A stretch of DNA of 61,409 nucleotides, counting the filler, from Bacteriovoracaceae bacterium (GTDB taxonomy: Bacteria; Bdellovibrionota; Bacteriovoracia; Bacteriovoracales; Bacteriovoracaceae): the NCBI GenBank assembly GCA_018649885.1. It is 6 parts of 6 records of this genome, joined end to end, with 100 filler letters (N's around TTAATTAATTAA, not from the genome) between each part and the next. Parts side by side here need not be neighbours in the genome. Positions count along the whole stretch, not along the records: positions 30,446 to 35,389 come from JABIHA010000047.1; 5 more parts are not named here. The stretch is one strand, 5' to 3'. The position numbers and the translations under genes were made by a program. Position 1 is the first letter of the stretch, and the number at the start of each line of letters is the position of its first letter. Below the pieces are notes generated by a model, which was not told the DNA's origin, ran no database searches, and saw only the letters and a list, made by a program, of their open reading frames with translations. Shown one piece after another: positions 1 to 61,409 of this stretch.

Positions 1-181
1 AAAATGAAACCCTGAACTCCAAATTCAGGGTTGAGCCTAGAGCACTGAAACGTCGAACAAGAGGGACATTTAGCCTTTTGCTAATTCCAAGAAATAGGTA
101 TAAATCCTCAAACCAAGTGGCTTAAAGCAGTAGCATTCGTGGGTGATACTTTTTACATCAAATAGGTACCAGCTTAACAAA

Positions 182-601
182 TTAGTCTTCTAAAACAGTA
201 ATATAACAATTTAGTTCGGGAGCTTCCCAATCAGCGTGGGCCACAGATCCTTTTAATTGATAGTCCCCCTCACCCATTTCAGAAAGCTGAGTTTTTACAG
301 ATAGTGTTAGCTCACTGGATTTCATTTCTATTTCAAATTTACCGCTCTCATTTTTTTTAAATGAGACACTGTTAAGTTCATAGGTGTCATGGGCCACAGG
401 CTCTTTGTAGTAAATTTCTTTTACAACAAACTCAACGTATTCACTTCCCGACTCAAGCACATTACCTTTTTGGTAGACCACAACGTAATTTGAAATCATA
501 GGGTTTGATGGGTTTTCACCACAAAAGACTGAATCAACTGATGCTTTCTTACCAGCATAAACAAAGGTGGGTAGTAGTAACAAAATTACAGCGAGTTTCA
601 T
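182..601 (-). CDS. Hypothetical secreted protein
   Basis: 139-aa ORF with signal-peptide-like N-terminus (MKLAVILLLLPTFVYA); no family recognised. Confidence 0.75.
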   Translation of the reverse strand: MKLAVILLLLPTFVYAGKKASVDSVFCGENPSNPMISNYVVVYQKGNVLESGSEYVEFVVKEIYYKEPVAHDTYELNSVSFKKNESGKFEIEMKSSELTLSVKTQLSEMGEGDYQLKGSVAHADWEAPELNCYITVLED

Positions 602-738
602 GGAAAGTCCTTAAGTTAAAGAAGTATCCCACAGGTATCTATCTGGTGATTATCTGTCAATATAGGTGGTAAATAGGATTTGATTGTTAATTTAAATTGA
701 GAGAGAACGCCCATGGGCCCTCTCCCTCATATGAAAGA

Positions 739-1164
739 TTATTCGTCTACAGCATTAAAAGGGTTAATGGTAAATTGAAGCTTTACCGTGCCTGAGATAG
801 TTCCATCCATTTCGGGAAATACGCTACTATCTTCATAGAGATCATCGTCAGCTTGGTAGAATTCACCTTGGTACTCAAAGTAAAAATTATGATCTTCAAA
901 ATCGTAACCGGGTGCCAGAGTAAGAACTTCGTTATCAAGTATTCTAGTAAAGCGTCCATTGTCATTAGTACTGATGCCTTCTAAACACACACTGTCTGCC
1001 AGTGTAGGACCAAAACACAATTGACCAGTAGTTTCTAAGTCAGCTCCATGGCCTGCTATTCCGTATTCAACTTTTCCTGTAATGATAAGCTTTTTGATAT
1101 TTACCTGACAGCCAGATAAAACAAGAAAAGCAAGAGTTGTAAGTAGTAGAAATTTCTTTGTCAT
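739..1164 (-). CDS. Hypothetical lipoprotein
   Basis: Lipobox LSGC after a hydrophobic stretch; AAGGAG RBS upstream. Confidence 0.8.
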   Translation of the reverse strand: MTKKFLLLTTLAFLVLSGCQVNIKKLIITGKVEYGIAGHGADLETTGQLCFGPTLADSVCLEGISTNDNGRFTRILDNEVLTLAPGYDFEDHNFYFEYQGEFYQADDDLYEDSSVFPEMDGTISGTVKLQFTINPFNAVDE

Positions 1165-1298
1165 GAAAGACTCCTTTTATATGTCTGGTGGGAATATAAA
1201 AGAAGTGGGCACTAGAATAAAGGAGATTGAAAAAACGATTGACACGATGCGCATCTTTTCGTTTCAATACTTTTGAAACACCTGATGTAAGTTTGCCT

Positions 1299-2540
1299 TT
1301 AGGCCCTAATATGGCCATCCCCTTCAACAAAGAACCTTGTAGTAGTGAGCTCACGCGCCCCCATTGGTCCATAGGCGTGAAACTTAGTAGTAGAGATCCC
1401 TATCTCTGCTCCTAGGCCTAGCTCTCCCCCGTCATTAAACCTGGTAGAGGCATTGACGGCGATAAATGAGGCATCCACTCTTTTTCTAAACTCAGAGGCC
1501 ACCTGTTTGTCCTGGGTGAGAATACATTCGCTGTGATGAGAGCCGTATTTTTGAATATGCAAAATGGCCTCTTCTAGTGAATCCACCAGTTTTATAGAAA
1601 GGATTTTGTCTAAATACTCTGTGGCGAAGTCATTTTCGTCCAGTGCTTTGATCTGCGAGTAACGATCAACAAGCTCTTTTTCTGCTCTTAGTTCAACCCC
1701 ATTTTCACTGTAATCAGAAAAAAGCTGGTCGGTGAACTCTCCTACTTTGTCTCGGTGGATGATCAGTGTCTCCATGGCATTGCAGACCCCAGGTCTTTGA
1801 ACTTTGGCATTGAGGCAAATCTCTACGGCCTTTTGGTTGTCAGCATCACTGTGAACATAGGTGTGACAAAGTCCTTTAAAATGGGCAATGACAGCGACTG
1901 TGGCCGTTTTATATACGTAATCAATGAGCTTTTCTCCGCCTCTTGGGATAATTAAATCCACATATTCATTACAGGTGAGAAGGCCATCTACAAGTGCTCT
2001 TTCGTTTGAGCTTAGTACTTGGACACAGTTTTCTGGGACAAACTGGTCAAAGGACTCTTTAATGATTTCACCCAAGACTTCATTGGAGTAGTAAGCCTCT
2101 TTCCCGCCTTTTAAAATGATGGCGTTCCCTGACTTTAAGGAGAGGGCCGCACAGTCTGTAACGACATTGGGCCTACTTTCAAATATCATGGTGATAACAC
2201 CGAGGGGGACTCTTTCTTTACTTATGGTCAATCCATCCGAGCGGGTATGGCTGCTTTCTATGACTCCAATAACTTCTTCGGATTTAGCAATATCTCTTAC
2301 TGATTGTGCCATGGAGCTGATTCGTTTTTCATTTAAAAGTAAACGGTCGGTTAAGGCACCTGAGAGTTTATTGGTTTTGGCCGCATCTAAATCCTTCATA
2401 TTAGCTAGGACAATTGTGGCATATTTAGCTTCAAGGTTATCGGCAAGTTTATTTAAAGCACTCACCCTTTGTTTGGTACTAGACTTAGATAGGGAGATAA
2501 AAGCGTGCTTGGCATTTTTAGCTAGTGTGATGGCATCCAT
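1299..2540 (-). CDS. proA: Gamma-glutamyl phosphate reductase
   Basis: Motifs VPLGVITMIFESRPNV, IIPRGG, RPGVCNAMETL, NASTRFNDGGELGLGAEIGIST; directly downstream of proB. Confidence 0.97.
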   Translation of the reverse strand: MDAITLAKNAKHAFISLSKSSTKQRVSALNKLADNLEAKYATIVLANMKDLDAAKTNKLSGALTDRLLLNEKRISSMAQSVRDIAKSEEVIGVIESSHTRSDGLTISKERVPLGVITMIFESRPNVVTDCAALSLKSGNAIILKGGKEAYYSNEVLGEIIKESFDQFVPENCVQVLSSNERALVDGLLTCNEYVDLIIPRGGEKLIDYVYKTATVAVIAHFKGLCHTYVHSDADNQKAVEICLNAKVQRPGVCNAMETLIIHRDKVGEFTDQLFSDYSENGVELRAEKELVDRYSQIKALDENDFATEYLDKILSIKLVDSLEEAILHIQKYGSHHSECILTQDKQVASEFRKRVDASFIAVNASTRFNDGGELGLGAEIGISTTKFHAYGPMGARELTTTRFFVEGDGHIRA

Positions 2541-2545
2541 TTTTT

Positions 2546-3658
2546 TTAACTCCTCACGACCAAATTATTTCGGTGGATAACGACTTTGGCCGGGCAAAAC
2601 CCTAAGATAGAGATGATCTTATCAGAAGAGACACCTTTTATCTTCTCTATTTCTTTAGATGAATATTCGCAAATTCCGGTGGCGATCTTTTTTGAATGGT
2701 GTTTAATAGCAACGCTATCACCTCTTTTGAAGGTGCCGTAAATTCCCACTATGCCAGAGGGGAGAACAGAAGCCCCCTTTAATATGGCATTCTTAGCACC
2801 ATCATCAACTCTTATGACCGCTTTAGATCTTTCAGTGGTGATTATCCAGCCCTTTCTTCTTTCTTTAGAGCTTCTTTTCATGGCCTCAAAGTATGTGCCC
2901 ACACTTTTCGTTAAGGCCCGCATAATTGGGGATTTGTGCTTAAAACTAGCTATAATGCAAGGAATACCAAGAGGGGTCATTTTCCTTACAGCTTTAATTT
3001 TTCCGGGCATGCCACCTCTGCCTGCAAGAGATTTTTTACCAAAAGAAATTTGAGAAAACTTGTAATCGATACTAATAATGGGAACAGGTCCAAGGCCTTG
3101 TTTACTATAGTCGAGATAAACACCATCAGAGTCACTCAAAATCACAACCAGCTCAGCTCCCACCATTTCTGCTACCATGGCGGCCAGCTGGTCATTGTCT
3201 CCAAAGGCAATTTCTTCAAAACTTACTGAATCATTTTCATTGAGGATCGGGATGGTTTCATTTTTCAGTAATACTTCAATAGTGTTTCTGGCGTTGAAAT
3301 ATCTTGTTCTATTTTTTAAATCGTCGTGGGTTAAAAGTACTTGGCCGCAATGAATTTTCTTTTTACCGAAGGCGTGGACATAGGACTCTATGAGCTTAGG
3401 CTGGCCTATGGCCGAAAGTGCTTGAAGCTGCTCAATTCCTTTGCCCATTTTTTGCAAATAGGCGCGACCTACCTGGATTGCTCCTGAGGAGATCACAACT
3501 ATTTCAAGGCCCATTTTTTGAAGCTTAATTAAATCCCCAGTAATTTGAGAAAATTTATAACGATCAAGGCCTCCGTCGTCTTTGGTCAGACAGCTTGATC
3601 CGATTTTAACCACAATTCTCTTTGGCGATTTAATTTCATCTCTAAACTTTTTGGCCAC
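2546..3658 (-). CDS. proB: Glutamate 5-kinase with C-terminal PUA domain; start likely GTG at 3658, not 3856
   Basis: Motifs RIVVKIGSS, VISSGAI, PILNENDSV, FGDNDQLAA, GRGGMPGKI, VIHRNNLV; the upstream extension overlaps another ORF. Confidence 0.95.
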   Translation of the reverse strand: MAKKFRDEIKSPKRIVVKIGSSCLTKDDGGLDRYKFSQITGDLIKLQKMGLEIVVISSGAIQVGRAYLQKMGKGIEQLQALSAIGQPKLIESYVHAFGKKKIHCGQVLLTHDDLKNRTRYFNARNTIEVLLKNETIPILNENDSVSFEEIAFGDNDQLAAMVAEMVGAELVVILSDSDGVYLDYSKQGLGPVPIISIDYKFSQISFGKKSLAGRGGMPGKIKAVRKMTPLGIPCIIASFKHKSPIMRALTKSVGTYFEAMKRSSKERRKGWIITTERSKAVIRVDDGAKNAILKGASVLPSGIVGIYGTFKRGDSVAIKHHSKKIATGICEYSSKEIEKIKGVSSDKIISILGFCPAKVVIHRNNLVVRS

Positions 3659-3665
3659 CTTCGAT

Positions 3666-3986
3666 CTACCTTTTCTTTGAGTCGTATTTGACTCTTCTTT
3701 TTCCAGGCATTGGTCTTCTGGCCCTTCTTCGCCTTCTGAGAAACTCTGGGCGTTTTTTCTTTCTCCGAGGAAGAAAAGTAGCTTTCTTTGCTCTTTCCCC
3801 TGACCTCGAATCTTGGTGACTACGAAAAGTCTCTCTTCGTTTTTGCCTTTGCACATTGGCCCTGGAGGGTCTTTTAAGGCCTAGCTTTCTATCAAGCTTG
3901 GAGCCACTATCTCCGTCTGCTAGAGGATAGTGGGCGGTGCCAAAGCTAAGCAGTGAGGTAATCAGCAGTTGTATTATGAGAGTCAT
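3666..3986 (-). CDS. Small exported, highly basic hypothetical protein
   Basis: Signal-like N-terminus and Arg/Lys-rich tail; start overlaps the upstream stop codon and it ends 7 nt before proB. Confidence 0.6.
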   Translation of the reverse strand: MTLIIQLLITSLLSFGTAHYPLADGDSGSKLDRKLGLKRPSRANVQRQKRRETFRSHQDSRSGERAKKATFLPRRKKKRPEFLRRRRRARRPMPGKRRVKYDSKKR

Positions 3987-5494
3987 TAATAGCTCGCTTT
4001 TATCTCAAAAAATACAGCATTTTGAGAATAGTCGTAGTTATCTACATTATTTGTGAAATTAGAATTGTTGGCGGTGTGAGAGAGTTCTAAATCCAGTGAT
4101 AAAAAGCTTGTGGCCTGAAAGAGCAAATTTGTTTTAAAAACATTGGTACCATCTCTTCTTAAAAAGCGAGTGGATGAGTCACGATTGTAAGTCTTTCTTT
4201 GGTGATCGAAATTAAAACCCCAGTTCCAATCAAAAGAAATTTCATATCTATAATCAAAATTAAGACCCAGACCTTTATAGCTGTTGATATCACTTGGGTC
4301 GTCTTGTAAATTTTCATCAATATACCTAATAGAAAGATTGACGTAGTGAGGATTAGAAAATGTTCCTCCAAATACTTTGTAGGTGTTGGTATTTCCTTTA
4401 AGGTAGAAGTACTTGCTTTGATCTGAAATTTGCCTGGTGTCATTGTAGCTGACCCCAAAATTTGCTTTTTCATAAATTCTGGTTAGCTTTAGGGTGCCAC
4501 CATAACTATGGGTATAGTCATTGCCACCATTTTTTGAATCAGTGTAGCTTGGAGTGGCCGTCATTTCAAAAGAGTCTCCTCCGTAACCTAATTCCATACC
4601 GCCATATAAAGACAGCTCATCTGAGCCTGGATCACCCAAGATGCTATTAAAACTTACTTCAAACTGAGGATCGAGTATTAAGATAGTATCAGCTAGTGGG
4701 TGAAGATCCATGCTAAAGCTTGATTTGGACTCAGTCTTTGATTTTGAGCGTACGCTGTCATCACTGAGATAAGTATTATCCGAAGTTCCAATTGCTGTAG
4801 ACAGTGAAAGGCCTAGATACTTCGCCAAGTTAAAACTGTCTGTAAGTTCCTCTTGTTCTTCTACCTCTTTAAGTAGCTCACTTTTGATTTTCTCACTTTG
4901 GATTTTATCGATTGTGCGGTAGAGTTTTTGCTCTTTGCCTTGGGCCAGCAGGCAAAGGCCCAGTAAAAACAAGATGTCATCATCATCCCCCTCACTTAAG
5001 AGTGAATCAAAGTGAGTCTCTGCTACCTCGTATTCAGCGCGGTCAAAGGCCTTTAAGGCCAATTCCATTGTGTCGTCAAGACTACCGATATTGAGTTGGG
5101 CCTTTGCACGTTTTAAAAGGTTTGTGGGGGTGTTTGGATCCACTACCAACTCTTCAAAGAGCTCCATCGCCCTGCCGCTTTTGCCAAGACCTGTGAAGGC
5201 CATTCCCATATAGTACTTAGCAAATGGGGCCAGGTTTTTGGATCTTCCCGCCACAACTCTATAGTGTTTGATGGCAGGGCCATACTTTTCTAGCTGTAGA
5301 TAGTTTTGTGCCAGATTAAAATGGTGAGAGAACACCTTAGGATTTCTTCTAACCACTTTCTGCCACAGTCTTAAGCTCTTCTCCCACGCACCACTCTGAT
5401 ATAGCTCTTTTGCCCTTAGGACATCGGAGTTGGGTTGGGCCAAAAGCCCAGTTGAATAAAAAAGCACAACAAACAAAAAAGATATTTTTCCCAT
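3986..5494 (-). CDS. TPR-repeat protein with C-terminal outer-membrane beta-barrel
   Basis: Signal peptide, TPR-like helices (HFNLAQNYLQLEKYGPAIKHY), amphipathic beta strands and a terminal aromatic residue (FEIKASY). Confidence 0.8.
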   Translation of the reverse strand: MGKISFLFVVLFYSTGLLAQPNSDVLRAKELYQSGAWEKSLRLWQKVVRRNPKVFSHHFNLAQNYLQLEKYGPAIKHYRVVAGRSKNLAPFAKYYMGMAFTGLGKSGRAMELFEELVVDPNTPTNLLKRAKAQLNIGSLDDTMELALKAFDRAEYEVAETHFDSLLSEGDDDDILFLLGLCLLAQGKEQKLYRTIDKIQSEKIKSELLKEVEEQEELTDSFNLAKYLGLSLSTAIGTSDNTYLSDDSVRSKSKTESKSSFSMDLHPLADTILILDPQFEVSFNSILGDPGSDELSLYGGMELGYGGDSFEMTATPSYTDSKNGGNDYTHSYGGTLKLTRIYEKANFGVSYNDTRQISDQSKYFYLKGNTNTYKVFGGTFSNPHYVNLSIRYIDENLQDDPSDINSYKGLGLNFDYRYEISFDWNWGFNFDHQRKTYNRDSSTRFLRRDGTNVFKTNLLFQATSFLSLDLELSHTANNSNFTNNVDNYDYSQNAVFFEIKASY

Positions 5495-5539
5495 CCTCTT
5501 ATTAAAACATTTTTTGAATTACTTGTTTAGAGGGATTTA

Positions 5540-6496
5540 TTAGAGATTTTGCATAAACTTAACAGGATCTGTTGCAAATTGGTCAACAAATTGAGGATAG
5601 CTGATAACTTTTTCTGGTGCTAAGGCCCACACAGGTCCCATGATACCTAAATAGATATCTTTTAAACTCTCCTCATCAGCACTGGCCTCGAAGCTCTCAA
5701 TGGGCCTGTGACTGAATAGAGTCTTTATATAAGCACCCAAAAGTTTGGATTTTGAATCGTGAATAACCATTCTATCTTTGTGCTGCTCTTCCTCGTAAAT
5801 CAGGTTAAAGCTGGCGGCCACGGTAGTAGAAATTTCTTTTGAAAATCCTCCCACATGGTGGAGCAAATAACTAAGGTATGCAGGAACATAAAAGTGATAG
5901 TAATACATATTCACTGGGTCTACCGAGTCAGGAAGAATATTGATTTTGTTTCCATAAACGGTGGTCAAAGTAGTGATCATTTGATCAGTGAAACCTCTTG
6001 GTGCATTTACGGCCAGATACTCTATAAATGATGGAGGTTTGGTGCCAAAGAAATCTTGAAATAAAACGGCCATGACTCTAAGGGTGTTATATTCATCAGC
6101 TGTATTCTCGCGAACAAAGGCAAGAACGTCAGTATTATTATTGCTAGTTATTTGTGAGTTTAGCTTTTCTAAAAAAGCGGTTGCCTCATCAGAGTTTGCA
6201 TACTCATTAAGAGAGTCAAAAAAGCACGACGACTTAACACTTGATGTAGGATTTTTACACTGAAGTAATCTAACCATCACTCGCGCCGCTTTTTTACAAT
6301 CTTTTCTTTTTTCTTTTTGATCTGAAAAATAGTTTTTGCATCTGGACCTAAGAAGAATTTTAAGTCCAAAGTTTATGGTCGAGGGATAGTTTCTCCCTAA
6401 TTTGCTTTGGATGGGTGATTGAAAGGGACTGCTGGCAAGCGCAGTGCAGGCAATAAGAGAAATCAAAAATATTGTTAATAAGTTTGTCTTCTTCAT
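5540..6496 (-). CDS. Hypothetical secreted protein
   Basis: 318-aa ORF with signal peptide and RBS. Confidence 0.8.
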   Translation of the reverse strand: MKKTNLLTIFLISLIACTALASSPFQSPIQSKLGRNYPSTINFGLKILLRSRCKNYFSDQKEKRKDCKKAARVMVRLLQCKNPTSSVKSSCFFDSLNEYANSDEATAFLEKLNSQITSNNNTDVLAFVRENTADEYNTLRVMAVLFQDFFGTKPPSFIEYLAVNAPRGFTDQMITTLTTVYGNKINILPDSVDPVNMYYYHFYVPAYLSYLLHHVGGFSKEISTTVAASFNLIYEEEQHKDRMVIHDSKSKLLGAYIKTLFSHRPIESFEASADEESLKDIYLGIMGPVWALAPEKVISYPQFVDQFATDPVKFMQNL

Positions 6497-6515
6497 TTAT
6501 GACCCCTTCCTAAAA

Positions 6516-6546
6516 CAAAAGGCCCCTTTTCAAAAGGGGCCTTTTG
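6516..6546. terminator. Intrinsic terminator-like hairpin
   Basis: CAAAAGGCCCCTTTT-C-AAAAGGGGCCTTTTG just after the stop codon at 6550. Confidence 0.75.
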
Positions 6547-6549
6547 GTT

Positions 6550-6855
6550 TTACCAACCTGTATTATCTAAACATTTTTTATAAGTAGTACTGTAGTACTG
6601 TCCTCTTGGACAACGCTTTCCTTTCTTAATGATGATTACTTTTTTGTTTCTTACACATCTGTTGTTAATGTTTCTGTGGTAACCGGCACGACATGTTTTT
6701 CTAGCTGGTCTAACAACTACAACTTTTTTGTTTCTTACACATCTTCCTCTAGCATTTCTGTGCTTGTATTTTCCACACCCACCAGCTGCTTCACTTTCTA
6801 GTGAAATACCGGCAAACATAGTTAATGCTAGTAATAAAAATCCAAGACTTTTCAT
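6550..6855 (-). CDS. Small secreted cationic Cys-repeat peptide (GCG..CxxN-prefix type); start ATG 6855
   Basis: AGGAGA RBS, signal peptide ending SEA, then three C-x-x-x-x-H/Y...C units with RCVRNKKV occurring twice. Confidence 0.8.
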   Translation of the reverse strand: MKSLGFLLLALTMFAGISLESEAAGGCGKYKHRNARGRCVRNKKVVVVRPARKTCRAGYHRNINNRCVRNKKVIIIKKGKRCPRGQYYSTTYKKCLDNTGW

Positions 6856-7224
6856 AATAATTCTCCTAAATGATATGCGTTTTGCATATTTCATGTTTTC
6901 ATTGCTGCGCAGCATACCAATAGGGAGTGTTCCAAAGTAAATAATTGATGCACCTAGTAAATAATTCAAACGAGTTTTCATTTCTCAGGATTTGTAATCA
7001 CCGTGAACTTATCTCACGGCCAGAAATCTCTGTGATATTTTCCTAGGTGTTGAAATAATAGACACTTAGGTAAATAGAGATACTCAATTTTGGCCAAAAA
7101 TCGAGCAAATATTACTAGCTTTTAAAGGGAGAGTTGAAACCGGATGTGCTCCGTGTCATAAATAACATGCACGAAAAATTACAACATATTTAGGATAAAA
7201 TCTAACTCTAACGAGGTCAAAAAC

Positions 7225-7854
7225 ATGAATTACATCGAAAATCGTCAGCTCGATTGTATGAGCACTCAAAATGAAAGCGTCAAAATGTTTGATAACCAGT
7301 TTTTAGAATCTTTTACCCACGTAACGCCTTATCACGTACTTGCGGTTTGGGTTCCTGTGATCTGCTACTTCATCTATAAGGCCCTATTTATTTCTCAAAC
7401 ATCAATTATGATGACTGGTAGTTTAATGATTGCAGGAATGGCAATTTGGACCCTACTTGAATACTGGCTTCACAGAATTTTTTTCCATTACGCTGATGAA
7501 AGTAAACCTTGGTCAATAAAAATGAACTTCTTTGTTCACGGGGTTCACCACAATTATCCAAATGATAAAACTAGACTTGTGATGCCTCCAGTTGCAGGCA
7601 TTCTTATTTCTCAAGTTGTCTACTGGCCACTTCTTCTACTTGCCGGTGCTAATACGGCCGCGCTTTTTGCGGGAATTATTTTGGGATATATCGCTTACGA
7701 TATGGTTCACTATGCAACTCATCACTCAACATCACAAAATAAGTTATTCAAAATTTTAAAACGCCATCACCTTAAGCACCACTTTAATAACCATGACCTA
7801 GATTTTGGTGTGACCAATACATTTTGGGATAAGGTCTTTGGAACTAAGAGCTAA
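7225..7854 (+). CDS. Fatty acid hydroxylase / sterol desaturase family, FA2H/Scs7-like
   Basis: His boxes EYWLHRIFFH, HGVHH, YDMVHYATHH, HHLKHHF; motifs RLVMPP and FGVTNTFWDKVFGT. Confidence 0.92.
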   Translation: MNYIENRQLDCMSTQNESVKMFDNQFLESFTHVTPYHVLAVWVPVICYFIYKALFISQTSIMMTGSLMIAGMAIWTLLEYWLHRIFFHYADESKPWSIKMNFFVHGVHHNYPNDKTRLVMPPVAGILISQVVYWPLLLLAGANTAALFAGIILGYIAYDMVHYATHHSTSQNKLFKILKRHHLKHHFNNHDLDFGVTNTFWDKVFGTKS

Positions 7855-7921
7855 ATTGAAATTGTTGTTCACGGCGCTAGGAAGACTTGTGGTTTTTTCA
7901 AGTATTGAGAGCGCCTTCTAT

Positions 7922-7998
7922 CAAGGCAGAGATCTTTAAAATTTAATTTTTTTTATTGATGCCTCTCTATTGCTGGATTTAGTTACCGTGGTAGCAAA
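7922..7998 (+). repeat. HNH-associated repeat, copy A (downstream of HNH-1, inverted relative to it)
   Basis: CAAGGCAGAGATCTTTAAA...TTTTATTGATG...GCTGG...CCGTGGTAGCAAA, aligned by eye to copies at 9401-9472, 24882 and 25078. Confidence 0.8.
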
Positions 7999-8137
7999 TG
8001 CCTCTACAAAAAAGTGATTATGATTGTCGGGTGGTTGCCTGGAATTTTGGTGATTAATCGCGAGTTTAATGGAACATGCATTTGGGCCTGGGAGCGGTTA
8101 GGGAGTAATAGAAAAATGAAGGTGCGGTTTTCTTTTT

Positions 8138-9007
8138 CTAGCTCTGGTTTATGAATAAATCCATCTTTTGCTGAGAAAATGCCACAATAGCAGCTCTCGT
8201 ATTGCAATTTGAGCATAGCTGGCGCACGTTCCCAATCGCCGATTCTCCTCCTGTGCCGTAAGGAGTAATGTGGTCAAATTGTAGGTTGTATTTTGATCCA
8301 CAGTTTTCACATTTGTTGCCAGATCTTGCTATCACCACCTTTTTGATAGTAGCAGGAATATATCTTGAGTTTGAGGTCACTTTTGATTTTCTGGACCCAA
8401 TACCCATAATCCTTTTTCTGATTGATTCTGCTGTCGTTTTAATGGCGTGCCCGACAATTTCCTCCGGCCGATAAAGTCCTTTGTTTGATAGCTGCTCTTT
8501 AACAAACAAATAATCTTTTGCCGCTTCTCCCACCAAGGTGAGATGAATCCTACAGCTTCCATCAGAGTGTGAATGGCTTTTAGATCTGGTAGCACGCTTT
8601 TTCCCCGTTATTTTATCTACCATCTCTCTGGTCTGAATTTGAGTTTTACCTTTAATGCTCTCAAGAATTTCATTTTTTCTTTTGCTGCTTTTAATATTTC
8701 CAACCAAACCAGAAACTTCTGCTAGATTTGTAAGTGTCACTTGTTTTTTTGCCAGTGCTTTATCAGCATTTGGTACATGTCTTAGTGTCTTTGCCGCCAA
8801 AACCCTTCGACTCGTTTCGCTATCACTTTTATTAAAATTCTTACGAATATATTTAAATAGAGATCCTGTCTGATCATCACAGAAAAGTCTTCTTCTATTA
8901 ACTTCATTAATATGTCTTAAGAATTGACGAGTACAATGCTCCTCTTTTTCATTCCACATTTTAGTGTCTGCAATTAACATTTCATCTGATAAATTTCGTA
9001 GCGACAA
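8138..9007 (-). CDS. HNH endonuclease with long helical N-terminal region
   Basis: C-terminal RYIP...CENC...LQFDHITPYGTGG...NVRQLCSNCN; TTG start with GGGAGG RBS. Confidence 0.9.
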   Translation of the reverse strand: MSLRNLSDEMLIADTKMWNEKEEHCTRQFLRHINEVNRRRLFCDDQTGSLFKYIRKNFNKSDSETSRRVLAAKTLRHVPNADKALAKKQVTLTNLAEVSGLVGNIKSSKRKNEILESIKGKTQIQTREMVDKITGKKRATRSKSHSHSDGSCRIHLTLVGEAAKDYLFVKEQLSNKGLYRPEEIVGHAIKTTAESIRKRIMGIGSRKSKVTSNSRYIPATIKKVVIARSGNKCENCGSKYNLQFDHITPYGTGGESAIGNVRQLCSNCNTRAAIVAFSQQKMDLFINQS

Positions 9008-9400
9008 AGTGACCTCCCAGGCAGACGTAACATACCATTTTAGTCGTGTTAATTAAATAAAAAGAAAAAACTTTACCTCAAACGAAAAGTTTAATTCCCA
9101 ATCTAGGAAGCGCTATACAGCTCCACCAAATTCACAAAAGATCACAAAATTCCAAACACCGCCTGCGACGGAACTACCCACTGGGTAGTTTTGAAGCTGA
9201 GTGGAACACACTAAGAGAAGCAAACCGTAAGGTGCGGCTTCGCGAATAGCACCCATAAAACACTAAACTCTCATCAAAGCCTATTAATACCACCAAAACC
9301 ACATACGCCCCTTTCCCATAGAGGAATTTTCTAGCGCCGTGACCAGCCTCTTCCAAAGCAATTCCACCAAGCAACCATAACCACCTTTCTATAGAAACAG

Positions 9401-9472
9401 GCTCCACGGTAATCAAACCCAGCTAGTGCTGGCCATCAATAAAAAACTAATTTGCTTAAAGATCTCACCTTG
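9401..9472 (-). repeat. HNH-associated repeat, copy B (upstream of HNH-1, same sense as the gene)
   Basis: Reverse complement reads CAAGGTGAGATCTTTAAG...TTTTTTATTGATG...TAGCTGG...TTACCGTGGAGC. Confidence 0.8.
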
Positions 9473-9811
9473 CTAAAAAGTAAAAAGCACTCTAAAGCAC
9501 CGAGAACAATATTTCCCACAACTAAATTCCACTAAATTAATTAACACCGTGTACAGTATCCACCAAGCTCCTTAACATCATAAATAAGCCTCCTCAAAAA
9601 CTTTCCTTTAAAATATAGATGGACTGATTTGTTTACTAAATAATTAAATACTTAAAAAGGGCCATTTGTTGAGCCATTTTTTATAGGGCAAAATGCCCAC
9701 ATTTCATGGCACTCCCACTCTTGATATGATTCCATATATTGGAGACTTAGCTTTTAAGTCAACTAATTCAGTGAATATCCGATAAAATAGTACAAATATT
9801 AAAATGGAAGA

Positions 9812-12800
9812 TTGATGATGGCTAGGGGTCTACTTATAATATTTGTTTTGACTGTACTGGCGAGTTGTCAGTTCGGTGGAAGCGAAAGCACACTCGGTGA
9901 TATTTTTGGTACTGACCAAAATGCCGAAGACGTTGCCGTTGAATCAACTCCAACTGCAGTCAATTTTTTAGTCACGAATACAAGTCTTGGAGCTGATTTA
10001 GAAAGCGTAGATACCACAACTAAAATAACTCTTTATTTTTCAGATAGCTTAGATGAAAGCAGTTTGACCCATAGCTCTTTAAGCCTTGTTGGCGATAGCT
10101 TTCAACAAATTATTCCGGTTACAACAACGCTTACAAATTCATCAAAAAATCTTGTCATTGAGCCGGCCATACCACTGGAAAAATCGACTGATTATACTCT
10201 GACTCTAAATGCGGGAGTTATGTCTCTTGCAGGAGCTGAGCTTGCAAGCGCCTTTACAGTAGAATTCACTACAAAAAGTTTTGGGGCCTCAAGCTATCAT
10301 CTGTCTACACTGCAAAATGATCAGACCATAAGGGGTCTTTGTAGTGATGGGCTCGAGTCTTTTAATGCCACATTCAATACCACTGATTCGATCCTAGAAA
10401 ATAATTGTAGTGAGGGGTATTTTGAACTTACCCCTGAAACTTTGAATGCTGGCGCTAACATTCTTACACTTACAGCTATTAAGGGCGGAAAGACTTCTCA
10501 GGCAGAATATAAAATCAATTATTGCTCAGAGCTTGAGGCCATCACCCCATCCACAAGCTTTGATGGCGGGATGGGAACATATGATAGTCCTTACCAAATT
10601 TCTTCTGCTGAGCAATTGGCAGGAATTGGATCGAGTGCAACCTTTCTATCAAAAAGTTATATTTTAAATAACGATATTGATTTAACTTGCAAAGATTTTT
10701 CTCCAATAGGATCTATATCAGGGCCATTCAAAGGAAATTTATTCGGCAACAATAAAGTCATTCGTGGCATGATCAATAGTGATGTTGGTGGTGATTATAG
10801 AGGTCTATTTGCCTATATTTACCCTTCTTCGGGAGGTTATAGTGGATTTATTCAAAACTTGGGTCTTATTGGAAGTATGGTAGAAGGCAATACTTACGTA
10901 GGCGCCCTCGCCGGAAAAATATATGGGGGCGTAAGTCTCGAGGGAGTTTACGCCACAGGCAAGGTCACAGGCTTTGGTGGCTCTGGTCACTCCAAAATTG
11001 GCGGGTTAATTGGTCACTGCTATAGTTCTAGTACTTTTAATCGCCTCATAAGCTATGTAGACGTAGAGGGTTACCAAACTGTAGGAGGCCTTGTTGGCCA
11101 TTTACAAAGCTCAACAATGAGGTTTTCTTATTCGTTAGGCAATGTCACTTCTAGCTATCTCTACACCGGAGGGTTTGCAGGTTATACATCTTCGGCCACT
11201 CTTCAACATATATATTCTTCATCCCCTGTTATCTCTGATGGTAGGCATATCGGTGGTTTGATTGGAATAATGGCCTACGGGAAAATCAAAAATTCAATAA
11301 GTACAGGTAACGTGATATCGAATAATTTATCTTCTTCCACACAAGGTGGAGGCCTAGTGGGAAGATTATACGGGGCCTCAGCGGTGATCCAAAATAGTTA
11401 CAGCTCAGGAACGGTAAAAGGGTACAAGTACCTTGGAGGACTCGTTGGATATGTTAGGCACTCTAATACAGTAATTGACAGTAGCTCGTCTAGTGATGTT
11501 CAAGGAACACAATATGTAGGTGGTCTTTTTGGTGGATTTTACAGTGATGCATCGGAGGCAACAGTAGAGAGATTGTCCTTTTTGGGAATGGCATCGGGAG
11601 ATAGAGATACTCACGCTATTGTCGGCTACAACAAGTCAACTCCATCAATAGAAGATACGTTTTATCTCGATGATGCATGTGACACAGATGATAACTGCAC
11701 GGCCGTTTACGGTACAAGTAAATCAGAGGCCCAATTAAAACTGCAAGAGACATATACAGGTTGGAATTTTAACGGTGGTGGGAGCTGGAAATTTTACGAT
11801 GATGGAGAATTTCCGCATATGAGTCGATTAAAGTGTTTATTTGGAAGTGAAACCGTTGTGCCTGATACCGACTACTCTGGATCTGGCACTAGTGAGTCAC
11901 CCTATTTGATTGATAGTGTTGAAAAATTAGCTGGCATAAGTCTAAACCTTACTGCTCATTATAAGCTTACTTCCGACATTGATAACTCTAACAGATGTAT
12001 ACGTTGGAGCGGACTTGGAAGTGAATCTTCACCTTTTTCAGGCACATTTGATGGTGGAGACTTTGAGATATCTTCATTACTGTTAGATGAAAAAGGTTCA
12101 GATTTAGGATTTTTTAAAGTGGTACACTCAGCTACAATCAAAAATCTAAAACTTAAAAACTTTATTGAGCAACAACATAGTGGATACTATTATGTAGGCT
12201 CCCTTGCTGGCAGAATCTACAATACTGATGTGAGTAATGTTCACAATAGCGGTCCTGTTAGTTCAAAATCATCATATACGGGCGGACTTGTTGGTAGAGT
12301 TCTCGATTACAGTGAAATATCTAATTCTAGCTCAAATAGTGATGTCAGTATTAGTAGTTGGGGTTCTCAAATTGCAGGACTTATTGGGAGATTAGAATAC
12401 AGTGAAATCAATGACTCATATTCTGCGGGAACACTCACCGCCAAAGGCTCACTCGCCGGAGGTTTAGTAGGCTTTACAGTCGATGCAGAGATCCATAACA
12501 GTTACTCCACAATGGATATTGATCACAACAATGACCAAAGAGGATATATTGGAGGCCTTGTTGGCGCCATCTATCACGGAACAGAGGTCAGTAACTCATA
12601 TGCCACAGGACTCGTAGAGACTAATGGATCATCAAGTGTTGGCGGTCTTATAGGAAATCATGGCTACAGAAATACAGCTCGTGACTCTGAAATAAATAAT
12701 TGCTACGCCACTGGGTCTGTAAATGGTAGTACAAATGTAGGTGGGCTTGTGGGGTTGATTGTCTCTGCTGATGATGAAATAAATAATTCATACTCTACCG

Positions 12801-13069
12801 GAATTGTTTCAGGAAATCCCGAGTCTAATGTTGGAGGCCTAGTTGGGTCCAATACTGAAGAGGCCTCAGTTGACTCAAGTTACTACTTGGACACTAGCTG
12901 CCTGACTGAAAACAACTGCAACCCTATTGCCATTGAAGCCCCTGAAGATCTGGGAGAGGCCAAGTCAGACAGTGAGCTTAAGGCAGAATCGACTTTTATA
13001 GACTGGGACTTTTCCAGTGATTGGCTTATTGAAGAATCAGTTAGTTACCCAACTCTCAAAACAGATTAA
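9812..13069 (+). CDS. Large surface lipoprotein: Ig-like (Big_5/SbsA-type) domain plus two GLUG-repeat beta-helical modules
   Basis: Lipobox LASC; ITLYFSDSLD..LEKSTDYTLTL; many GGLVG/GGLIG repeats; two GxGT..SPYxIxS module starts. Confidence 0.88.
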   Translation: MMMARGLLIIFVLTVLASCQFGGSESTLGDIFGTDQNAEDVAVESTPTAVNFLVTNTSLGADLESVDTTTKITLYFSDSLDESSLTHSSLSLVGDSFQQIIPVTTTLTNSSKNLVIEPAIPLEKSTDYTLTLNAGVMSLAGAELASAFTVEFTTKSFGASSYHLSTLQNDQTIRGLCSDGLESFNATFNTTDSILENNCSEGYFELTPETLNAGANILTLTAIKGGKTSQAEYKINYCSELEAITPSTSFDGGMGTYDSPYQISSAEQLAGIGSSATFLSKSYILNNDIDLTCKDFSPIGSISGPFKGNLFGNNKVIRGMINSDVGGDYRGLFAYIYPSSGGYSGFIQNLGLIGSMVEGNTYVGALAGKIYGGVSLEGVYATGKVTGFGGSGHSKIGGLIGHCYSSSTFNRLISYVDVEGYQTVGGLVGHLQSSTMRFSYSLGNVTSSYLYTGGFAGYTSSATLQHIYSSSPVISDGRHIGGLIGIMAYGKIKNSISTGNVISNNLSSSTQGGGLVGRLYGASAVIQNSYSSGTVKGYKYLGGLVGYVRHSNTVIDSSSSSDVQGTQYVGGLFGGFYSDASEATVERLSFLGMASGDRDTHAIVGYNKSTPSIEDTFYLDDACDTDDNCTAVYGTSKSEAQLKLQETYTGWNFNGGGSWKFYDDGEFPHMSRLKCLFGSETVVPDTDYSGSGTSESPYLIDSVEKLAGISLNLTAHYKLTSDIDNSNRCIRWSGLGSESSPFSGTFDGGDFEISSLLLDEKGSDLGFFKVVHSATIKNLKLKNFIEQQHSGYYYVGSLAGRIYNTDVSNVHNSGPVSSKSSYTGGLVGRVLDYSEISNSSSNSDVSISSWGSQIAGLIGRLEYSEINDSYSAGTLTAKGSLAGGLVGFTVDAEIHNSYSTMDIDHNNDQRGYIGGLVGAIYHGTEVSNSYATGLVETNGSSSVGGLIGNHGYRNTARDSEINNCYATGSVNGSTNVGGLVGLIVSADDEINNSYSTGIVSGNPESNVGGLVGSNTEEASVDSSYYLDTSCLTENNCNPIAIEAPEDLGEAKSDSELKAESTFIDWDFSSDWLIEESVSYPTLKTD

Positions 13070-13248
13070 ATTTAACTACCTTAAGTTGCCTCGAAATAGT
13101 CTCATGTTAGGAAATCTATTTAATTCACAAGTCTGTTTTATTGAATGCTTGCAGCTCCAAAAAAAATCTATTGTTGTTATTTTGGAGGCCTTCTTTATGA
13201 GTGTTAAAATACTTATATATTAATGGGTTAAACCAGGAATAACTAAAC

Positions 13249-15513
13249 TTGAAAATGCGTTGGAAATTTCAATTTCCGCTGATGATGATGATCTTTATTA
13301 TCACTCAGGCGTGCATGCCTACTCTCAAAAATGACGATGAAAAAATTAAGTGTGCCTTGTCCCTTGGCGGAAGCTGTGGGGGGAGCGCCGCTGCAGCAGT
13401 TCCAACCGCTGATGCTGCTGCCACTGCCACGGCGATGGCCTTAGATTCATGGGAATACCTTCACGGATATAGGCTGCCCAATAACTCAACTGGCTACCCT
13501 TCACATCTTGCTCTCGGCGACGTTGATAATAACGGTGATCTAGAAATGATGTACTCAATTAGGAATTTGACCAAAATTCATAGAAGAGATCCCAATGGAA
13601 AAGGACATTATAGCCCAAGTTATAATGGCTACGATGTTGGTTCAGGTGGTTCATCTATCATCATGATTGATGTGGATAACAATGGAAATCTTGATACGGT
13701 AACATCTAATGCTGATTCAGATACTATTTCAGTAAATATTGGTGCAGGGGATGATACTTTTGGTGCACCAGTTAATTACGGCACTGGTCAAAAACCGGCA
13801 TGGGTGAGATCAGCACTTCTAGATGGTGATGCCTTTTTAGATTTAGTCACCGCCAACGAAACAGTTGGTTCTATCTCAGTCTTTATTAACAATGGCAATG
13901 GTACATTTGCCGCTAAGGTCGATTATATTATGGGTGGAGGTAGTGTAAGCCTAGAGTTAGTGGATCTAAATGCAGATGGAGATATTGATGTTGTAACAGC
14001 CGATAGTACTGACAACAGCGTAAGTGTTAGATTTGGAAATGGGGCGGGTGCATTTGGGGGTCTGACAAGCTACCCCATGGGTACCTCACCAGTTCAAGTA
14101 GTGGCCAAAGACATAGATTCAGACGGCCTTGTAGATATCATCAACTCAAACCAGGTGAGTAACGATGTCACTGTCAGATATGGGACTGGAGGTGGAGCTT
14201 TTGGAGCCGTAGAAAGTATTACTGTTGGCAACAAGCCTATGGGGATGAGTGTTGTTGACTTGGATCAAGATGGCAAAATGGATTTTTTAGTGGCCTTGGA
14301 GATGGAAAGCGCTTTTGTCATTTATTTTGGGACAGGTGCAAGAGTATTTAGCTTTCCCGTTAAGAGAGAAACGGCCGTCCTCCCACAATTTATTTTGTTA
14401 AGTGATGTGGATGGTGACGCTGACCACGATGTGATGCTGACCCACAAAAATAGCTTCTATATTGATTTTCATTACAACAATGGAAGCGGAACTTTTAGCC
14501 AGGCCCCTACCGTCGGTGTGGGGACCTCTCCTTGGTCAGTAGCATCATCAGACCTTGACCAAGATGGTGATCTTGAATTATTAGTTGCCAATCAAGGAAG
14601 TGATAATGTTTCAGTAGTTCCTATGACAGCAAAAAATATGTTTGGTAACAAGACTGATTATGCCATGAACCTAGGTCCCAAAGATATTTGTGCTGCCAAT
14701 TTTAATGCTGGTGGAGACCCTGATATGGCCGTGGCCGCTGCAACTTCTAACGATATTAGATTAAGGGCAGGTGCTGGTGCCATGACTTTCGGAGCTGATG
14801 TGGCCTATGCCATGAATACGGATCCCAATTCTATTTTTTGTGATTATATTGATGGTGACGCCAATATGGACGTAGTAACAGCAGACAATACCTCAAATGG
14901 CATCACAGTAAGGCTAGGCGATGGACTGGGAGGTTTTGCAGCGCCAGTTTTATACGCCATGGGAGTTGATCCCACAGACGTTGTCATGGTGGATCTCGAC
15001 GGAGATGGCAATAAAGACGCAGTCACTACAAATCGAAGTGCAGACACCGTTTCCATTAGAAAGGGTGTTGGAGATGGAACCTTTTTAGCGCAGACAACAA
15101 TCGCTACTAATTCTCAGCCTGGCGGTGTTGAGTTTGGAGACTTTAATGGCGATGGAAAGGTAGATCTAGTAATTGCAAATTGTGGGGCGAGCAATATCTC
15201 TTTATTTCCAGGAAATGGAGATCTCACTTTCGGCACAAAAACTGATTTTGTTGCAGGAGATTGTCCAATTGGTCCTAAGATGGGTGACCTAAATGGAGAT
15301 GGAGTCATTGATATTGTAGTATCTGATTACAATGATGGTTCGCTTTCGATTTTCCTCTCAGATGGTAAAGGCACTTTTAGGCCGAGAAAGAAACTGCAGG
15401 TGGGAACAAAGCCAATGAATTTGAGTATTGGAGATTTTGATGGCAACGGAAAGCCTGATATTGCGGTTCCCAATCATGATGATGATGATGTTTCGGTTTT
15501 TTATGGAAGGTAG
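13249..15513 (+). CDS. FG-GAP/VCBS-repeat lipoprotein, probable beta-propeller adhesin
   Basis: About a dozen DxDxDGxxD Ca-binding repeats; lipobox-like TQAC. Confidence 0.9.
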   Translation: MKMRWKFQFPLMMMIFIITQACMPTLKNDDEKIKCALSLGGSCGGSAAAAVPTADAAATATAMALDSWEYLHGYRLPNNSTGYPSHLALGDVDNNGDLEMMYSIRNLTKIHRRDPNGKGHYSPSYNGYDVGSGGSSIIMIDVDNNGNLDTVTSNADSDTISVNIGAGDDTFGAPVNYGTGQKPAWVRSALLDGDAFLDLVTANETVGSISVFINNGNGTFAAKVDYIMGGGSVSLELVDLNADGDIDVVTADSTDNSVSVRFGNGAGAFGGLTSYPMGTSPVQVVAKDIDSDGLVDIINSNQVSNDVTVRYGTGGGAFGAVESITVGNKPMGMSVVDLDQDGKMDFLVALEMESAFVIYFGTGARVFSFPVKRETAVLPQFILLSDVDGDADHDVMLTHKNSFYIDFHYNNGSGTFSQAPTVGVGTSPWSVASSDLDQDGDLELLVANQGSDNVSVVPMTAKNMFGNKTDYAMNLGPKDICAANFNAGGDPDMAVAAATSNDIRLRAGAGAMTFGADVAYAMNTDPNSIFCDYIDGDANMDVVTADNTSNGITVRLGDGLGGFAAPVLYAMGVDPTDVVMVDLDGDGNKDAVTTNRSADTVSIRKGVGDGTFLAQTTIATNSQPGGVEFGDFNGDGKVDLVIANCGASNISLFPGNGDLTFGTKTDFVAGDCPIGPKMGDLNGDGVIDIVVSDYNDGSLSIFLSDGKGTFRPRKKLQVGTKPMNLSIGDFDGNGKPDIAVPNHDDDDVSVFYGR

Positions 15514-15524
15514 ATTGGCATTAA

Positions 15525-18500
15525 CTAGTCGGCCATCCTAACCAAATAATCCACGTCTGTTTGCTGTAAGGCCCAAATAGGCTTACCTGCTCTTTGTTCA
15601 ATAGCTGTTGCGCTTTCTATAAACTCACGGCGTCTTTGTAGAAATTCGGCCAGCTCTGTTTCTCCTAGATGACCTCCCAATTTTCTTTTTAAAGAGTCCT
15701 CTGATGCGCTTGTAAATTTTTGATAAACTTCCGCGGAAGGAATCATACTTATAAAATCTTGCATCCCTTTTTTGGTAGAAATATTTGGCATGGGCCTTGC
15801 TCTTCCGGCCATAAAGGAGCGAGCATTGTCAATCGCCACAATGGTTCCATCGGGTCTGTACATATAATTTCGGATATGACGATCACGATTGCCGATGATT
15901 TGATCAAAAAATCGGAGGTTGGGGTCAACACTTCGTTTCACTAAGTCGGCCTCTTTAACAGGAAGGCCTTCAGTGTTTCCGGCCCGTATATAGTCTCGCC
16001 ACTGTTTTGCAGTTCTTCCGTCTTCAACCCAAGTCTGCAATGAGTATGCACCCGCCCCTTCTTTTTTTAATACTGTGGGAGGCACTAACTCAAGCCCTAC
16101 TATTTCGCTAAATTCATAGGCCGCCACTTCTCTTTGGGCCTCCCTGCTACCTAAGTCAGTTTTTTTAATGGCCTGAGTTCCATCGCTCATCACCACTCTA
16201 TCTGTGCGAGAAACACCTGTGTTTAGTGGGCTTGCATCAGCGATTGTCCCCCTACTCAGTGCCCGTTCGGCCCTCCTGCCAGTTGATAATTGAACAGGAG
16301 CTGGTATTGAAGTAATAGGAATGTCGACCACATCATTTGAAGCGCGATCCCTTACAAGCACTACTGCAGCGCCAGAGTCGCTAGAGGAAGTATGATCACC
16401 ACCACTAGCTTCATCTACTTCACGCCTAGTTATCCCTTCAGCCCCATCATTTACATCTGTTACTGTTACGGCGTCAGCCTCATCTCCCCCTCTTAAAGTC
16501 ACTGCATCGGATTCATCTAGTTCTGTTGTAGCTGGTTCCTGGGCCGTCTCTATTTCTTCTGGATCTCTCCAGGTTTCATCTACGTCTGAGCTTCGCGGGG
16601 AGTCCCCTGAACTAGCTGCTGCACTTCTAGCACTTACCCGTGAATCAGCTGCTCTTTTAGCGGCGGCCAGTGTCGGTCTAGTAGCACCTTCCAACGTTTG
16701 CTCTGCCATCTCTCCTTCGTGGCGAACAAGAGCGCGAAAGTCTGATTTTGACAATTCAATGTGCCCTGAATCTCCAGGCAATGGTCTTTTTCTCAAGATT
16801 TCTCTTAATGATTTAAGTCCACGATGTCTGGCCTCCGGAGATACTCCCGTCAATGTATCGGCAACTGCCAAGGCCTCTTCTGATATGATCATCTGTTCCT
16901 CAGCAATAGATATTTTTTTCCTAATACCTGCTAAGGCCATCTCAGGCGAATGGGGAGCACCTGCAGGTAAAAGCTCTCTATATTGAATACTACTCCCATC
17001 GGGAAGTTTGAAATTGACTACATATGAGGGAAGTCCAGTTTGTGGGTCTATTTTATATCTAAACTTGGCCCCTTCCTCGATTGCCTTGAGAACAAGTTTT
17101 CCATTGTAGGCAACACTTGATGCAACTGATCTCTGGACATCTAGTTTTACCTTTATATCATTGGACCTACCAACAATAGATGGTGAGCCAGCAGTCAAAT
17201 CCCCCCTTTTGATATCGCCTAATAGGTCTGTAATCATTAAGCGGGTCTGGAAGGTATGAGTTCGCACTTCATCCACTGAGACATAACTGTCGTAACCGTT
17301 ACTCCCTATTAACTTGCCCTCACCTGATACCTTAAATTTCCCACCCCAGGGAGTATCTTTTCCTTGTCTCAATTCAAAAATTGATTGTGCATGGATGATT
17401 TCGTGAAGTTCTGTTGGCCCTGCTTTATCGATTTTTTTCATAAAACCGTGAGAAACTGCTATATAGTTGTCATTGTAAAAAAAGCCTTTGGCCCCTATTT
17501 TCTCGTTAACTTCTGGAAGGTAAATTAAGTCTAGGTCGTATTTTTCCTTGAGCCTTAAGGCCAATCTACCGGCAGGTGATCCTCGAATTGGGGTTATCAC
17601 AACACCTACTGACTCATGTCCTCTATGATTTTCGATAACCACTTGGTGATCAACTCCTTTGGCCCGAAGATAATCACTGGTTGCATCTATTACCGAAAGA
17701 TTTGAGTCTCGCACGGTGACGAGTTGCTCAGGACCTGTGTTTCCCCTGCGAACCTGTCTACTTGCTAGAAATAATTCGCTTTGAGCATCGGCCAAACTAG
17801 AGCTTGAACGAAGATCTGGGTCATACGATCCAGGCCTTGCACTAACACTCGTTAGAACTACTCTTTCTCCGCGAGAAGTCGTTTGGCCGCTGGACTGATA
17901 TTGATCGTATTGTGTTGTGGCGGATCTTGTTTCTGGATAACTCCCGCCAGCTACTTGGCTCCGTACTGGAACATTCGTGACTACTGATCCCCCTGGGTCT
18001 GATAGAGGTGCAGCCGAATTCAAATCCAAATCATCACCGCCAGTAATAAGAGAACGACTTCCCGATGAAGCATCAGATGAACTAGGCGCCGTTTTCCATG
18101 GAGAGTGTCCATTTAGCTGGGTAAACCTTTCTACTTCTTCAACAATGAGTTTCCGTCTTTTTATGATTCCTTCAATTTGATCATCTGATAAGTGCTCACC
18201 TAAAAGAGAGCGCAATCTTTGTTCTTCAAGACCCACTATTTTATCGTAAAATGCTTTGTCGGGAATCAACTCATCCAGAGATGGAACATCCCTTTTGCGA
18301 GCAGCTTTTCCAAAAGCACCTCCGTGATCAATAGCGACGAGAGTGCCATCTGGATTTATTAAAAAGTTTTTTAAATTTCTATCAGAGTTTCCAATTAGAA
18401 AGTCAAAAAACCTAAGGTTAGGGTTGGCACTGCCACGTACTAGGCCTAAGCTTGCTGGGTCTACACCACTTACAATTGCATGCTCGTAGCGAGTTTTTGC

Positions 18501-20363
18501 CATATCGGCATCTTCTACCCAACGTTGTAAACTATAGGGCATACCGTCTTCAACTTTCATGATTGTTGCAGGAACCATTTCAAGACCAAGCTCGCGGTCA
18601 AGAATATATGCGGCGACCTCTTCTTGCGGATCATTCCATTTTCGAATGGCCCTGGTTCCATCATCAAAAGTTGCGATTTCAGGCATAGTCGTGCCTGTTG
18701 TTTCATCTACAACACTTACTATTCTACGATCAAGTGCAGTTTCATCTAATAAGCGAGCATCAGCTTCTACTTCTGTTCTGATGACAGTTTCAGGAACGCT
18801 GCTTTCAGTTACGCGAGTGTCAACATCTCTTCTAGCTGGTATGCTGGAGTCAGCTACTTGGGCCCCATCTTCAACTCTTCTTGCTCCAGTTGTCAGTGTT
18901 ACATCAGTGGCAACTTCAGCACTTCCTGTTTCTGGATGTCCACCACCTCCGTCTCTGCCACTTGACCTTGAGCTGCCTCTACTTTCCAAAGCTTTTGCGT
19001 AGGCGCTTTCGAAATCGGCGTGAGTTCTAAGTGGGGCAGCGCTTGAGTCTGGCGCCGGAGTTCCATGGATCGATTCTTTGAGTGCCCGGATCATTTTTTG
19101 TTTTTTTACTGGGTCAGTTTCCGCCTTGATTAATTCTAGTTTTTCGAGCCCGAACTCTGAGACTGCTTTTTGTTGCTTAGCATATGCTAGCTTCCAACTA
19201 AGGCCTTCCATCACTTCTGCAGGGCCATGACTCTTACTAAGCATTGGCTCTTTAATTCTTACCACAGTACCATCGGGCATTGTGACATCGATCACTGCAT
19301 ACCTAATACCTGTTTTTTTGCTATCAAGGTAACTAAAGCCACCATTGGTTCTTACTGTTTCGATTGCTCTAGCGATCAGCTCTTCTGAAGTGCCTGACAT
19401 ATTTTTTTGCTGACCCATGACCTGTTCAAGAAATTCCAAATCTCCATCAAAGTCGAATCGACCCCGAGTGTATTTGCCTTTTCTGGCCCGGCTGCTCATT
19501 TGAGATAGCTGAACATCGAGGTTAAATCCATAACTTCGCATTTCATCGAAAGATAAATATTGAGAATAGGCCCCTCCACCTAGACCACCTCCGGAGCGAA
19601 CCTGAGCGCTGCCGTACCAAGGTGCTGGCACACCGTCAGTTAACTCAGAAAAGGTTTTAGCATGAAGAGATTCATGTCCTTCGATATGGGCAGTATGCCT
19701 TAGAGCATCCATAGCGTCGTCAGAAAGGATAATGCTTTCGCCCGCAATGTGACCTCCTCCGGCTCCGCTTTCGGCCAAATGTCCAGGGCGGTAGACAGAG
19801 TCAATGCCATATCTTCTCTCATTTTTTTTGGCAAACTTTCCAAGAGGTGTTGAGTTGTCTGGGATAATTCGTATACCTAATTGTCCATCTGCCGGGGTCC
19901 CAATAAAAAAGATCTCATGGGCGACACCATTTTGTTCAAGATGAATACTTGTTTCATCTATTAAACTTAGCTCTGCGGCCCTTGTGGCAACTGGGTCACT
20001 ACCATCTGCAGCCGTTGAAAGTCGTTCTCTAGAACTTGTAAGCTGTTCTCCGCTTATAGTTCGTCCACTTCTTGGGGCCGTCTCTCCTGGGATAACTCTC
20101 ATAAAAACGGGAGTATCAATTCCAGAGCTTTGGACGTCAGCTAAGACATCTCCGACGGTATCGCCATGATGAACTTCAGCAAGACCGTCATCACCTCTTC
20201 TTCTTGTTCGTCTGGGGCTTCTATCAACAACTTGCTCTGGCCGGGCCACTGTCTCTACTTCAACTTTCCCTTCAGGGACAACTTCAGCAGAGACTTCAAC
20301 TTGTCTTCTTCCCTGAACTGCATAGGAGGCGAGAAAATCATCAGGGTCGGAAATATTCACCAT
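15525..20363 (-). CDS. C-terminal part of a giant protein with two HExxH peptidase-like and two PI3/PI4-kinase-like domains
   Basis: HESLHA and HEIIHA; EVAAY...VPxT...SLQxWVE...FDxxIGNxDRxxxN...AIDH/N present twice. Confidence 0.85.
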   Translation of the reverse strand: MVNISDPDDFLASYAVQGRRQVEVSAEVVPEGKVEVETVARPEQVVDRSPRRTRRRGDDGLAEVHHGDTVGDVLADVQSSGIDTPVFMRVIPGETAPRSGRTISGEQLTSSRERLSTAADGSDPVATRAAELSLIDETSIHLEQNGVAHEIFFIGTPADGQLGIRIIPDNSTPLGKFAKKNERRYGIDSVYRPGHLAESGAGGGHIAGESIILSDDAMDALRHTAHIEGHESLHAKTFSELTDGVPAPWYGSAQVRSGGGLGGGAYSQYLSFDEMRSYGFNLDVQLSQMSSRARKGKYTRGRFDFDGDLEFLEQVMGQQKNMSGTSEELIARAIETVRTNGGFSYLDSKKTGIRYAVIDVTMPDGTVVRIKEPMLSKSHGPAEVMEGLSWKLAYAKQQKAVSEFGLEKLELIKAETDPVKKQKMIRALKESIHGTPAPDSSAAPLRTHADFESAYAKALESRGSSRSSGRDGGGGHPETGSAEVATDVTLTTGARRVEDGAQVADSSIPARRDVDTRVTESSVPETVIRTEVEADARLLDETALDRRIVSVVDETTGTTMPEIATFDDGTRAIRKWNDPQEEVAAYILDRELGLEMVPATIMKVEDGMPYSLQRWVEDADMAKTRYEHAIVSGVDPASLGLVRGSANPNLRFFDFLIGNSDRNLKNFLINPDGTLVAIDHGGAFGKAARKRDVPSLDELIPDKAFYDKIVGLEEQRLRSLLGEHLSDDQIEGIIKRRKLIVEEVERFTQLNGHSPWKTAPSSSDASSGSRSLITGGDDLDLNSAAPLSDPGGSVVTNVPVRSQVAGGSYPETRSATTQYDQYQSSGQTTSRGERVVLTSVSARPGSYDPDLRSSSSLADAQSELFLASRQVRRGNTGPEQLVTVRDSNLSVIDATSDYLRAKGVDHQVVIENHRGHESVGVVITPIRGSPAGRLALRLKEKYDLDLIYLPEVNEKIGAKGFFYNDNYIAVSHGFMKKIDKAGPTELHEIIHAQSIFELRQGKDTPWGGKFKVSGEGKLIGSNGYDSYVSVDEVRTHTFQTRLMITDLLGDIKRGDLTAGSPSIVGRSNDIKVKLDVQRSVASSVAYNGKLVLKAIEEGAKFRYKIDPQTGLPSYVVNFKLPDGSSIQYRELLPAGAPHSPEMALAGIRKKISIAEEQMIISEEALAVADTLTGVSPEARHRGLKSLREILRKRPLPGDSGHIELSKSDFRALVRHEGEMAEQTLEGATRPTLAAAKRAADSRVSARSAAASSGDSPRSSDVDETWRDPEEIETAQEPATTELDESDAVTLRGGDEADAVTVTDVNDGAEGITRREVDEASGGDHTSSSDSGAAVVLVRDRASNDVVDIPITSIPAPVQLSTGRRAERALSRGTIADASPLNTGVSRTDRVVMSDGTQAIKKTDLGSREAQREVAAYEFSEIVGLELVPPTVLKKEGAGAYSLQTWVEDGRTAKQWRDYIRAGNTEGLPVKEADLVKRSVDPNLRFFDQIIGNRDRHIRNYMYRPDGTIVAIDNARSFMAGRARPMPNISTKKGMQDFISMIPSAEVYQKFTSASEDSLKRKLGGHLGETELAEFLQRRREFIESATAIEQRAGKPIWALQQTDVDYLVRMAD

Positions 20364-20398
20364 GCGTTCTATGTAAGGTGTAATATTGTCAGCATTGC

Positions 20399-23300
20399 TC
20401 AGATGAGCAGGATCTCTATTGTGTAGAAGGTGCTCATCATAGTTCTAAAGCTGGGACCCACTTTTTCGGCCATGTAAGCAATTTGAAGTAGCTCTTCTGG
20501 TGAGTAGCCGTTTAATTTATAAGTTAGTTCTGGCCCTAGGTTTCTCTCAAGCTTCAGTTGCATCATTTGCCTGAAATAAGGCTCTGGGATTTGTCCAGTG
20601 CTTTGAAGTGTGGCCAGTGCATTAGGATCTTTTGTTATCCAGTAGTCGAGGGCCTCATCGTAAAAGCGTTGGTGATATTTACCAAATTCTTCAACATCAT
20701 CTAATGTTGAAAGCGCCATCTCAGCGGTTGCCCCGTATTTTTTATTGCCCGCTCGCAGATCTCTTTGAACGGCCACACCTTTATCATCTAAGCTAGTGGG
20801 TCTTGGTTTTCCGCCGTCGGCCTGGAGTGCTTCTCTTCTTCCCTCAAGGCCATCGCCGATGGCATCGGCATCGCGGATAAAGGCGTCTCTAAGAGGTCTG
20901 ACATCAGGCTCGTAGGTGCGAAGTCTGACTCCGTCTGGGAGTTCTCCAGCAAGCAGTCGCAATTTATCATCAAAGCTTAAATTGGGAATGTCTTTAGGAT
21001 TAATGTCAGGTCTTCTGAAAGCAATATTTTCATCAAGAAGTTGCATTGCCACTTGAGCTTCATCGGTTAGGCGCGAAGCCGTTGTGCCATCTGGTAGTTC
21101 AAAGGCCCCTTCTCTGGCGTGACGCTTAAATCCGTCAATCAACTCATCGAGCTGGCTTCCCGTTAAGTGTAGAGGTCCTGAGTTAAAGTGCTGTCTAGCT
21201 CCCGGTAATCGTCCACTACCCAGAACTCCAAAAACCATACCCTCGGCTGCCGCCGCAAGCCCTGCTTCCAGTTTGGGATTTCCCCAAAAGGTTTGTGCTT
21301 TTTTAGTTTTGGCATCAGCAGCTACCAGCTGCTCTGGGGTGACTCCATGGCCGAGTAAAAAACTAGTCCTTGTATAGTTGCCATCTCTAACAACGTCTTG
21401 CTCAGAGGGAGCTAAGGCCACCCCTATTCCTCCGCCAATACCTGCACCGATAAGGGCACTGGCAGCAACGGTGGCAAAACTTTTTGAAACTCCTGTTACA
21501 TCGGGAACGGCGAAAAAGAGTACATCCATTCCAATTTGGAGTCCGATCATCGCGCCCGTTTTAAAATTTTCTGTATCAGTCAGGCCGTTTGATAAACGAC
21601 ATGCTAGAGGCGACATATCTCGTCTTTTTCCGCACTCTAAGGGTGTTGTTTTTTGTGGCATTTCATCGCGAGGAACTTCAAGGCCATCAAAGAGTTGACT
21701 CATGCTCTTTCGATCGCAATCATAGAAACTATCCATGACAGATTTATCTCGAATCGCTTTTCTGGCGTAGTCCCAAGGGCCTTCACACATATCTTTAATT
21801 TGGTCTTTAAAACCATCTAGTTTTTCTTGCAGCTGAGTTTCGTTCACTCGCTCCAACTCAACAATGGCCTCGCGTGGAGCTTTCTGTAGTTTTGAGTCCA
21901 CATCATTAGGGTCTTTTCGTGCCTTGGACATGCAACTACTTAAAGGTGCACCAAACTCACCATTGTAAGCTGGGTCTTTTAATTCAGTTCTTGAATAACG
22001 GTTTTGATCGCGAGAATAATCGAGTATTCCCTGAGGAGTTTCTCCTTGTTCTGCGATTTTCTTCGTCGCCCTATCATCTCCCGATCCGCCCATACCCAGT
22101 GCTGGGTATTGACCGTAGATTTGACCAAGCTCGGATATAAGATCGCCGTACTCACGATGAAGCTCTCGGCAGTAATAAAATCTCTCTTTCTGCGTCTGTT
22201 CGCGCTGAAAAGTAATCCCGGTAGTTCCATAGGCCTCGGCAGCGCTGATCATGGGCTCGCCCGTTAAATTATTCATTTTGAAATATGAACACGGCCTTTG
22301 GGATTCATCTTTCCAGGCATCAGTGTCTGGTAAGATAGCATTTCTAAAAAGTGGAAGATTTCCCACCACATAATCAATAGGAACATTGGCCGCATGGTAA
22401 GCGGCCGAAAGATAGGACTCTTCTTCGTAGGCAGCTGAGGCATCTGTCATGTGCTTTCTGTGGTCGGCCAGCTTATCGTATAAGCTCACATCTTTTGAAA
22501 GCTGTCTGGCAATCTCTTTAACTCGAACAGCGATCACCTCAGCGCATTTTGCTCCCCACACAGCATTACTATTGTACTCATCAGAAAGCTCTTGCAATTT
22601 TTCAGGGTCATCACTGGGAATAGCAGCGCTCATTTCATCGAGGTAACCAGGCAAGCTAGAAAAGCAGTTATAATTTTCATCATCTGCTAAGAGGTCTCTA
22701 AATGCCTGCAGCTTTCCTGGCGCAGAAGCTGGGTCTACAAGGTGGGCCAGTTCAGTATATTTTTCAATGACAAGTTTTCCAACATGTTCACTGACTTTTC
22801 GATTAAAGCACTCTGGTAATGTATAGTAAGTACAAAGAGGTTCATTGTCTTCTGGAGTGATCATGTAACGATCGTAGATGCCATCCACTAACGCATGGTA
22901 CTCGCTAAGTTTTTGAGCACCCAGGGTAATATCCGGAATATCAACTCGTTCAATTTGTGGGGTAATTAATTTGAGACCGCTTTCTGCCCGGAACAGACTC
23001 ATAGCATCTGTGACTCGCATGCGACTAATATCAAAAGCTGTACTACTGCCACAATATTCTTTGTTGAGCCAGTAGGGACAGCCAATGCGCTCCCCTAGCC
23101 CTGGCAAATTGGCAGCAAAGCTATCGCTGAGATCGTAGAGGGCATCTTCCACGTTCCCCGAACCTTGCTCTCCATCTGGGCCACTTGCAAGTCCTGGCGC
23201 AATCAACCCTTCTGAATCTGATTGACCACCTTCACTGCCAATGCCAAATCTCACCGCTTTTCTGGCCGCTGATTCTGGGTTTGATCCTTGCTCATTCCAA

Positions 23301-23875
23301 GGGATTGTATTTTCACAACGTGAGGCCTCCCACATTTCCCCAAAATCTTTGGGTGGGTCGTTGGGAATTGCTTCAATAATTTTTTGGCAGCCATAGCGAA
23401 AAGCACCCTCTAGATTTGTTGCTGTATTCCACTCATCAAGAAAGCCTATGGCCTGTTCAGTATTTAAATCACTTCCTGAGTAAGACTCAATGGCCGATTT
23501 ATAACAATCATAGAATCCTGATTGAAGTAGCTCATCTTTCATCAGTCCATCTCTATTGCAATTAGCTGCCACACTCTCATTGAGTGCTGGAGGAAGTGTC
23601 GCCCAAAGGCCGTACCACATTTCTCTTGAGTGACGACTGTAGCCAGATATAGATGTTGCTACTTTTTGTGCCAGCTCCACTGAAGGCCTTGCACAATTAA
23701 AATCTCCCTCCATGGTAAATTCTATGGTGTATCCTTCAGGATTTTGACAATAGGTATTGAATTGCTGAACAAGTCTTGTTGCAAGTTCTTTGGATGCATA
23801 AAACGAGGAAACACGAATGGTCGCTTTGACGCTAAAACTCAATAGTAAAATGAAAACACTCAGAAAACGTACCAC
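20399..23875 (-). CDS. N-terminal part of a giant secreted protein (signal peptide, Cys-rich region, Gly/Ala-rich hydrophobic segment); probably frameshifted into 15525-20363
   Basis: MVRFLSVFILLLSFSVKA signal peptide; ASALIGAGIGGGIGVALAP; downstream frame is open across the last 14 codons. Confidence 0.8.
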   Translation of the reverse strand: MVRFLSVFILLLSFSVKATIRVSSFYASKELATRLVQQFNTYCQNPEGYTIEFTMEGDFNCARPSVELAQKVATSISGYSRHSREMWYGLWATLPPALNESVAANCNRDGLMKDELLQSGFYDCYKSAIESYSGSDLNTEQAIGFLDEWNTATNLEGAFRYGCQKIIEAIPNDPPKDFGEMWEASRCENTIPWNEQGSNPESAARKAVRFGIGSEGGQSDSEGLIAPGLASGPDGEQGSGNVEDALYDLSDSFAANLPGLGERIGCPYWLNKEYCGSSTAFDISRMRVTDAMSLFRAESGLKLITPQIERVDIPDITLGAQKLSEYHALVDGIYDRYMITPEDNEPLCTYYTLPECFNRKVSEHVGKLVIEKYTELAHLVDPASAPGKLQAFRDLLADDENYNCFSSLPGYLDEMSAAIPSDDPEKLQELSDEYNSNAVWGAKCAEVIAVRVKEIARQLSKDVSLYDKLADHRKHMTDASAAYEEESYLSAAYHAANVPIDYVVGNLPLFRNAILPDTDAWKDESQRPCSYFKMNNLTGEPMISAAEAYGTTGITFQREQTQKERFYYCRELHREYGDLISELGQIYGQYPALGMGGSGDDRATKKIAEQGETPQGILDYSRDQNRYSRTELKDPAYNGEFGAPLSSCMSKARKDPNDVDSKLQKAPREAIVELERVNETQLQEKLDGFKDQIKDMCEGPWDYARKAIRDKSVMDSFYDCDRKSMSQLFDGLEVPRDEMPQKTTPLECGKRRDMSPLACRLSNGLTDTENFKTGAMIGLQIGMDVLFFAVPDVTGVSKSFATVAASALIGAGIGGGIGVALAPSEQDVVRDGNYTRTSFLLGHGVTPEQLVAADAKTKKAQTFWGNPKLEAGLAAAAEGMVFGVLGSGRLPGARQHFNSGPLHLTGSQLDELIDGFKRHAREGAFELPDGTTASRLTDEAQVAMQLLDENIAFRRPDINPKDIPNLSFDDKLRLLAGELPDGVRLRTYEPDVRPLRDAFIRDADAIGDGLEGRREALQADGGKPRPTSLDDKGVAVQRDLRAGNKKYGATAEMALSTLDDVEEFGKYHQRFYDEALDYWITKDPNALATLQSTGQIPEPYFRQMMQLKLERNLGPELTYKLNGYSPEELLQIAYMAEKVGPSFRTMMSTFYTIEILLI

Positions 23876-24086
23876 TTAAAATCCTCGCACTCACTTTATC
23901 GACTTATTAGTTCTATTATTTGACTCATTTATATATAGGCCAAATTTTGCTCTAGGTGGTTGAATTTTGGGAGATGAAACTGGCCATAGTTATTGGCAAA
24001 ATGGCCAAAATAAAACAAATATTATTTAAAAATAATTGAGCACATGAGGCGTGTAAAACTAGCTGGAAAAATGTTTAGAGGTTAGT

Positions 24087-24578
24087 TTATGCAGATTTCT
24101 TGGTGTCTTCACTGCTTTGCAATTTTTCCATGGCCTGGTTGATCTCGCTAGGAAGGTCGCTAAAGTAATCATTCTTTCTGAAGAATACTGGGTTAATATC
24201 CCCACCATTTTTTATAGCAATAAAATAAGTCACAAGCCTCTTTATTGGACCTGCCATTCTATGAGTTATTAAAAGAGTTGCAAGGATTGAAAGGCCCAAC
24301 CCCAAAAACATTCCTATTAAAATAAACCCCATCAGATTGGCCTTTTCTAGAGCTAAAAAGTCAAAATAAGGATGATCAATTGGTAGATTTACCTTGCTTC
24401 CAAGTTGCGCCAGATTATTAAAGCTAGACCAAATCTGAAAATATATAAAACCGCATAAAGACGTTATTGTAACTGAAAAAATGGCCAGAACTGTTAGCTG
24501 AAATTTGGGGTAAATTAAAAAACTATGTCTACCCATAAAATGTCTATCACCGCTCATTTTGCTCTCCATTTTTACCAT
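24087..24578 (-). CDS. Two-TM membrane protein with HAMP-like C-terminus
   Basis: Two hydrophobic helices followed by THRMAGPIKRL...FRKNDYFSDL. Confidence 0.75.
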   Translation of the reverse strand: MVKMESKMSGDRHFMGRHSFLIYPKFQLTVLAIFSVTITSLCGFIYFQIWSSFNNLAQLGSKVNLPIDHPYFDFLALEKANLMGFILIGMFLGLGLSILATLLITHRMAGPIKRLVTYFIAIKNGGDINPVFFRKNDYFSDLPSEINQAMEKLQSSEDTKKSA

Positions 24579-24779
24579 TCCTTCAGATTTTCGGGTTTTT
24601 GAGCAGACAAATTTAGCTTTTAAGAGGTTAAGTTTGGAGTAAATAAAGTTTATGGGGGCTTTGAAAGTAGGACATGCTGGGGAGGGGCAGCTGTAAGTGG
24701 TACCTGTTAAGGGTTTTCTTTAGGCACGTCTCTAGGGGATTTTGAGGGTCTGTATTTGTATTATTAATAAGTGATTACG

Positions 24780-25230
24780 GTAGTCTGTGTCAGTTTTGTT
24801 TTTTCGAGTTTTCATTGAGAGGTTTGACCCTTTGGTGAAGTGGAGTTGCACGCCCTAGGGCTTCTATCGGGGTCTCGCAGACAAGGCGGAGATTTTTAAA
24901 AGGTGTGATCTTTTATTGATGTCTCGCTCTAGCTGGAATGGTTTTTGGTGGTAGCAAAAGCTTTTATAAGCGTTCTGTGTTTGATTTTTTTTGAGAGGTT
25001 TGATTCATCAGCACAGTGGTTTTGCACGCCCACGGAAATTTTGTGAGCTTTAGTAAGTAAGGCGGTGGGGCTCCTATCAAAACGCAGATTTTTAAAAAGT
25101 GGGGCCTTTTATTGATGTATCACTTGGACTTAGGTTTATTTTTGGTGGTAGCAATTCTTTTATGGAGGAGAAAGTTTGATAGTCTGTGGATATTTATTTT
25201 TCTTTGAGTTTTGTTGAGAGGGTTGGTTAT
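24780..25230 (+). repeat. Tandem array (about 2.5 units, 175-220 bp each) of the HNH-associated repeat, upstream of HNH-2
   Basis: TTGAGAGG at 24815, 24991 and 25214; TTGCACGCCC twice; AGATTTTTAAAA..CTTTTATTGATGT..TTTTGGTGGTAGCAA cores at 24882-24958 and 25078-25154. Confidence 0.8.
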
Positions 25231-25352
25231 TTTTAGTTGGTTGAGATCGCCTCCTGTACTGACTTTGGAGATTTTCTAAAGGGATAAATTTAAATCTTTT
25301 TATTTTATAAACGTGATCAAAATGGTATGTTACTTTCACTTGGGAGGTAGCT

Positions 25353-25409
25353 TTGTCACTACAAAATTTATCAGATGAAAGACTTATAGCAGACACTAAA
25401 ATGTGGAAT
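25353..25409 (+). CDS. 5' end of a second HNH endonuclease paralog, cut by the contig end and absent from the ORF track
   Basis: Reads MSLQNLSDERLIADTKMWN versus MSLRNLSDEMLIADTKMWN for HNH-1 (17/19 identical); same AAAATGGTATGTTAC and TGGGAGGT upstream. Confidence 0.88.
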
Positions 25410-25509
25410 NNNNNNNNNNNNNNNNNNNNNNNNNNNNNNNNNNNNNNNNNNNNTTAATTAATTAANNNNNNNNNNNNNNNNNNNNNNNNNNNNNNNNNNN
25501 NNNNNNNNN
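25410..25509. other. Artificial contig linker
   Basis: 44 N + TTAATTAATTAA (stops in all frames) + 44 N. Confidence 0.98.
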
Positions 25510-25880
25510 AGTTTTGCTAAGTCTTGATAGTAGACCGTGGTGTTGCCGCCGTTTCCGCCGGAGCCTCCGTTTCCACCTCTGCCACCATTTCCACCACTTG
25601 CTCCGTAGAGATTGTGAGAAGGTCTTCTGTGCCAGCAGCTTGAGGCGTCTTGTCCTCGCTGTCCATCGTAGGCATCACTGCCATCACTTCCGTCTAGGTT
25701 GAGTCTTTCAGACCTGTCTGTGGCGTAGACTGTAGAGCGTGAGCCCGAGACACCTGAGCGTCCGTTTTGTCCGTTGTAACCATCGCGACCGGCGTATCCA
25801 AAGTAGTAGTAGGCGTAGAGATCTCCTCCAAAGGCAGAGCTTAGAAGTAGGATCAGTATTCCCTTCAGTGGGTATGACAT
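25510..25880 (-). CDS. Secreted Gly-rich collagen-like repeat protein, 3' truncated
   Basis: Signal peptide; G-x-x repeats GRDGYNGQNGRSG and GGNGGRGGNGG. Confidence 0.8.
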
Positions 25881-26508
25881 AATTCCTCCGTGTAGTATTT
25901 TATGTCATAATTGTCCCTGCCAGAGGTCGTCTCTGTCAATTACTAGAGCGTTCTCTATAACGGAAAAGCATCAATTGTTAGAATTTCTTAACAACAGTGG
26001 TGCGAGGCGTCTTACTACTCGTTAAACATCCTAAGGCCCATTTGATAGTAGTTGGTTTATCTGAGTTAGCTGACTGGAGAGCATCTATTATTAGGTAGTC
26101 GATAGCATCAACGACTTTTTGAAGTAGAGGATGCGAAATTTTCAATGATATTTGGTTTATCACTGCCACAAGATGCGCACAGAAGTGCCATGGTGATTAA
26201 TGAAAAAATCCGTTTTAACTTTGCCATTTCTGATCCTCAAAAAATTTAGATATTGTCTTAATTTTAGGACGTATTTGGGGCCAGGTATTGGGCCTTGTAA
26301 AAAGGAAAATGGGCGTATAAAAGTTGGTCAAAAATAGTCTGGCACGGTGGTCAGGTATTGTAAGAAAACCCTTTAATTTAAAGGATGTAAGAAGTTACCC
26401 TGCTGTGCAAGATGCGTTTTGATACCAACTTGATTGGTGCATGGTGTAATTGAGTCTCCTCGGACATTTTTGGCGCTAGCTAACTATTTATTAGATGGTT
26501 ATAAGTGG

Positions 26509-26524
26509 TGGCATCACAATTGCT
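26509..26524 (+). promoter_or_regulatory. Sigma-54 (-24/-12) promoter-like site
   Basis: TGGCAT-CACAA-TTGCT with canonical spacing, about 50 nt before the ATG at 26574. Confidence 0.6.
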
Positions 26525-26573
26525 CTATGAAAAATCAAGGAAGAATAATATCGACTAACTTAGGGAGAGAAAA

Positions 26574-27095
26574 ATGTTACGTATGTTATTAATCACAGTT
26601 TTTTCAGTTGCATCACTTAGCAGTTATGCAAGAACTTGCTTCAACGCTAACGCCGTTCAGAGGGATGCCAACAAGCTTGCCAGAAAGTCTGGGGCCTTAG
26701 TTCAAGAGCTCAAGTACACCTACGGCCAAGGTCAACTTGTTAGAGCGGCCAAAGGGCTTAAGCGGTCGGCCAAAGCAATGAGTGATCAAGCTTATTACGG
26801 ACAGTCTTGCCGAAGACTACAAAGTCAGTTCTTTGCAGTTAGAAGTGCCATGGGACAGTTGAAGCTACAACTTCAAAGAGCACCCTATGCACGTCATAAC
26901 TACGGTGTGCAAAGTGATTTTCAACAGGTGAAGGCGGCTTTTAGGAAATTGAAGAGGACTCTCGATCAAAGTGATTACAGGCCTCACAATCCAAGACCGA
27001 GACCCGGGTATGGTAATGGGCATGGCGGAAGTTACGAAACTTCAGGTCATGAAGATCAGTACGATGTTGATAATGACACCTTTTGGTGGGAGTAA
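26574..27095 (+). CDS. Hypothetical secreted helical protein
   Basis: Signal peptide, GGGGAG RBS, downstream terminator. Confidence 0.8.
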   Translation: MLRMLLITVFSVASLSSYARTCFNANAVQRDANKLARKSGALVQELKYTYGQGQLVRAAKGLKRSAKAMSDQAYYGQSCRRLQSQFFAVRSAMGQLKLQLQRAPYARHNYGVQSDFQQVKAAFRKLKRTLDQSDYRPHNPRPRPGYGNGHGGSYETSGHEDQYDVDNDTFWWE

Positions 27096-27101
27096 GCATT
27101 A

Positions 27102-27131
27102 TGAGGTGTCCTGGTGGGCACCTCACTTTTT
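27102..27131. terminator. Terminator between convergent genes
   Basis: TGAGGTGTCC-TGGT-GGGCACCTCA followed by a T run. Confidence 0.7.
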
Positions 27132-27135
27132 AATA

Positions 27136-28104
27136 TTAAAAAATGCTAGGGCAGTACTTATGAGAGTTTTCAACAACTGATTTTATATATTCCTCTTTTT
27201 GGAACCTGGCACTTGCCACGTCAAAGGAATCCAGAAGAATCTTCTTTTCAGCTCCCAGTAAATCCATCTCACTGATAACCAAACGAAGATCTACAAGTTT
27301 TCTTGTGAACTTTCTCCACTCAGGAAGAACCCTGTCCCAGGAGTAACAAAACCTTTTTATATAAGGCCCTGATCTAAACCTTTTATAAAAGGTCAAATCC
27401 GAGAAATCAAAGTCGTAAGGAATAACGTAGAGCTTAAGCTCTGGATATTTTTTAAAGAGTTTTACATTGTGTAGCAGATCCCAGGCAAAGGCGTAATCTT
27501 CATTGCCAATAAAGTGGTTGAAAAGGTGGGCGCGAAGGGCATTGTCATTTTCAACTTTTTTGGGATCAACTCGGTACATCCCTTTCTGGTATACCATCTT
27601 GCTTCGGTTTGAAAGATCGGTAGTTCTCTCAATAAAAAAGGAAAATTGTGGAGGGCCATCAAGGTATTTCACGCTTACGGCACGGACTCCGAAGCTAAGA
27701 TCTGTTATCTGTTGGTAGAGCTTGTAGCTGAGATATTCTCTTTTATTAAACTCAGCTCTCTCACCACGGTTGCACTGAGTGACTAGTTTGAGACTAGACT
27801 GATTTTCAAAGTCGCCTCCCTTGGTTTGATCACTACTGGCAAATTTAATTTTGAGAGGAGGGAAGTCACAATTTTTGAGGCGCCAATTCCCTCGTTTTTT
27901 TATGACAACATCAATTGTATCACCTGAGCTGAGTTTTATTGTGGAGGCCGTCGGTTGATCAATTGCCAGGATATCTTCAGTTTTTAAATTGATCGTGATG
28001 TTTAAAAGAGCAACTGAATCAAAGAGCTTTGAGCCCCAAACTGGTGCACATAAGATCTGGCCACTAATGGCGAAAAAAAACAAAAGAGTCATTTTAAAAT
28101 TCAT
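27136..28104 (-). CDS. Secreted CotH-like atypical kinase-fold protein
   Basis: RGNWR..C.FPPLKIKF, LKLVTQC, REYLSYKLY, FNHFIGNEDY, HNVKL, IPYDFDFS; signal peptide. Confidence 0.65.
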   Translation of the reverse strand: MNFKMTLLFFFAISGQILCAPVWGSKLFDSVALLNITINLKTEDILAIDQPTASTIKLSSGDTIDVVIKKRGNWRLKNCDFPPLKIKFASSDQTKGGDFENQSSLKLVTQCNRGERAEFNKREYLSYKLYQQITDLSFGVRAVSVKYLDGPPQFSFFIERTTDLSNRSKMVYQKGMYRVDPKKVENDNALRAHLFNHFIGNEDYAFAWDLLHNVKLFKKYPELKLYVIPYDFDFSDLTFYKRFRSGPYIKRFCYSWDRVLPEWRKFTRKLVDLRLVISEMDLLGAEKKILLDSFDVASARFQKEEYIKSVVENSHKYCPSIF

Positions 28105-28391
28105 GACAAACTTTTATGAAAAGATTGTTTTTTAGTCAACCACAGTTGGCCTTTATGAGATTTGGCCTAAGGGACTATGAACTTTTGGTAGGACAATTAA
28201 AAGCATCCGGAAAAAAAGTAGTTATCCATCATAAGCGGTGCCTCGTTTTATTTAAAATTTCCCCTATAGAAAAGCACAAGTGTTTGAAATTATAGGCCCA
28301 ATCGCTTTTATTGTTTGCCTTATAAAATTTGCTTTTGGATATCATGTTTTTATTATTTAGCTCTAGATAAACTCTAATGCATGGAGGGCTT

Positions 28392-29621
28392 ATGAGACTA
28401 TCTGTGGCCAGCAATTTTGATGACAAGCTTATTACTGAGATTAAAGACTACCCTGTTAGTGAGCTCTACGGAAAACTCACTTCAGATATTGTAGGTGGGG
28501 GACGTTCTAGTTATATGATTGATCCCATTGGTAAAAAAAGAGTGGAAGAGCATGTCGCCTTTGCAGCAAAACATGGAATTGGTTTCAATTATCTATTAAA
28601 TGCAGCTTGCCTCGACAATATAGAGACAACTAGGTCTTTTCAAAAACAAATTAGGAAATTACTAGACTGGATTTGTGAGATGGGAGTGAGATCCACAACT
28701 GTATCCAATCCACTTCTTCTTCGCTTGATCAAAAAAAAATATCCTGAGCTGCAAGCGCGTGTTTCGGTTTTTGCCTGCGTGGATCATCTGCAAAAGGCCA
28801 TGTATTGGCAAGACCTAGGAGCTGATGTCATCTGCCTAGACTCTCTAACTGTTAATAGAGAATTTGAGTCTCTCAAATCTTTGAGATCAAAACTAAGTTG
28901 TGATTTACAACTTCTTGCCAATAACAATTGTCTGCAGTCTTGCTCTATTGCCCATACCCATATGTGTCTTCTTGCTCATAGTTCACAAAGTGGACATAAA
29001 AATAAAGGATTTGTCATAGATCACTGCATTTTAGAGTGCACAAAAATGAAAATGCAGGACCCTGTTAATTTCATTCGCTCAGATTGGATTAGACCTGAAG
29101 ACCTTCACTATTATGAGGAAATTGGGATAGATAATTTTAAACTAGTGGAGAGAAACCTTCCCACTGAGCTGATGGTTCAAAGAGTTAAGGCCTATAGTGA
29201 AAGAAGCTTTGATGGCAATTTTATTGAACTGATTCAGCCCTACGGACATCAGAAAAAAGAGGGCGAGAGTAAAAAAATGAGTGGCAAGTTTTGGAGAACC
29301 TTCTCTTTTTTATTTCATCCCTTTAAAGTCAATCCTATTAAGCTTTTGCCACTCCAAAAGCTCAGTGAGAAAAAGGGAATGCTGAGAAGCTTAGAAGGAC
29401 CTGCTCCTATTGTCATCGACAATAAAAAACTCGACGGTTTTCTTACTCGTTTCTTAAAAAATAGCTGCCGAAATATATCCTGTGAAGAATGCCAGTACTG
29501 TCATCAATTTGCAGAAAAGGCCATTACCATAAATAAAGAATATCAGAATGAATGCCTTGATCTTCACAAAACCATAGACAAGAATCTTGAGACTGGTGGC
29601 TTTTGGAATTACACCAGCTAG
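28392..29621 (+). CDS. U32 family protein, probable Fe-S hydroxylase-like; start ATG 28392
   Basis: FNYLLNAAC, LLANNNCLQSC, WIRPEDL, FKLVER; C-terminal CxxxxCxxCxxC; GGAGG RBS. Confidence 0.85.
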   Translation: MRLSVASNFDDKLITEIKDYPVSELYGKLTSDIVGGGRSSYMIDPIGKKRVEEHVAFAAKHGIGFNYLLNAACLDNIETTRSFQKQIRKLLDWICEMGVRSTTVSNPLLLRLIKKKYPELQARVSVFACVDHLQKAMYWQDLGADVICLDSLTVNREFESLKSLRSKLSCDLQLLANNNCLQSCSIAHTHMCLLAHSSQSGHKNKGFVIDHCILECTKMKMQDPVNFIRSDWIRPEDLHYYEEIGIDNFKLVERNLPTELMVQRVKAYSERSFDGNFIELIQPYGHQKKEGESKKMSGKFWRTFSFLFHPFKVNPIKLLPLQKLSEKKGMLRSLEGPAPIVIDNKKLDGFLTRFLKNSCRNISCEECQYCHQFAEKAITINKEYQNECLDLHKTIDKNLETGGFWNYTS

Positions 29622-29758
29622 TGCCATAAAGAGGTGGCAGATTTCTCATTAAACAATCTTAATATTGCTCGATTTCAATGACTTACAGGCCTTGCAAATG
29701 GTCTTTTTTAAGTCCAGATACAATAGATAAGTAATTGTATTTGAAGGGAATGTGAGCA

Positions 29759-30345
29759 ATGTTCAAGGCGAAATTTAAATTCACTCCTTTATATGTGTGC
29801 GCTCTCGTGTTCGTTTTTACTTTTGTCAGTGGTTGTAACTTCAGTGCTCTCAAAGTTAAAAAAGATGATGAAAAAAAAGAGTATTGCAAAATTTTTGCGG
29901 GCTCTCCTGGTTGTGAAGCCGAAGTAGTTCCCACTTCAATTCCTACAGGTGACGCCGAAATTCTTGCGGCTTCAAGCTATGTGAGGATTGAGGGCTCAGC
30001 AGGTGGCGCCGCTGAATACACCATTCATGCCATGACCACAGACGATACACTGACCCTATATGCAGCAGCCTATAATGCTACCAATGATTTTCTAGGAAAT
30101 GTTTCGGTTAACTGGACCATTCAAAATGCTATGGGAGCGATTACTGCGGGTCCTTCTAGCTCTACTACTTTTACTGCCAACAGTGTTGGAGTTGAAATTG
30201 TTGACTTAAGCATCCTCGCCTTCAATGACAGCACCGGAAATATCACAGTTTCAATTGGCGCTCAGGCGATGGTCAAGGTTAACGATGCAGCTGGCCCTGG
30301 TGGAGTTGAACTCAACACAAATACATTAAATGCAGATCAAACAGA
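29759..30345 (+). CDS. Lipoprotein with Ig-like repeats, 3' truncated
   Basis: Lipobox VSGC; Thr/Ala-rich beta sequence; runs into the linker. Confidence 0.75.
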
Positions 30346-30445
30346 NNNNNNNNNNNNNNNNNNNNNNNNNNNNNNNNNNNNNNNNNNNNTTAATTAATTA
30401 ANNNNNNNNNNNNNNNNNNNNNNNNNNNNNNNNNNNNNNNNNNNN
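30346..30445. other. Artificial contig linker
   Basis: 44 N + TTAATTAATTAA + 44 N. Confidence 0.98.
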
Positions 30446-30456
30446 CAGTACGCGCC

Positions 30457-30819
30457 ATGATAACGGCACATGCACTGAACAGTTCGTCGCGGGTTCGCCA
30501 CGGCTTTTTCACCCGCCAGGGGGGCGTCAGCCAGGGCTTGTACGGGTCTCTCAATTGCGGGTTTGGGTCCGGTGACAACCCCGACCATGTCGCCGCCAAC
30601 CGGGCCAACGCGCAGGCGCGCCTGGCCGGGGACAAAACCGGGGATAGCGAACTGGTGAGCGTCTATCAGGTCCATTCGCCGACCGTGGTCCATGTGAATG
30701 AGCCTTGGGCTCCCGGTGATGCGCCCCAGGCCGACGCCATGGTCACGGCCCGCCCGGGGGTCGCGTTGGGGGTGCTGACCGCCGATTGTGCGCCGGTGCT
30801 TTTTGCCGATGCCAATGCC
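30457..30819 (+). CDS. pgeF: 5' half of PgeF/YfiH (laccase-domain/purine nucleoside phosphorylase family), GC-rich and foreign to the rest of the contig
   Basis: HGFFTRQGGVS..SLNCG..D, QVHS, ADAMVT..PGVALGVLTADCAPVLFAD; the expected HAGW motif is absent. Confidence 0.85.
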
Positions 30820-31051
30820 AATGCGCCCGATGCCAATGCCAATGAGACCTATGCCAATGCCTATGCCGATGAGACCGACGCCAATGCCTATACGCCCGAT
30901 GCCAATGCCGATGAGACCTATGCCAATGCCCATGCGTCCGATGCCAATGATCGAAATGAATAGTTCTATAAATAATACGGTCCTTGAAAAGGCCTTACGA
31001 TTAGAACCGTTAAAGGTGCCGCTAATTTACGATTCCACTCAAATTAAGTGA
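30806..31051 (+). CDS. 3' end of a host protein containing a Pro-Met/Arg-Pro-Met repeat
   Basis: Repeat variation is mostly synonymous in this frame (Pro CCA/CCG/CCT/CCC; Arg CGC/AGA/CGT); the frame continues into AT-rich sequence and a hairpin follows at 31065-31092. Confidence 0.7.
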   Translation, partial: PMPMPMRPMPMPMRPMPMPMPMRPTPMPIRPMPMPMRPMPMPMRPMPMIEMNSSINNTVLEKALRLEPLKVPLIYDSTQIK

Positions 31052-31115
31052 TTTAAGCTGTTATCAAGAGTAGGGATGTGACCCTGCTCTTGTTAAAAAA
31101 TAGAAGGGCATTTTT

Positions 31116-34100
31116 ATGAATTTAAGATTTATTTTAATTTCATCACTTTTTATACTTTCGGGCCTGACCAGCTTAGTTTATGAAGGGCTTTGGATAAGGG
31201 CCTTATCTCTTGGGGTTGGATCTACTTCAGCTTCGATTAGTATTGTGCTTTCAATATTTTTCTTTGGTTTATCTATTGGAAGTTACTTTGTGGGAAAAAT
31301 CGCACATAAAATAAATAACCCGCTAAAACTTTATGCAATGCTCGAGGGTGGTATTGGCCTTTATAGTGGGGCCTTAATTTATCTCCTGCTAAAGTTTCAA
31401 ACAATTATTTCTTGGTTGCCTTTTGGAGGAAGCTTAGAAGGTGTCGCTCATGTTTTAAAATTCCTAGTAGTTTTTGGATTATTAATAGCTCCTACAATTG
31501 CGATGGGAGCTAGTTTACCATTACTAATAAAAATCTTTGTTAAAGATGATAAAAAAGTTGGTCGTTATGTCAGTCTTTTATATGGAATTAATACCATCGG
31601 AGGAGCTTTAGGAGCTTTTCTTTTCGGGTTTTGGCTATTACCAAGCTTTGGGGTAACAGGCACTAATCATGCAATGGTTGTTCTCAATATACTTGTTGCT
31701 ATTACTGGCCTATTGATGGCCAGAAGCTCTGGCCCAATTTTTATAAGTCTAAATTTTAAAGAGCTATTTGTTAAGGAAAATACTATTATTAAAACTCCTT
31801 TAAACTTACAAAACTCAGTACTACTAGCATTATGTTTTTTAACGGGATTTACATCTATTTCCAGTGAAGTCGTTTGGAATAAGTATCTAGGAATATTTTT
31901 TGGGACAAATATTTTTGGCCTTGGAATAATACTGACGATTTATTTAGTTGGTATTGCACTAGGGTCTTTCTTGCTTTCACTTTTTATACATAAAATTAAA
32001 AATCTTAAGTCGTTTTTTGCAGGAATGCTTATTGTGACATGTATAACAATGTCATTCGTTGGACAATTTCTAAATCAACTACCGATCGTTGCAAATATAA
32101 TTGGGTACTATATCCCGGCCTTTAGTTTATTTAGTATTAAAACTTTTTTAAGTTTTCTCGTACTATTCGTACCTACATCACTTCTCGGTTCACTCCTGCC
32201 TCTGGCAATACATATAATTGGCCAAAAAGCAGAAGAAGCACCTTTTGTTGCAGCAAAAGCGTATTCATTAAATACAATCGGAGCCATTTTAGGTTCAGGA
32301 TTAGCTGGACTGGTACTACTACCAAGTATTGGTTCATCAGCGACAATTCAAGTTTCTGTAGGAATTCTTATTCTTGGAAGCCTTTACTACTGCTATATCT
32401 CAATTCAAAATAAGACGTTGGTGGTATTTTCTTCGATAACCTTAACTCTTGTGGGAACCTTTTTAATTACACATTCAAGTATTGATTTTAGAAATATTAT
32501 TCGATCAGCTTATATCCAAAACAGTAACACTTCACTTGGAGTTTCCCAGCTATGGGAAGCCTTGAATACCAAAAATGAAGATTTTAAGCTTTTGGTTGAA
32601 GGAAAGACAGCTGTTATAAGTCTGAGTCATGACATTCAAGATGGGGAAAACAAGCAAAATACTCTTAGATTAAAAACAAATGGTTTAAATGAGTCGTATT
32701 ATGATCTAAATCGACTCAACTTGATTCCCAAGTATGAAGGTTTGCTAGCGCTTGCTCCTTACATCTTTAAAAAAGATGTTCAAAAAGCATTTGTCGTAGG
32801 CCTTGGAGGAGGTTACACCGTTGATCTCTTAACAAGTCTCGATATTCCCAATGTGTACGTTTCCGAACTTGAACAGGGGGTACTCGAAGCGGCTAACTAT
32901 ATTTACAAAGGGAAAAACCCAATTTTAAGTCGACCAAATTTGCATCTAGAGGTAGAGGATGCTCGATTTAGTATGGTTTCCAAAAAATATGGAAAGTTTG
33001 ATATCATTATCTCTCAGCCCTCTCACTCTTGGCTTTCTGGGGTTGCAAATCTTTTTACCAAAGAATATTTCGAAGTAGTGAAGTCTAATCTCAACCAGGG
33101 AGGAATCTTTTCTCAATGGATGAATCTTTATAATACCGATTCAGTAGTTTTAGATTCTATCTTACAAACTTTTTACTCGGTGTTCCCGCATGGTGTGATC
33201 CTTTCTGATGTTGGCGATGCTCAAATGATAATGATTGGTTCTATGAAACCACTAGAAATCAATTTAGATAAATTAGAGGCCGTTTTAGCAAATAAGAAGA
33301 TTAAGAACTCTTTAGAGTTCCTCAACCTTTACAAGAAAGAAGACGTGCTGGGCCACTTTTGGTCAACACGAGAAAAAATGCTTACTCGCCCAAAGCAAAA
33401 AATTAATACAGATGAGAATGCTTATGCCGAAGTATACCAAAGCAAATTGTTTTACAGAAATGATGACACTAGTGCTACGGATGAATATTTAAAAAAGAAC
33501 TATGATGTGGAGCTTACAGCTAAACTTTTTAAATCAGATTCAACTGATAAAATGAAAAAGTTAATAGAAGTTCTTTTATCTCAGCAAAAGTACGAAAAGC
33601 TTTACAGTTTGTTACCAGAATATGAAAACATGATTAAAAATGATGTTAAGAGCTATATTGCCCACGCAAAGGTTTTGACTGAGGTGAATCTATATCGGAG
33701 TGCTACAAATTACCTTGAAAAGGCAATAATGCTTAATCCCTCAAAAGAAGTTCTTAATGACCTGATGGCAACATTAATTTCTTCAAAGAATCCATTAAAA
33801 GCAATTTCTTATGCAAGTAAGTATTCAAACGTCATGGATTCAATGGGAGAATGTTACCTGGCCGAAGCTTATCTTCAAGGAAAAATGAAAGAAAAATATA
33901 CAAATATTGTTTCAAAAATGATCACGAACACTGAAAATTATAGAGATAAATGTGGATCACAATATAATGTGATTATGGGACAGTATTATTATTCAATAAA
34001 TAAATTCAAGCAAGCATTACCATACCTAGAATCTCACTATGCTTTATTCCAAGAAGATATTGGCAACGTTGAACGCTTGGTGGTTAGCTATATTAAAACA

Positions 34101-34247
34101 GGGCAATCAAATACTGCCTATGAATATTCCAGCTACCTTGCAACCCTAGCTCAAACCTGGAATGGCCAAATTGAAGGACTGATCCCTTACTTCAAAGAAC
34201 TTGGCCATGTTGCAGATGCAATGGTGCTCGAAAGATTGAAATATTAG
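31116..34247 (+). CDS. Multi-TM membrane domain fused to spermidine-synthase-like SAM-binding domain, with TPR-like tail
   Basis: SGLTSLVYE, LYGINTIGG, VVGLGGGYT, EDAR, FDIIISQPSHSWLSGVANLFTKEYF. Confidence 0.9.
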   Translation: MNLRFILISSLFILSGLTSLVYEGLWIRALSLGVGSTSASISIVLSIFFFGLSIGSYFVGKIAHKINNPLKLYAMLEGGIGLYSGALIYLLLKFQTIISWLPFGGSLEGVAHVLKFLVVFGLLIAPTIAMGASLPLLIKIFVKDDKKVGRYVSLLYGINTIGGALGAFLFGFWLLPSFGVTGTNHAMVVLNILVAITGLLMARSSGPIFISLNFKELFVKENTIIKTPLNLQNSVLLALCFLTGFTSISSEVVWNKYLGIFFGTNIFGLGIILTIYLVGIALGSFLLSLFIHKIKNLKSFFAGMLIVTCITMSFVGQFLNQLPIVANIIGYYIPAFSLFSIKTFLSFLVLFVPTSLLGSLLPLAIHIIGQKAEEAPFVAAKAYSLNTIGAILGSGLAGLVLLPSIGSSATIQVSVGILILGSLYYCYISIQNKTLVVFSSITLTLVGTFLITHSSIDFRNIIRSAYIQNSNTSLGVSQLWEALNTKNEDFKLLVEGKTAVISLSHDIQDGENKQNTLRLKTNGLNESYYDLNRLNLIPKYEGLLALAPYIFKKDVQKAFVVGLGGGYTVDLLTSLDIPNVYVSELEQGVLEAANYIYKGKNPILSRPNLHLEVEDARFSMVSKKYGKFDIIISQPSHSWLSGVANLFTKEYFEVVKSNLNQGGIFSQWMNLYNTDSVVLDSILQTFYSVFPHGVILSDVGDAQMIMIGSMKPLEINLDKLEAVLANKKIKNSLEFLNLYKKEDVLGHFWSTREKMLTRPKQKINTDENAYAEVYQSKLFYRNDDTSATDEYLKKNYDVELTAKLFKSDSTDKMKKLIEVLLSQQKYEKLYSLLPEYENMIKNDVKSYIAHAKVLTEVNLYRSATNYLEKAIMLNPSKEVLNDLMATLISSKNPLKAISYASKYSNVMDSMGECYLAEAYLQGKMKEKYTNIVSKMITNTENYRDKCGSQYNVIMGQYYYSINKFKQALPYLESHYALFQEDIGNVERLVVSYIKTGQSNTAYEYSSYLATLAQTWNGQIEGLIPYFKELGHVADAMVLERLKY

Positions 34248-34519
34248 GTACGTCCACATCTTTGCAGAAAGGCCAATAAACTGAAACCGAACTGAACAGT
34301 ACACTGTTAACCGCTAACATGTTAACAGTTAACGGTGCACCGCTAAGCTTAAAAAACCCTAAACCCCCTCAACACTCTTCAGAAGCCTCCAAATCAAACC
34401 CCCAACTCTATCCCCAAGAAGCGCCACCTCACTCCCCGGACAATAAATCTCCAATATAGTCCGAGACTCCCTAAGAGAAGCATAAGCAATCCGATAAAAC
34501 CTCCTCTTCTCCTTCCTCC

Positions 34520-34639
34520 GAAAAAGGTGAAAAAGGAAAAAGGTGCCAAAGAAAAAGGTGCAGAAAAAGGTGCCAGCAGAAAAGGAAAAAGGTGCCAGGG
34601 AAAAAGGCAGGGAAAAAGGTGCCAGGGAAAAAGGTGCCA
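34520..34639 (+). repeat. Array of 10 truncated 5' prefixes (GAAAAAGG...) of the RAYT element left end
   Basis: Units of 9,7,15,12,16,6,15,12,15,13 nt, each starting GAAAA(A)G. Confidence 0.9.
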
Positions 34640-35389
34640 GAAAAAGGTGCCAGGGTCAGTACGGGATGCGTTGCAATTCTGATTTTATTTTAGTCAGGCC
34701 TAACTATGAAAAGGACAATATAGGGCATTGTGATAACTCATACTCATGGCCCGTAAATTACTAATTCGAACAGATCAATTTCCATACCATGTCACTACCA
34801 GATCAAGAAATAAAGATTGGTATGACTTACCAATGAATGATGTTTGGGAAATTTACATGAAAGCATTTGAGAAAGCACTTTCAAAGCACCCGGTAAAAAT
34901 ACACGCCTTTGTCCTAATGAGTAATCATTATCATTTACTCTTGATGACAATAGGTCAAAATATTGATCAATTTATGAGGGAGTTTAATCAAAGCGTAAGT
35001 TTATCGATACGCTTGAAAACCAAAAGAATTAATCAAATTTTTGGAAGTAGATATAGGTGGTCTATTGTGCAAAATGAAAATTATCTCAACAATATCTATC
35101 GCTATATTTTTCGAAATCCCGTTGAGGCAGGCATATGCCGGAACTGTGAAGATTACCGTTATAGCAGTATCTCTTCTTTTCCATGGCCCTTAACAGAATT
35201 AGTTGAAATTAATACCCAAGAATTCAAGAACTGGATTAACTCGATAAGTGATGAGAACGAGTATTTCTACATAAAGAAAGGGTTACAAAAGAAAATATTC
35301 TCACCTCCAAAAAACCCCTCAACAAAAAAGAAGATTCAATTGCCCAGCTTTAACCAACGCAGCCCGTACTGACCCTGGCACCTTTTTTC
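34640..35389 (+). mobile_element. RAYT/Y1 HUH transposase element with 33-bp terminal inverted repeats
   Basis: AAAAAGGTGCCAGGGTCAGTACGGG[A/C]TGCGTTG at 34641-34673 and inverted at 35355-35387 (32/33 identical); left end repeated at 56540. Confidence 0.85.
34746..35372 (+). CDS. REP-associated tyrosine transposase (RAYT, Y1_Tnp family)
   Basis: PYHVTTR, AFVLMSNHYHLLL (HUH motif), YIFRNPVEAG (catalytic Tyr), YRYSS. Confidence 0.93.
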   Translation: MARKLLIRTDQFPYHVTTRSRNKDWYDLPMNDVWEIYMKAFEKALSKHPVKIHAFVLMSNHYHLLLMTIGQNIDQFMREFNQSVSLSIRLKTKRINQIFGSRYRWSIVQNENYLNNIYRYIFRNPVEAGICRNCEDYRYSSISSFPWPLTELVEINTQEFKNWINSISDENEYFYIKKGLQKKIFSPPKNPSTKKKIQLPSFNQRSPY

Positions 35390-35489
35390 NNNNNNNNNNN
35401 NNNNNNNNNNNNNNNNNNNNNNNNNNNNNNNNNTTAATTAATTAANNNNNNNNNNNNNNNNNNNNNNNNNNNNNNNNNNNNNNNNNNNN
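35390..35489. other. Artificial contig linker
   Basis: 44 N + TTAATTAATTAA + 44 N. Confidence 0.98.
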
Positions 35490-36720
35490 TAAGCTTTTTA
35501 AGAACTTTTTTAATTTTCCCTTCATCACCGACACTAAAAAGGCCCGCGAGGTATTTTATGGGAAGTCTGCACTTATCAATTGAAGTAAAAAAGTGCTCAC
35601 TAGTTGTATCGTAAGCGTTGTCACCCATTTTACCCATAATAGGTAGTAGTGGTGGAACATAGAAAAGCATGGGAGATGTTCTATATTCTGCGTGAAGAGG
35701 AAGAGCTAGGCCCCACTCTTTAACCCACTTAAAAATCGGTGATTTTTGAGCTGATTCAATAATTGAATGGTGTACACCATTTTTTGTAGCCGCTTCAATT
35801 ACTGCTGGATCATTAGGATCCAAAATCGCATCCATTTGAGCATCAATTAGTTGATCATCTTCAGAGTGAACTAGTGTTTCAATTTTATCGGCATCGTAGA
35901 GAAGAACCCCAATATAACGAATTCGACCAACACACGAGTGCATACATGCTGGAGCCTCTCCAACTTCAAGTCGCGGATAACAAAGAAGACATTTCTCTGA
36001 TTTACCTGCAGACCAGTTGTAGTAGGTTTTTTTGTAAGGACAAGCTGTTACACACATCCTCCAAGCACGACATTTTTCTTGATTGATCAGGACAACTCCG
36101 TCCTCACCTCTTTTATAAATCGCACCCGATGGGCATGAAGCCACACAAGCAGGATTGAGACAGTGATTACAAATCCTTGGCAGATACATCATCACCATTT
36201 TTTCTAAGCTATCAAGAGACTCTCTTTCTTCTTTTTCAAGAACATCATAGTTGGGATCATTTTTGGCGTAGAGCTCAGAGCCACTTAAATCATCATCCCA
36301 GTTTGGTCCAGAGCTGACTTCCATTTTTTCACCAGTGATCATTGATACTGGTCTTGCCACTGGTTGATCATCTCCCTCAGGGGAATCAATCAAATCAGAA
36401 TAGGTGTAATTCCAAGGATGGTAATAATCCTCAAGAACGGGAAGTTTGGGATTATGGAAAATATTTTTTAATCCTCTGAACTTACCAGCACCTTTAAGAC
36501 TAACTTTATTGCCTTTTTTCTCCCAGCCACCTCGGTAGTCATCTTGATCTTCCCAGCGGTGTGGATAACCAGTTCCTGGTTTTGTTTCCACATTATTCCA
36601 CCACATATACTCAGCACCTTTTCTATCGGTCCAGAGATTTTTACAGGCAACAGAGCAGGTGTGACATCCAATACACTTATCGAGATGAAAAACCATTGCA
36701 ATTTGAGACCTAACATTCAT
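35490..36720 (-). CDS. narH: Respiratory nitrate reductase beta subunit, 3' truncated
   Basis: LDKCIGCHTCSVACK, YMWWNNVETKPG, CNHCLNPACVASCPSGA, CRAWRMCVTACPYKK. Confidence 0.97.
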
Positions 36721-36741
36721 ATTTATAATCCTTCGCTTAAT

Positions 36742-39700
36742 CTACCATTCAACACTATCGAGTTTTCTAACCAAAATAAAAGTATCTCTATTGACTCCAG
36801 TAGGACCCCAATAGTTAAAGTGGTAAGTAAATTGACCATACCCACCAAGCATTAAGTTTGGTTTAAGGTGAACTCTAGTTAGTGAATTGTTCATCCCTGC
36901 ACGTTTGTTTCCACGTATTGGAGATTTAGGCACTGAGTAAGTTCTCTCAGTAGCGTGGTAAACAAAACACATTCCAGGAGGAATTCTGTAACTGACATTG
37001 GCCCTAGTCACGACAACACCGTTGTCATTAAAGACTTCAACATACTCATTGTCTTTGAGTCCTAACTTGTCAGCGTCTTCTGGAGAGATCCAAAATGGTT
37101 CAGCCCCTCTAGAGAGAGTCAACATTCTATGGGTGTCTCCATAGGTTGAGTGAATATGCCACTTACCGTGTGGGGTAAGATAGTTCAGCTTAAGACAATT
37201 TCCTTCAGCTTCTGTGACTCTTAAATCCCCATAGGCTTCTGGTGTTGGAGATGGCTTGTAAGTTGGAAGATGTTCTCCAAATCCGATATAACCTTCGTGA
37301 TCAAGGTAAAGACTTTGCCTTCCAGTAATTGTTCTCCAAGGAACCATTCTATCAACGTTGTAAGAGAAAGCTGTGTAGGCCCTTCCCTCATCAATCAGCC
37401 CTGACCACATCGCTGCATTGTGAAGTCTAGTTGGCTTTGCTTGAATATCTTTAAAGCACAGTCTCTTGCCTCTGTTTTGCTCAGCAAGATCAGTTAGTTG
37501 AAGACCCGTCTTCTTCTCCATGGTTTGATAGCCTCTGTAAGCTAGCTCTCCATTGGTGACTGAGGCCAAATTAAGTATGGCATTACAAGCGTGCATGTCT
37601 TCTTTTAAAGAAGGATATTTAACGCCATCAACCTCACAAGTTGGACCTTCTGCAACCATTTTGTCGTAGAAGTCTTCAATAGGATAACTAACTCCGTGAG
37701 CTCCAAGGCCCCCCTTTCTAGGATTGGGTCCAAAGCTACAAAACTTATCATAAATTTTTGTGTAATCTCTTTCCACGACCACCAAATTGTACATAGTCTT
37801 GCCAGGAATCGCTTCACACTCACCTTTCTTCCAATCTTTAATTGAAGGTTGTGCAAGCTCTGCTGGTGTATCGTGCATAAGAGGTAGAGCTACAATATCT
37901 TTTACAGGCTCAGTAAAATGATTTTTAGACATTTCCTGAGTTGCGTAGGCAATATCTCTAAAAATATTCCAGTCAGACTTTGATTCCCAAACAGGAGGAA
38001 TCGCTGGTGAAAGTGGGTGGATAAAAGTGTGCATATCCGTTGTATTGAGATCTGCCTTTTCATACCAAGAGGCAGTTGGCAGAACAATATCTGAATACAG
38101 AGCACTAGTGTCCATTCTGAAGTTGACATCAATAATCAAATCCATTTTTCCAGTAGGCGCTTTCTCATACCACTTAATTTCTTCGACATGCTCTTTAGCT
38201 ACATCATCGTGGGCAATAGCATTAGTATGTGTGCCCAAGTAATGCTTTAAGAAATACTCGTGTCCTTTAGAGCTGGTTCCAATGGCATTCCCTCTCCAAA
38301 TATACCAAACCCTTGGAAAACTATCGGGAGAATCTATATCTTCAATAGCTGGATTAACTTCGCCACTTTTGATTTTATCCAGTACGTATTTTTTAATGTC
38401 TTCATCGTTAGCAGCTCCACTATCTTGAGCCTCTTTACACAGATCAAGAGGGTTCTGTGTATATTGAGGGTAGAAGGGAAGCCAACCACACCTTACGGCT
38501 TTGGCATTCAAGTCAGCAGTATGACCTTTAGAAATTGGGTGCTGCTCAGGAGAAGCATTAATTTCATTATAAGGAGTATCGTATCTCCACTGATCCGTGT
38601 GCATATAGTGCCATGATGGAGCATTTTGAAGTCTTACTGGTCCTTGCCAATCTTTTGCAAAAGCAATGGCACCCCAAGGTTCTGCTGGAGCTAGTTTTTC
38701 TTGCCCAACATAGTGATTGAGTCCACCACCATTTTTACCAACACAACCAGTAAAAATAAGTGCATTAATTGCGGCCCTATAGATTAAATTATTGTGGTAC
38801 CAGTGATCAATACCGGCACCGATGATTACGCTACACTTACCTTCGGTAAACTTAGCAGTTCTACACCAGTCATTGGCGAACTGAATGATTGTGCTTCTAT
38901 CTATTCCAGTGAACCTTTCTTGCCATGCTGGCGTGTAACTATGCTCAGTATCATCATATGAATCTGGATAGTCTCCACCAAGACCTCTATTGACACCGTA
39001 TTGGGCCATTAGAAGATCGTATACTGTTGTATAGGTTTTCTTCCCTTCAGCTGTTTCAATATGCTTTACAGGAACGCCTCTTGCAAAATGCTTTTCTGTA
39101 GCAAATTCCACAAAATCCACATTTAAGACTTCATCATTTGAGTCTTTAAGAGTAAGCACTGGCTTAATATCTGAGCCATCAATACTATCTTTAAGAAGAA
39201 GATTCCACTGGCCTTGTTTTTCTTGCCAGCGGTGACCCATGGAGCCCATTGGCATTTTTAGAGCGCCTGACTCATCTTGCATTAGAAATTTCCAATCACC
39301 GTTTTCTTCGCCTTTGTATTTATCAAGTAAGCCTGCCCTTAAAAATTTTCCAGGAACAAGTTTGCCACTCTGATTTTCAATTTCCACGAGAAATGGATTA
39401 TCTGAATATTTCTTTTGGTAATCTAAAAAGTATTCTGTTGGATTCTTGTAGTGGGACTCAGTTAAAATAACATGATTAACCGCCATCCAAAATGCTCCAT
39501 CTTGACCTTGATGAAGTGGAACCCACTGGTCAGCAAATTTCGCAACTTGTGAAAAGTCAGGGGATAGAACAACAACCTTAGTACCATTGATTTTTGCTTC
39601 TGGAATAAAGTGGCAATCAGGAGTTCTAGTCATATTGAGGTTGGCGCCCATAATGGCCACAAACTTTGAATTGTACCAATCAGCTGATTCGCCTACATCT

Positions 39701-40356
39701 GTTTGCTCTCCCCAAGTCTCTGGAGATGCTGGAGGTAAGTCACAATACCAATCATAAAATGAAAGACACACACCACCCATTAATTGAAGAAACCTCGCCC
39801 CTGCCGCATAAGAAATTTGTGACATGGCAGGTATTGGAGAAAACCCAGTAACTCTATCGGGTCCGTATTTTTTAATTGTTCTAATATTGGCAGCGGCCAT
39901 AATTTCTAGGACTTGTTTCCAATTGGCCCTTCTAAATCCGCCCTTTCCTCTAGCTCTTTGGTAACGCGTTCTAAGAGCGTCGTCATTTTGAATATAATCC
40001 CAAGCCTCTACAGGATTAGCACATTTTGCTTTTGCCTCTTCCCAGATATCGAGAAGCGCGCCTCTAAAATAAGGATATTTAATTCTAATAGGACTATATA
40101 AATACCAACTAAAAGAGATACCTCTTTGGCACCCTCTCGGCTCATAGGGAGGAATATTTTTATCAAAAATAGGATAGTCAGTGGCCTGAAGTTCCCAAGT
40201 CACAATCCCATCTTTCACGCACACATTCCATGAGCATGAACCTGTACAGTTAACCCCGTGTGTAGAGCGCACGATTTTGTCGTGTTGAAAACGGTTTCTG
40301 TAAAATTCTTCCCACTGTCTTGTTTTGGGTGAAACTATATCGTTAATCCAACTCAT
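36742..40356 (-). CDS. narG: Respiratory nitrate reductase alpha subunit (Mo-bisPGD), no Tat signal
   Basis: [64 protein letters not shown]. Confidence 0.97.
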
Positions 40357-40367
40357 TACTTATTCTC

Positions 40368-41183
40368 CTAAACTGGTCTTCTTGTTTTCTTTCTTCTATC
40401 ACGCCAAATCAGATCAACTACACCTAGAGCGAGCAGCAGTCCTACCACTCCTAAGAAAATGAATTTTTTGGTATAGCCAAGAGACGAAATCTTTTCGCCC
40501 TCTCGATCTGACTTAAATAGAAATGATTTTAATTGGTAGACTTCGTCTTCTGTTAAGGCTTTCCCTCTATAGACTTCATCCATGATAGGAAAAGAGATTC
40601 TAGTTAGAACCTTACTGACGCCCTTGTCATTATAACTTGAATAAGTGTGAGTCAGATCTGGACCGAGAAGTCCTCCTCCCAAAAAGCCAGCACTTCCCGC
40701 AGAGTGACAAGATAGGCAAGCTGGCCCACCTTTTTCAAAAGCAAGCGTTCCTACAAATAGCTGCTCTCCCCTATCGATTTCCCAGGTTTTAGCATTCAAG
40801 GCTGACTTTACCTTTTTAGCTGCGGCTAGTCCCGCTCCGCCATTTTCAATAAAAGATAATAGATCGGCGATTTCATCATCACTATATGTCTGGTCGGGCA
40901 TTTTCTTTTTGCGGTACTTATTAAAGAGTTTGATAGCGTATTCATCACCCTCTCCAATAACGGCTTGTGATTCTTTAATAAAACGAATCAGCCACGCCTT
41001 GTCCTTTCTTTTTGAAACACCTTTAAGATCTGGACCCACGTCATCCCCACCACCAACGGTATGGCAGCTAGAACACTTCTTCTCAAAAACCTGAGCTGGA
41101 TCAAATCCAAAGGAGTTAAAACTTACAAGAATTAGTGTAAATACACATAAAAACCATTTACTCTTTTGAAGCATCACAATCAT
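40368..41183 (-). CDS. Membrane-anchored diheme cytochrome c (NarC-like)
   Basis: Signal peptide, CSSCH and CLSCH heme motifs, two GPDL, C-terminal TM helix; ends 11 nt before narG. Confidence 0.88.
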   Translation of the reverse strand: MIVMLQKSKWFLCVFTLILVSFNSFGFDPAQVFEKKCSSCHTVGGGDDVGPDLKGVSKRKDKAWLIRFIKESQAVIGEGDEYAIKLFNKYRKKKMPDQTYSDDEIADLLSFIENGGAGLAAAKKVKSALNAKTWEIDRGEQLFVGTLAFEKGGPACLSCHSAGSAGFLGGGLLGPDLTHTYSSYNDKGVSKVLTRISFPIMDEVYRGKALTEDEVYQLKSFLFKSDREGEKISSLGYTKKFIFLGVVGLLLALGVVDLIWRDRRKKTRRPV

Positions 41184-41260
41184 AACTCCGAAATTTATTG
41201 TACTGTTTGACAATACTTTAATATATTTAACTAAATTTACACGGTTACTAGTCAAACAAG

Positions 41261-41280
41261 AATATGATCATAATCATATT
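41261..41280. promoter_or_regulatory. FNR/CRP-family-like palindromic box upstream of the cytochrome c-narGH operon
   Basis: AATATGAT-CATA-ATCATATT, compared with FNR consensus TTGAT-N4-ATCAA. Confidence 0.6.
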
Positions 41281-41317
41281 TTGCAAATAGAAAACTTACC
41301 TGACAAAAGGAATTATA

Positions 41318-41596
41318 ATGGAAGTAAGCTCTAGTAAAAGGATTGAAAGGTTATTAAAAATAACCTCCCACTACATGATGGGAGAACTAGAAAAAATTAT
41401 TTCTTTTGATTCCTTATCTGATGAACAAAAAGAACAAACAATTCAAGTGGCCTTGAAGTCATTAGAAACTTCTGCTGTCGTTGCAGATAAAGTTGTAAAT
41501 GAAAGAGGTTGGGATGATCAGCTAATCGACAAAACATGCACCCACATTGACAATGACCAATTTGAAGATGCCTACAATATATTGTTTAAAAATTAA
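41318..41596 (+). CDS. Hypothetical protein
   Basis: 92-aa ORF with AAGGA RBS, divergent from the nar operon. Confidence 0.7.
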   Translation: MEVSSSKRIERLLKITSHYMMGELEKIISFDSLSDEQKEQTIQVALKSLETSAVVADKVVNERGWDDQLIDKTCTHIDNDQFEDAYNILFKN

Positions 41597-41650
41597 TTTA
41601 AGTAGAAAAAAAGTTAAACAATTTCACAAAAAATTTTTTAAAACATTATT

Positions 41651-41784
41651 TTTTAAATAGGTTATACGCTGACCTATATATATCTTTTTAAATAGGCCAT
41701 ACGCTGACCTATATATATTTTTCAAATAGGTTAAGCGCTGGCTTATATATTTTTTCAAATAGGTTTATCCAACACCTATTTGAA
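41651..41784. repeat. Four tandem ~34-bp hairpin-containing repeats
   Basis: TTTT(A/C)AAATAGG...ACGCTGACCTATATATAT units with ATAGG/CCTAT arms. Confidence 0.8.
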
Positions 41785-41789
41785 TTCTC

Positions 41790-41828
41790 AAAAAAAAAGC
41801 CAAGTAGATTTCTACTTGGCCTTCTTTA
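41790..41828 (-). terminator. narK terminator
   Basis: A-run + GCCAAGTAGA-TT-TCTACTTGGC (followed by a U-tract on the minus strand). Confidence 0.85.
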
Positions 41829-41848
41829 TTAGTTACTCAAATCTTTAA

Positions 41849-43441
41849 TTAAGGATTTTTGTGATCTGCTTTTGGTCCTAGGTAGTACCACCAATTAATT
41901 ATGGCGCAAAGTGCATAGAAAACAGCAAAGCCATAAAGTGCGTACTGAGGAGTAGTTGCTTTAATTTGTTCCCCAAATACTTTTGGAATAATAAAAGCAC
42001 CGTAAGCTGCAACTGCTGAAGTCCATCCCAGCACAGGCCCTCTTTGCTCCTCATTGAATATCATGGCAATAGTTCTAAAGGTTGAGCCGTTACCAACGCC
42101 TGTTGCTGTAAACAAGATGATAAAGATAATGAAAAATGGCATGAAATACTGCTCAGGAGTTTCTGAACCGTAAGCAAGAACCATATAGTGAGCAGCACCG
42201 AAAGAACATGCTACCATCACAACAGAACAAATCTGTGTCACTAATGCACCACCAACTCTATCTGAAATCCAACCACCAACAGGCCTTATCAAGGCACCTA
42301 CAAATGGCCCTAGCCATGCATAGGCAAGAGCAGACGGCCCATTTGGATTTACCATACTGTGGTCAAAACCACCTCCAGCAATCGCCACATGCTTGAAGCC
42401 AAAAATGACTTTAATTGAAAGTGGAAAAGCTGCAGAAAATCCAATGAAAGATCCAAAGGTCATAGTATAGATAACTGTCATAACCCAAGTGTGTTTTTCA
42501 TTGAAGATTTTATACTGACGTTTAAGCGAGTCTCCGATTTCTCCAGGCAAAAGCCTCATGAGAAATACAGTTGCGGCAATAACGATTGGCAACACAATCC
42601 ACTTAGAGATTCCTATTTTGAGTAATAGCCACAATCCAAAAGCTGCTGTTGCAAAACCAATAAGAAGTAGTCCAGTCATCTTACCTACAGCAGAAGCCGT
42701 TGATCCAACATCAGGAGATACGGCCTTGACCTTAAGATTATTCATCAAAAGAAAGCCAAGCACTGTTAATACGATAAGAAAGGGAACCCAAATAAACCCT
42801 GCATTGTGAATATATGACAACTCACCAGCTGGAATTTTTCCAATGAGTGAGCCACTACTTTTAACAAGTGTCATGGGCTTGCCACCGAACATGCCAAAAG
42901 TCATAACGAGTGGAACTAGAATCTGCATAGTGGTCACACCAAAGTTTCCAAGACCTGCATTGAGTCCTAAGGCCATACCTTGAACTTTCTTAGGGTAGAA
43001 GAAGCTAATATTACTCATGGACGAGGCAAAGTTTCCTCCTCCAAAACCGGATAGCAATGCTAAACACTGAAATACCCAAAGAGGAGTATTCATGTCTTGT
43101 AGGGCAATCCCCGCACCGAGAGCTGGTAAAATCAAAAGTCCCGTAGTGTAAAAGATTGTGTTTCTACCCCCACACGGCCTAATAAAGAAGGTGGAAGGAA
43201 TCCTTAGAGTTGCTCCTGTCAGGCCTGCAATTGCCATCAGCGAAAACAGCTGACTTTTCGCAAAAGGAAAACCAAGGTTGAGCATTTGAACAGTGATGAT
43301 ACTCCAGTATAACCATACGGCAAAACCGCATAAAAGGCTCGGGATTGAAATCCATAGATTTCGGTTGGCAATTGACTTACCTTCAGACTCCCAAAATTTT
43401 TCATCTTCGGGATTCCAGGTCGTTAGATTTGGTCCGGACAC
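41849..43441 (-). CDS. narK: Nitrate/nitrite MFS transporter; start likely GTG 43441
   Basis: WNPEDEKFW...IANRNLWISI, GFGGGNFASSMSNIS, GLNAGLGNFG, GVGNGSTF; AGGAGA RBS. Confidence 0.95.
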   Translation of the reverse strand: MSGPNLTTWNPEDEKFWESEGKSIANRNLWISIPSLLCGFAVWLYWSIITVQMLNLGFPFAKSQLFSLMAIAGLTGATLRIPSTFFIRPCGGRNTIFYTTGLLILPALGAGIALQDMNTPLWVFQCLALLSGFGGGNFASSMSNISFFYPKKVQGMALGLNAGLGNFGVTTMQILVPLVMTFGMFGGKPMTLVKSSGSLIGKIPAGELSYIHNAGFIWVPFLIVLTVLGFLLMNNLKVKAVSPDVGSTASAVGKMTGLLLIGFATAAFGLWLLLKIGISKWIVLPIVIAATVFLMRLLPGEIGDSLKRQYKIFNEKHTWVMTVIYTMTFGSFIGFSAAFPLSIKVIFGFKHVAIAGGGFDHSMVNPNGPSALAYAWLGPFVGALIRPVGGWISDRVGGALVTQICSVVMVACSFGAAHYMVLAYGSETPEQYFMPFFIIFIILFTATGVGNGSTFRTIAMIFNEEQRGPVLGWTSAVAAYGAFIIPKVFGEQIKATTPQYALYGFAVFYALCAIINWWYYLGPKADHKNP

Positions 43442-43513
43442 AATATTTTCTCCTATAAAGGTTTTTAAAAATAATCGATTTAATCCATCATATCTAAAAT
43501 TTTGCATTAAAAT

Positions 43514-43527
43514 ATGAGATAGATCAA
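43514..43527 (-). promoter_or_regulatory. FNR-like box upstream of narK
   Basis: Minus strand reads TTGAT-CTAT-CTCAT, one perfect half site. Confidence 0.5.
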
Positions 43528-43847
43528 AGAGTGAACTAATCAATTACTTGCCTGAATCAGTTTATTTATCATCTTTATGGAAAGAGTTCAGAGATTTTTA
43601 GATAGAAAGAATTGGCTCAAAATGCCTCAAAGCTCGACTACCACTAGGACTACATTATTGACTCGCACCAGGGATAAGAAAAGCTGGCACTTCAAATAAA
43701 TTTTATAGTTATTTATTCTTTAACTATGGGCCAAGAGTAAATCTATCTTAAAATTGTGAGGAAGAAATTTGACCGCAAGAAACCGTTCCTGCGCACTTGG
43801 AAAAATAAAGAGAAAACAACTATCACAAAAAATCAGACTTCAAACTT

Positions 43848-43878
43848 AAAAGTGCCAACTCACCTGTTGACACTTTTT
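43848..43878 (-). terminator. Terminator of the cold-shock gene
   Basis: AAAAGTGCCAAC-TCACCT-GTTGACACTTTT. Confidence 0.7.
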
Positions 43879-43892
43879 ACTACAATCTAAAA

Positions 43893-44087
43893 TTAGCTTC
43901 TGCTTACTTGAACAGCACAAGGACCTTTCTTTCCTTCGCCAATTTCGTATTCAACAGAATCACCTTCTTTAATTGGTCCACCAACAATACCAGAAGCATG
44001 AACAAACAAATCTTTTGCACCGTCACTTGGTTCAATAAATCCAAAACCTTTTTCTTCATTAAAAAACTTAACTGTACCCTTTTCCAA
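43893..44087 (-). CDS. cspA: Cold-shock protein
   Basis: [15 protein letters not shown] (RNP1), DLFVH (RNP2), GKKGPCA. Confidence 0.95.
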
Positions 44088-44226
44088 AACTCACTCCATT
44101 TTAGCGTTTTCCTGTTTTAGGAAAACCAACTTTTTCGCTTATTATAATCAGAAACACTCATAGCGCCAGTCCCTAAATCAGAGAATTTTGAAACATCACT
44201 CAACTTTTGCACAGCACCGTTTGTGT

Positions 44227-45090
44227 TTATTTTGATAATGATCTCAACTTAATGATCCTGCTCATTAATTTTTTAACTTTTGCAGGAACAAGCTCTCCTC
44301 CAGTCTTTGTAGAAATAGAAGTTCCAACAATAACTGCATCCACATGAGGAAAAAGTTTTTCTGCATTTAAGTAGGAAAATCCTGAGCCCTGAATAACGGG
44401 AAAGGACTTGTCATCAATTCGAGCACTCTTTAAACGGCGAGCACTAGGCGGCATACCAGACTTTCTTCCTGAGACAATGACACCATCACTACCATAGTGC
44501 TTGGCCTCCGTGGCCGAGGTTTTCATTTTCTTAGTCGTATCTTTCATAAGAGCGTATTTGACTTGAATATCTGTAAACAAATAGACATCCTCGCCTCCAA
44601 TTCTTTTTTTGTATTTCATCAAAGAGACAGGATCAATTGGAACGAGTTTTTTATCAGCAAACATTTCATCCACAAAGAAATCAAGTCTGACAAACTTTGA
44701 TCCCGAATCAACCGCTAGCTTTAAAGTTTTTTTAGGGTAGTGCCAAAGAATTTCGACTCCTATAACAACACTATGAGATCTCTTTACGATTTCAGTCATA
44801 ATAGTAGTCATATTCTCCATTTGAGTTTTGTTTATACGAGGATATAAAATTCCACCCAAACTAAACTCAAATAAGGCTGCTTCAACTCCATGATCTTCCA
44901 AAATTTTAATCTGAGAAAATGCTGTGTCGATAGCTTTCTGAACTTCTAGGTCATCTTCACCTTTAAAATTTCCGTGAATCATAAGTGCTGCAATTATAGA
45001 CTGCTTCACTGGAAAGAGTTTTTTTAAGGGCCGGTTTGCAAATGCCCCCGATGACAAAATGAGAAGCGACAGTATTAAAGATAGTTTCAT
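44227..45090 (-). CDS. BtpA/SgcQ family TIM-barrel protein with N-terminal signal-like peptide
   Basis: FTDIQVKY, DGVIVSG..SG, GSG...NA, DAVIVGTS. Confidence 0.82.
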   Translation of the reverse strand: MKLSLILSLLILSSGAFANRPLKKLFPVKQSIIAALMIHGNFKGEDDLEVQKAIDTAFSQIKILEDHGVEAALFEFSLGGILYPRINKTQMENMTTIMTEIVKRSHSVVIGVEILWHYPKKTLKLAVDSGSKFVRLDFFVDEMFADKKLVPIDPVSLMKYKKRIGGEDVYLFTDIQVKYALMKDTTKKMKTSATEAKHYGSDGVIVSGRKSGMPPSARRLKSARIDDKSFPVIQGSGFSYLNAEKLFPHVDAVIVGTSISTKTGGELVPAKVKKLMSRIIKLRSLSK

Positions 45091-45597
45091 AAGCTCACCA
45101 TGGATAGTAGGTTTGCGAGTCAAAGACCCAGTAAGCTTTTTGAATTAACATATTTAGATCAAAAGTAAATGGGGAGTGACGTTAGCCCAAAGAATACTCA
45201 ATGTAATAACGATGTCTTATAGCTTTCCCTCTTTTAAAAGCCTCTTTCACAATATGGGGTTTTTCTTTTCAAGTCCATTGGGATGATAAGTAATGACTTC
45301 ATCAACTAAAGCGAGCGCGCGATCATATTTACTGGTGGTATCCAAAGGAGCCACATTTCCTTCATTAGCATTTTGAGAACTCATTTGAACCTTACTAGCA
45401 ACCACTGCGCTTTTCTCACCAAAACCAAAAAAACCTATGGTGAAAGCTAGTCCACCTCTTCACCCGACTATTCGGTCTAATAAGCTAAAAACTGATCCCC
45501 AAAGACCTTCTAAAGCACTGATTCCTGGAAGCTTCCTGACTAAAGTCCTCAGGCATTATGCCGAAAGGTCAGGTGAAGATCAAACATAGGATATTGA

Positions 45598-46596
45598 TTG
45601 AAATTAGGGCCGTTACATAAAAAGTGCATCACCATTGGAGTTCCCGTCTTTAATGAAGAAGAGGGAATTGTAGAGTTTTTGAATCAAATTGAATCTGTTG
45701 TATCTGACATAAAACAAACCTATTCAAATCTAAGTGTTGGCCTTCAATTTATCAATGATGGTTCATGGGACCAAACTGAAGAGATTTTAAAAAACTATCA
45801 AAGCAAAAATCTTGATTTCATTAAGATCAAATCTTTTTCCGCCAACTTTGGACACCCAGCTGCCATATCTGCAATTTACGATATTTTCGATGCAGACGCA
45901 TTAATTCTTATGGACAGTGATCTTCAAGATGAACCCAAAGTGCTCTCTAGTCTTATTTATAAGTGGTTATCAGGAGCCGACTGCGTAAGAGTAGTCAGAG
46001 GTAGTCGAGGTGAGGGATGGGTTTTTAAATTAGGTGCAAAAATATTTTATACATTTTATGAAAAACTATCTGGGTTAAAAGGAAATATAGGAATTTTTGG
46101 ACTCTATGACAAAAAAGTCGTCCACGCTTTAAAAAGTTATCCAGAAAGAATGAGATACATCCCAGGACTAATTTCCACTGTGGGTTTTAAAACTGATTAC
46201 ATTGTAAGTGATCGAAACTCAAGATTTACAAGTGAATCTAAAGTGGGCTGGATCAGACTCATAAGACTAGCTATTGTGGGGGCCCTTTCTTTTTCCCATA
46301 TCCCCATACATTTAATTACAAGCCTGGGTTTTATCGTTTCAATTATTTCATTCTTACTTTGTATTGCCGTTGTTGGCACAAAGCTTTTTACAGATATGGC
46401 CATTCCTGGGTGGGCATCTTTTATGACAACTCAATTCTTCTTCGGAGGAGTTATTATATTATGCCTGGGAGTGATTGGGCAGTATGTGGCGATTATTCAT
46501 CAAGAAGTAAAAAATAGACCTCTATATATATGGCGAGACAGTGAAAATGAAAAACAGCTTGAAGAAAGAGAATTCAAAGAAAGAAAATCTTCCTGA
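45598..46596 (+). CDS. GT2 polyprenol-phosphate glycosyltransferase (GtrB/ArnC-like)
   Basis: VPVFNEE, INDGS.D, NFGH..A, MDSDLQDEP, two C-terminal TM helices, EVKNRPLY. Confidence 0.92.
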   Translation: MKLGPLHKKCITIGVPVFNEEEGIVEFLNQIESVVSDIKQTYSNLSVGLQFINDGSWDQTEEILKNYQSKNLDFIKIKSFSANFGHPAAISAIYDIFDADALILMDSDLQDEPKVLSSLIYKWLSGADCVRVVRGSRGEGWVFKLGAKIFYTFYEKLSGLKGNIGIFGLYDKKVVHALKSYPERMRYIPGLISTVGFKTDYIVSDRNSRFTSESKVGWIRLIRLAIVGALSFSHIPIHLITSLGFIVSIISFLLCIAVVGTKLFTDMAIPGWASFMTTQFFFGGVIILCLGVIGQYVAIIHQEVKNRPLYIWRDSENEKQLEEREFKERKSS

Positions 46597-47320
46597 ACTA
46601 AGCTTAGTTGAAAGCGGAGAAACTTATCACTATCCAGGTGATGAGCTTAGCCTTTTTCAACACGCAACCAATTGGAAGAGCTACTTTGCGAGGCTTATAA
46701 AACCATATCTTTCAGGAGATATTCTTGAGGTTGGAGCAGGATGCGGAGGCACCACCCCCCTTTTATTTAATGAAAATGTGCAATCGTGGACTTGTCTTGA
46801 ACCTGATTTGGCACTATTCAAAATATTAAATTCATCTATCTCACAATTTGAAGGCCAGCAAAAGATTAAGACCATAAACTATGGCCTTGATGGACTAGAG
46901 ACTGATAAAAAGTATGACGTCATACTATATATCGATGTGCTAGAGCATATTGAAGATGATAAAAGTGAAATGCAAAAGGCCTTCGCAAAATTAAATGATG
47001 GAGGCCACATCATTATTCTCTCACCTGCACACAATTTATTATTTAGCCCCTTCGATGAACAAGTGGGACACTACAGAAGATATAACCGCTCTAGTTTGCA
47101 ATCGGCAATCCCCGACCAAACCCACCAGGTTTGTCTAAACTATTTAGATTCAGTTGGTTTTTTTGCTTCTCTTGCAAATAAAATTCTTTTAAAGCAGTCA
47201 AACCCAAGCGCCTCCCAAATAAAGGTCTGGGACTCGTACCTAGTACCCCTTTCAAAAATTTTCGACCAATTACTGGCCTACCAGTTTGGAAAATCAATCC
47301 TAGGTATATGGTCTAAATAG
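46541..47320 (+). CDS. Class I SAM-dependent methyltransferase
   Basis: ILEVGAGCG, YDVILYIDVLEHIEDD, GHYRRY. Confidence 0.9.
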   Translation: MKMKNSLKKENSKKENLPELSLVESGETYHYPGDELSLFQHATNWKSYFARLIKPYLSGDILEVGAGCGGTTPLLFNENVQSWTCLEPDLALFKILNSSISQFEGQQKIKTINYGLDGLETDKKYDVILYIDVLEHIEDDKSEMQKAFAKLNDGGHIIILSPAHNLLFSPFDEQVGHYRRYNRSSLQSAIPDQTHQVCLNYLDSVGFFASLANKILLKQSNPSASQIKVWDSYLVPLSKIFDQLLAYQFGKSILGIWSK

Positions 47321-47361
47321 CCAAAATCTCAGTAATTTCAGTAGCGTGCCGATTAGAATTC

Positions 47362-49092
47362 ATGATTAATACGATTAAAGACAAACTCAGGGCACCCATT
47401 GAGCTCACCTCAAAATATGGGGCCAATAAATTTGTAAAATTATTTATTGTGAGTATGCTAACCCTCACCTTATTTATCAGAGCAGTCTTGTTTGCAAATG
47501 ATCATGGTGCTGTAGAACATGATAGTGGTTGGTATATCGGCACCGCCTGGAACTTGGCCAATAACTATAAATACGCGTCTCTTATATCAACTTCATATAA
47601 ACCAGGAGTGGGTGCCTCAAGAAGTATCCACACCAGACCTATAGTCCAAGATAAAGAGGGCCATAACTACTTTTCAGCTGGAGTCACCGTAGGCCCCGGC
47701 TATATTATTCCTCAGGCCATATTATTTTTTATCTTTGGAGATGGTCCTTGGGTCAACCGTGCTTGGCCTCTTATGGGATACCTTCTATTAGTCTTCTTCT
47801 CACTTGCTACTGTTTACTATTTAGGAAATTGGTTATCTCTGCTGGCATTTTTTCTATTTCTCTACAGCACACCCAGGTTTTCCATTCAATTTGCTTTTGA
47901 AGCATTCTCAGAACACATTGCAGTTTTATTTGGCCTATTAGCTTTTATTGTTTTTCACATCAATACATTTCAAAACAAAAGAGACTATCAAAAAAAATGG
48001 GTCTACTTGGTATCGGGCATGTTGGTCTCCATGTCATATCTTACAAAAATGTTAGGGCTATTTATTGTCCCAGCATTTTTAACACCTTTTTTCATGCAAA
48101 TGTATCAAAGTGATAACAAGAAAGAGACATTGAAATTGTGGTTTATTTGGGGCTTTGGAATTTTAATTCCAATCATTGCCTATGAAGCATATCGATTTCT
48201 AATTCTCACCATTAAATTTGGATTCTCTGCTTGGCAGGCAAGTAATGAAGAGATCAAAAGTGTTCTTAACTCTGGAGGCTCTGGAGTTAGTAATCTAAAA
48301 AATATGAGTCTTGAAATTTTCGTAGGCAGGTGGAAGGTATGGAAGTACGCTGGCATCTATGAATCAAGTGCTTTTGGAATTTTATTTATTTTATGCCTCA
48401 TTGGAATCATCTACTTTTCTAAGAAGAAAGATCGTCTTATAAACTACCACTTCATAACCATGGGACTCCCCCTGGTTATTTGGTTTTGCTCTCTTTCAAA
48501 GACAGGTTGGTTTAGACATATTTGGATAGGAGCGTGGTTCGTGGTTATGACACTGGCCATTGGCTGGGGCTATCTCTCTGAACGTCAAAGAGAGTTTAGT
48601 TTAAAGTTATGGGTCTTCACCATTTTCACACAAGGAATTTATTTTTCTTATGTGATCTTTTCCACCAACCCCTACTTTGATATGAAATATCGTCTTGGCG
48701 CTTCGGTTGTTGAAAATTGGAATAACACTAGAGGCTATGCAGGACTCCCCTCTGTGACTCTATTCGATCAAAAAGAGCAAAATGAATATGTAGACTGGAT
48801 AGTAAAAAATGTAAAACCTGAAGACACTCTTTTCTTTGATGGATGGATGCTAGTTGCAGAAATCCCACCACTCATAAAAAGAACGACCCATTGCTTTAGT
48901 AAATACAAAGAAATGAGGCCTACTATGAAGGGCAAGTCCTACCTGATGTTTGGTCCCTATCAGCTCAAATCACCCATAAGAATTAAAGACGATAAATATG
49001 TAAACACCATCAAAGAAGCAGTATGTAGCAAAACAGTATTTAAAAACCCATCATATCATCTATGTGAAGTAGATCCTGAGAAACATAAATAA
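47362..49092 (+). CDS. Polytopic membrane protein, probable GT-C glycosyltransferase
   Basis: Many TM segments; EHD motif in first loop; follows GT2 and methyltransferase genes. Confidence 0.65.
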   Translation: MINTIKDKLRAPIELTSKYGANKFVKLFIVSMLTLTLFIRAVLFANDHGAVEHDSGWYIGTAWNLANNYKYASLISTSYKPGVGASRSIHTRPIVQDKEGHNYFSAGVTVGPGYIIPQAILFFIFGDGPWVNRAWPLMGYLLLVFFSLATVYYLGNWLSLLAFFLFLYSTPRFSIQFAFEAFSEHIAVLFGLLAFIVFHINTFQNKRDYQKKWVYLVSGMLVSMSYLTKMLGLFIVPAFLTPFFMQMYQSDNKKETLKLWFIWGFGILIPIIAYEAYRFLILTIKFGFSAWQASNEEIKSVLNSGGSGVSNLKNMSLEIFVGRWKVWKYAGIYESSAFGILFILCLIGIIYFSKKKDRLINYHFITMGLPLVIWFCSLSKTGWFRHIWIGAWFVVMTLAIGWGYLSERQREFSLKLWVFTIFTQGIYFSYVIFSTNPYFDMKYRLGASVVENWNNTRGYAGLPSVTLFDQKEQNEYVDWIVKNVKPEDTLFFDGWMLVAEIPPLIKRTTHCFSKYKEMRPTMKGKSYLMFGPYQLKSPIRIKDDKYVNTIKEAVCSKTVFKNPSYHLCEVDPEKHK

Positions 49093-49098
49093 GCATTT

Positions 49099-50664
49099 TT
49101 ACTTTGTTAAAAGGTAGGTTTTGACAGATTCTTTGCCTAAGGACTTCATATGTTCTATGTCTCTGCTTGAAACAGGAATCCCTTCTCCTTTTCCCACTGT
49201 TAGGTATTTAAAAAATGGAGATTCAGGCAGAGCATAGTACTGAGTTCCAAAGGGTGAGAGATTAGGAGACTCCCAAACCATATGAAACCTGGGTGCTACT
49301 GGATGATAAACGTATTTCATCTCGCTAATGGCATTAAAAGCACCCGCCCCATAATAGAGAAAAAATGGAATCAAGGCCCACTTAGGTAGCATAGTTTTTG
49401 ATTTTCTCAAAAAATCTAAGAGAAGTATCATGAAAATAAATAAGCTGGGCATCACTCCTCTCATGCACAGGTCATTAAAAGTCCCGAATTTATAATAGAG
49501 TAATCCGAACATTGTAAGACTCATAATGATGAACAGAAACCTTTTATCAGCTTTGTATTCTTTAAAAAATGGTAAAAAGAGGTAGAGAAATAGAGGTAGA
49601 AACTCAAAGCTCGAAAATAAGAAAACACTTCTAAAAAACCTAGGCCATACCGGATCAACTCTCCCACTAGGATGATTCATCACGCCTGAACTCAAATATA
49701 GCATCATCAGCAAAAGCAAACCTATGCCAAATAAATTCTCATAACTAAATGTATCCTTTAGTTTTTTATTCCTAATGAAGTCAGCTGCCATATGATAAGC
49801 ATAGAAAAAGAATAGCCCGAGAGTGGCAAACGGTGACCAAAAAGCGGTCAGACTAAACCACAATAGGGAGTGCCTAGATGAATGTTTTTTAATAATCTGA
49901 TTGTAGATGATTCCAGCAAAGGCCCAGCTAGTAATCATGTGTTGTGGCACCCAGGCAAACTGACTTTGGCTACCTGAAAATTGCCAAGGTCTTATCCAAA
50001 ACTCAAGATGTTGACCAAACATAAAAGGCTTTCCGTGGACATACATATTTCCGAACAAATCCAGCCCTGAAAATAGTATCAAAAAGAGCATATATCTGAT
50101 TTTCAAAGCTCCGAGGCCTCTAAAGGCCCACATCACAGCGATAAAAAGCCCAAGATTAGCGGTAATCACCTGGGAACGGAGTCCCGGAAGATATCCAAAT
50201 AGCTTTCCAAATAAGGCAGAGTAAATATAGTACCCAAAATAGTAGACTACATAAAATCCCTTATTAGCACCTTTCTCTAGTGGGTGAAAGATTGGCCATT
50301 CATACTTGATCAGTGAGTTGAACATGGCATTGTGTTTGTACCAGTCTGCAGTTTGCTTACCAAGACTTCCCTGACCACAAATATGACCCCAGAGAAAAAT
50401 AAGGACGATCACCCCAATAATTGAAAAAAGGCTTAGATTGATTTTTCCATCACCAAAGCTTGCCTTGGGAAGCTTGTGAAGTTTATAGGCCGTGGTAAAA
50501 TAGAAAATAGAAAAAATGAGAGTAACCCATGCCTTAGAAGAACCTACAAGATAGATCCATACAGGAAGAGAGAAATACCAAAAAGTGGCAAGCTCTAAGC
50601 TCTTAGAAGTGTCAAACTCACGAGATTTAAGAAGAGAATTTTTTAAATTTTTTAATTTTTCCAT
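49099..50664 (-). CDS. Polytopic membrane protein, GT-C-like
   Basis: DWYKHNA, VYYFGYY, WVPQH, NDLCMR; many TM segments. Confidence 0.6.
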   Translation of the reverse strand: MEKLKNLKNSLLKSREFDTSKSLELATFWYFSLPVWIYLVGSSKAWVTLIFSIFYFTTAYKLHKLPKASFGDGKINLSLFSIIGVIVLIFLWGHICGQGSLGKQTADWYKHNAMFNSLIKYEWPIFHPLEKGANKGFYVVYYFGYYIYSALFGKLFGYLPGLRSQVITANLGLFIAVMWAFRGLGALKIRYMLFLILFSGLDLFGNMYVHGKPFMFGQHLEFWIRPWQFSGSQSQFAWVPQHMITSWAFAGIIYNQIIKKHSSRHSLLWFSLTAFWSPFATLGLFFFYAYHMAADFIRNKKLKDTFSYENLFGIGLLLLMMLYLSSGVMNHPSGRVDPVWPRFFRSVFLFSSFEFLPLFLYLFLPFFKEYKADKRFLFIIMSLTMFGLLYYKFGTFNDLCMRGVMPSLFIFMILLLDFLRKSKTMLPKWALIPFFLYYGAGAFNAISEMKYVYHPVAPRFHMVWESPNLSPFGTQYYALPESPFFKYLTVGKGEGIPVSSRDIEHMKSLGKESVKTYLLTK

Positions 50665-50877
50665 TAGCGTACTTATCAGTTTAGCTCATTACCAGCTTTT
50701 CCAATAGTTCAATTTAATGAGCGTATCAGAGCAAAATGATAGCCTTAAATCAGCGCCAAGAATGAATAGACCATACCCTTTACCACAACAGCTTTGAGTT
50801 TTTTTCTTGGAAATCAAACAAGATTATGCTACCGTAATAATCAACTATATCACCCACCCTTAATTAAGGAGGCCAAT

Positions 50878-50937
50878 ATGAAAGTCATCAATCAAATTAA
50901 TGTAGGTCTTCTATCTTCAAATTTTAGAGCAAACTAA
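50878..50937 (+). CDS. Putative 19-aa leader peptide (MKVINQINVGLLSSNFRAN)
   Basis: Strong AAGGAGG RBS; lies upstream of rsgA; contains a sequence complementary to the downstream leader. Confidence 0.55.
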   Translation: MKVINQINVGLLSSNFRAN

Positions 50938-51022
50938 AGAGCACTATTTCTAGTTTCATTTCTAATTCTTAAGTCATCAGACAAGACCTACTTGTTAAGC
51001 AATTTATTTATTCAATTTAACA

Positions 51023-52123
51023 ATGAGGTATCAATTGAAACCATTAACACAAATGGGACTAACCCCCTATTTTCAAAAACAAATACAAGAACTCGACCGC
51101 CTTACACTGGCAGTTGGCAGAGTGGTGGGAGAGCAAAGAAATTATTACGAAATACGAACAAATGACGACATCATCCGCGCCACCTTGAGTGGAAAAATGA
51201 GAAATGAGGCCTGCGAGCAGTCACAACTTCCCTGTGTGGGGGATTTTGTCTTAGTTGACTATAATCCACTATACGCTTTGGGCAGCATTTCCCATCTACT
51301 GAAAAGGTTCAGCTCACTTAAGAGAAAGGTTGCAGGTGAGTACACAGCTGAGCAAGTGATTGCTTCAAATCTGGATACAGTGATGATAGTCAACTCACTA
51401 AACCGCGATCTCAATTTGAGAAGAATTGAAAGATATTTGGTTATGGCCTTTGACGGAATGATCAAACCTATTTTAGTTCTGACTAAAAAAGACCTTGTGT
51501 CTCCCGAGCAAGTGCATGAGTCGATTAAAAAGGTTCGTGAAATTGCTGCTGATGTGGATATCGTCATTACAAGTAGTGATGATTTGGACTCACTGAGCTC
51601 ACTCAATAATTACCTAGGACCTGGTCAGACCCTGGCATTAATAGGCTCATCAGGAGTGGGGAAATCAACCATTACTAACTTCCTTCTAGGAGAAAATATC
51701 CAAAGTACGGGAGATATTAGGTACACAGATGATAAAGGAAAGCACACAACCACAAGTAGAAAGCTTTTTGAATTGGCCGGTGGTGCCATGATTTTAGATA
51801 CTCCTGGCTTAAGAGAAATTCAACTATGGGAGGGAGATGGTGGAGTTGACACCACATTTGGAGATATTATCCATCTGCTTTCAGCTTGCAAATACCAAGA
51901 CTGTAATCACTTATCCAATGAGGGATGTGCTATTACCGAGGCAATCGATTCGGGAGAACTAGATCAAAAGAGATTCAAAAATTTTCAAAAGCTTAAACGA
52001 GAACAAGAGTACATGGAAAGGAAAATTTCTGGCAAAAATAAAAAAGGGAAAAAAGAAGAATGGAAAAAGCGCTCTAAAGAGTGCCGCGATCGTACAAAAT
52101 TTCTTCGCAAAAATGATCTCTAA
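51023..52123 (+). CDS. rsgA: Ribosome small subunit-dependent GTPase A
   Basis: VGDFV, TKKDL, GSSGVGKST, GKHTTT, DTPGLRE, C..QDCNH..NEGC Zn site. Confidence 0.95.
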   Translation: MRYQLKPLTQMGLTPYFQKQIQELDRLTLAVGRVVGEQRNYYEIRTNDDIIRATLSGKMRNEACEQSQLPCVGDFVLVDYNPLYALGSISHLLKRFSSLKRKVAGEYTAEQVIASNLDTVMIVNSLNRDLNLRRIERYLVMAFDGMIKPILVLTKKDLVSPEQVHESIKKVREIAADVDIVITSSDDLDSLSSLNNYLGPGQTLALIGSSGVGKSTITNFLLGENIQSTGDIRYTDDKGKHTTTSRKLFELAGGAMILDTPGLREIQLWEGDGGVDTTFGDIIHLLSACKYQDCNHLSNEGCAITEAIDSGELDQKRFKNFQKLKREQEYMERKISGKNKKGKKEEWKKRSKECRDRTKFLRKNDL

Positions 52124-52151
52124 AAAAGAAAAGCTGTGGTAAAATTTACGG

Positions 52152-52982
52152 ATGTCAGATACCACTATATTTAGAAAAGATCTTTTTAAGGGACGCGTTT
52201 ACCTGGTTACAGGAGGCGGCTCAGGCTTAGGGCGAGCAATCGCCACTGAGCTGAGCACTCTCGGCGCAAAAGTTTTTATCACAGGAAGAACTGAGAAAAA
52301 GCTAGAAGATTGCGTGCAGTCTCTCAACCAAAACGGGGGCGACGCCCACTACTATCCATGTGATATTAGAGACGAATCCAGTGTTAAAAAACTGGTTGAA
52401 GAAGTGCTGGCGAAGTTTAATCGCATAGATGGGTTGATTAACAACGCTGGTGGACAATTCCCCTGCCCTGCTGAGCATATTTCACTGGGTGGATGGAATG
52501 CCGTGATCAATAATAATTTGACTGGCACATTTTTGGTATCAAAAGAGGTGGTGAATCAATATTTCGCCAAATTTGGTGGATCTATTGTGAATATGCTCGC
52601 CGAAAATAGAAATGGAATGCCCATGATGGCACACTCTGGAGCGGCCCGTGCTGGAGTGGAAAACCTCACTAAGTCTACTTCAATTGAGTGGGCCAAATAC
52701 GGAGTTCGAGTCAATAGTATTTCCCCTGGAGTTATTAAAACTTCAGGACTTGATAGTTACCCCGAAGAGTTTAAAGCAGTACTAAAAACAATACCTCCAA
52801 AGATTCCCTTAAAAAGACTTGGAACATCTTCTGAGATTAGCTCCAGCGTTTTATTCTTACTATCTCCTGCTGCAAGCTATATCACGGGAGTAAATCTAAG
52901 AGTTGACGGAGGACTGTCTCTTTGTGGACATTTAATGGATTTACCTGAATACCCTGAGGCTGAGTCCTATAATATTGATTAA
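52152..52982 (+). CDS. SDR oxidoreductase (trans-2-enoyl-CoA / citronellol dehydrogenase-like)
   Basis: TGGGSGLG, NNAGGQF, HSGAARAGVENLTK, VDGG. Confidence 0.9.
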   Translation: MSDTTIFRKDLFKGRVYLVTGGGSGLGRAIATELSTLGAKVFITGRTEKKLEDCVQSLNQNGGDAHYYPCDIRDESSVKKLVEEVLAKFNRIDGLINNAGGQFPCPAEHISLGGWNAVINNNLTGTFLVSKEVVNQYFAKFGGSIVNMLAENRNGMPMMAHSGAARAGVENLTKSTSIEWAKYGVRVNSISPGVIKTSGLDSYPEEFKAVLKTIPPKIPLKRLGTSSEISSSVLFLLSPAASYITGVNLRVDGGLSLCGHLMDLPEYPEAESYNID

Positions 52983-53194
52983 GTGAAAAACTAGAATCCG
53001 ATCTTACATCCAAGAAATTAAATTTTGATCTAACTGGATACTTTGAAATAATGCCCAATGGACTAAAAGCCGTTCCGGCTTGGAGAATACCCCATAGTCC
53101 CAGTCAGTCAAGATGTTAATAAGTTCCCGTTATCACTCCTTTTTCACCATTCACCATTTCTCCCTGAAAATTTAGTCTTAACCAATTTTGTTCA

Positions 53195-53294
53195 NNNNNN
53201 NNNNNNNNNNNNNNNNNNNNNNNNNNNNNNNNNNNNNNTTAATTAATTAANNNNNNNNNNNNNNNNNNNNNNNNNNNNNNNNNNNNNNNNNNNN
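53195..53294. other. Artificial contig linker
   Basis: 44 N + TTAATTAATTAA + 44 N. Confidence 0.98.
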
Positions 53295-53499
53295 ATGCTA
53301 TTAAGCTTCGTGTCATATCAAAATGTGAGGTGGGTGACTTTTAGGCCGTTAAATGGCACTTACCCGGGTGACTATTGGACTGCTAAAACCAGCTGAGGCC
53401 TAAAACACCTGAGCTTTAGCTTAAAAATTGTCAAAGAACGAAAATTAAACTTACCTAGCGGAGCTCAGCCAGCATTGAACCTGGCTTCTTTAATGCCTT

Positions 53500-53935
53500 T
53501 AAAACCTATAATATTATTCACTGATAATTGTATCAGCAATATTTTCTGTAGCTGAAAACTTTTGAGACTCTATAGTGCCATTTGAAACCCCTGTATAATC
53601 AACTTCTTGATTATGGGGAATATAACTCGTACCATTTTCACATCTTATAAGTCCTCTTCGCTTTCATCAGCAGTATAATTCAAATTTGCTCTTCATCTGC
53701 AGAACATAGAGCAACTGCCCTTTGTCTCCATTTTGCAGCATTCAGACTCTACCCTGTGCGATACTTGTAACTTAGGTACATATTCGAGGCAAATTCACAG
53801 TCTAGTTCACCTGAAGCACCGCAATTAACACCACTTTCAGCGCCATTACAATCAACTCCGTCGCCAGCGTATAGAGTTGATTAAAAGGCGGTTGTGCAAA
53901 AAATTGCAGCCGTTAAACAAAAAGTATTTCCACAA
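53500..53935 (-). pseudogene. Possible decayed gene for a secreted protein
   Basis: GGAG RBS + GTG, signal-peptide-like fragments (LTAAIFCTTAF) broken by stops and frameshifts; no intact ORF. Confidence 0.3.
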
Positions 53936-54236
53936 CTTCTCTCCATTTAATTAGTGTAGTTAAAGATTACAAATAATTTGGAGAACAAAAAATTAAGAAA
54001 TTTGCTAAAAATTAAAATTGTTTGTTGATCACTACTTTCATACTTTGATTCAATATCAAAATAGAAAGGGAATCAGTAGTGTGGTTTCTTTTTTAAGGTC
54101 ATTGCTGCAAGTCGCGGAAAATCCCTTAATTTTTATAGCCTTTCTTCTTAACTACGTATCGAAAAAGTCTCATGGAACCTTTTACCTAGGAAGTTAAGCA
54201 GTAAGAGATAATAGCAGTGTGAAAGCTGGACAATAT

Positions 54237-54707
54237 TTAGTTTAAACTACAAGTTGTATCACTTGGTAAAGTTTTGGTGATACCCGAATAACTAGGTCTT
54301 CCAAAAGTGATTAACCTTTTATTGCCCTCACCGGCAGGGCCGCTCCCTGGATTGGCATAGCGATTATTTGTGGTAATGACAAAAGTTTTATTATGAATTT
54401 TTGCTTTCATTGCAATTTCTAAACAGTTTTTTATATAGCTATCGACAGTCATTCCACCACCAGACCCAATTTGCCAAAAATTTCTAAAAAGCCATCTAAC
54501 TTCACCGTGACCTGAAGCCTTTCCATAAATTTCGAGTTGTCTATAAAATCGACCATTTACTGGAATCATATTGTGGTTAGAAAAAGAAATACTACCAAGG
54601 CTTGTGAAAGTGTACTCTTCTTGAACTTCTCTCAATATCCAAGACTCTGAAGCAAGGGCCTGGCCAAATGGTATTAGAAGCACGGCAAAAACTAGAAAGG
54701 TTTTCAT
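54237..54707 (-). CDS. Hypothetical secreted protein
   Basis: GGAGG RBS; signal peptide MKTFLVFAVLLIPFGQALA. Confidence 0.8.
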   Translation of the reverse strand: MKTFLVFAVLLIPFGQALASESWILREVQEEYTFTSLGSISFSNHNMIPVNGRFYRQLEIYGKASGHGEVRWLFRNFWQIGSGGGMTVDSYIKNCLEIAMKAKIHNKTFVITTNNRYANPGSGPAGEGNKRLITFGRPSYSGITKTLPSDTTCSLN

Positions 54708-54964
54708 ATTTCCTCCAATCTTTTGAGTTAGTTACCATAAATAGAGGGGTTATAAATTTAATAGAAATAATTTCAAACACAAATAATAATTTTTTAACTT
54801 TTAAAATTGGATTACAAGAAAAGGTACCAAGTAAAAGTGCCATACTCTGTTTTTTGTACAACTGCGAAACCACAGGAGCTTGGCACTTTTTTACCTTTTT
54901 TGAAGCTTAGGGGAATGATTTTCGCTACTGTTTTGGGACGATATCCAAAATTGAGGATCAAGAT

Positions 54965-55150
54965 ATGAAATACCTATTCGTTGCTTTGTTGTTTGGATTA
55001 TTTACATTTAGTATAAATTGTTTTTCATCTGCTTCACTGGAGCAGATGGTTTGCTCTCGTGGGGATTACAAGACCTATATTATCTTGGACCGTGGTGAGC
55101 AAATGGATCTTTGTTTGGGATCTACCAGGTTGAAGCAGAAGAAATTATAA
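54965..55150 (+). CDS. Short or truncated secreted hypothetical protein
   Basis: GAGGA RBS and signal peptide, but only 61 aa. Confidence 0.45.
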   Translation: MKYLFVALLFGLFTFSINCFSSASLEQMVCSRGDYKTYIILDRGEQMDLCLGSTRLKQKKL

Positions 55151-55345
55151 AGTTGCTAGAAACAGACATTGGTCTTAGGTCAAGGCAGAACTAGCACCAC
55201 AACTTACGTCAACTAACTAGCGTCATTTTTCCTTCAGCTATTTAGAAATTCTTTTATGAAGGTATATGAAGGTCCACACCTTTGGGACTAAATGCGTTGA
55301 ACGCACTAAGTCCCAGGCGTATCTAGTTCATTGACTTTAATGTAA

Positions 55346-55981
55346 CTAAAGACGTCCCAAGGCCTGCGTGCAACTTTTAACTATTTTATCTTTATTATAG
55401 GCAAGCCTTTTGGCCATCAACTTCTTTTCTAACAAAAGTGTTTTTTGGTTTCCCATAGAGAGCTTTTTCTTTAGTGGAATTACTCCTTTGGAATTAGTAT
55501 TGAGACTAGTAACTTTTAAATCTATCGTTGCATGAAACCTTAAAAAACAAACAGCTTCATCTAGTCTTTCATTATAGTCCCATTCTCGATAGCTAAGTAC
55601 ACTGTAAATATCACCCTTCTTACTTAAATCTTCATGCTCAACTAAAAATTCACCATATCCATTAAGCGATCTAACTTTAAAAGGCTGAACTTCCCATAGC
55701 ACATTTCTAAACCCCATTAACTCAAAGGTGGGGGGGATAGTGGCCTTGAGGGATTCAATTTTAAATTTGATTTGGGTAATAGGAGCGATATTAATTTTTT
55801 GATCTTTAAAATAGGAGCGCAATGTTTTTCTAAGGTATTTTTTAAACTCACTTTTTTGTGTTGAATTCATTAAGTTACTCTCTTCAATACAACAACTCAA
55901 GACAGTAGGGTCCCCGTAAGACAGCTTCGGTCCTAGTAAGGTTAAAAATAGAAAGGTTTTCTTGATATTAAGTAATTTCAT
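55346..55981 (-). CDS. Hypothetical exported protein
   Basis: 211-aa ORF with GAGGA RBS. Confidence 0.75.
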   Translation of the reverse strand: MKLLNIKKTFLFLTLLGPKLSYGDPTVLSCCIEESNLMNSTQKSEFKKYLRKTLRSYFKDQKINIAPITQIKFKIESLKATIPPTFELMGFRNVLWEVQPFKVRSLNGYGEFLVEHEDLSKKGDIYSVLSYREWDYNERLDEAVCFLRFHATIDLKVTSLNTNSKGVIPLKKKLSMGNQKTLLLEKKLMAKRLAYNKDKIVKSCTQALGRL

Positions 55982-56212
55982 AATGTCCTCATTTCAAATA
56001 TTTCACCCTTAAAATAAGTAATATCTACTTTCTTTTAAGTAAAGGAAAGTGTCAAAATTTCTAAAGATAAGTGTTTTATGATTAGCAGCTCAAAAGAAAG
56101 ATCTATTAACAGAAAACGATAGGACACCACCTCTTTGTACAACCACCATACAGTGTTTACGGGGGCATTTAAGCATTCGAAGCATTCGTACGAGCATTCG
56201 TACGTGATACTT

Positions 56213-56359
56213 TTACTGAGCAGTAGGGTTTTCGGGAAAGACCTTACCAATTCGTGAGCTTCTAAATTCTATTCCTAGATAGAATCCAATTATACCACTG
56301 ACTATCGAGGCGATAATGATATAGGTGATTGTTTTGCTCCAATTCTCAGGTAGTTTCAT
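56213..56359 (-). CDS. Small single-TM protein, possibly a fragment
   Basis: MKLPENWSKTITYIIIASIVSGIIGFYLGIEF...; the upstream ORF extension is only repeat array. Confidence 0.45.
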   Translation of the reverse strand: MKLPENWSKTITYIIIASIVSGIIGFYLGIEFRSSRIGKVFPENPTAQ

Positions 56360-56410
56360 ATAAGTAAAGTATGAACCCTTTCCTTTAAGTTTGTCCATTA
56401 TGCTCCAAGG

Positions 56411-56539
56411 GAAAAAGGTGCCAGGGAAAAAGGAAAAAGGGGGAAAAGGAAAAAGAGGGGAAAAAGGTGCCGAAAAACGGAAAAAGGCGGAAAAAGGTGC
56501 CACGGAAAAAGGTGCCAGGGTCAGTACGGGATGCGTTGC
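56411..56539 (+). repeat. Second array of 10 truncated prefixes of the RAYT left end
   Basis: Units of 15,7,10,6,11,12,8,10,15,35 nt, all starting GAAAA; order differs from the 34520 array. Confidence 0.9.
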
Positions 56540-56619
56540 GAAAAAGGTGCCAGGGTCAGTACGGGATGCGTTGCAATTCTGATTTTATTTTAGTCAGGCC
56601 TAACTATGAAAAGGACAAT
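56540..56619 (+). mobile_element. Left end of a second RAYT element copy, cut by the contig end
   Basis: 80/80 nt identical to 34640-34719, with a different upstream flank. Confidence 0.88.
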
Positions 56620-56719
56620 NNNNNNNNNNNNNNNNNNNNNNNNNNNNNNNNNNNNNNNNNNNNTTAATTAATTAANNNNNNNNNNNNNNNNNNNNNNNNN
56701 NNNNNNNNNNNNNNNNNNN
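56620..56719. other. Artificial contig linker
   Basis: 44 N + TTAATTAATTAA + 44 N. Confidence 0.98.
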
Positions 56720-57089
56720 CGACTCGGAGATTGATGTTTTAGAGTATCAGGAAGCGATAAGTGATAGCCGGGAAAAATTGCGAAGAAAAGCATGGCTCAG
56801 AGATGGGGATCTACTGAAGTATCGTCTTGGAGTAAAGCGAGCTATGGATCCCAAGGTAATCATGGGATCTCTCATGATGGATGCATACGGTAGATATATG
56901 GAGTCAAAAGGTACAGGAATATCTCAGAAATGGTGTGAAATAGCTATAAAGATAGCTTCAACGCTTATTGATGAGAAAGACGCGGATAATTTTATGGAAG
57001 ATATTACTCTGGCATTAGAATTAACACAGCCTGAATTCAAGGCGTTCTCCGATGCTTCAGGTTTAAATAAACAGCCATCTGAAAAATAA
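56720..57089 (+). CDS. Hypothetical protein, 5' truncated
   Basis: Frame is open from the contig start to the stop at 57089. Confidence 0.65.
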
Positions 57090-57130
57090 TGAAATAGGTT
57101 CGTTCTAGAAATTTACATAGGTGGGAAAGA

Positions 57131-57616
57131 ATGAGAAAAAAGACAAAACCGTTAAAAAAGAATAATAATACCTCTCGCAAGCAGATAACTGCATGCAGGG
57201 AGAATAGCAAAAAGTCAACGGGGCCTAGAGATATGTCGGCCACCAGGCTGAACGCAACGAAGCATGGTATGGTATCGGTGCTAATCAAAAATGAAAACAA
57301 GCCTGAATTCGAATCGTTGTACACCAGTTTACATGAGGATCTGCAGCCTTATGGAAGTCTTGAGGAAGAGCTGTTCAATGATGTTGTATTCGGTTTTTGG
57401 CGGTTGCGCAGAGGCCGCTTGGCAGAAGTAGCAATGATCCGAGAACAACCAATGAGTATGCATTCTCAGGATGGAGAGATTGTGTTCGAGGACTACTCAA
57501 TCCAGACGATCTTGAAATATGAAAATTCAGCAAGAAGGCAGGTGTCTAAAATGTTAGGACTTTTTTACGAAACGCAGGCATTAAGGCTAAATAAAGAAGA
57601 TGCATCTGGGACATAA
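57131..57616 (+). CDS. Hypothetical protein with an N..KSTGPR...NAxKHG motif, often found in mobile regions
   Basis: KQITACRENSKKSTGPR...RLNATKHG; ..EEEL...WRLRR. Confidence 0.75.
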   Translation: MRKKTKPLKKNNNTSRKQITACRENSKKSTGPRDMSATRLNATKHGMVSVLIKNENKPEFESLYTSLHEDLQPYGSLEEELFNDVVFGFWRLRRGRLAEVAMIREQPMSMHSQDGEIVFEDYSIQTILKYENSARRQVSKMLGLFYETQALRLNKEDASGT

Positions 57617-58296
57617 GCTACGCATCTTACTTCCATAAAAAAAAGAGTACTAGGATTGTTGGTGAGATAAGACTAATGGAGTTACATAATACGTCGTGAA
57701 GGTGCTGGAGTCATATCATATTTCTTCAGTACTAACAAAATCCCAATCAACTAACATTCTATTAATGCTATACTTATGACTTGTTGTTTTCTGAGTATAT
57801 AAACCAATAAGATTGTATGGAGAAACTGGCATATTTATTGCGATTTTATTCAAACGGAAAAAGGGTTTTTTGAGTAATAAAATTTCTGTTTCTGTCGATA
57901 ATAAAGGTAGAATAAAAGGTAGAGAAAAGTTGCTTAAATCATGGTTCTTTATTAATTAAACTATTTTAGAATCATTGCAGATAAGCGACCTTCTCTATCG
58001 ACAGATAAATTTCAAAGAAGGCTTTTGCAGTCTCGTGTAACGTATTGCTACACAACCTAAAACACATATCACTATTTAAATAAATCTGTAGGTTGAAGCT
58101 AATACGCGACTTTGCAAGAACCTTTTTTATTTGTAAATTGAATTTGTACGATTCGAGCTGAAGGTTGAAACATCAGAACACACAGATATTACTGATGAAA
58201 TGTGGTTTGTGGTGAGCTGAATAAAAGAAACATAAATTAAATGTCGTTTTAGAACGTCAGTGCAATAGAGGCTAGATAAAGCACCTTGTTAGGAAA

Positions 58297-58719
58297 TTAT
58301 ATGGGAATCTCTGTAGCCTTACCCCCAGAAAGTAAATAGATTTGGACACTAGCGTTATTTTTAATTTGTTTTAAATTCGCCTTCCACTCACCAAAAGCAT
58401 TTGGTTCCAAACTATCAGTAAAACAAACAGCAACATGTGTTTCTTGAAAACATATACCCTGCATATGTTGAACAATCTTATCCAGTGCATGCTTAAAATC
58501 AAGATGTCCTCTTCCCTTTGCATTTGATTTAGAGCTTAGCGATAAGAAAAAAGCCTTATCGCAACATTTATCACAGGGCTTTCCTGGATAACAGTTTATA
58601 TTTCGATCAATAATGTTTCCAATTATCTCAGGTATTTCATCAACACGAATACCTCCTTCTCGTTTCTTCTCTTCCAGCCTTCTTGATATTTCTTCAGCAA
58701 TTTCTTGATATTCACTCAT
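58297..58719 (-). CDS. Hypothetical protein
   Basis: 140-aa ORF with AAGGAG RBS; CDKCC cluster. Confidence 0.75.
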   Translation of the reverse strand: MSEYQEIAEEISRRLEEKKREGGIRVDEIPEIIGNIIDRNINCYPGKPCDKCCDKAFFLSLSSKSNAKGRGHLDFKHALDKIVQHMQGICFQETHVAVCFTDSLEPNAFGEWKANLKQIKNNASVQIYLLSGGKATEIPI

Positions 58720-58846
58720 AAGTAATCTCCTTTCTTGTTACTTAAAGACCAAACACACTAATTCCGCTAAGAAGTGCAGCAGAAAATGGAGCATCTTGCT
58801 TGGCAACAGACAAACCATATTCAGCTGCAAATCATTGCTAGCAACT

Positions 58847-59866
58847 TTAATACAGTGATGTTAAAGTTGGTACTTCACAAATACCAAGTTTGTTTTTTGT
58901 GTCTGGTCTTAATTTATTTAAGTTTTCATAAATCCAATCAGCCAGACCATAGCCATCAATAACTGTAATTGATAATGAGTCTGCTTTATCTCTTAAAGCT
59001 TTTGTAACCTCTGCAGAAGTTACAAAAATTAATACATGGTCAGAATAATCTTTTAGAGACAATTTCCTTATTTCTTCTAATTGTTTGAGTCCCCAATCTC
59101 CACTAGTTCCTTGATGATGCTTTACCTGTACCAATAGCTTTATAGAAGAGCATCTATCCTCCCTTGAAGCCTTCACATCTGCATCAGCAAAGCTACTAAA
59201 GGCTCTTTTGTCCAAAACACCTGCATCATAACCTTCAATGTCTAACAATTCTTTTACAAGATATTCAAGTCCAATCCCTCCAGATCGAAGGTAAGTTTGC
59301 CCACTTTGTATATTTTCAAACAATTCTTTTTTAAAATCTTCTTCCTTTTTAATGAACATATTTTGAATGGTGTTATTCCAAGAGAATCTTTTTCCTTCAT
59401 TTTTGCTTGTGATGATAGTATCTATTTGATTCTTGAATTCAGAAATATCATTGACGGTGATTCCTGGAACTTTTAGCCGACGTTGAAGTGCCTCAGTTAA
59501 GTCAATTCTGTTAATTGTTATTACTTTTCCATCTTCAAAATCAAATGTCACATGTCGTTGGTTTGCCCTATCTTTGGAATAATAATTTTTATCATAAAAC
59601 AATCCTTCTTCTGCCTCTCCAATAACCACACACAATGGCAAAGGAACTATTATTATGTCGCCTTTTGCAATGCCTATAAATCTTCTTATTTGATTTCCAG
59701 CTCTTCCAATTCCACAACCTTTGTCAATATCCTTAATGAGTTTTTCAGTATCACTATAATCTGAAAATTTAAAATCTCTCCACCCAATTCCGACAATTGA
59801 TTTCTCTACTAAATCTTTTTCAGTACGTACAAGATAATATTTCCTATCGTTACTTTCTGCAGGCAT
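58847..59866 (-). CDS. Mrr-like (type IV) restriction endonuclease
   Basis: C-terminal LEYLVKELL..EGY, ADV..., LLVQVKHH (QxK), IFVTS, VIDG..LADWI; N-terminal VGIGW...GDIIIVP domain. Confidence 0.85.
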   Translation of the reverse strand: MPAESNDRKYYLVRTEKDLVEKSIVGIGWRDFKFSDYSDTEKLIKDIDKGCGIGRAGNQIRRFIGIAKGDIIIVPLPLCVVIGEAEEGLFYDKNYYSKDRANQRHVTFDFEDGKVITINRIDLTEALQRRLKVPGITVNDISEFKNQIDTIITSKNEGKRFSWNNTIQNMFIKKEEDFKKELFENIQSGQTYLRSGGIGLEYLVKELLDIEGYDAGVLDKRAFSSFADADVKASREDRCSSIKLLVQVKHHQGTSGDWGLKQLEEIRKLSLKDYSDHVLIFVTSAEVTKALRDKADSLSITVIDGYGLADWIYENLNKLRPDTKNKLGICEVPTLTSLY

Positions 59867-60022
59867 AGTTCATCTCCTTGTTACTAACAACTTATTATAG
59901 ATTTTACGAATAGTGCCACTACTATAATGATATTCAGAACATAAATGATAGCTCGCCACTAATTATAAAATCGATAATAGAGGCCCAAATTATTAAAGTC
60001 AATAAAAAGATGGATGATTAGT

Positions 60023-60412
60023 TTAAATGTGATGCCTCTTGTTTCTTATGGACATATTTAAATATTCAATTTTTTCATTTGCACCCTGCTGCCTAGTCTT
60101 GTAATCATCTCTCACCAACCAACCTCCAGTAACCTTCATCCTGCAGTTCATCCTAGACTCACTTGAGCCTCGTCGTTCACCAATCAAATCCCACTTAACA
60201 TTCTCGGTATTCCATACTCCTTCTTTATCTGGAAAGTATGCAGCGCAGTTAGCAGATTTCCATTTTTCGCCAAAATACTTATAGCTTACCAACCAGCCTT
60301 CAGATACCCTGATTCTGTATGTGCCTTTTTTAGGCCCAAAAACAGCTCTTGCTCCCCCTACAGGCTCATAATCTATGTGTTCCCATATTGGCTTACTTTT
60401 TTCACTCATCAC
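60023..60412 (-). CDS. Hypothetical protein with duplicated R-x-(R/K)-V-x-x-G-W-L-V motif
   Basis: RIRVSEGWLV and RMKVTGGWLV; GGAGG RBS. Confidence 0.7.
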   Translation of the reverse strand: MMSEKSKPIWEHIDYEPVGGARAVFGPKKGTYRIRVSEGWLVSYKYFGEKWKSANCAAYFPDKEGVWNTENVKWDLIGERRGSSESRMNCRMKVTGGWLVRDDYKTRQQGANEKIEYLNMSIRNKRHHI

Positions 60413-60424
60413 TAACCTCCTTTT

Positions 60425-60778
60425 TTAAAGCTTTTCTGAATAAACAGCATTTAATTTTGAAACCAATTCTAGATTGTGAAGAATCCATTTAACCGCATTC
60501 TTTTGCTTTATGTCCACTTGTAGGACTAAATCCATCGATGGTATTTCTAAGCCCTTGATATCGTCAACAAAAATACAGATACTTGTGTCCATTCTTTCAT
60601 TAAGATCACAATCTGAGTTAACTTCATTGATGTATGACAAATATTGAGAGTACTTTTCATTTTCAATAATTAAATCCCTGTCAATTACATGAGCAATATT
60701 TGGAGAGGCTATTAGATCTGGATGTTTAGGATTTCCACATTGGAGTTTTTTAGTATTTATTGTTTGGTTACTCATCAT
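60425..60778 (-). CDS. Hypothetical protein
   Basis: 117-aa ORF co-oriented with its neighbours. Confidence 0.6.
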   Translation of the reverse strand: MMSNQTINTKKLQCGNPKHPDLIASPNIAHVIDRDLIIENEKYSQYLSYINEVNSDCDLNERMDTSICIFVDDIKGLEIPSMDLVLQVDIKQKNAVKWILHNLELVSKLNAVYSEKL

Positions 60779-60854
60779 TTAAATAGTTTTATAGTTACAT
60801 GTGCCGTCTGTCCATAACAGCAAAAGTTTAGTCCACGTCTAGTTGAATAGTATT

Positions 60855-61409
60855 TCAAAAGTTTTCAAATCTCAGAAATTTCTGTTGAAATTTAAGAGTT
60901 ATTTTACCGGTAGGACCGGTTTTCTGTTTTACGATACTAAGATCAACTTCACCACGTCTTTTGGTTGGATTATAATAGTCTTCTCTATGTAACAATATAA
61001 CTACATCAGCATCCTGTTCAATAAATCCAGACTCCCGCAAGTCTAATATTCCTGGTATATATCCTTCACGTGTTTCTACTGATTGATTCAATTGATAAAC
61101 GACAATCACCGGTACATCTAATTCTCTGGCCAGCGCCTTCAGGCCACTTAGAATCCTAGAGATAGCTTGTTGCCTGTCTTCTGCCCTTCCAGCTTCCATT
61201 AATTGCAGATCATCAATAATAACCAACTGTATTTCATACTGCAGCTTTAGGAGTCTGGCTTTAGCACATATTTCAAGTAAGCCAAGTCCGGGAGTGTCAT
61301 CGATATATATTGCCGACTTTGATAACTCCTCATTTGCTAAAGAAAGCTTAGACCTATCATTGTCGCTAAGCTTGCCCGTACTCATTAAGTGCGCATCAAT
61401 TTTAGCAGC
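60855..61409 (-). CDS. dnaB: DnaB-like helicase C-terminal domain, 5' end outside the window, with divergent motifs
   Basis: IYIDDTPG, LKALARELDVPVI, DLRESG.IEQDADVVILLHR. Confidence 0.85.
   Translation of the reverse strand, partial: AAKIDAHLMSTGKLSDNDRSKLSLANEELSKSAIYIDDTPGLGLLEICAKARLLKLQYEIQLVIIDDLQLMEAGRAEDRQQAISRILSGLKALARELDVPVIVVYQLNQSVETREGYIPGILDLRESGFIEQDADVVILLHREDYYNPTKRRGEVDLSIVKQKTGPTGKITLKFQQKFLRFENF

Follow-up and report, generated by a model that had tools for sequence, protein, structure and literature searches.

Polar arrays of truncated end copies beside a TIRtron in a Bacteriovoracaceae genome, a probable footprint of abortive nick-primed copying

How does one end of a mobile element come to stand ten times in a row, in units that all begin at the same base and stop at different ones? 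The locus that raises this question lies in a window (the whole stretch of DNA analysed, 61,409 nucleotides) made up of six contigs of a metagenome-assembled genome of a Bacteriovoracaceae bacterium (GCA_018649885.1) joined by N spacers; the contig that holds the array is 4,944 nt long (30446-35389). We consider it probable that the element's own TIRYT left this array in place as the footprint of nick-primed copying that was repeatedly aborted. The anatomy of the array can be read directly in the DNA, and we infer every chemical step that we attach to it. The features on which the argument turns are collected in Table 1.

Table 1. Element ends, arrays, transposase gene and insertion sequences discussed in the text
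Feature	Position	Strand	Details
Polar stutter array	34520..34639	+	10 units of 6-16 nt; common start at 7 nt outward of the left-end GTGC core
Left end: 7-nt tail, GTGC core, TIR	34640..34673	+	arm 34641-34673 complementary to 35355-35387
208-aa HUH/Y1 tyrosine transposase gene, TIRYT-type	34746..35372	+	H61-Y62-H63 and Y120xxxNP intact
Right TIR and tail (6 A's)	35355..35389	-	contig stops here
Solo end of another TIR family with 2-unit array	56172..56210	+	7-nt tail = last 7 nt of a DDE IS
Second 10-unit array, unlike the first	56411..56539	+	left end of second element copy, contig C67; identical in L198
Left end of second copy	56540..56619	+	80/80 nt identical to 34640-34719; contig stops
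IS families in TIR cores	window 1-138; C6, C26, C44, C51, C89, C91, C93, C126 and others		

The first-pass annotation had described ten prefix units followed by the full end, and this parse is exact: 120 nt resolve without remainder into ten units with a common start and a variable stop, five of them pure prefixes and five with altered or extra 3' bases, and the full end runs from 34640. The array adjoins one end of a 750-bp element. The same annotation had taken this element for a RAYT element, a classification that we revise, as its sequence marks it as a TIRtron with a TIRYT gene and not as a REP-flanked RAYT. Its two TIRs, of 33 bp each, are 97% complementary; no REP-like hairpin was found in it, and its four end strands fold no better than shuffles (z +0.3 to +1.1). 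Both ends contain AGGGTCAG, a 7/8 match to GGGGWSAS. The 208-aa protein has PF01797 (Y1_Tnp) as its sole family match (33.7 bits, cut-off 23), scores 71 bits against NCBIfam NF047646, under the cut-off of 80, and carries the motifs SNHYH, YIFRNP and YRYSS. H61, H63, Y120, N124 and P125 are invariant across 79 aligned proteins, with HUH in 119/120 homologues and YxxxNP in 117/120. A structure model of the protein (pLDDT 94) has its best fold match in 4er8, the E. coli TnpAREP (E 2.5e-9), and predicts two short C-terminal helices. In another assembly (L196), the right end of this copy runs on into an array of its own, with one full extra 31-nt unit before that contig, too, stops.

A fragmented metagenome bin, a contig that stops at the element and a left end of the same contig that is probably chimeric could all be read as signs of an assembly or library artefact. 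The array, however, recurs unchanged in another assembly, where L195 and L196 lie on one contig, and sequencing contigs from two studies agree with it as well. In run X2, a contig of 365 nt reaches across 34304-34668 without a single difference; in run X12, which belongs to a different study and year, a 151-nt record matches 34447-34597, made up of unique flank and 78 nt of array, just as perfectly. This answers the concern, voiced in the first-pass annotation, that an assembler tangle might lie behind it. The cover in the runs consists of contigs, not raw reads; X2 is possibly the source sample of this genome, and X4 and X8 have no cover over 34406-34570. Arrays also stand at both ends of an element in the middle of contig C118, and a duplication event is present in a single-contig genome (L059, G391). 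Dense irregular arrays are, furthermore, specific to these element ends: in the 5.45-Mb genome, six loci have a 7-mer that recurs at least eight times at irregular intervals within 130 nt, and five of these are arrays at such ends (C46, C67, C91, C118 and C65, the contig of the array at 34520-34639), the sixth (C99) being a coding Lys-rich repeat. The array is confirmed as real genomic DNA of biological origin, and an artefact is highly implausible. The runs also contain other array variants: at 34639-34659, X2 has an extra 15-nt unit form, and at 35374, X8 has right-end units that match part of the C46 array.

The genome holds ten arrays with 77 units in total at the ends of several families, parsed by hand-set anchors; the median unit is 10 nt long (range, 5 to 44 nt), and 48/77 units end in bases off template. 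Shorter or irregular arrays on C6, C26:102, C51, C63, C67:2906 and C126 lie outside these counts. A second copy of the element, of which 80 and 141 nt are assembled and match the first copy throughout, has different arrays at its left end (C67) and at a right end (C46); the two copies, at separate sites, have common tails and four different arrays. Contig C118 encodes another TIRYT, of 47% identity, with 13 and 8 units at the two ends of its element; blastn of the window element against its own genome matched only C65, C46, C67 and this divergent gene. In the region C118:2780-5230, a 375-aa gene, presumably Fic-like, has on one side a solo TIR end that bears an array and on the other the C118 TIRtron, a possible case of cargo capture.

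Across all ten arrays, whose tails are unrelated, units start at -6 or -7 from the GT(A/G)C core, and within any one array the start varies by only ~1 nt. In relatives, the 18 unambiguous events start at -7 (eight), -8 (four) and -9 to -12 (six). Array starts have no common dinucleotide, either in this genome or in the relatives. The start, mostly 6-8 nt outside the core with a mode of 7, is fixed by distance and not by the sequence found there, so the earlier suggestion that GAAAAAGG defines the cut is not supported; the sequence at the start is different at nearly every end. Unit 3' ends, for their part, have a hot spot just after the core G, where 19/77 units in nine of the ten own-genome arrays and 7/18 in relatives stop.

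Junctions bear on how the copies were joined. According to one explanation, the outward strand is nicked or stalled at a fixed site, after which its 3' end realigns further back through microhomology and is extended to the same point again, by telomerase-like realignment or by replication slippage. All five pure-prefix junctions of the array at 34520-34639 do show a 1-nt (G) microhomology, an exception in its favor, and plain slippage could have produced the identical neighbouring units found in the C91 and C26 arrays. Over the wider data, however, microhomology is at or below chance: the mean in relatives is 0.37 nt versus 0.61 nt simulated, with 0 nt in 18 of 27 events (these being spread over 26 flank clusters), and the 29 pure junctions of the own genome give 10 observed versus 8.6 expected. 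Slippage between existing units, moreover, cannot create new lengths. Realignment on the other strand as the main source is thus largely refuted, the slippage explanation as a whole is quite improbable, and microhomology at chance is our reason for preferring nick-primed copying to realignment. Given the G matches in this one array and the 40/77 own-genome units that end in G, a base preference or short priming may nonetheless contribute.

Each array was copied from no end but its own. The two left arrays contain no 6-A unit, the right array contains no 5-A unit, and long units bear the diagnostic base of their own end. At L083/L166, in one genus, the last codons and the stop of a host gene form part of a 13-nt unit; a relative that lacks the element has this C-terminus conserved. 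The C91 tail equals the last 6 nt of the same DDE IS that supplies the tail at 56172, where the rest of that IS is missing; the presence of IS-derived tails in new flanks indicates that a tail can travel. Neighbouring units, in addition, have junction bases in common (73 versus 45.0 +/- 5.8 in shuffles, reached in 0/20000 with identical units collapsed), a pooled signal that is strongest in C118L and has a P value of <0.05 in only three of the ten arrays taken singly. As to the order of addition, extra-base junctions match the outer neighbour only in 8 cases, the inner only in 9, both in 18 and neither in 7. Taken together, own-end-only units, host codons and common junction bases point to sequential copying in place and hence to the need for a polymerase step.

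This evidence weighs on the proposal that separately cut and variably trimmed ends were ligated serially by the transposase, with no templated synthesis in place. Such joining would yield a fixed 5' start, a variable 3' end and no homology, and TnpAREP is described as carrying out strand transfer in vitro, joining oligonucleotides in trans (PMC3333891). Left- and right-end units are never mixed, however; tails are locus specific and include host codons; neighbours have junction bases in common; and all fragments would need to derive from sister copies of one end, all of which makes the proposal very unlikely. The HUH end-joining idea of the first-pass annotation survives in part: a phosphotyrosine end attacked by varied 3'-OHs fits the fixed start and the homology-free joins, but the trimmed separate ends that it invoked do not accord with units of this kind. 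Staggered nicks on both strands, one fixed and one variable, followed by fill-in and end-joining, would give the same products (no microhomology, a fixed start and extra bases at 48/77 junctions), and the genome encodes two Y-family polymerases. Against this, no Ku was found in the 92%-complete genome, and repeated double-strand breaks should leave deletions into the fixed start, which holds to within ~1 nt per array; we regard this route as rather unlikely.

To what extent is the phenomenon shared? TIRYT homologues occur in 203/401 genomes sampled from the phylum. We drew on 133 loci, which are top-ranked matches and not a random sample; 128 were analysed, and 100 of these came through the filters for TIR score, length and flank. 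Under a loose test, the end 7-mer had a further copy upstream at 54/195 ends, three of the own genome included, versus 52/583 control positions. A strict test covered the 185 ends outside the own genome and overlooked one real event or more (L088); it detected exact tandem duplications at 27/185, with the junction between -13 and -3 from the core, and of the 42 squares detected in relatives, two only lay at -110 to -31. Such duplications stand at a minority of ends, one in the single-contig genome of L059 among them, and most ends are clean. No relative has more than three extra copies, and arrays of at least seven units were found only in the own genome, which must therefore be considered extreme. 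The arrays are internal, and 158/185 ends of relatives have no exact duplication; a telomere-like record, as the array had been called, is not what we see.

At orthologous sites, the number of extra units is two in L166, one in L088 and none in L165, and six flank clusters contain ends both with and without duplication, which speaks for change in place; copy-number differences among orthologues could, however, reflect the decay of an old array and not gain. Because both ends of one element bear arrays in C118, L005, L102 and L133, a strict one-fork-direction model was dropped. Targeted and genus-level searches, some of which gave one flank only, returned no clean pre-insertion site. Among the candidates, L169 is a collapsed remnant with both cores, L210 and L221 are internal deletions, and L202 looks like a deletion between two GTAC cores that could stem from hairpin-stimulated slippage; in the genus around L059, sites were too diverged or occupied by other TIR-derived hairpins. 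A related-locus search with a single protein gave one weak locus, a plasmid search gave 14 records at 26-32% identity, and L197 proved to be a 20-mer match due to chance.

When the arrays form is a separate question. They might arise in one burst at insertion, during which the incoming enzyme-bound end cycles through abortive join-and-copy and after which only deletion decay follows; the chemistry would be mostly that of the explanation that we favor, and the timing would differ. The two copies of the element, with their identity over the compared 80 and 141 nt, their common tails and their four different arrays, are what such a burst would leave, and the longest arrays belong to a genome with recent copies. 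Of five intact resident cores that have an IS immediately next to them on the outer side, none shows stutter, so most array formation may coincide with insertion or follow shortly after it. On the other hand, the L083/L166 unit with its host codons and stop stands beside an element resident in five species (72-92% identity), as would be expected if the unit arose once the element was already settled there. A single burst is unlikely on balance.

Our preferred reading, nick-primed copying in place, would proceed as follows. TIRYT would bind the TIR, which might then be single-stranded or paired with the other TIR in a stem, and nick it ~7 nt before the core on the strand that runs 5' to 3' into the element, keeping the nicked 5' end as a phosphotyrosine; we infer the identity of the nicked strand from polarity and the absent microhomology. 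A host polymerase would extend the freed 3'-OH inward while the held strand is displaced. Synthesis would mostly halt early, oftenest right after the core G, where a bound protein might block it or a second cut might end it, and wrong bases may sometimes be added before the halt. The new 3'-OH would then attack the phosphotyrosine and seal in a short duplication, and a nick jitter of 1 to 3 nt would copy bases of the previous junction into the next unit. Since the full end is restored, the cycle of nicking, copying and sealing can repeat. The same cut is probably also the boundary when an end moves.

The surroundings of the array and of its relatives yielded several observations in their own right. 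Most copies of two multi-copy IS families, with 15 and 14 end matches, are inserted within TIR cores. A PF01609 match lies beside ends of the first; PF13006 (IS4 N-terminus) gave no match for this IS, and we therefore call it a DDE IS (PF01609), which may resemble IS4. It appears to duplicate an 11-bp core sequence, as a target-specific IS living in TIRtron ends. Just outside the array, at 34320-34519, the outward strand has an excess of G over C of 0.36-0.75 and of T over A of 0.2-0.4; across 146 flank clusters, near versus far skews are +0.026 versus -0.030 for GC and +0.061 versus +0.010 for TA (P ~2e-4), a comparison confounded by intergenic versus coding make-up. A separate palindromic repeat family, with 13 blast hits on six contigs and high depth in the runs, occupies 34281-34350. 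At the far end of the contig, a high-GC laccase-domain (PF02578) gene fragment at 30446-30810, uncovered in three of four runs and covered in part in the fourth, is probably a chimeric join or contamination. The adjoining repeat at 30805-30950 was rejected as a second stutter array, as it is in-frame low-complexity coding sequence (PMPMR-like in one frame) with no TIR core; it is present in three runs, and its left boundary is probably misassembled. The next contig bears, at 35490-41255, what we take to be genes for a narG/narH-like respiratory nitrate reductase and for a cytochrome c, and since an N spacer intervenes, these are not physically linked to the element.

Element ends and arrays often directly adjoin host stop codons (L088, L165-L168 and L174; C46, C118 and C26), and in one genus, the element occupies the place of a relative's bidirectional terminator. 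At the L059 site (L154, L157, L159, L162 and L135), as at L062 versus L065, L105, L107 and L120, different species have different TIR-derived hairpins or TIRtron families. Such changes of occupant at one intergenic site suggest either replacement or hot spots of insertion.

Among RAYTs, the group to which TIRYT-type genes correspond is the largest (PMC5581495, PMC6006769), and the arrays turn this enzyme group into a sharply testable one. They yield genome-scale predictions of the strand that is cut, of the place (~7 nt outside the core) and the non-sequence-defined nature of the cut site, and of the product. If the nick-primed reading is true, the arrays are in vivo evidence for the BIME amplification step proposed in 2012. 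The predicted sequence-tolerant nick-and-ligate enzyme, of a mere 208 aa, could be of use in DNA joining or molecular recording. A more far-reaching reading, which we offer tentatively and think doubtful, is that TIRYTs constitute a distinct HUH class with a non-hairpin TIR, a sequence-blind ruler cut and guide-free ligation of the held 5' end to nearly any 3'-OH; their units, added in order, one per abortive initiation, would be a chronological in vivo tape, and an end that moves would carry ~7 nt of flank to its new site.

Set beside known systems, the element resembles the TIRtron/TIRYT of Di Nocera, De Gregorio and Rocco (2013; PMC3733652), a RAYT-like HUH/Tyr gene between long TIRs, not REPs, with solo and paired TIR copies elsewhere in genomes, as here. 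The GGGGWSAS motif belongs to only some TIRtron members, other TIRs being unrelated to it (PMC3733652); the cores of our relatives mostly differ from it, as judged by eye without a count. Polar arrays beyond the TIRs, a cut site or a mechanism do not feature in the accessible text of PMC3733652. TIRtron/TIRYT has been linked (PMC6006769) to TnpA-Y1 subclass 2.1 of Quentin et al. (2018; PMC6006769), equivalent to the Group 1 RAYT of Bertels et al. (2017; PMC5581495). According to these sources, that group has the NHYH, YxxxNP and SS motifs, lacks REP hairpins and is widespread with 1-7 divergent matches per genome, as is the case here. It is also described as having W[EQ]/FQ, where the 208-aa protein has RYRWS (consensus RYKWS), and a C-terminal HTH-like extension, whereas the protein has no HTH family match. 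Because neither the motif nor the HTH tail was found, we claim TIRtron membership and leave the subclass unassigned.

IS200/IS605 TnpA (IS608 and ISDra2) has the HUH Y1 fold (E ~1e-5) and 5'-phosphotyrosine chemistry in common with TIRYT, and we know of no end arrays in that family. It acts, unlike the enzyme considered here, on subterminal hairpins with guide-selected cut sites, as described in PMC6006769 and PMC8266576. Telomere- or telomerase-type addition differs from what we see, namely, an internal site with unique flank and microhomology at chance. Polar arrays are not described in the searched literature, of which figures, supplements and subscription reviews could hold some. The word "tandem" is absent from the main texts of PMC6006769 and PMC5581495 and from bioRxiv 10.1101/2021.07.10.451892, "direct repeat" and "telomer" are absent from the main text of Quentin et al. 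(PMC6006769), "TIRYT" and "TIRtron" are scarce as terms, and the accessible part of this literature yielded no biochemical test of TIRYT-type enzymes.

The comparison with the REPtron is the most instructive. Its enzyme has the same fold as the TIRYT, and a nick, 3'-OH extension and Tyr-5'P attack have been proposed for it alike (PMC3333891, Fig. 7B); in the BIME amplification model (Ton-Hoang et al., 2012; PMC3333891), nicking and extension are followed by a second cleavage that frees a 3'-OH for rejoining. The peak after the core G in our arrays could mark that second cut, or a protein block. Its substrate, as given in PMC3333891, is a GTAG-tagged hairpin, and whole BIMEs are added, whereas here the substrate would be a non-hairpin TIR and the added fragments are 5-44 nt long with ragged 3' ends; abundant GTAG/GTGG-tagged hairpin REPs do not accompany this element, and its protein stays under the cut-off of NF047646, a family expected of REPtron enzymes. 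The main departure lies in the cut: known TnpAREP enzymes cut at set dinucleotides, CT (or CA), and transfer by the E. coli TnpAREP depends on a 3' C (PMC8266576), whereas we propose a ruler-type cut here. The type of element and the model chemistry are thus already published, and to these are added here the 7-nt ruler over many tails, the microhomology null, the cis test, inheritance between neighbouring units, IS- and host-derived tails and the 3' hot spot.
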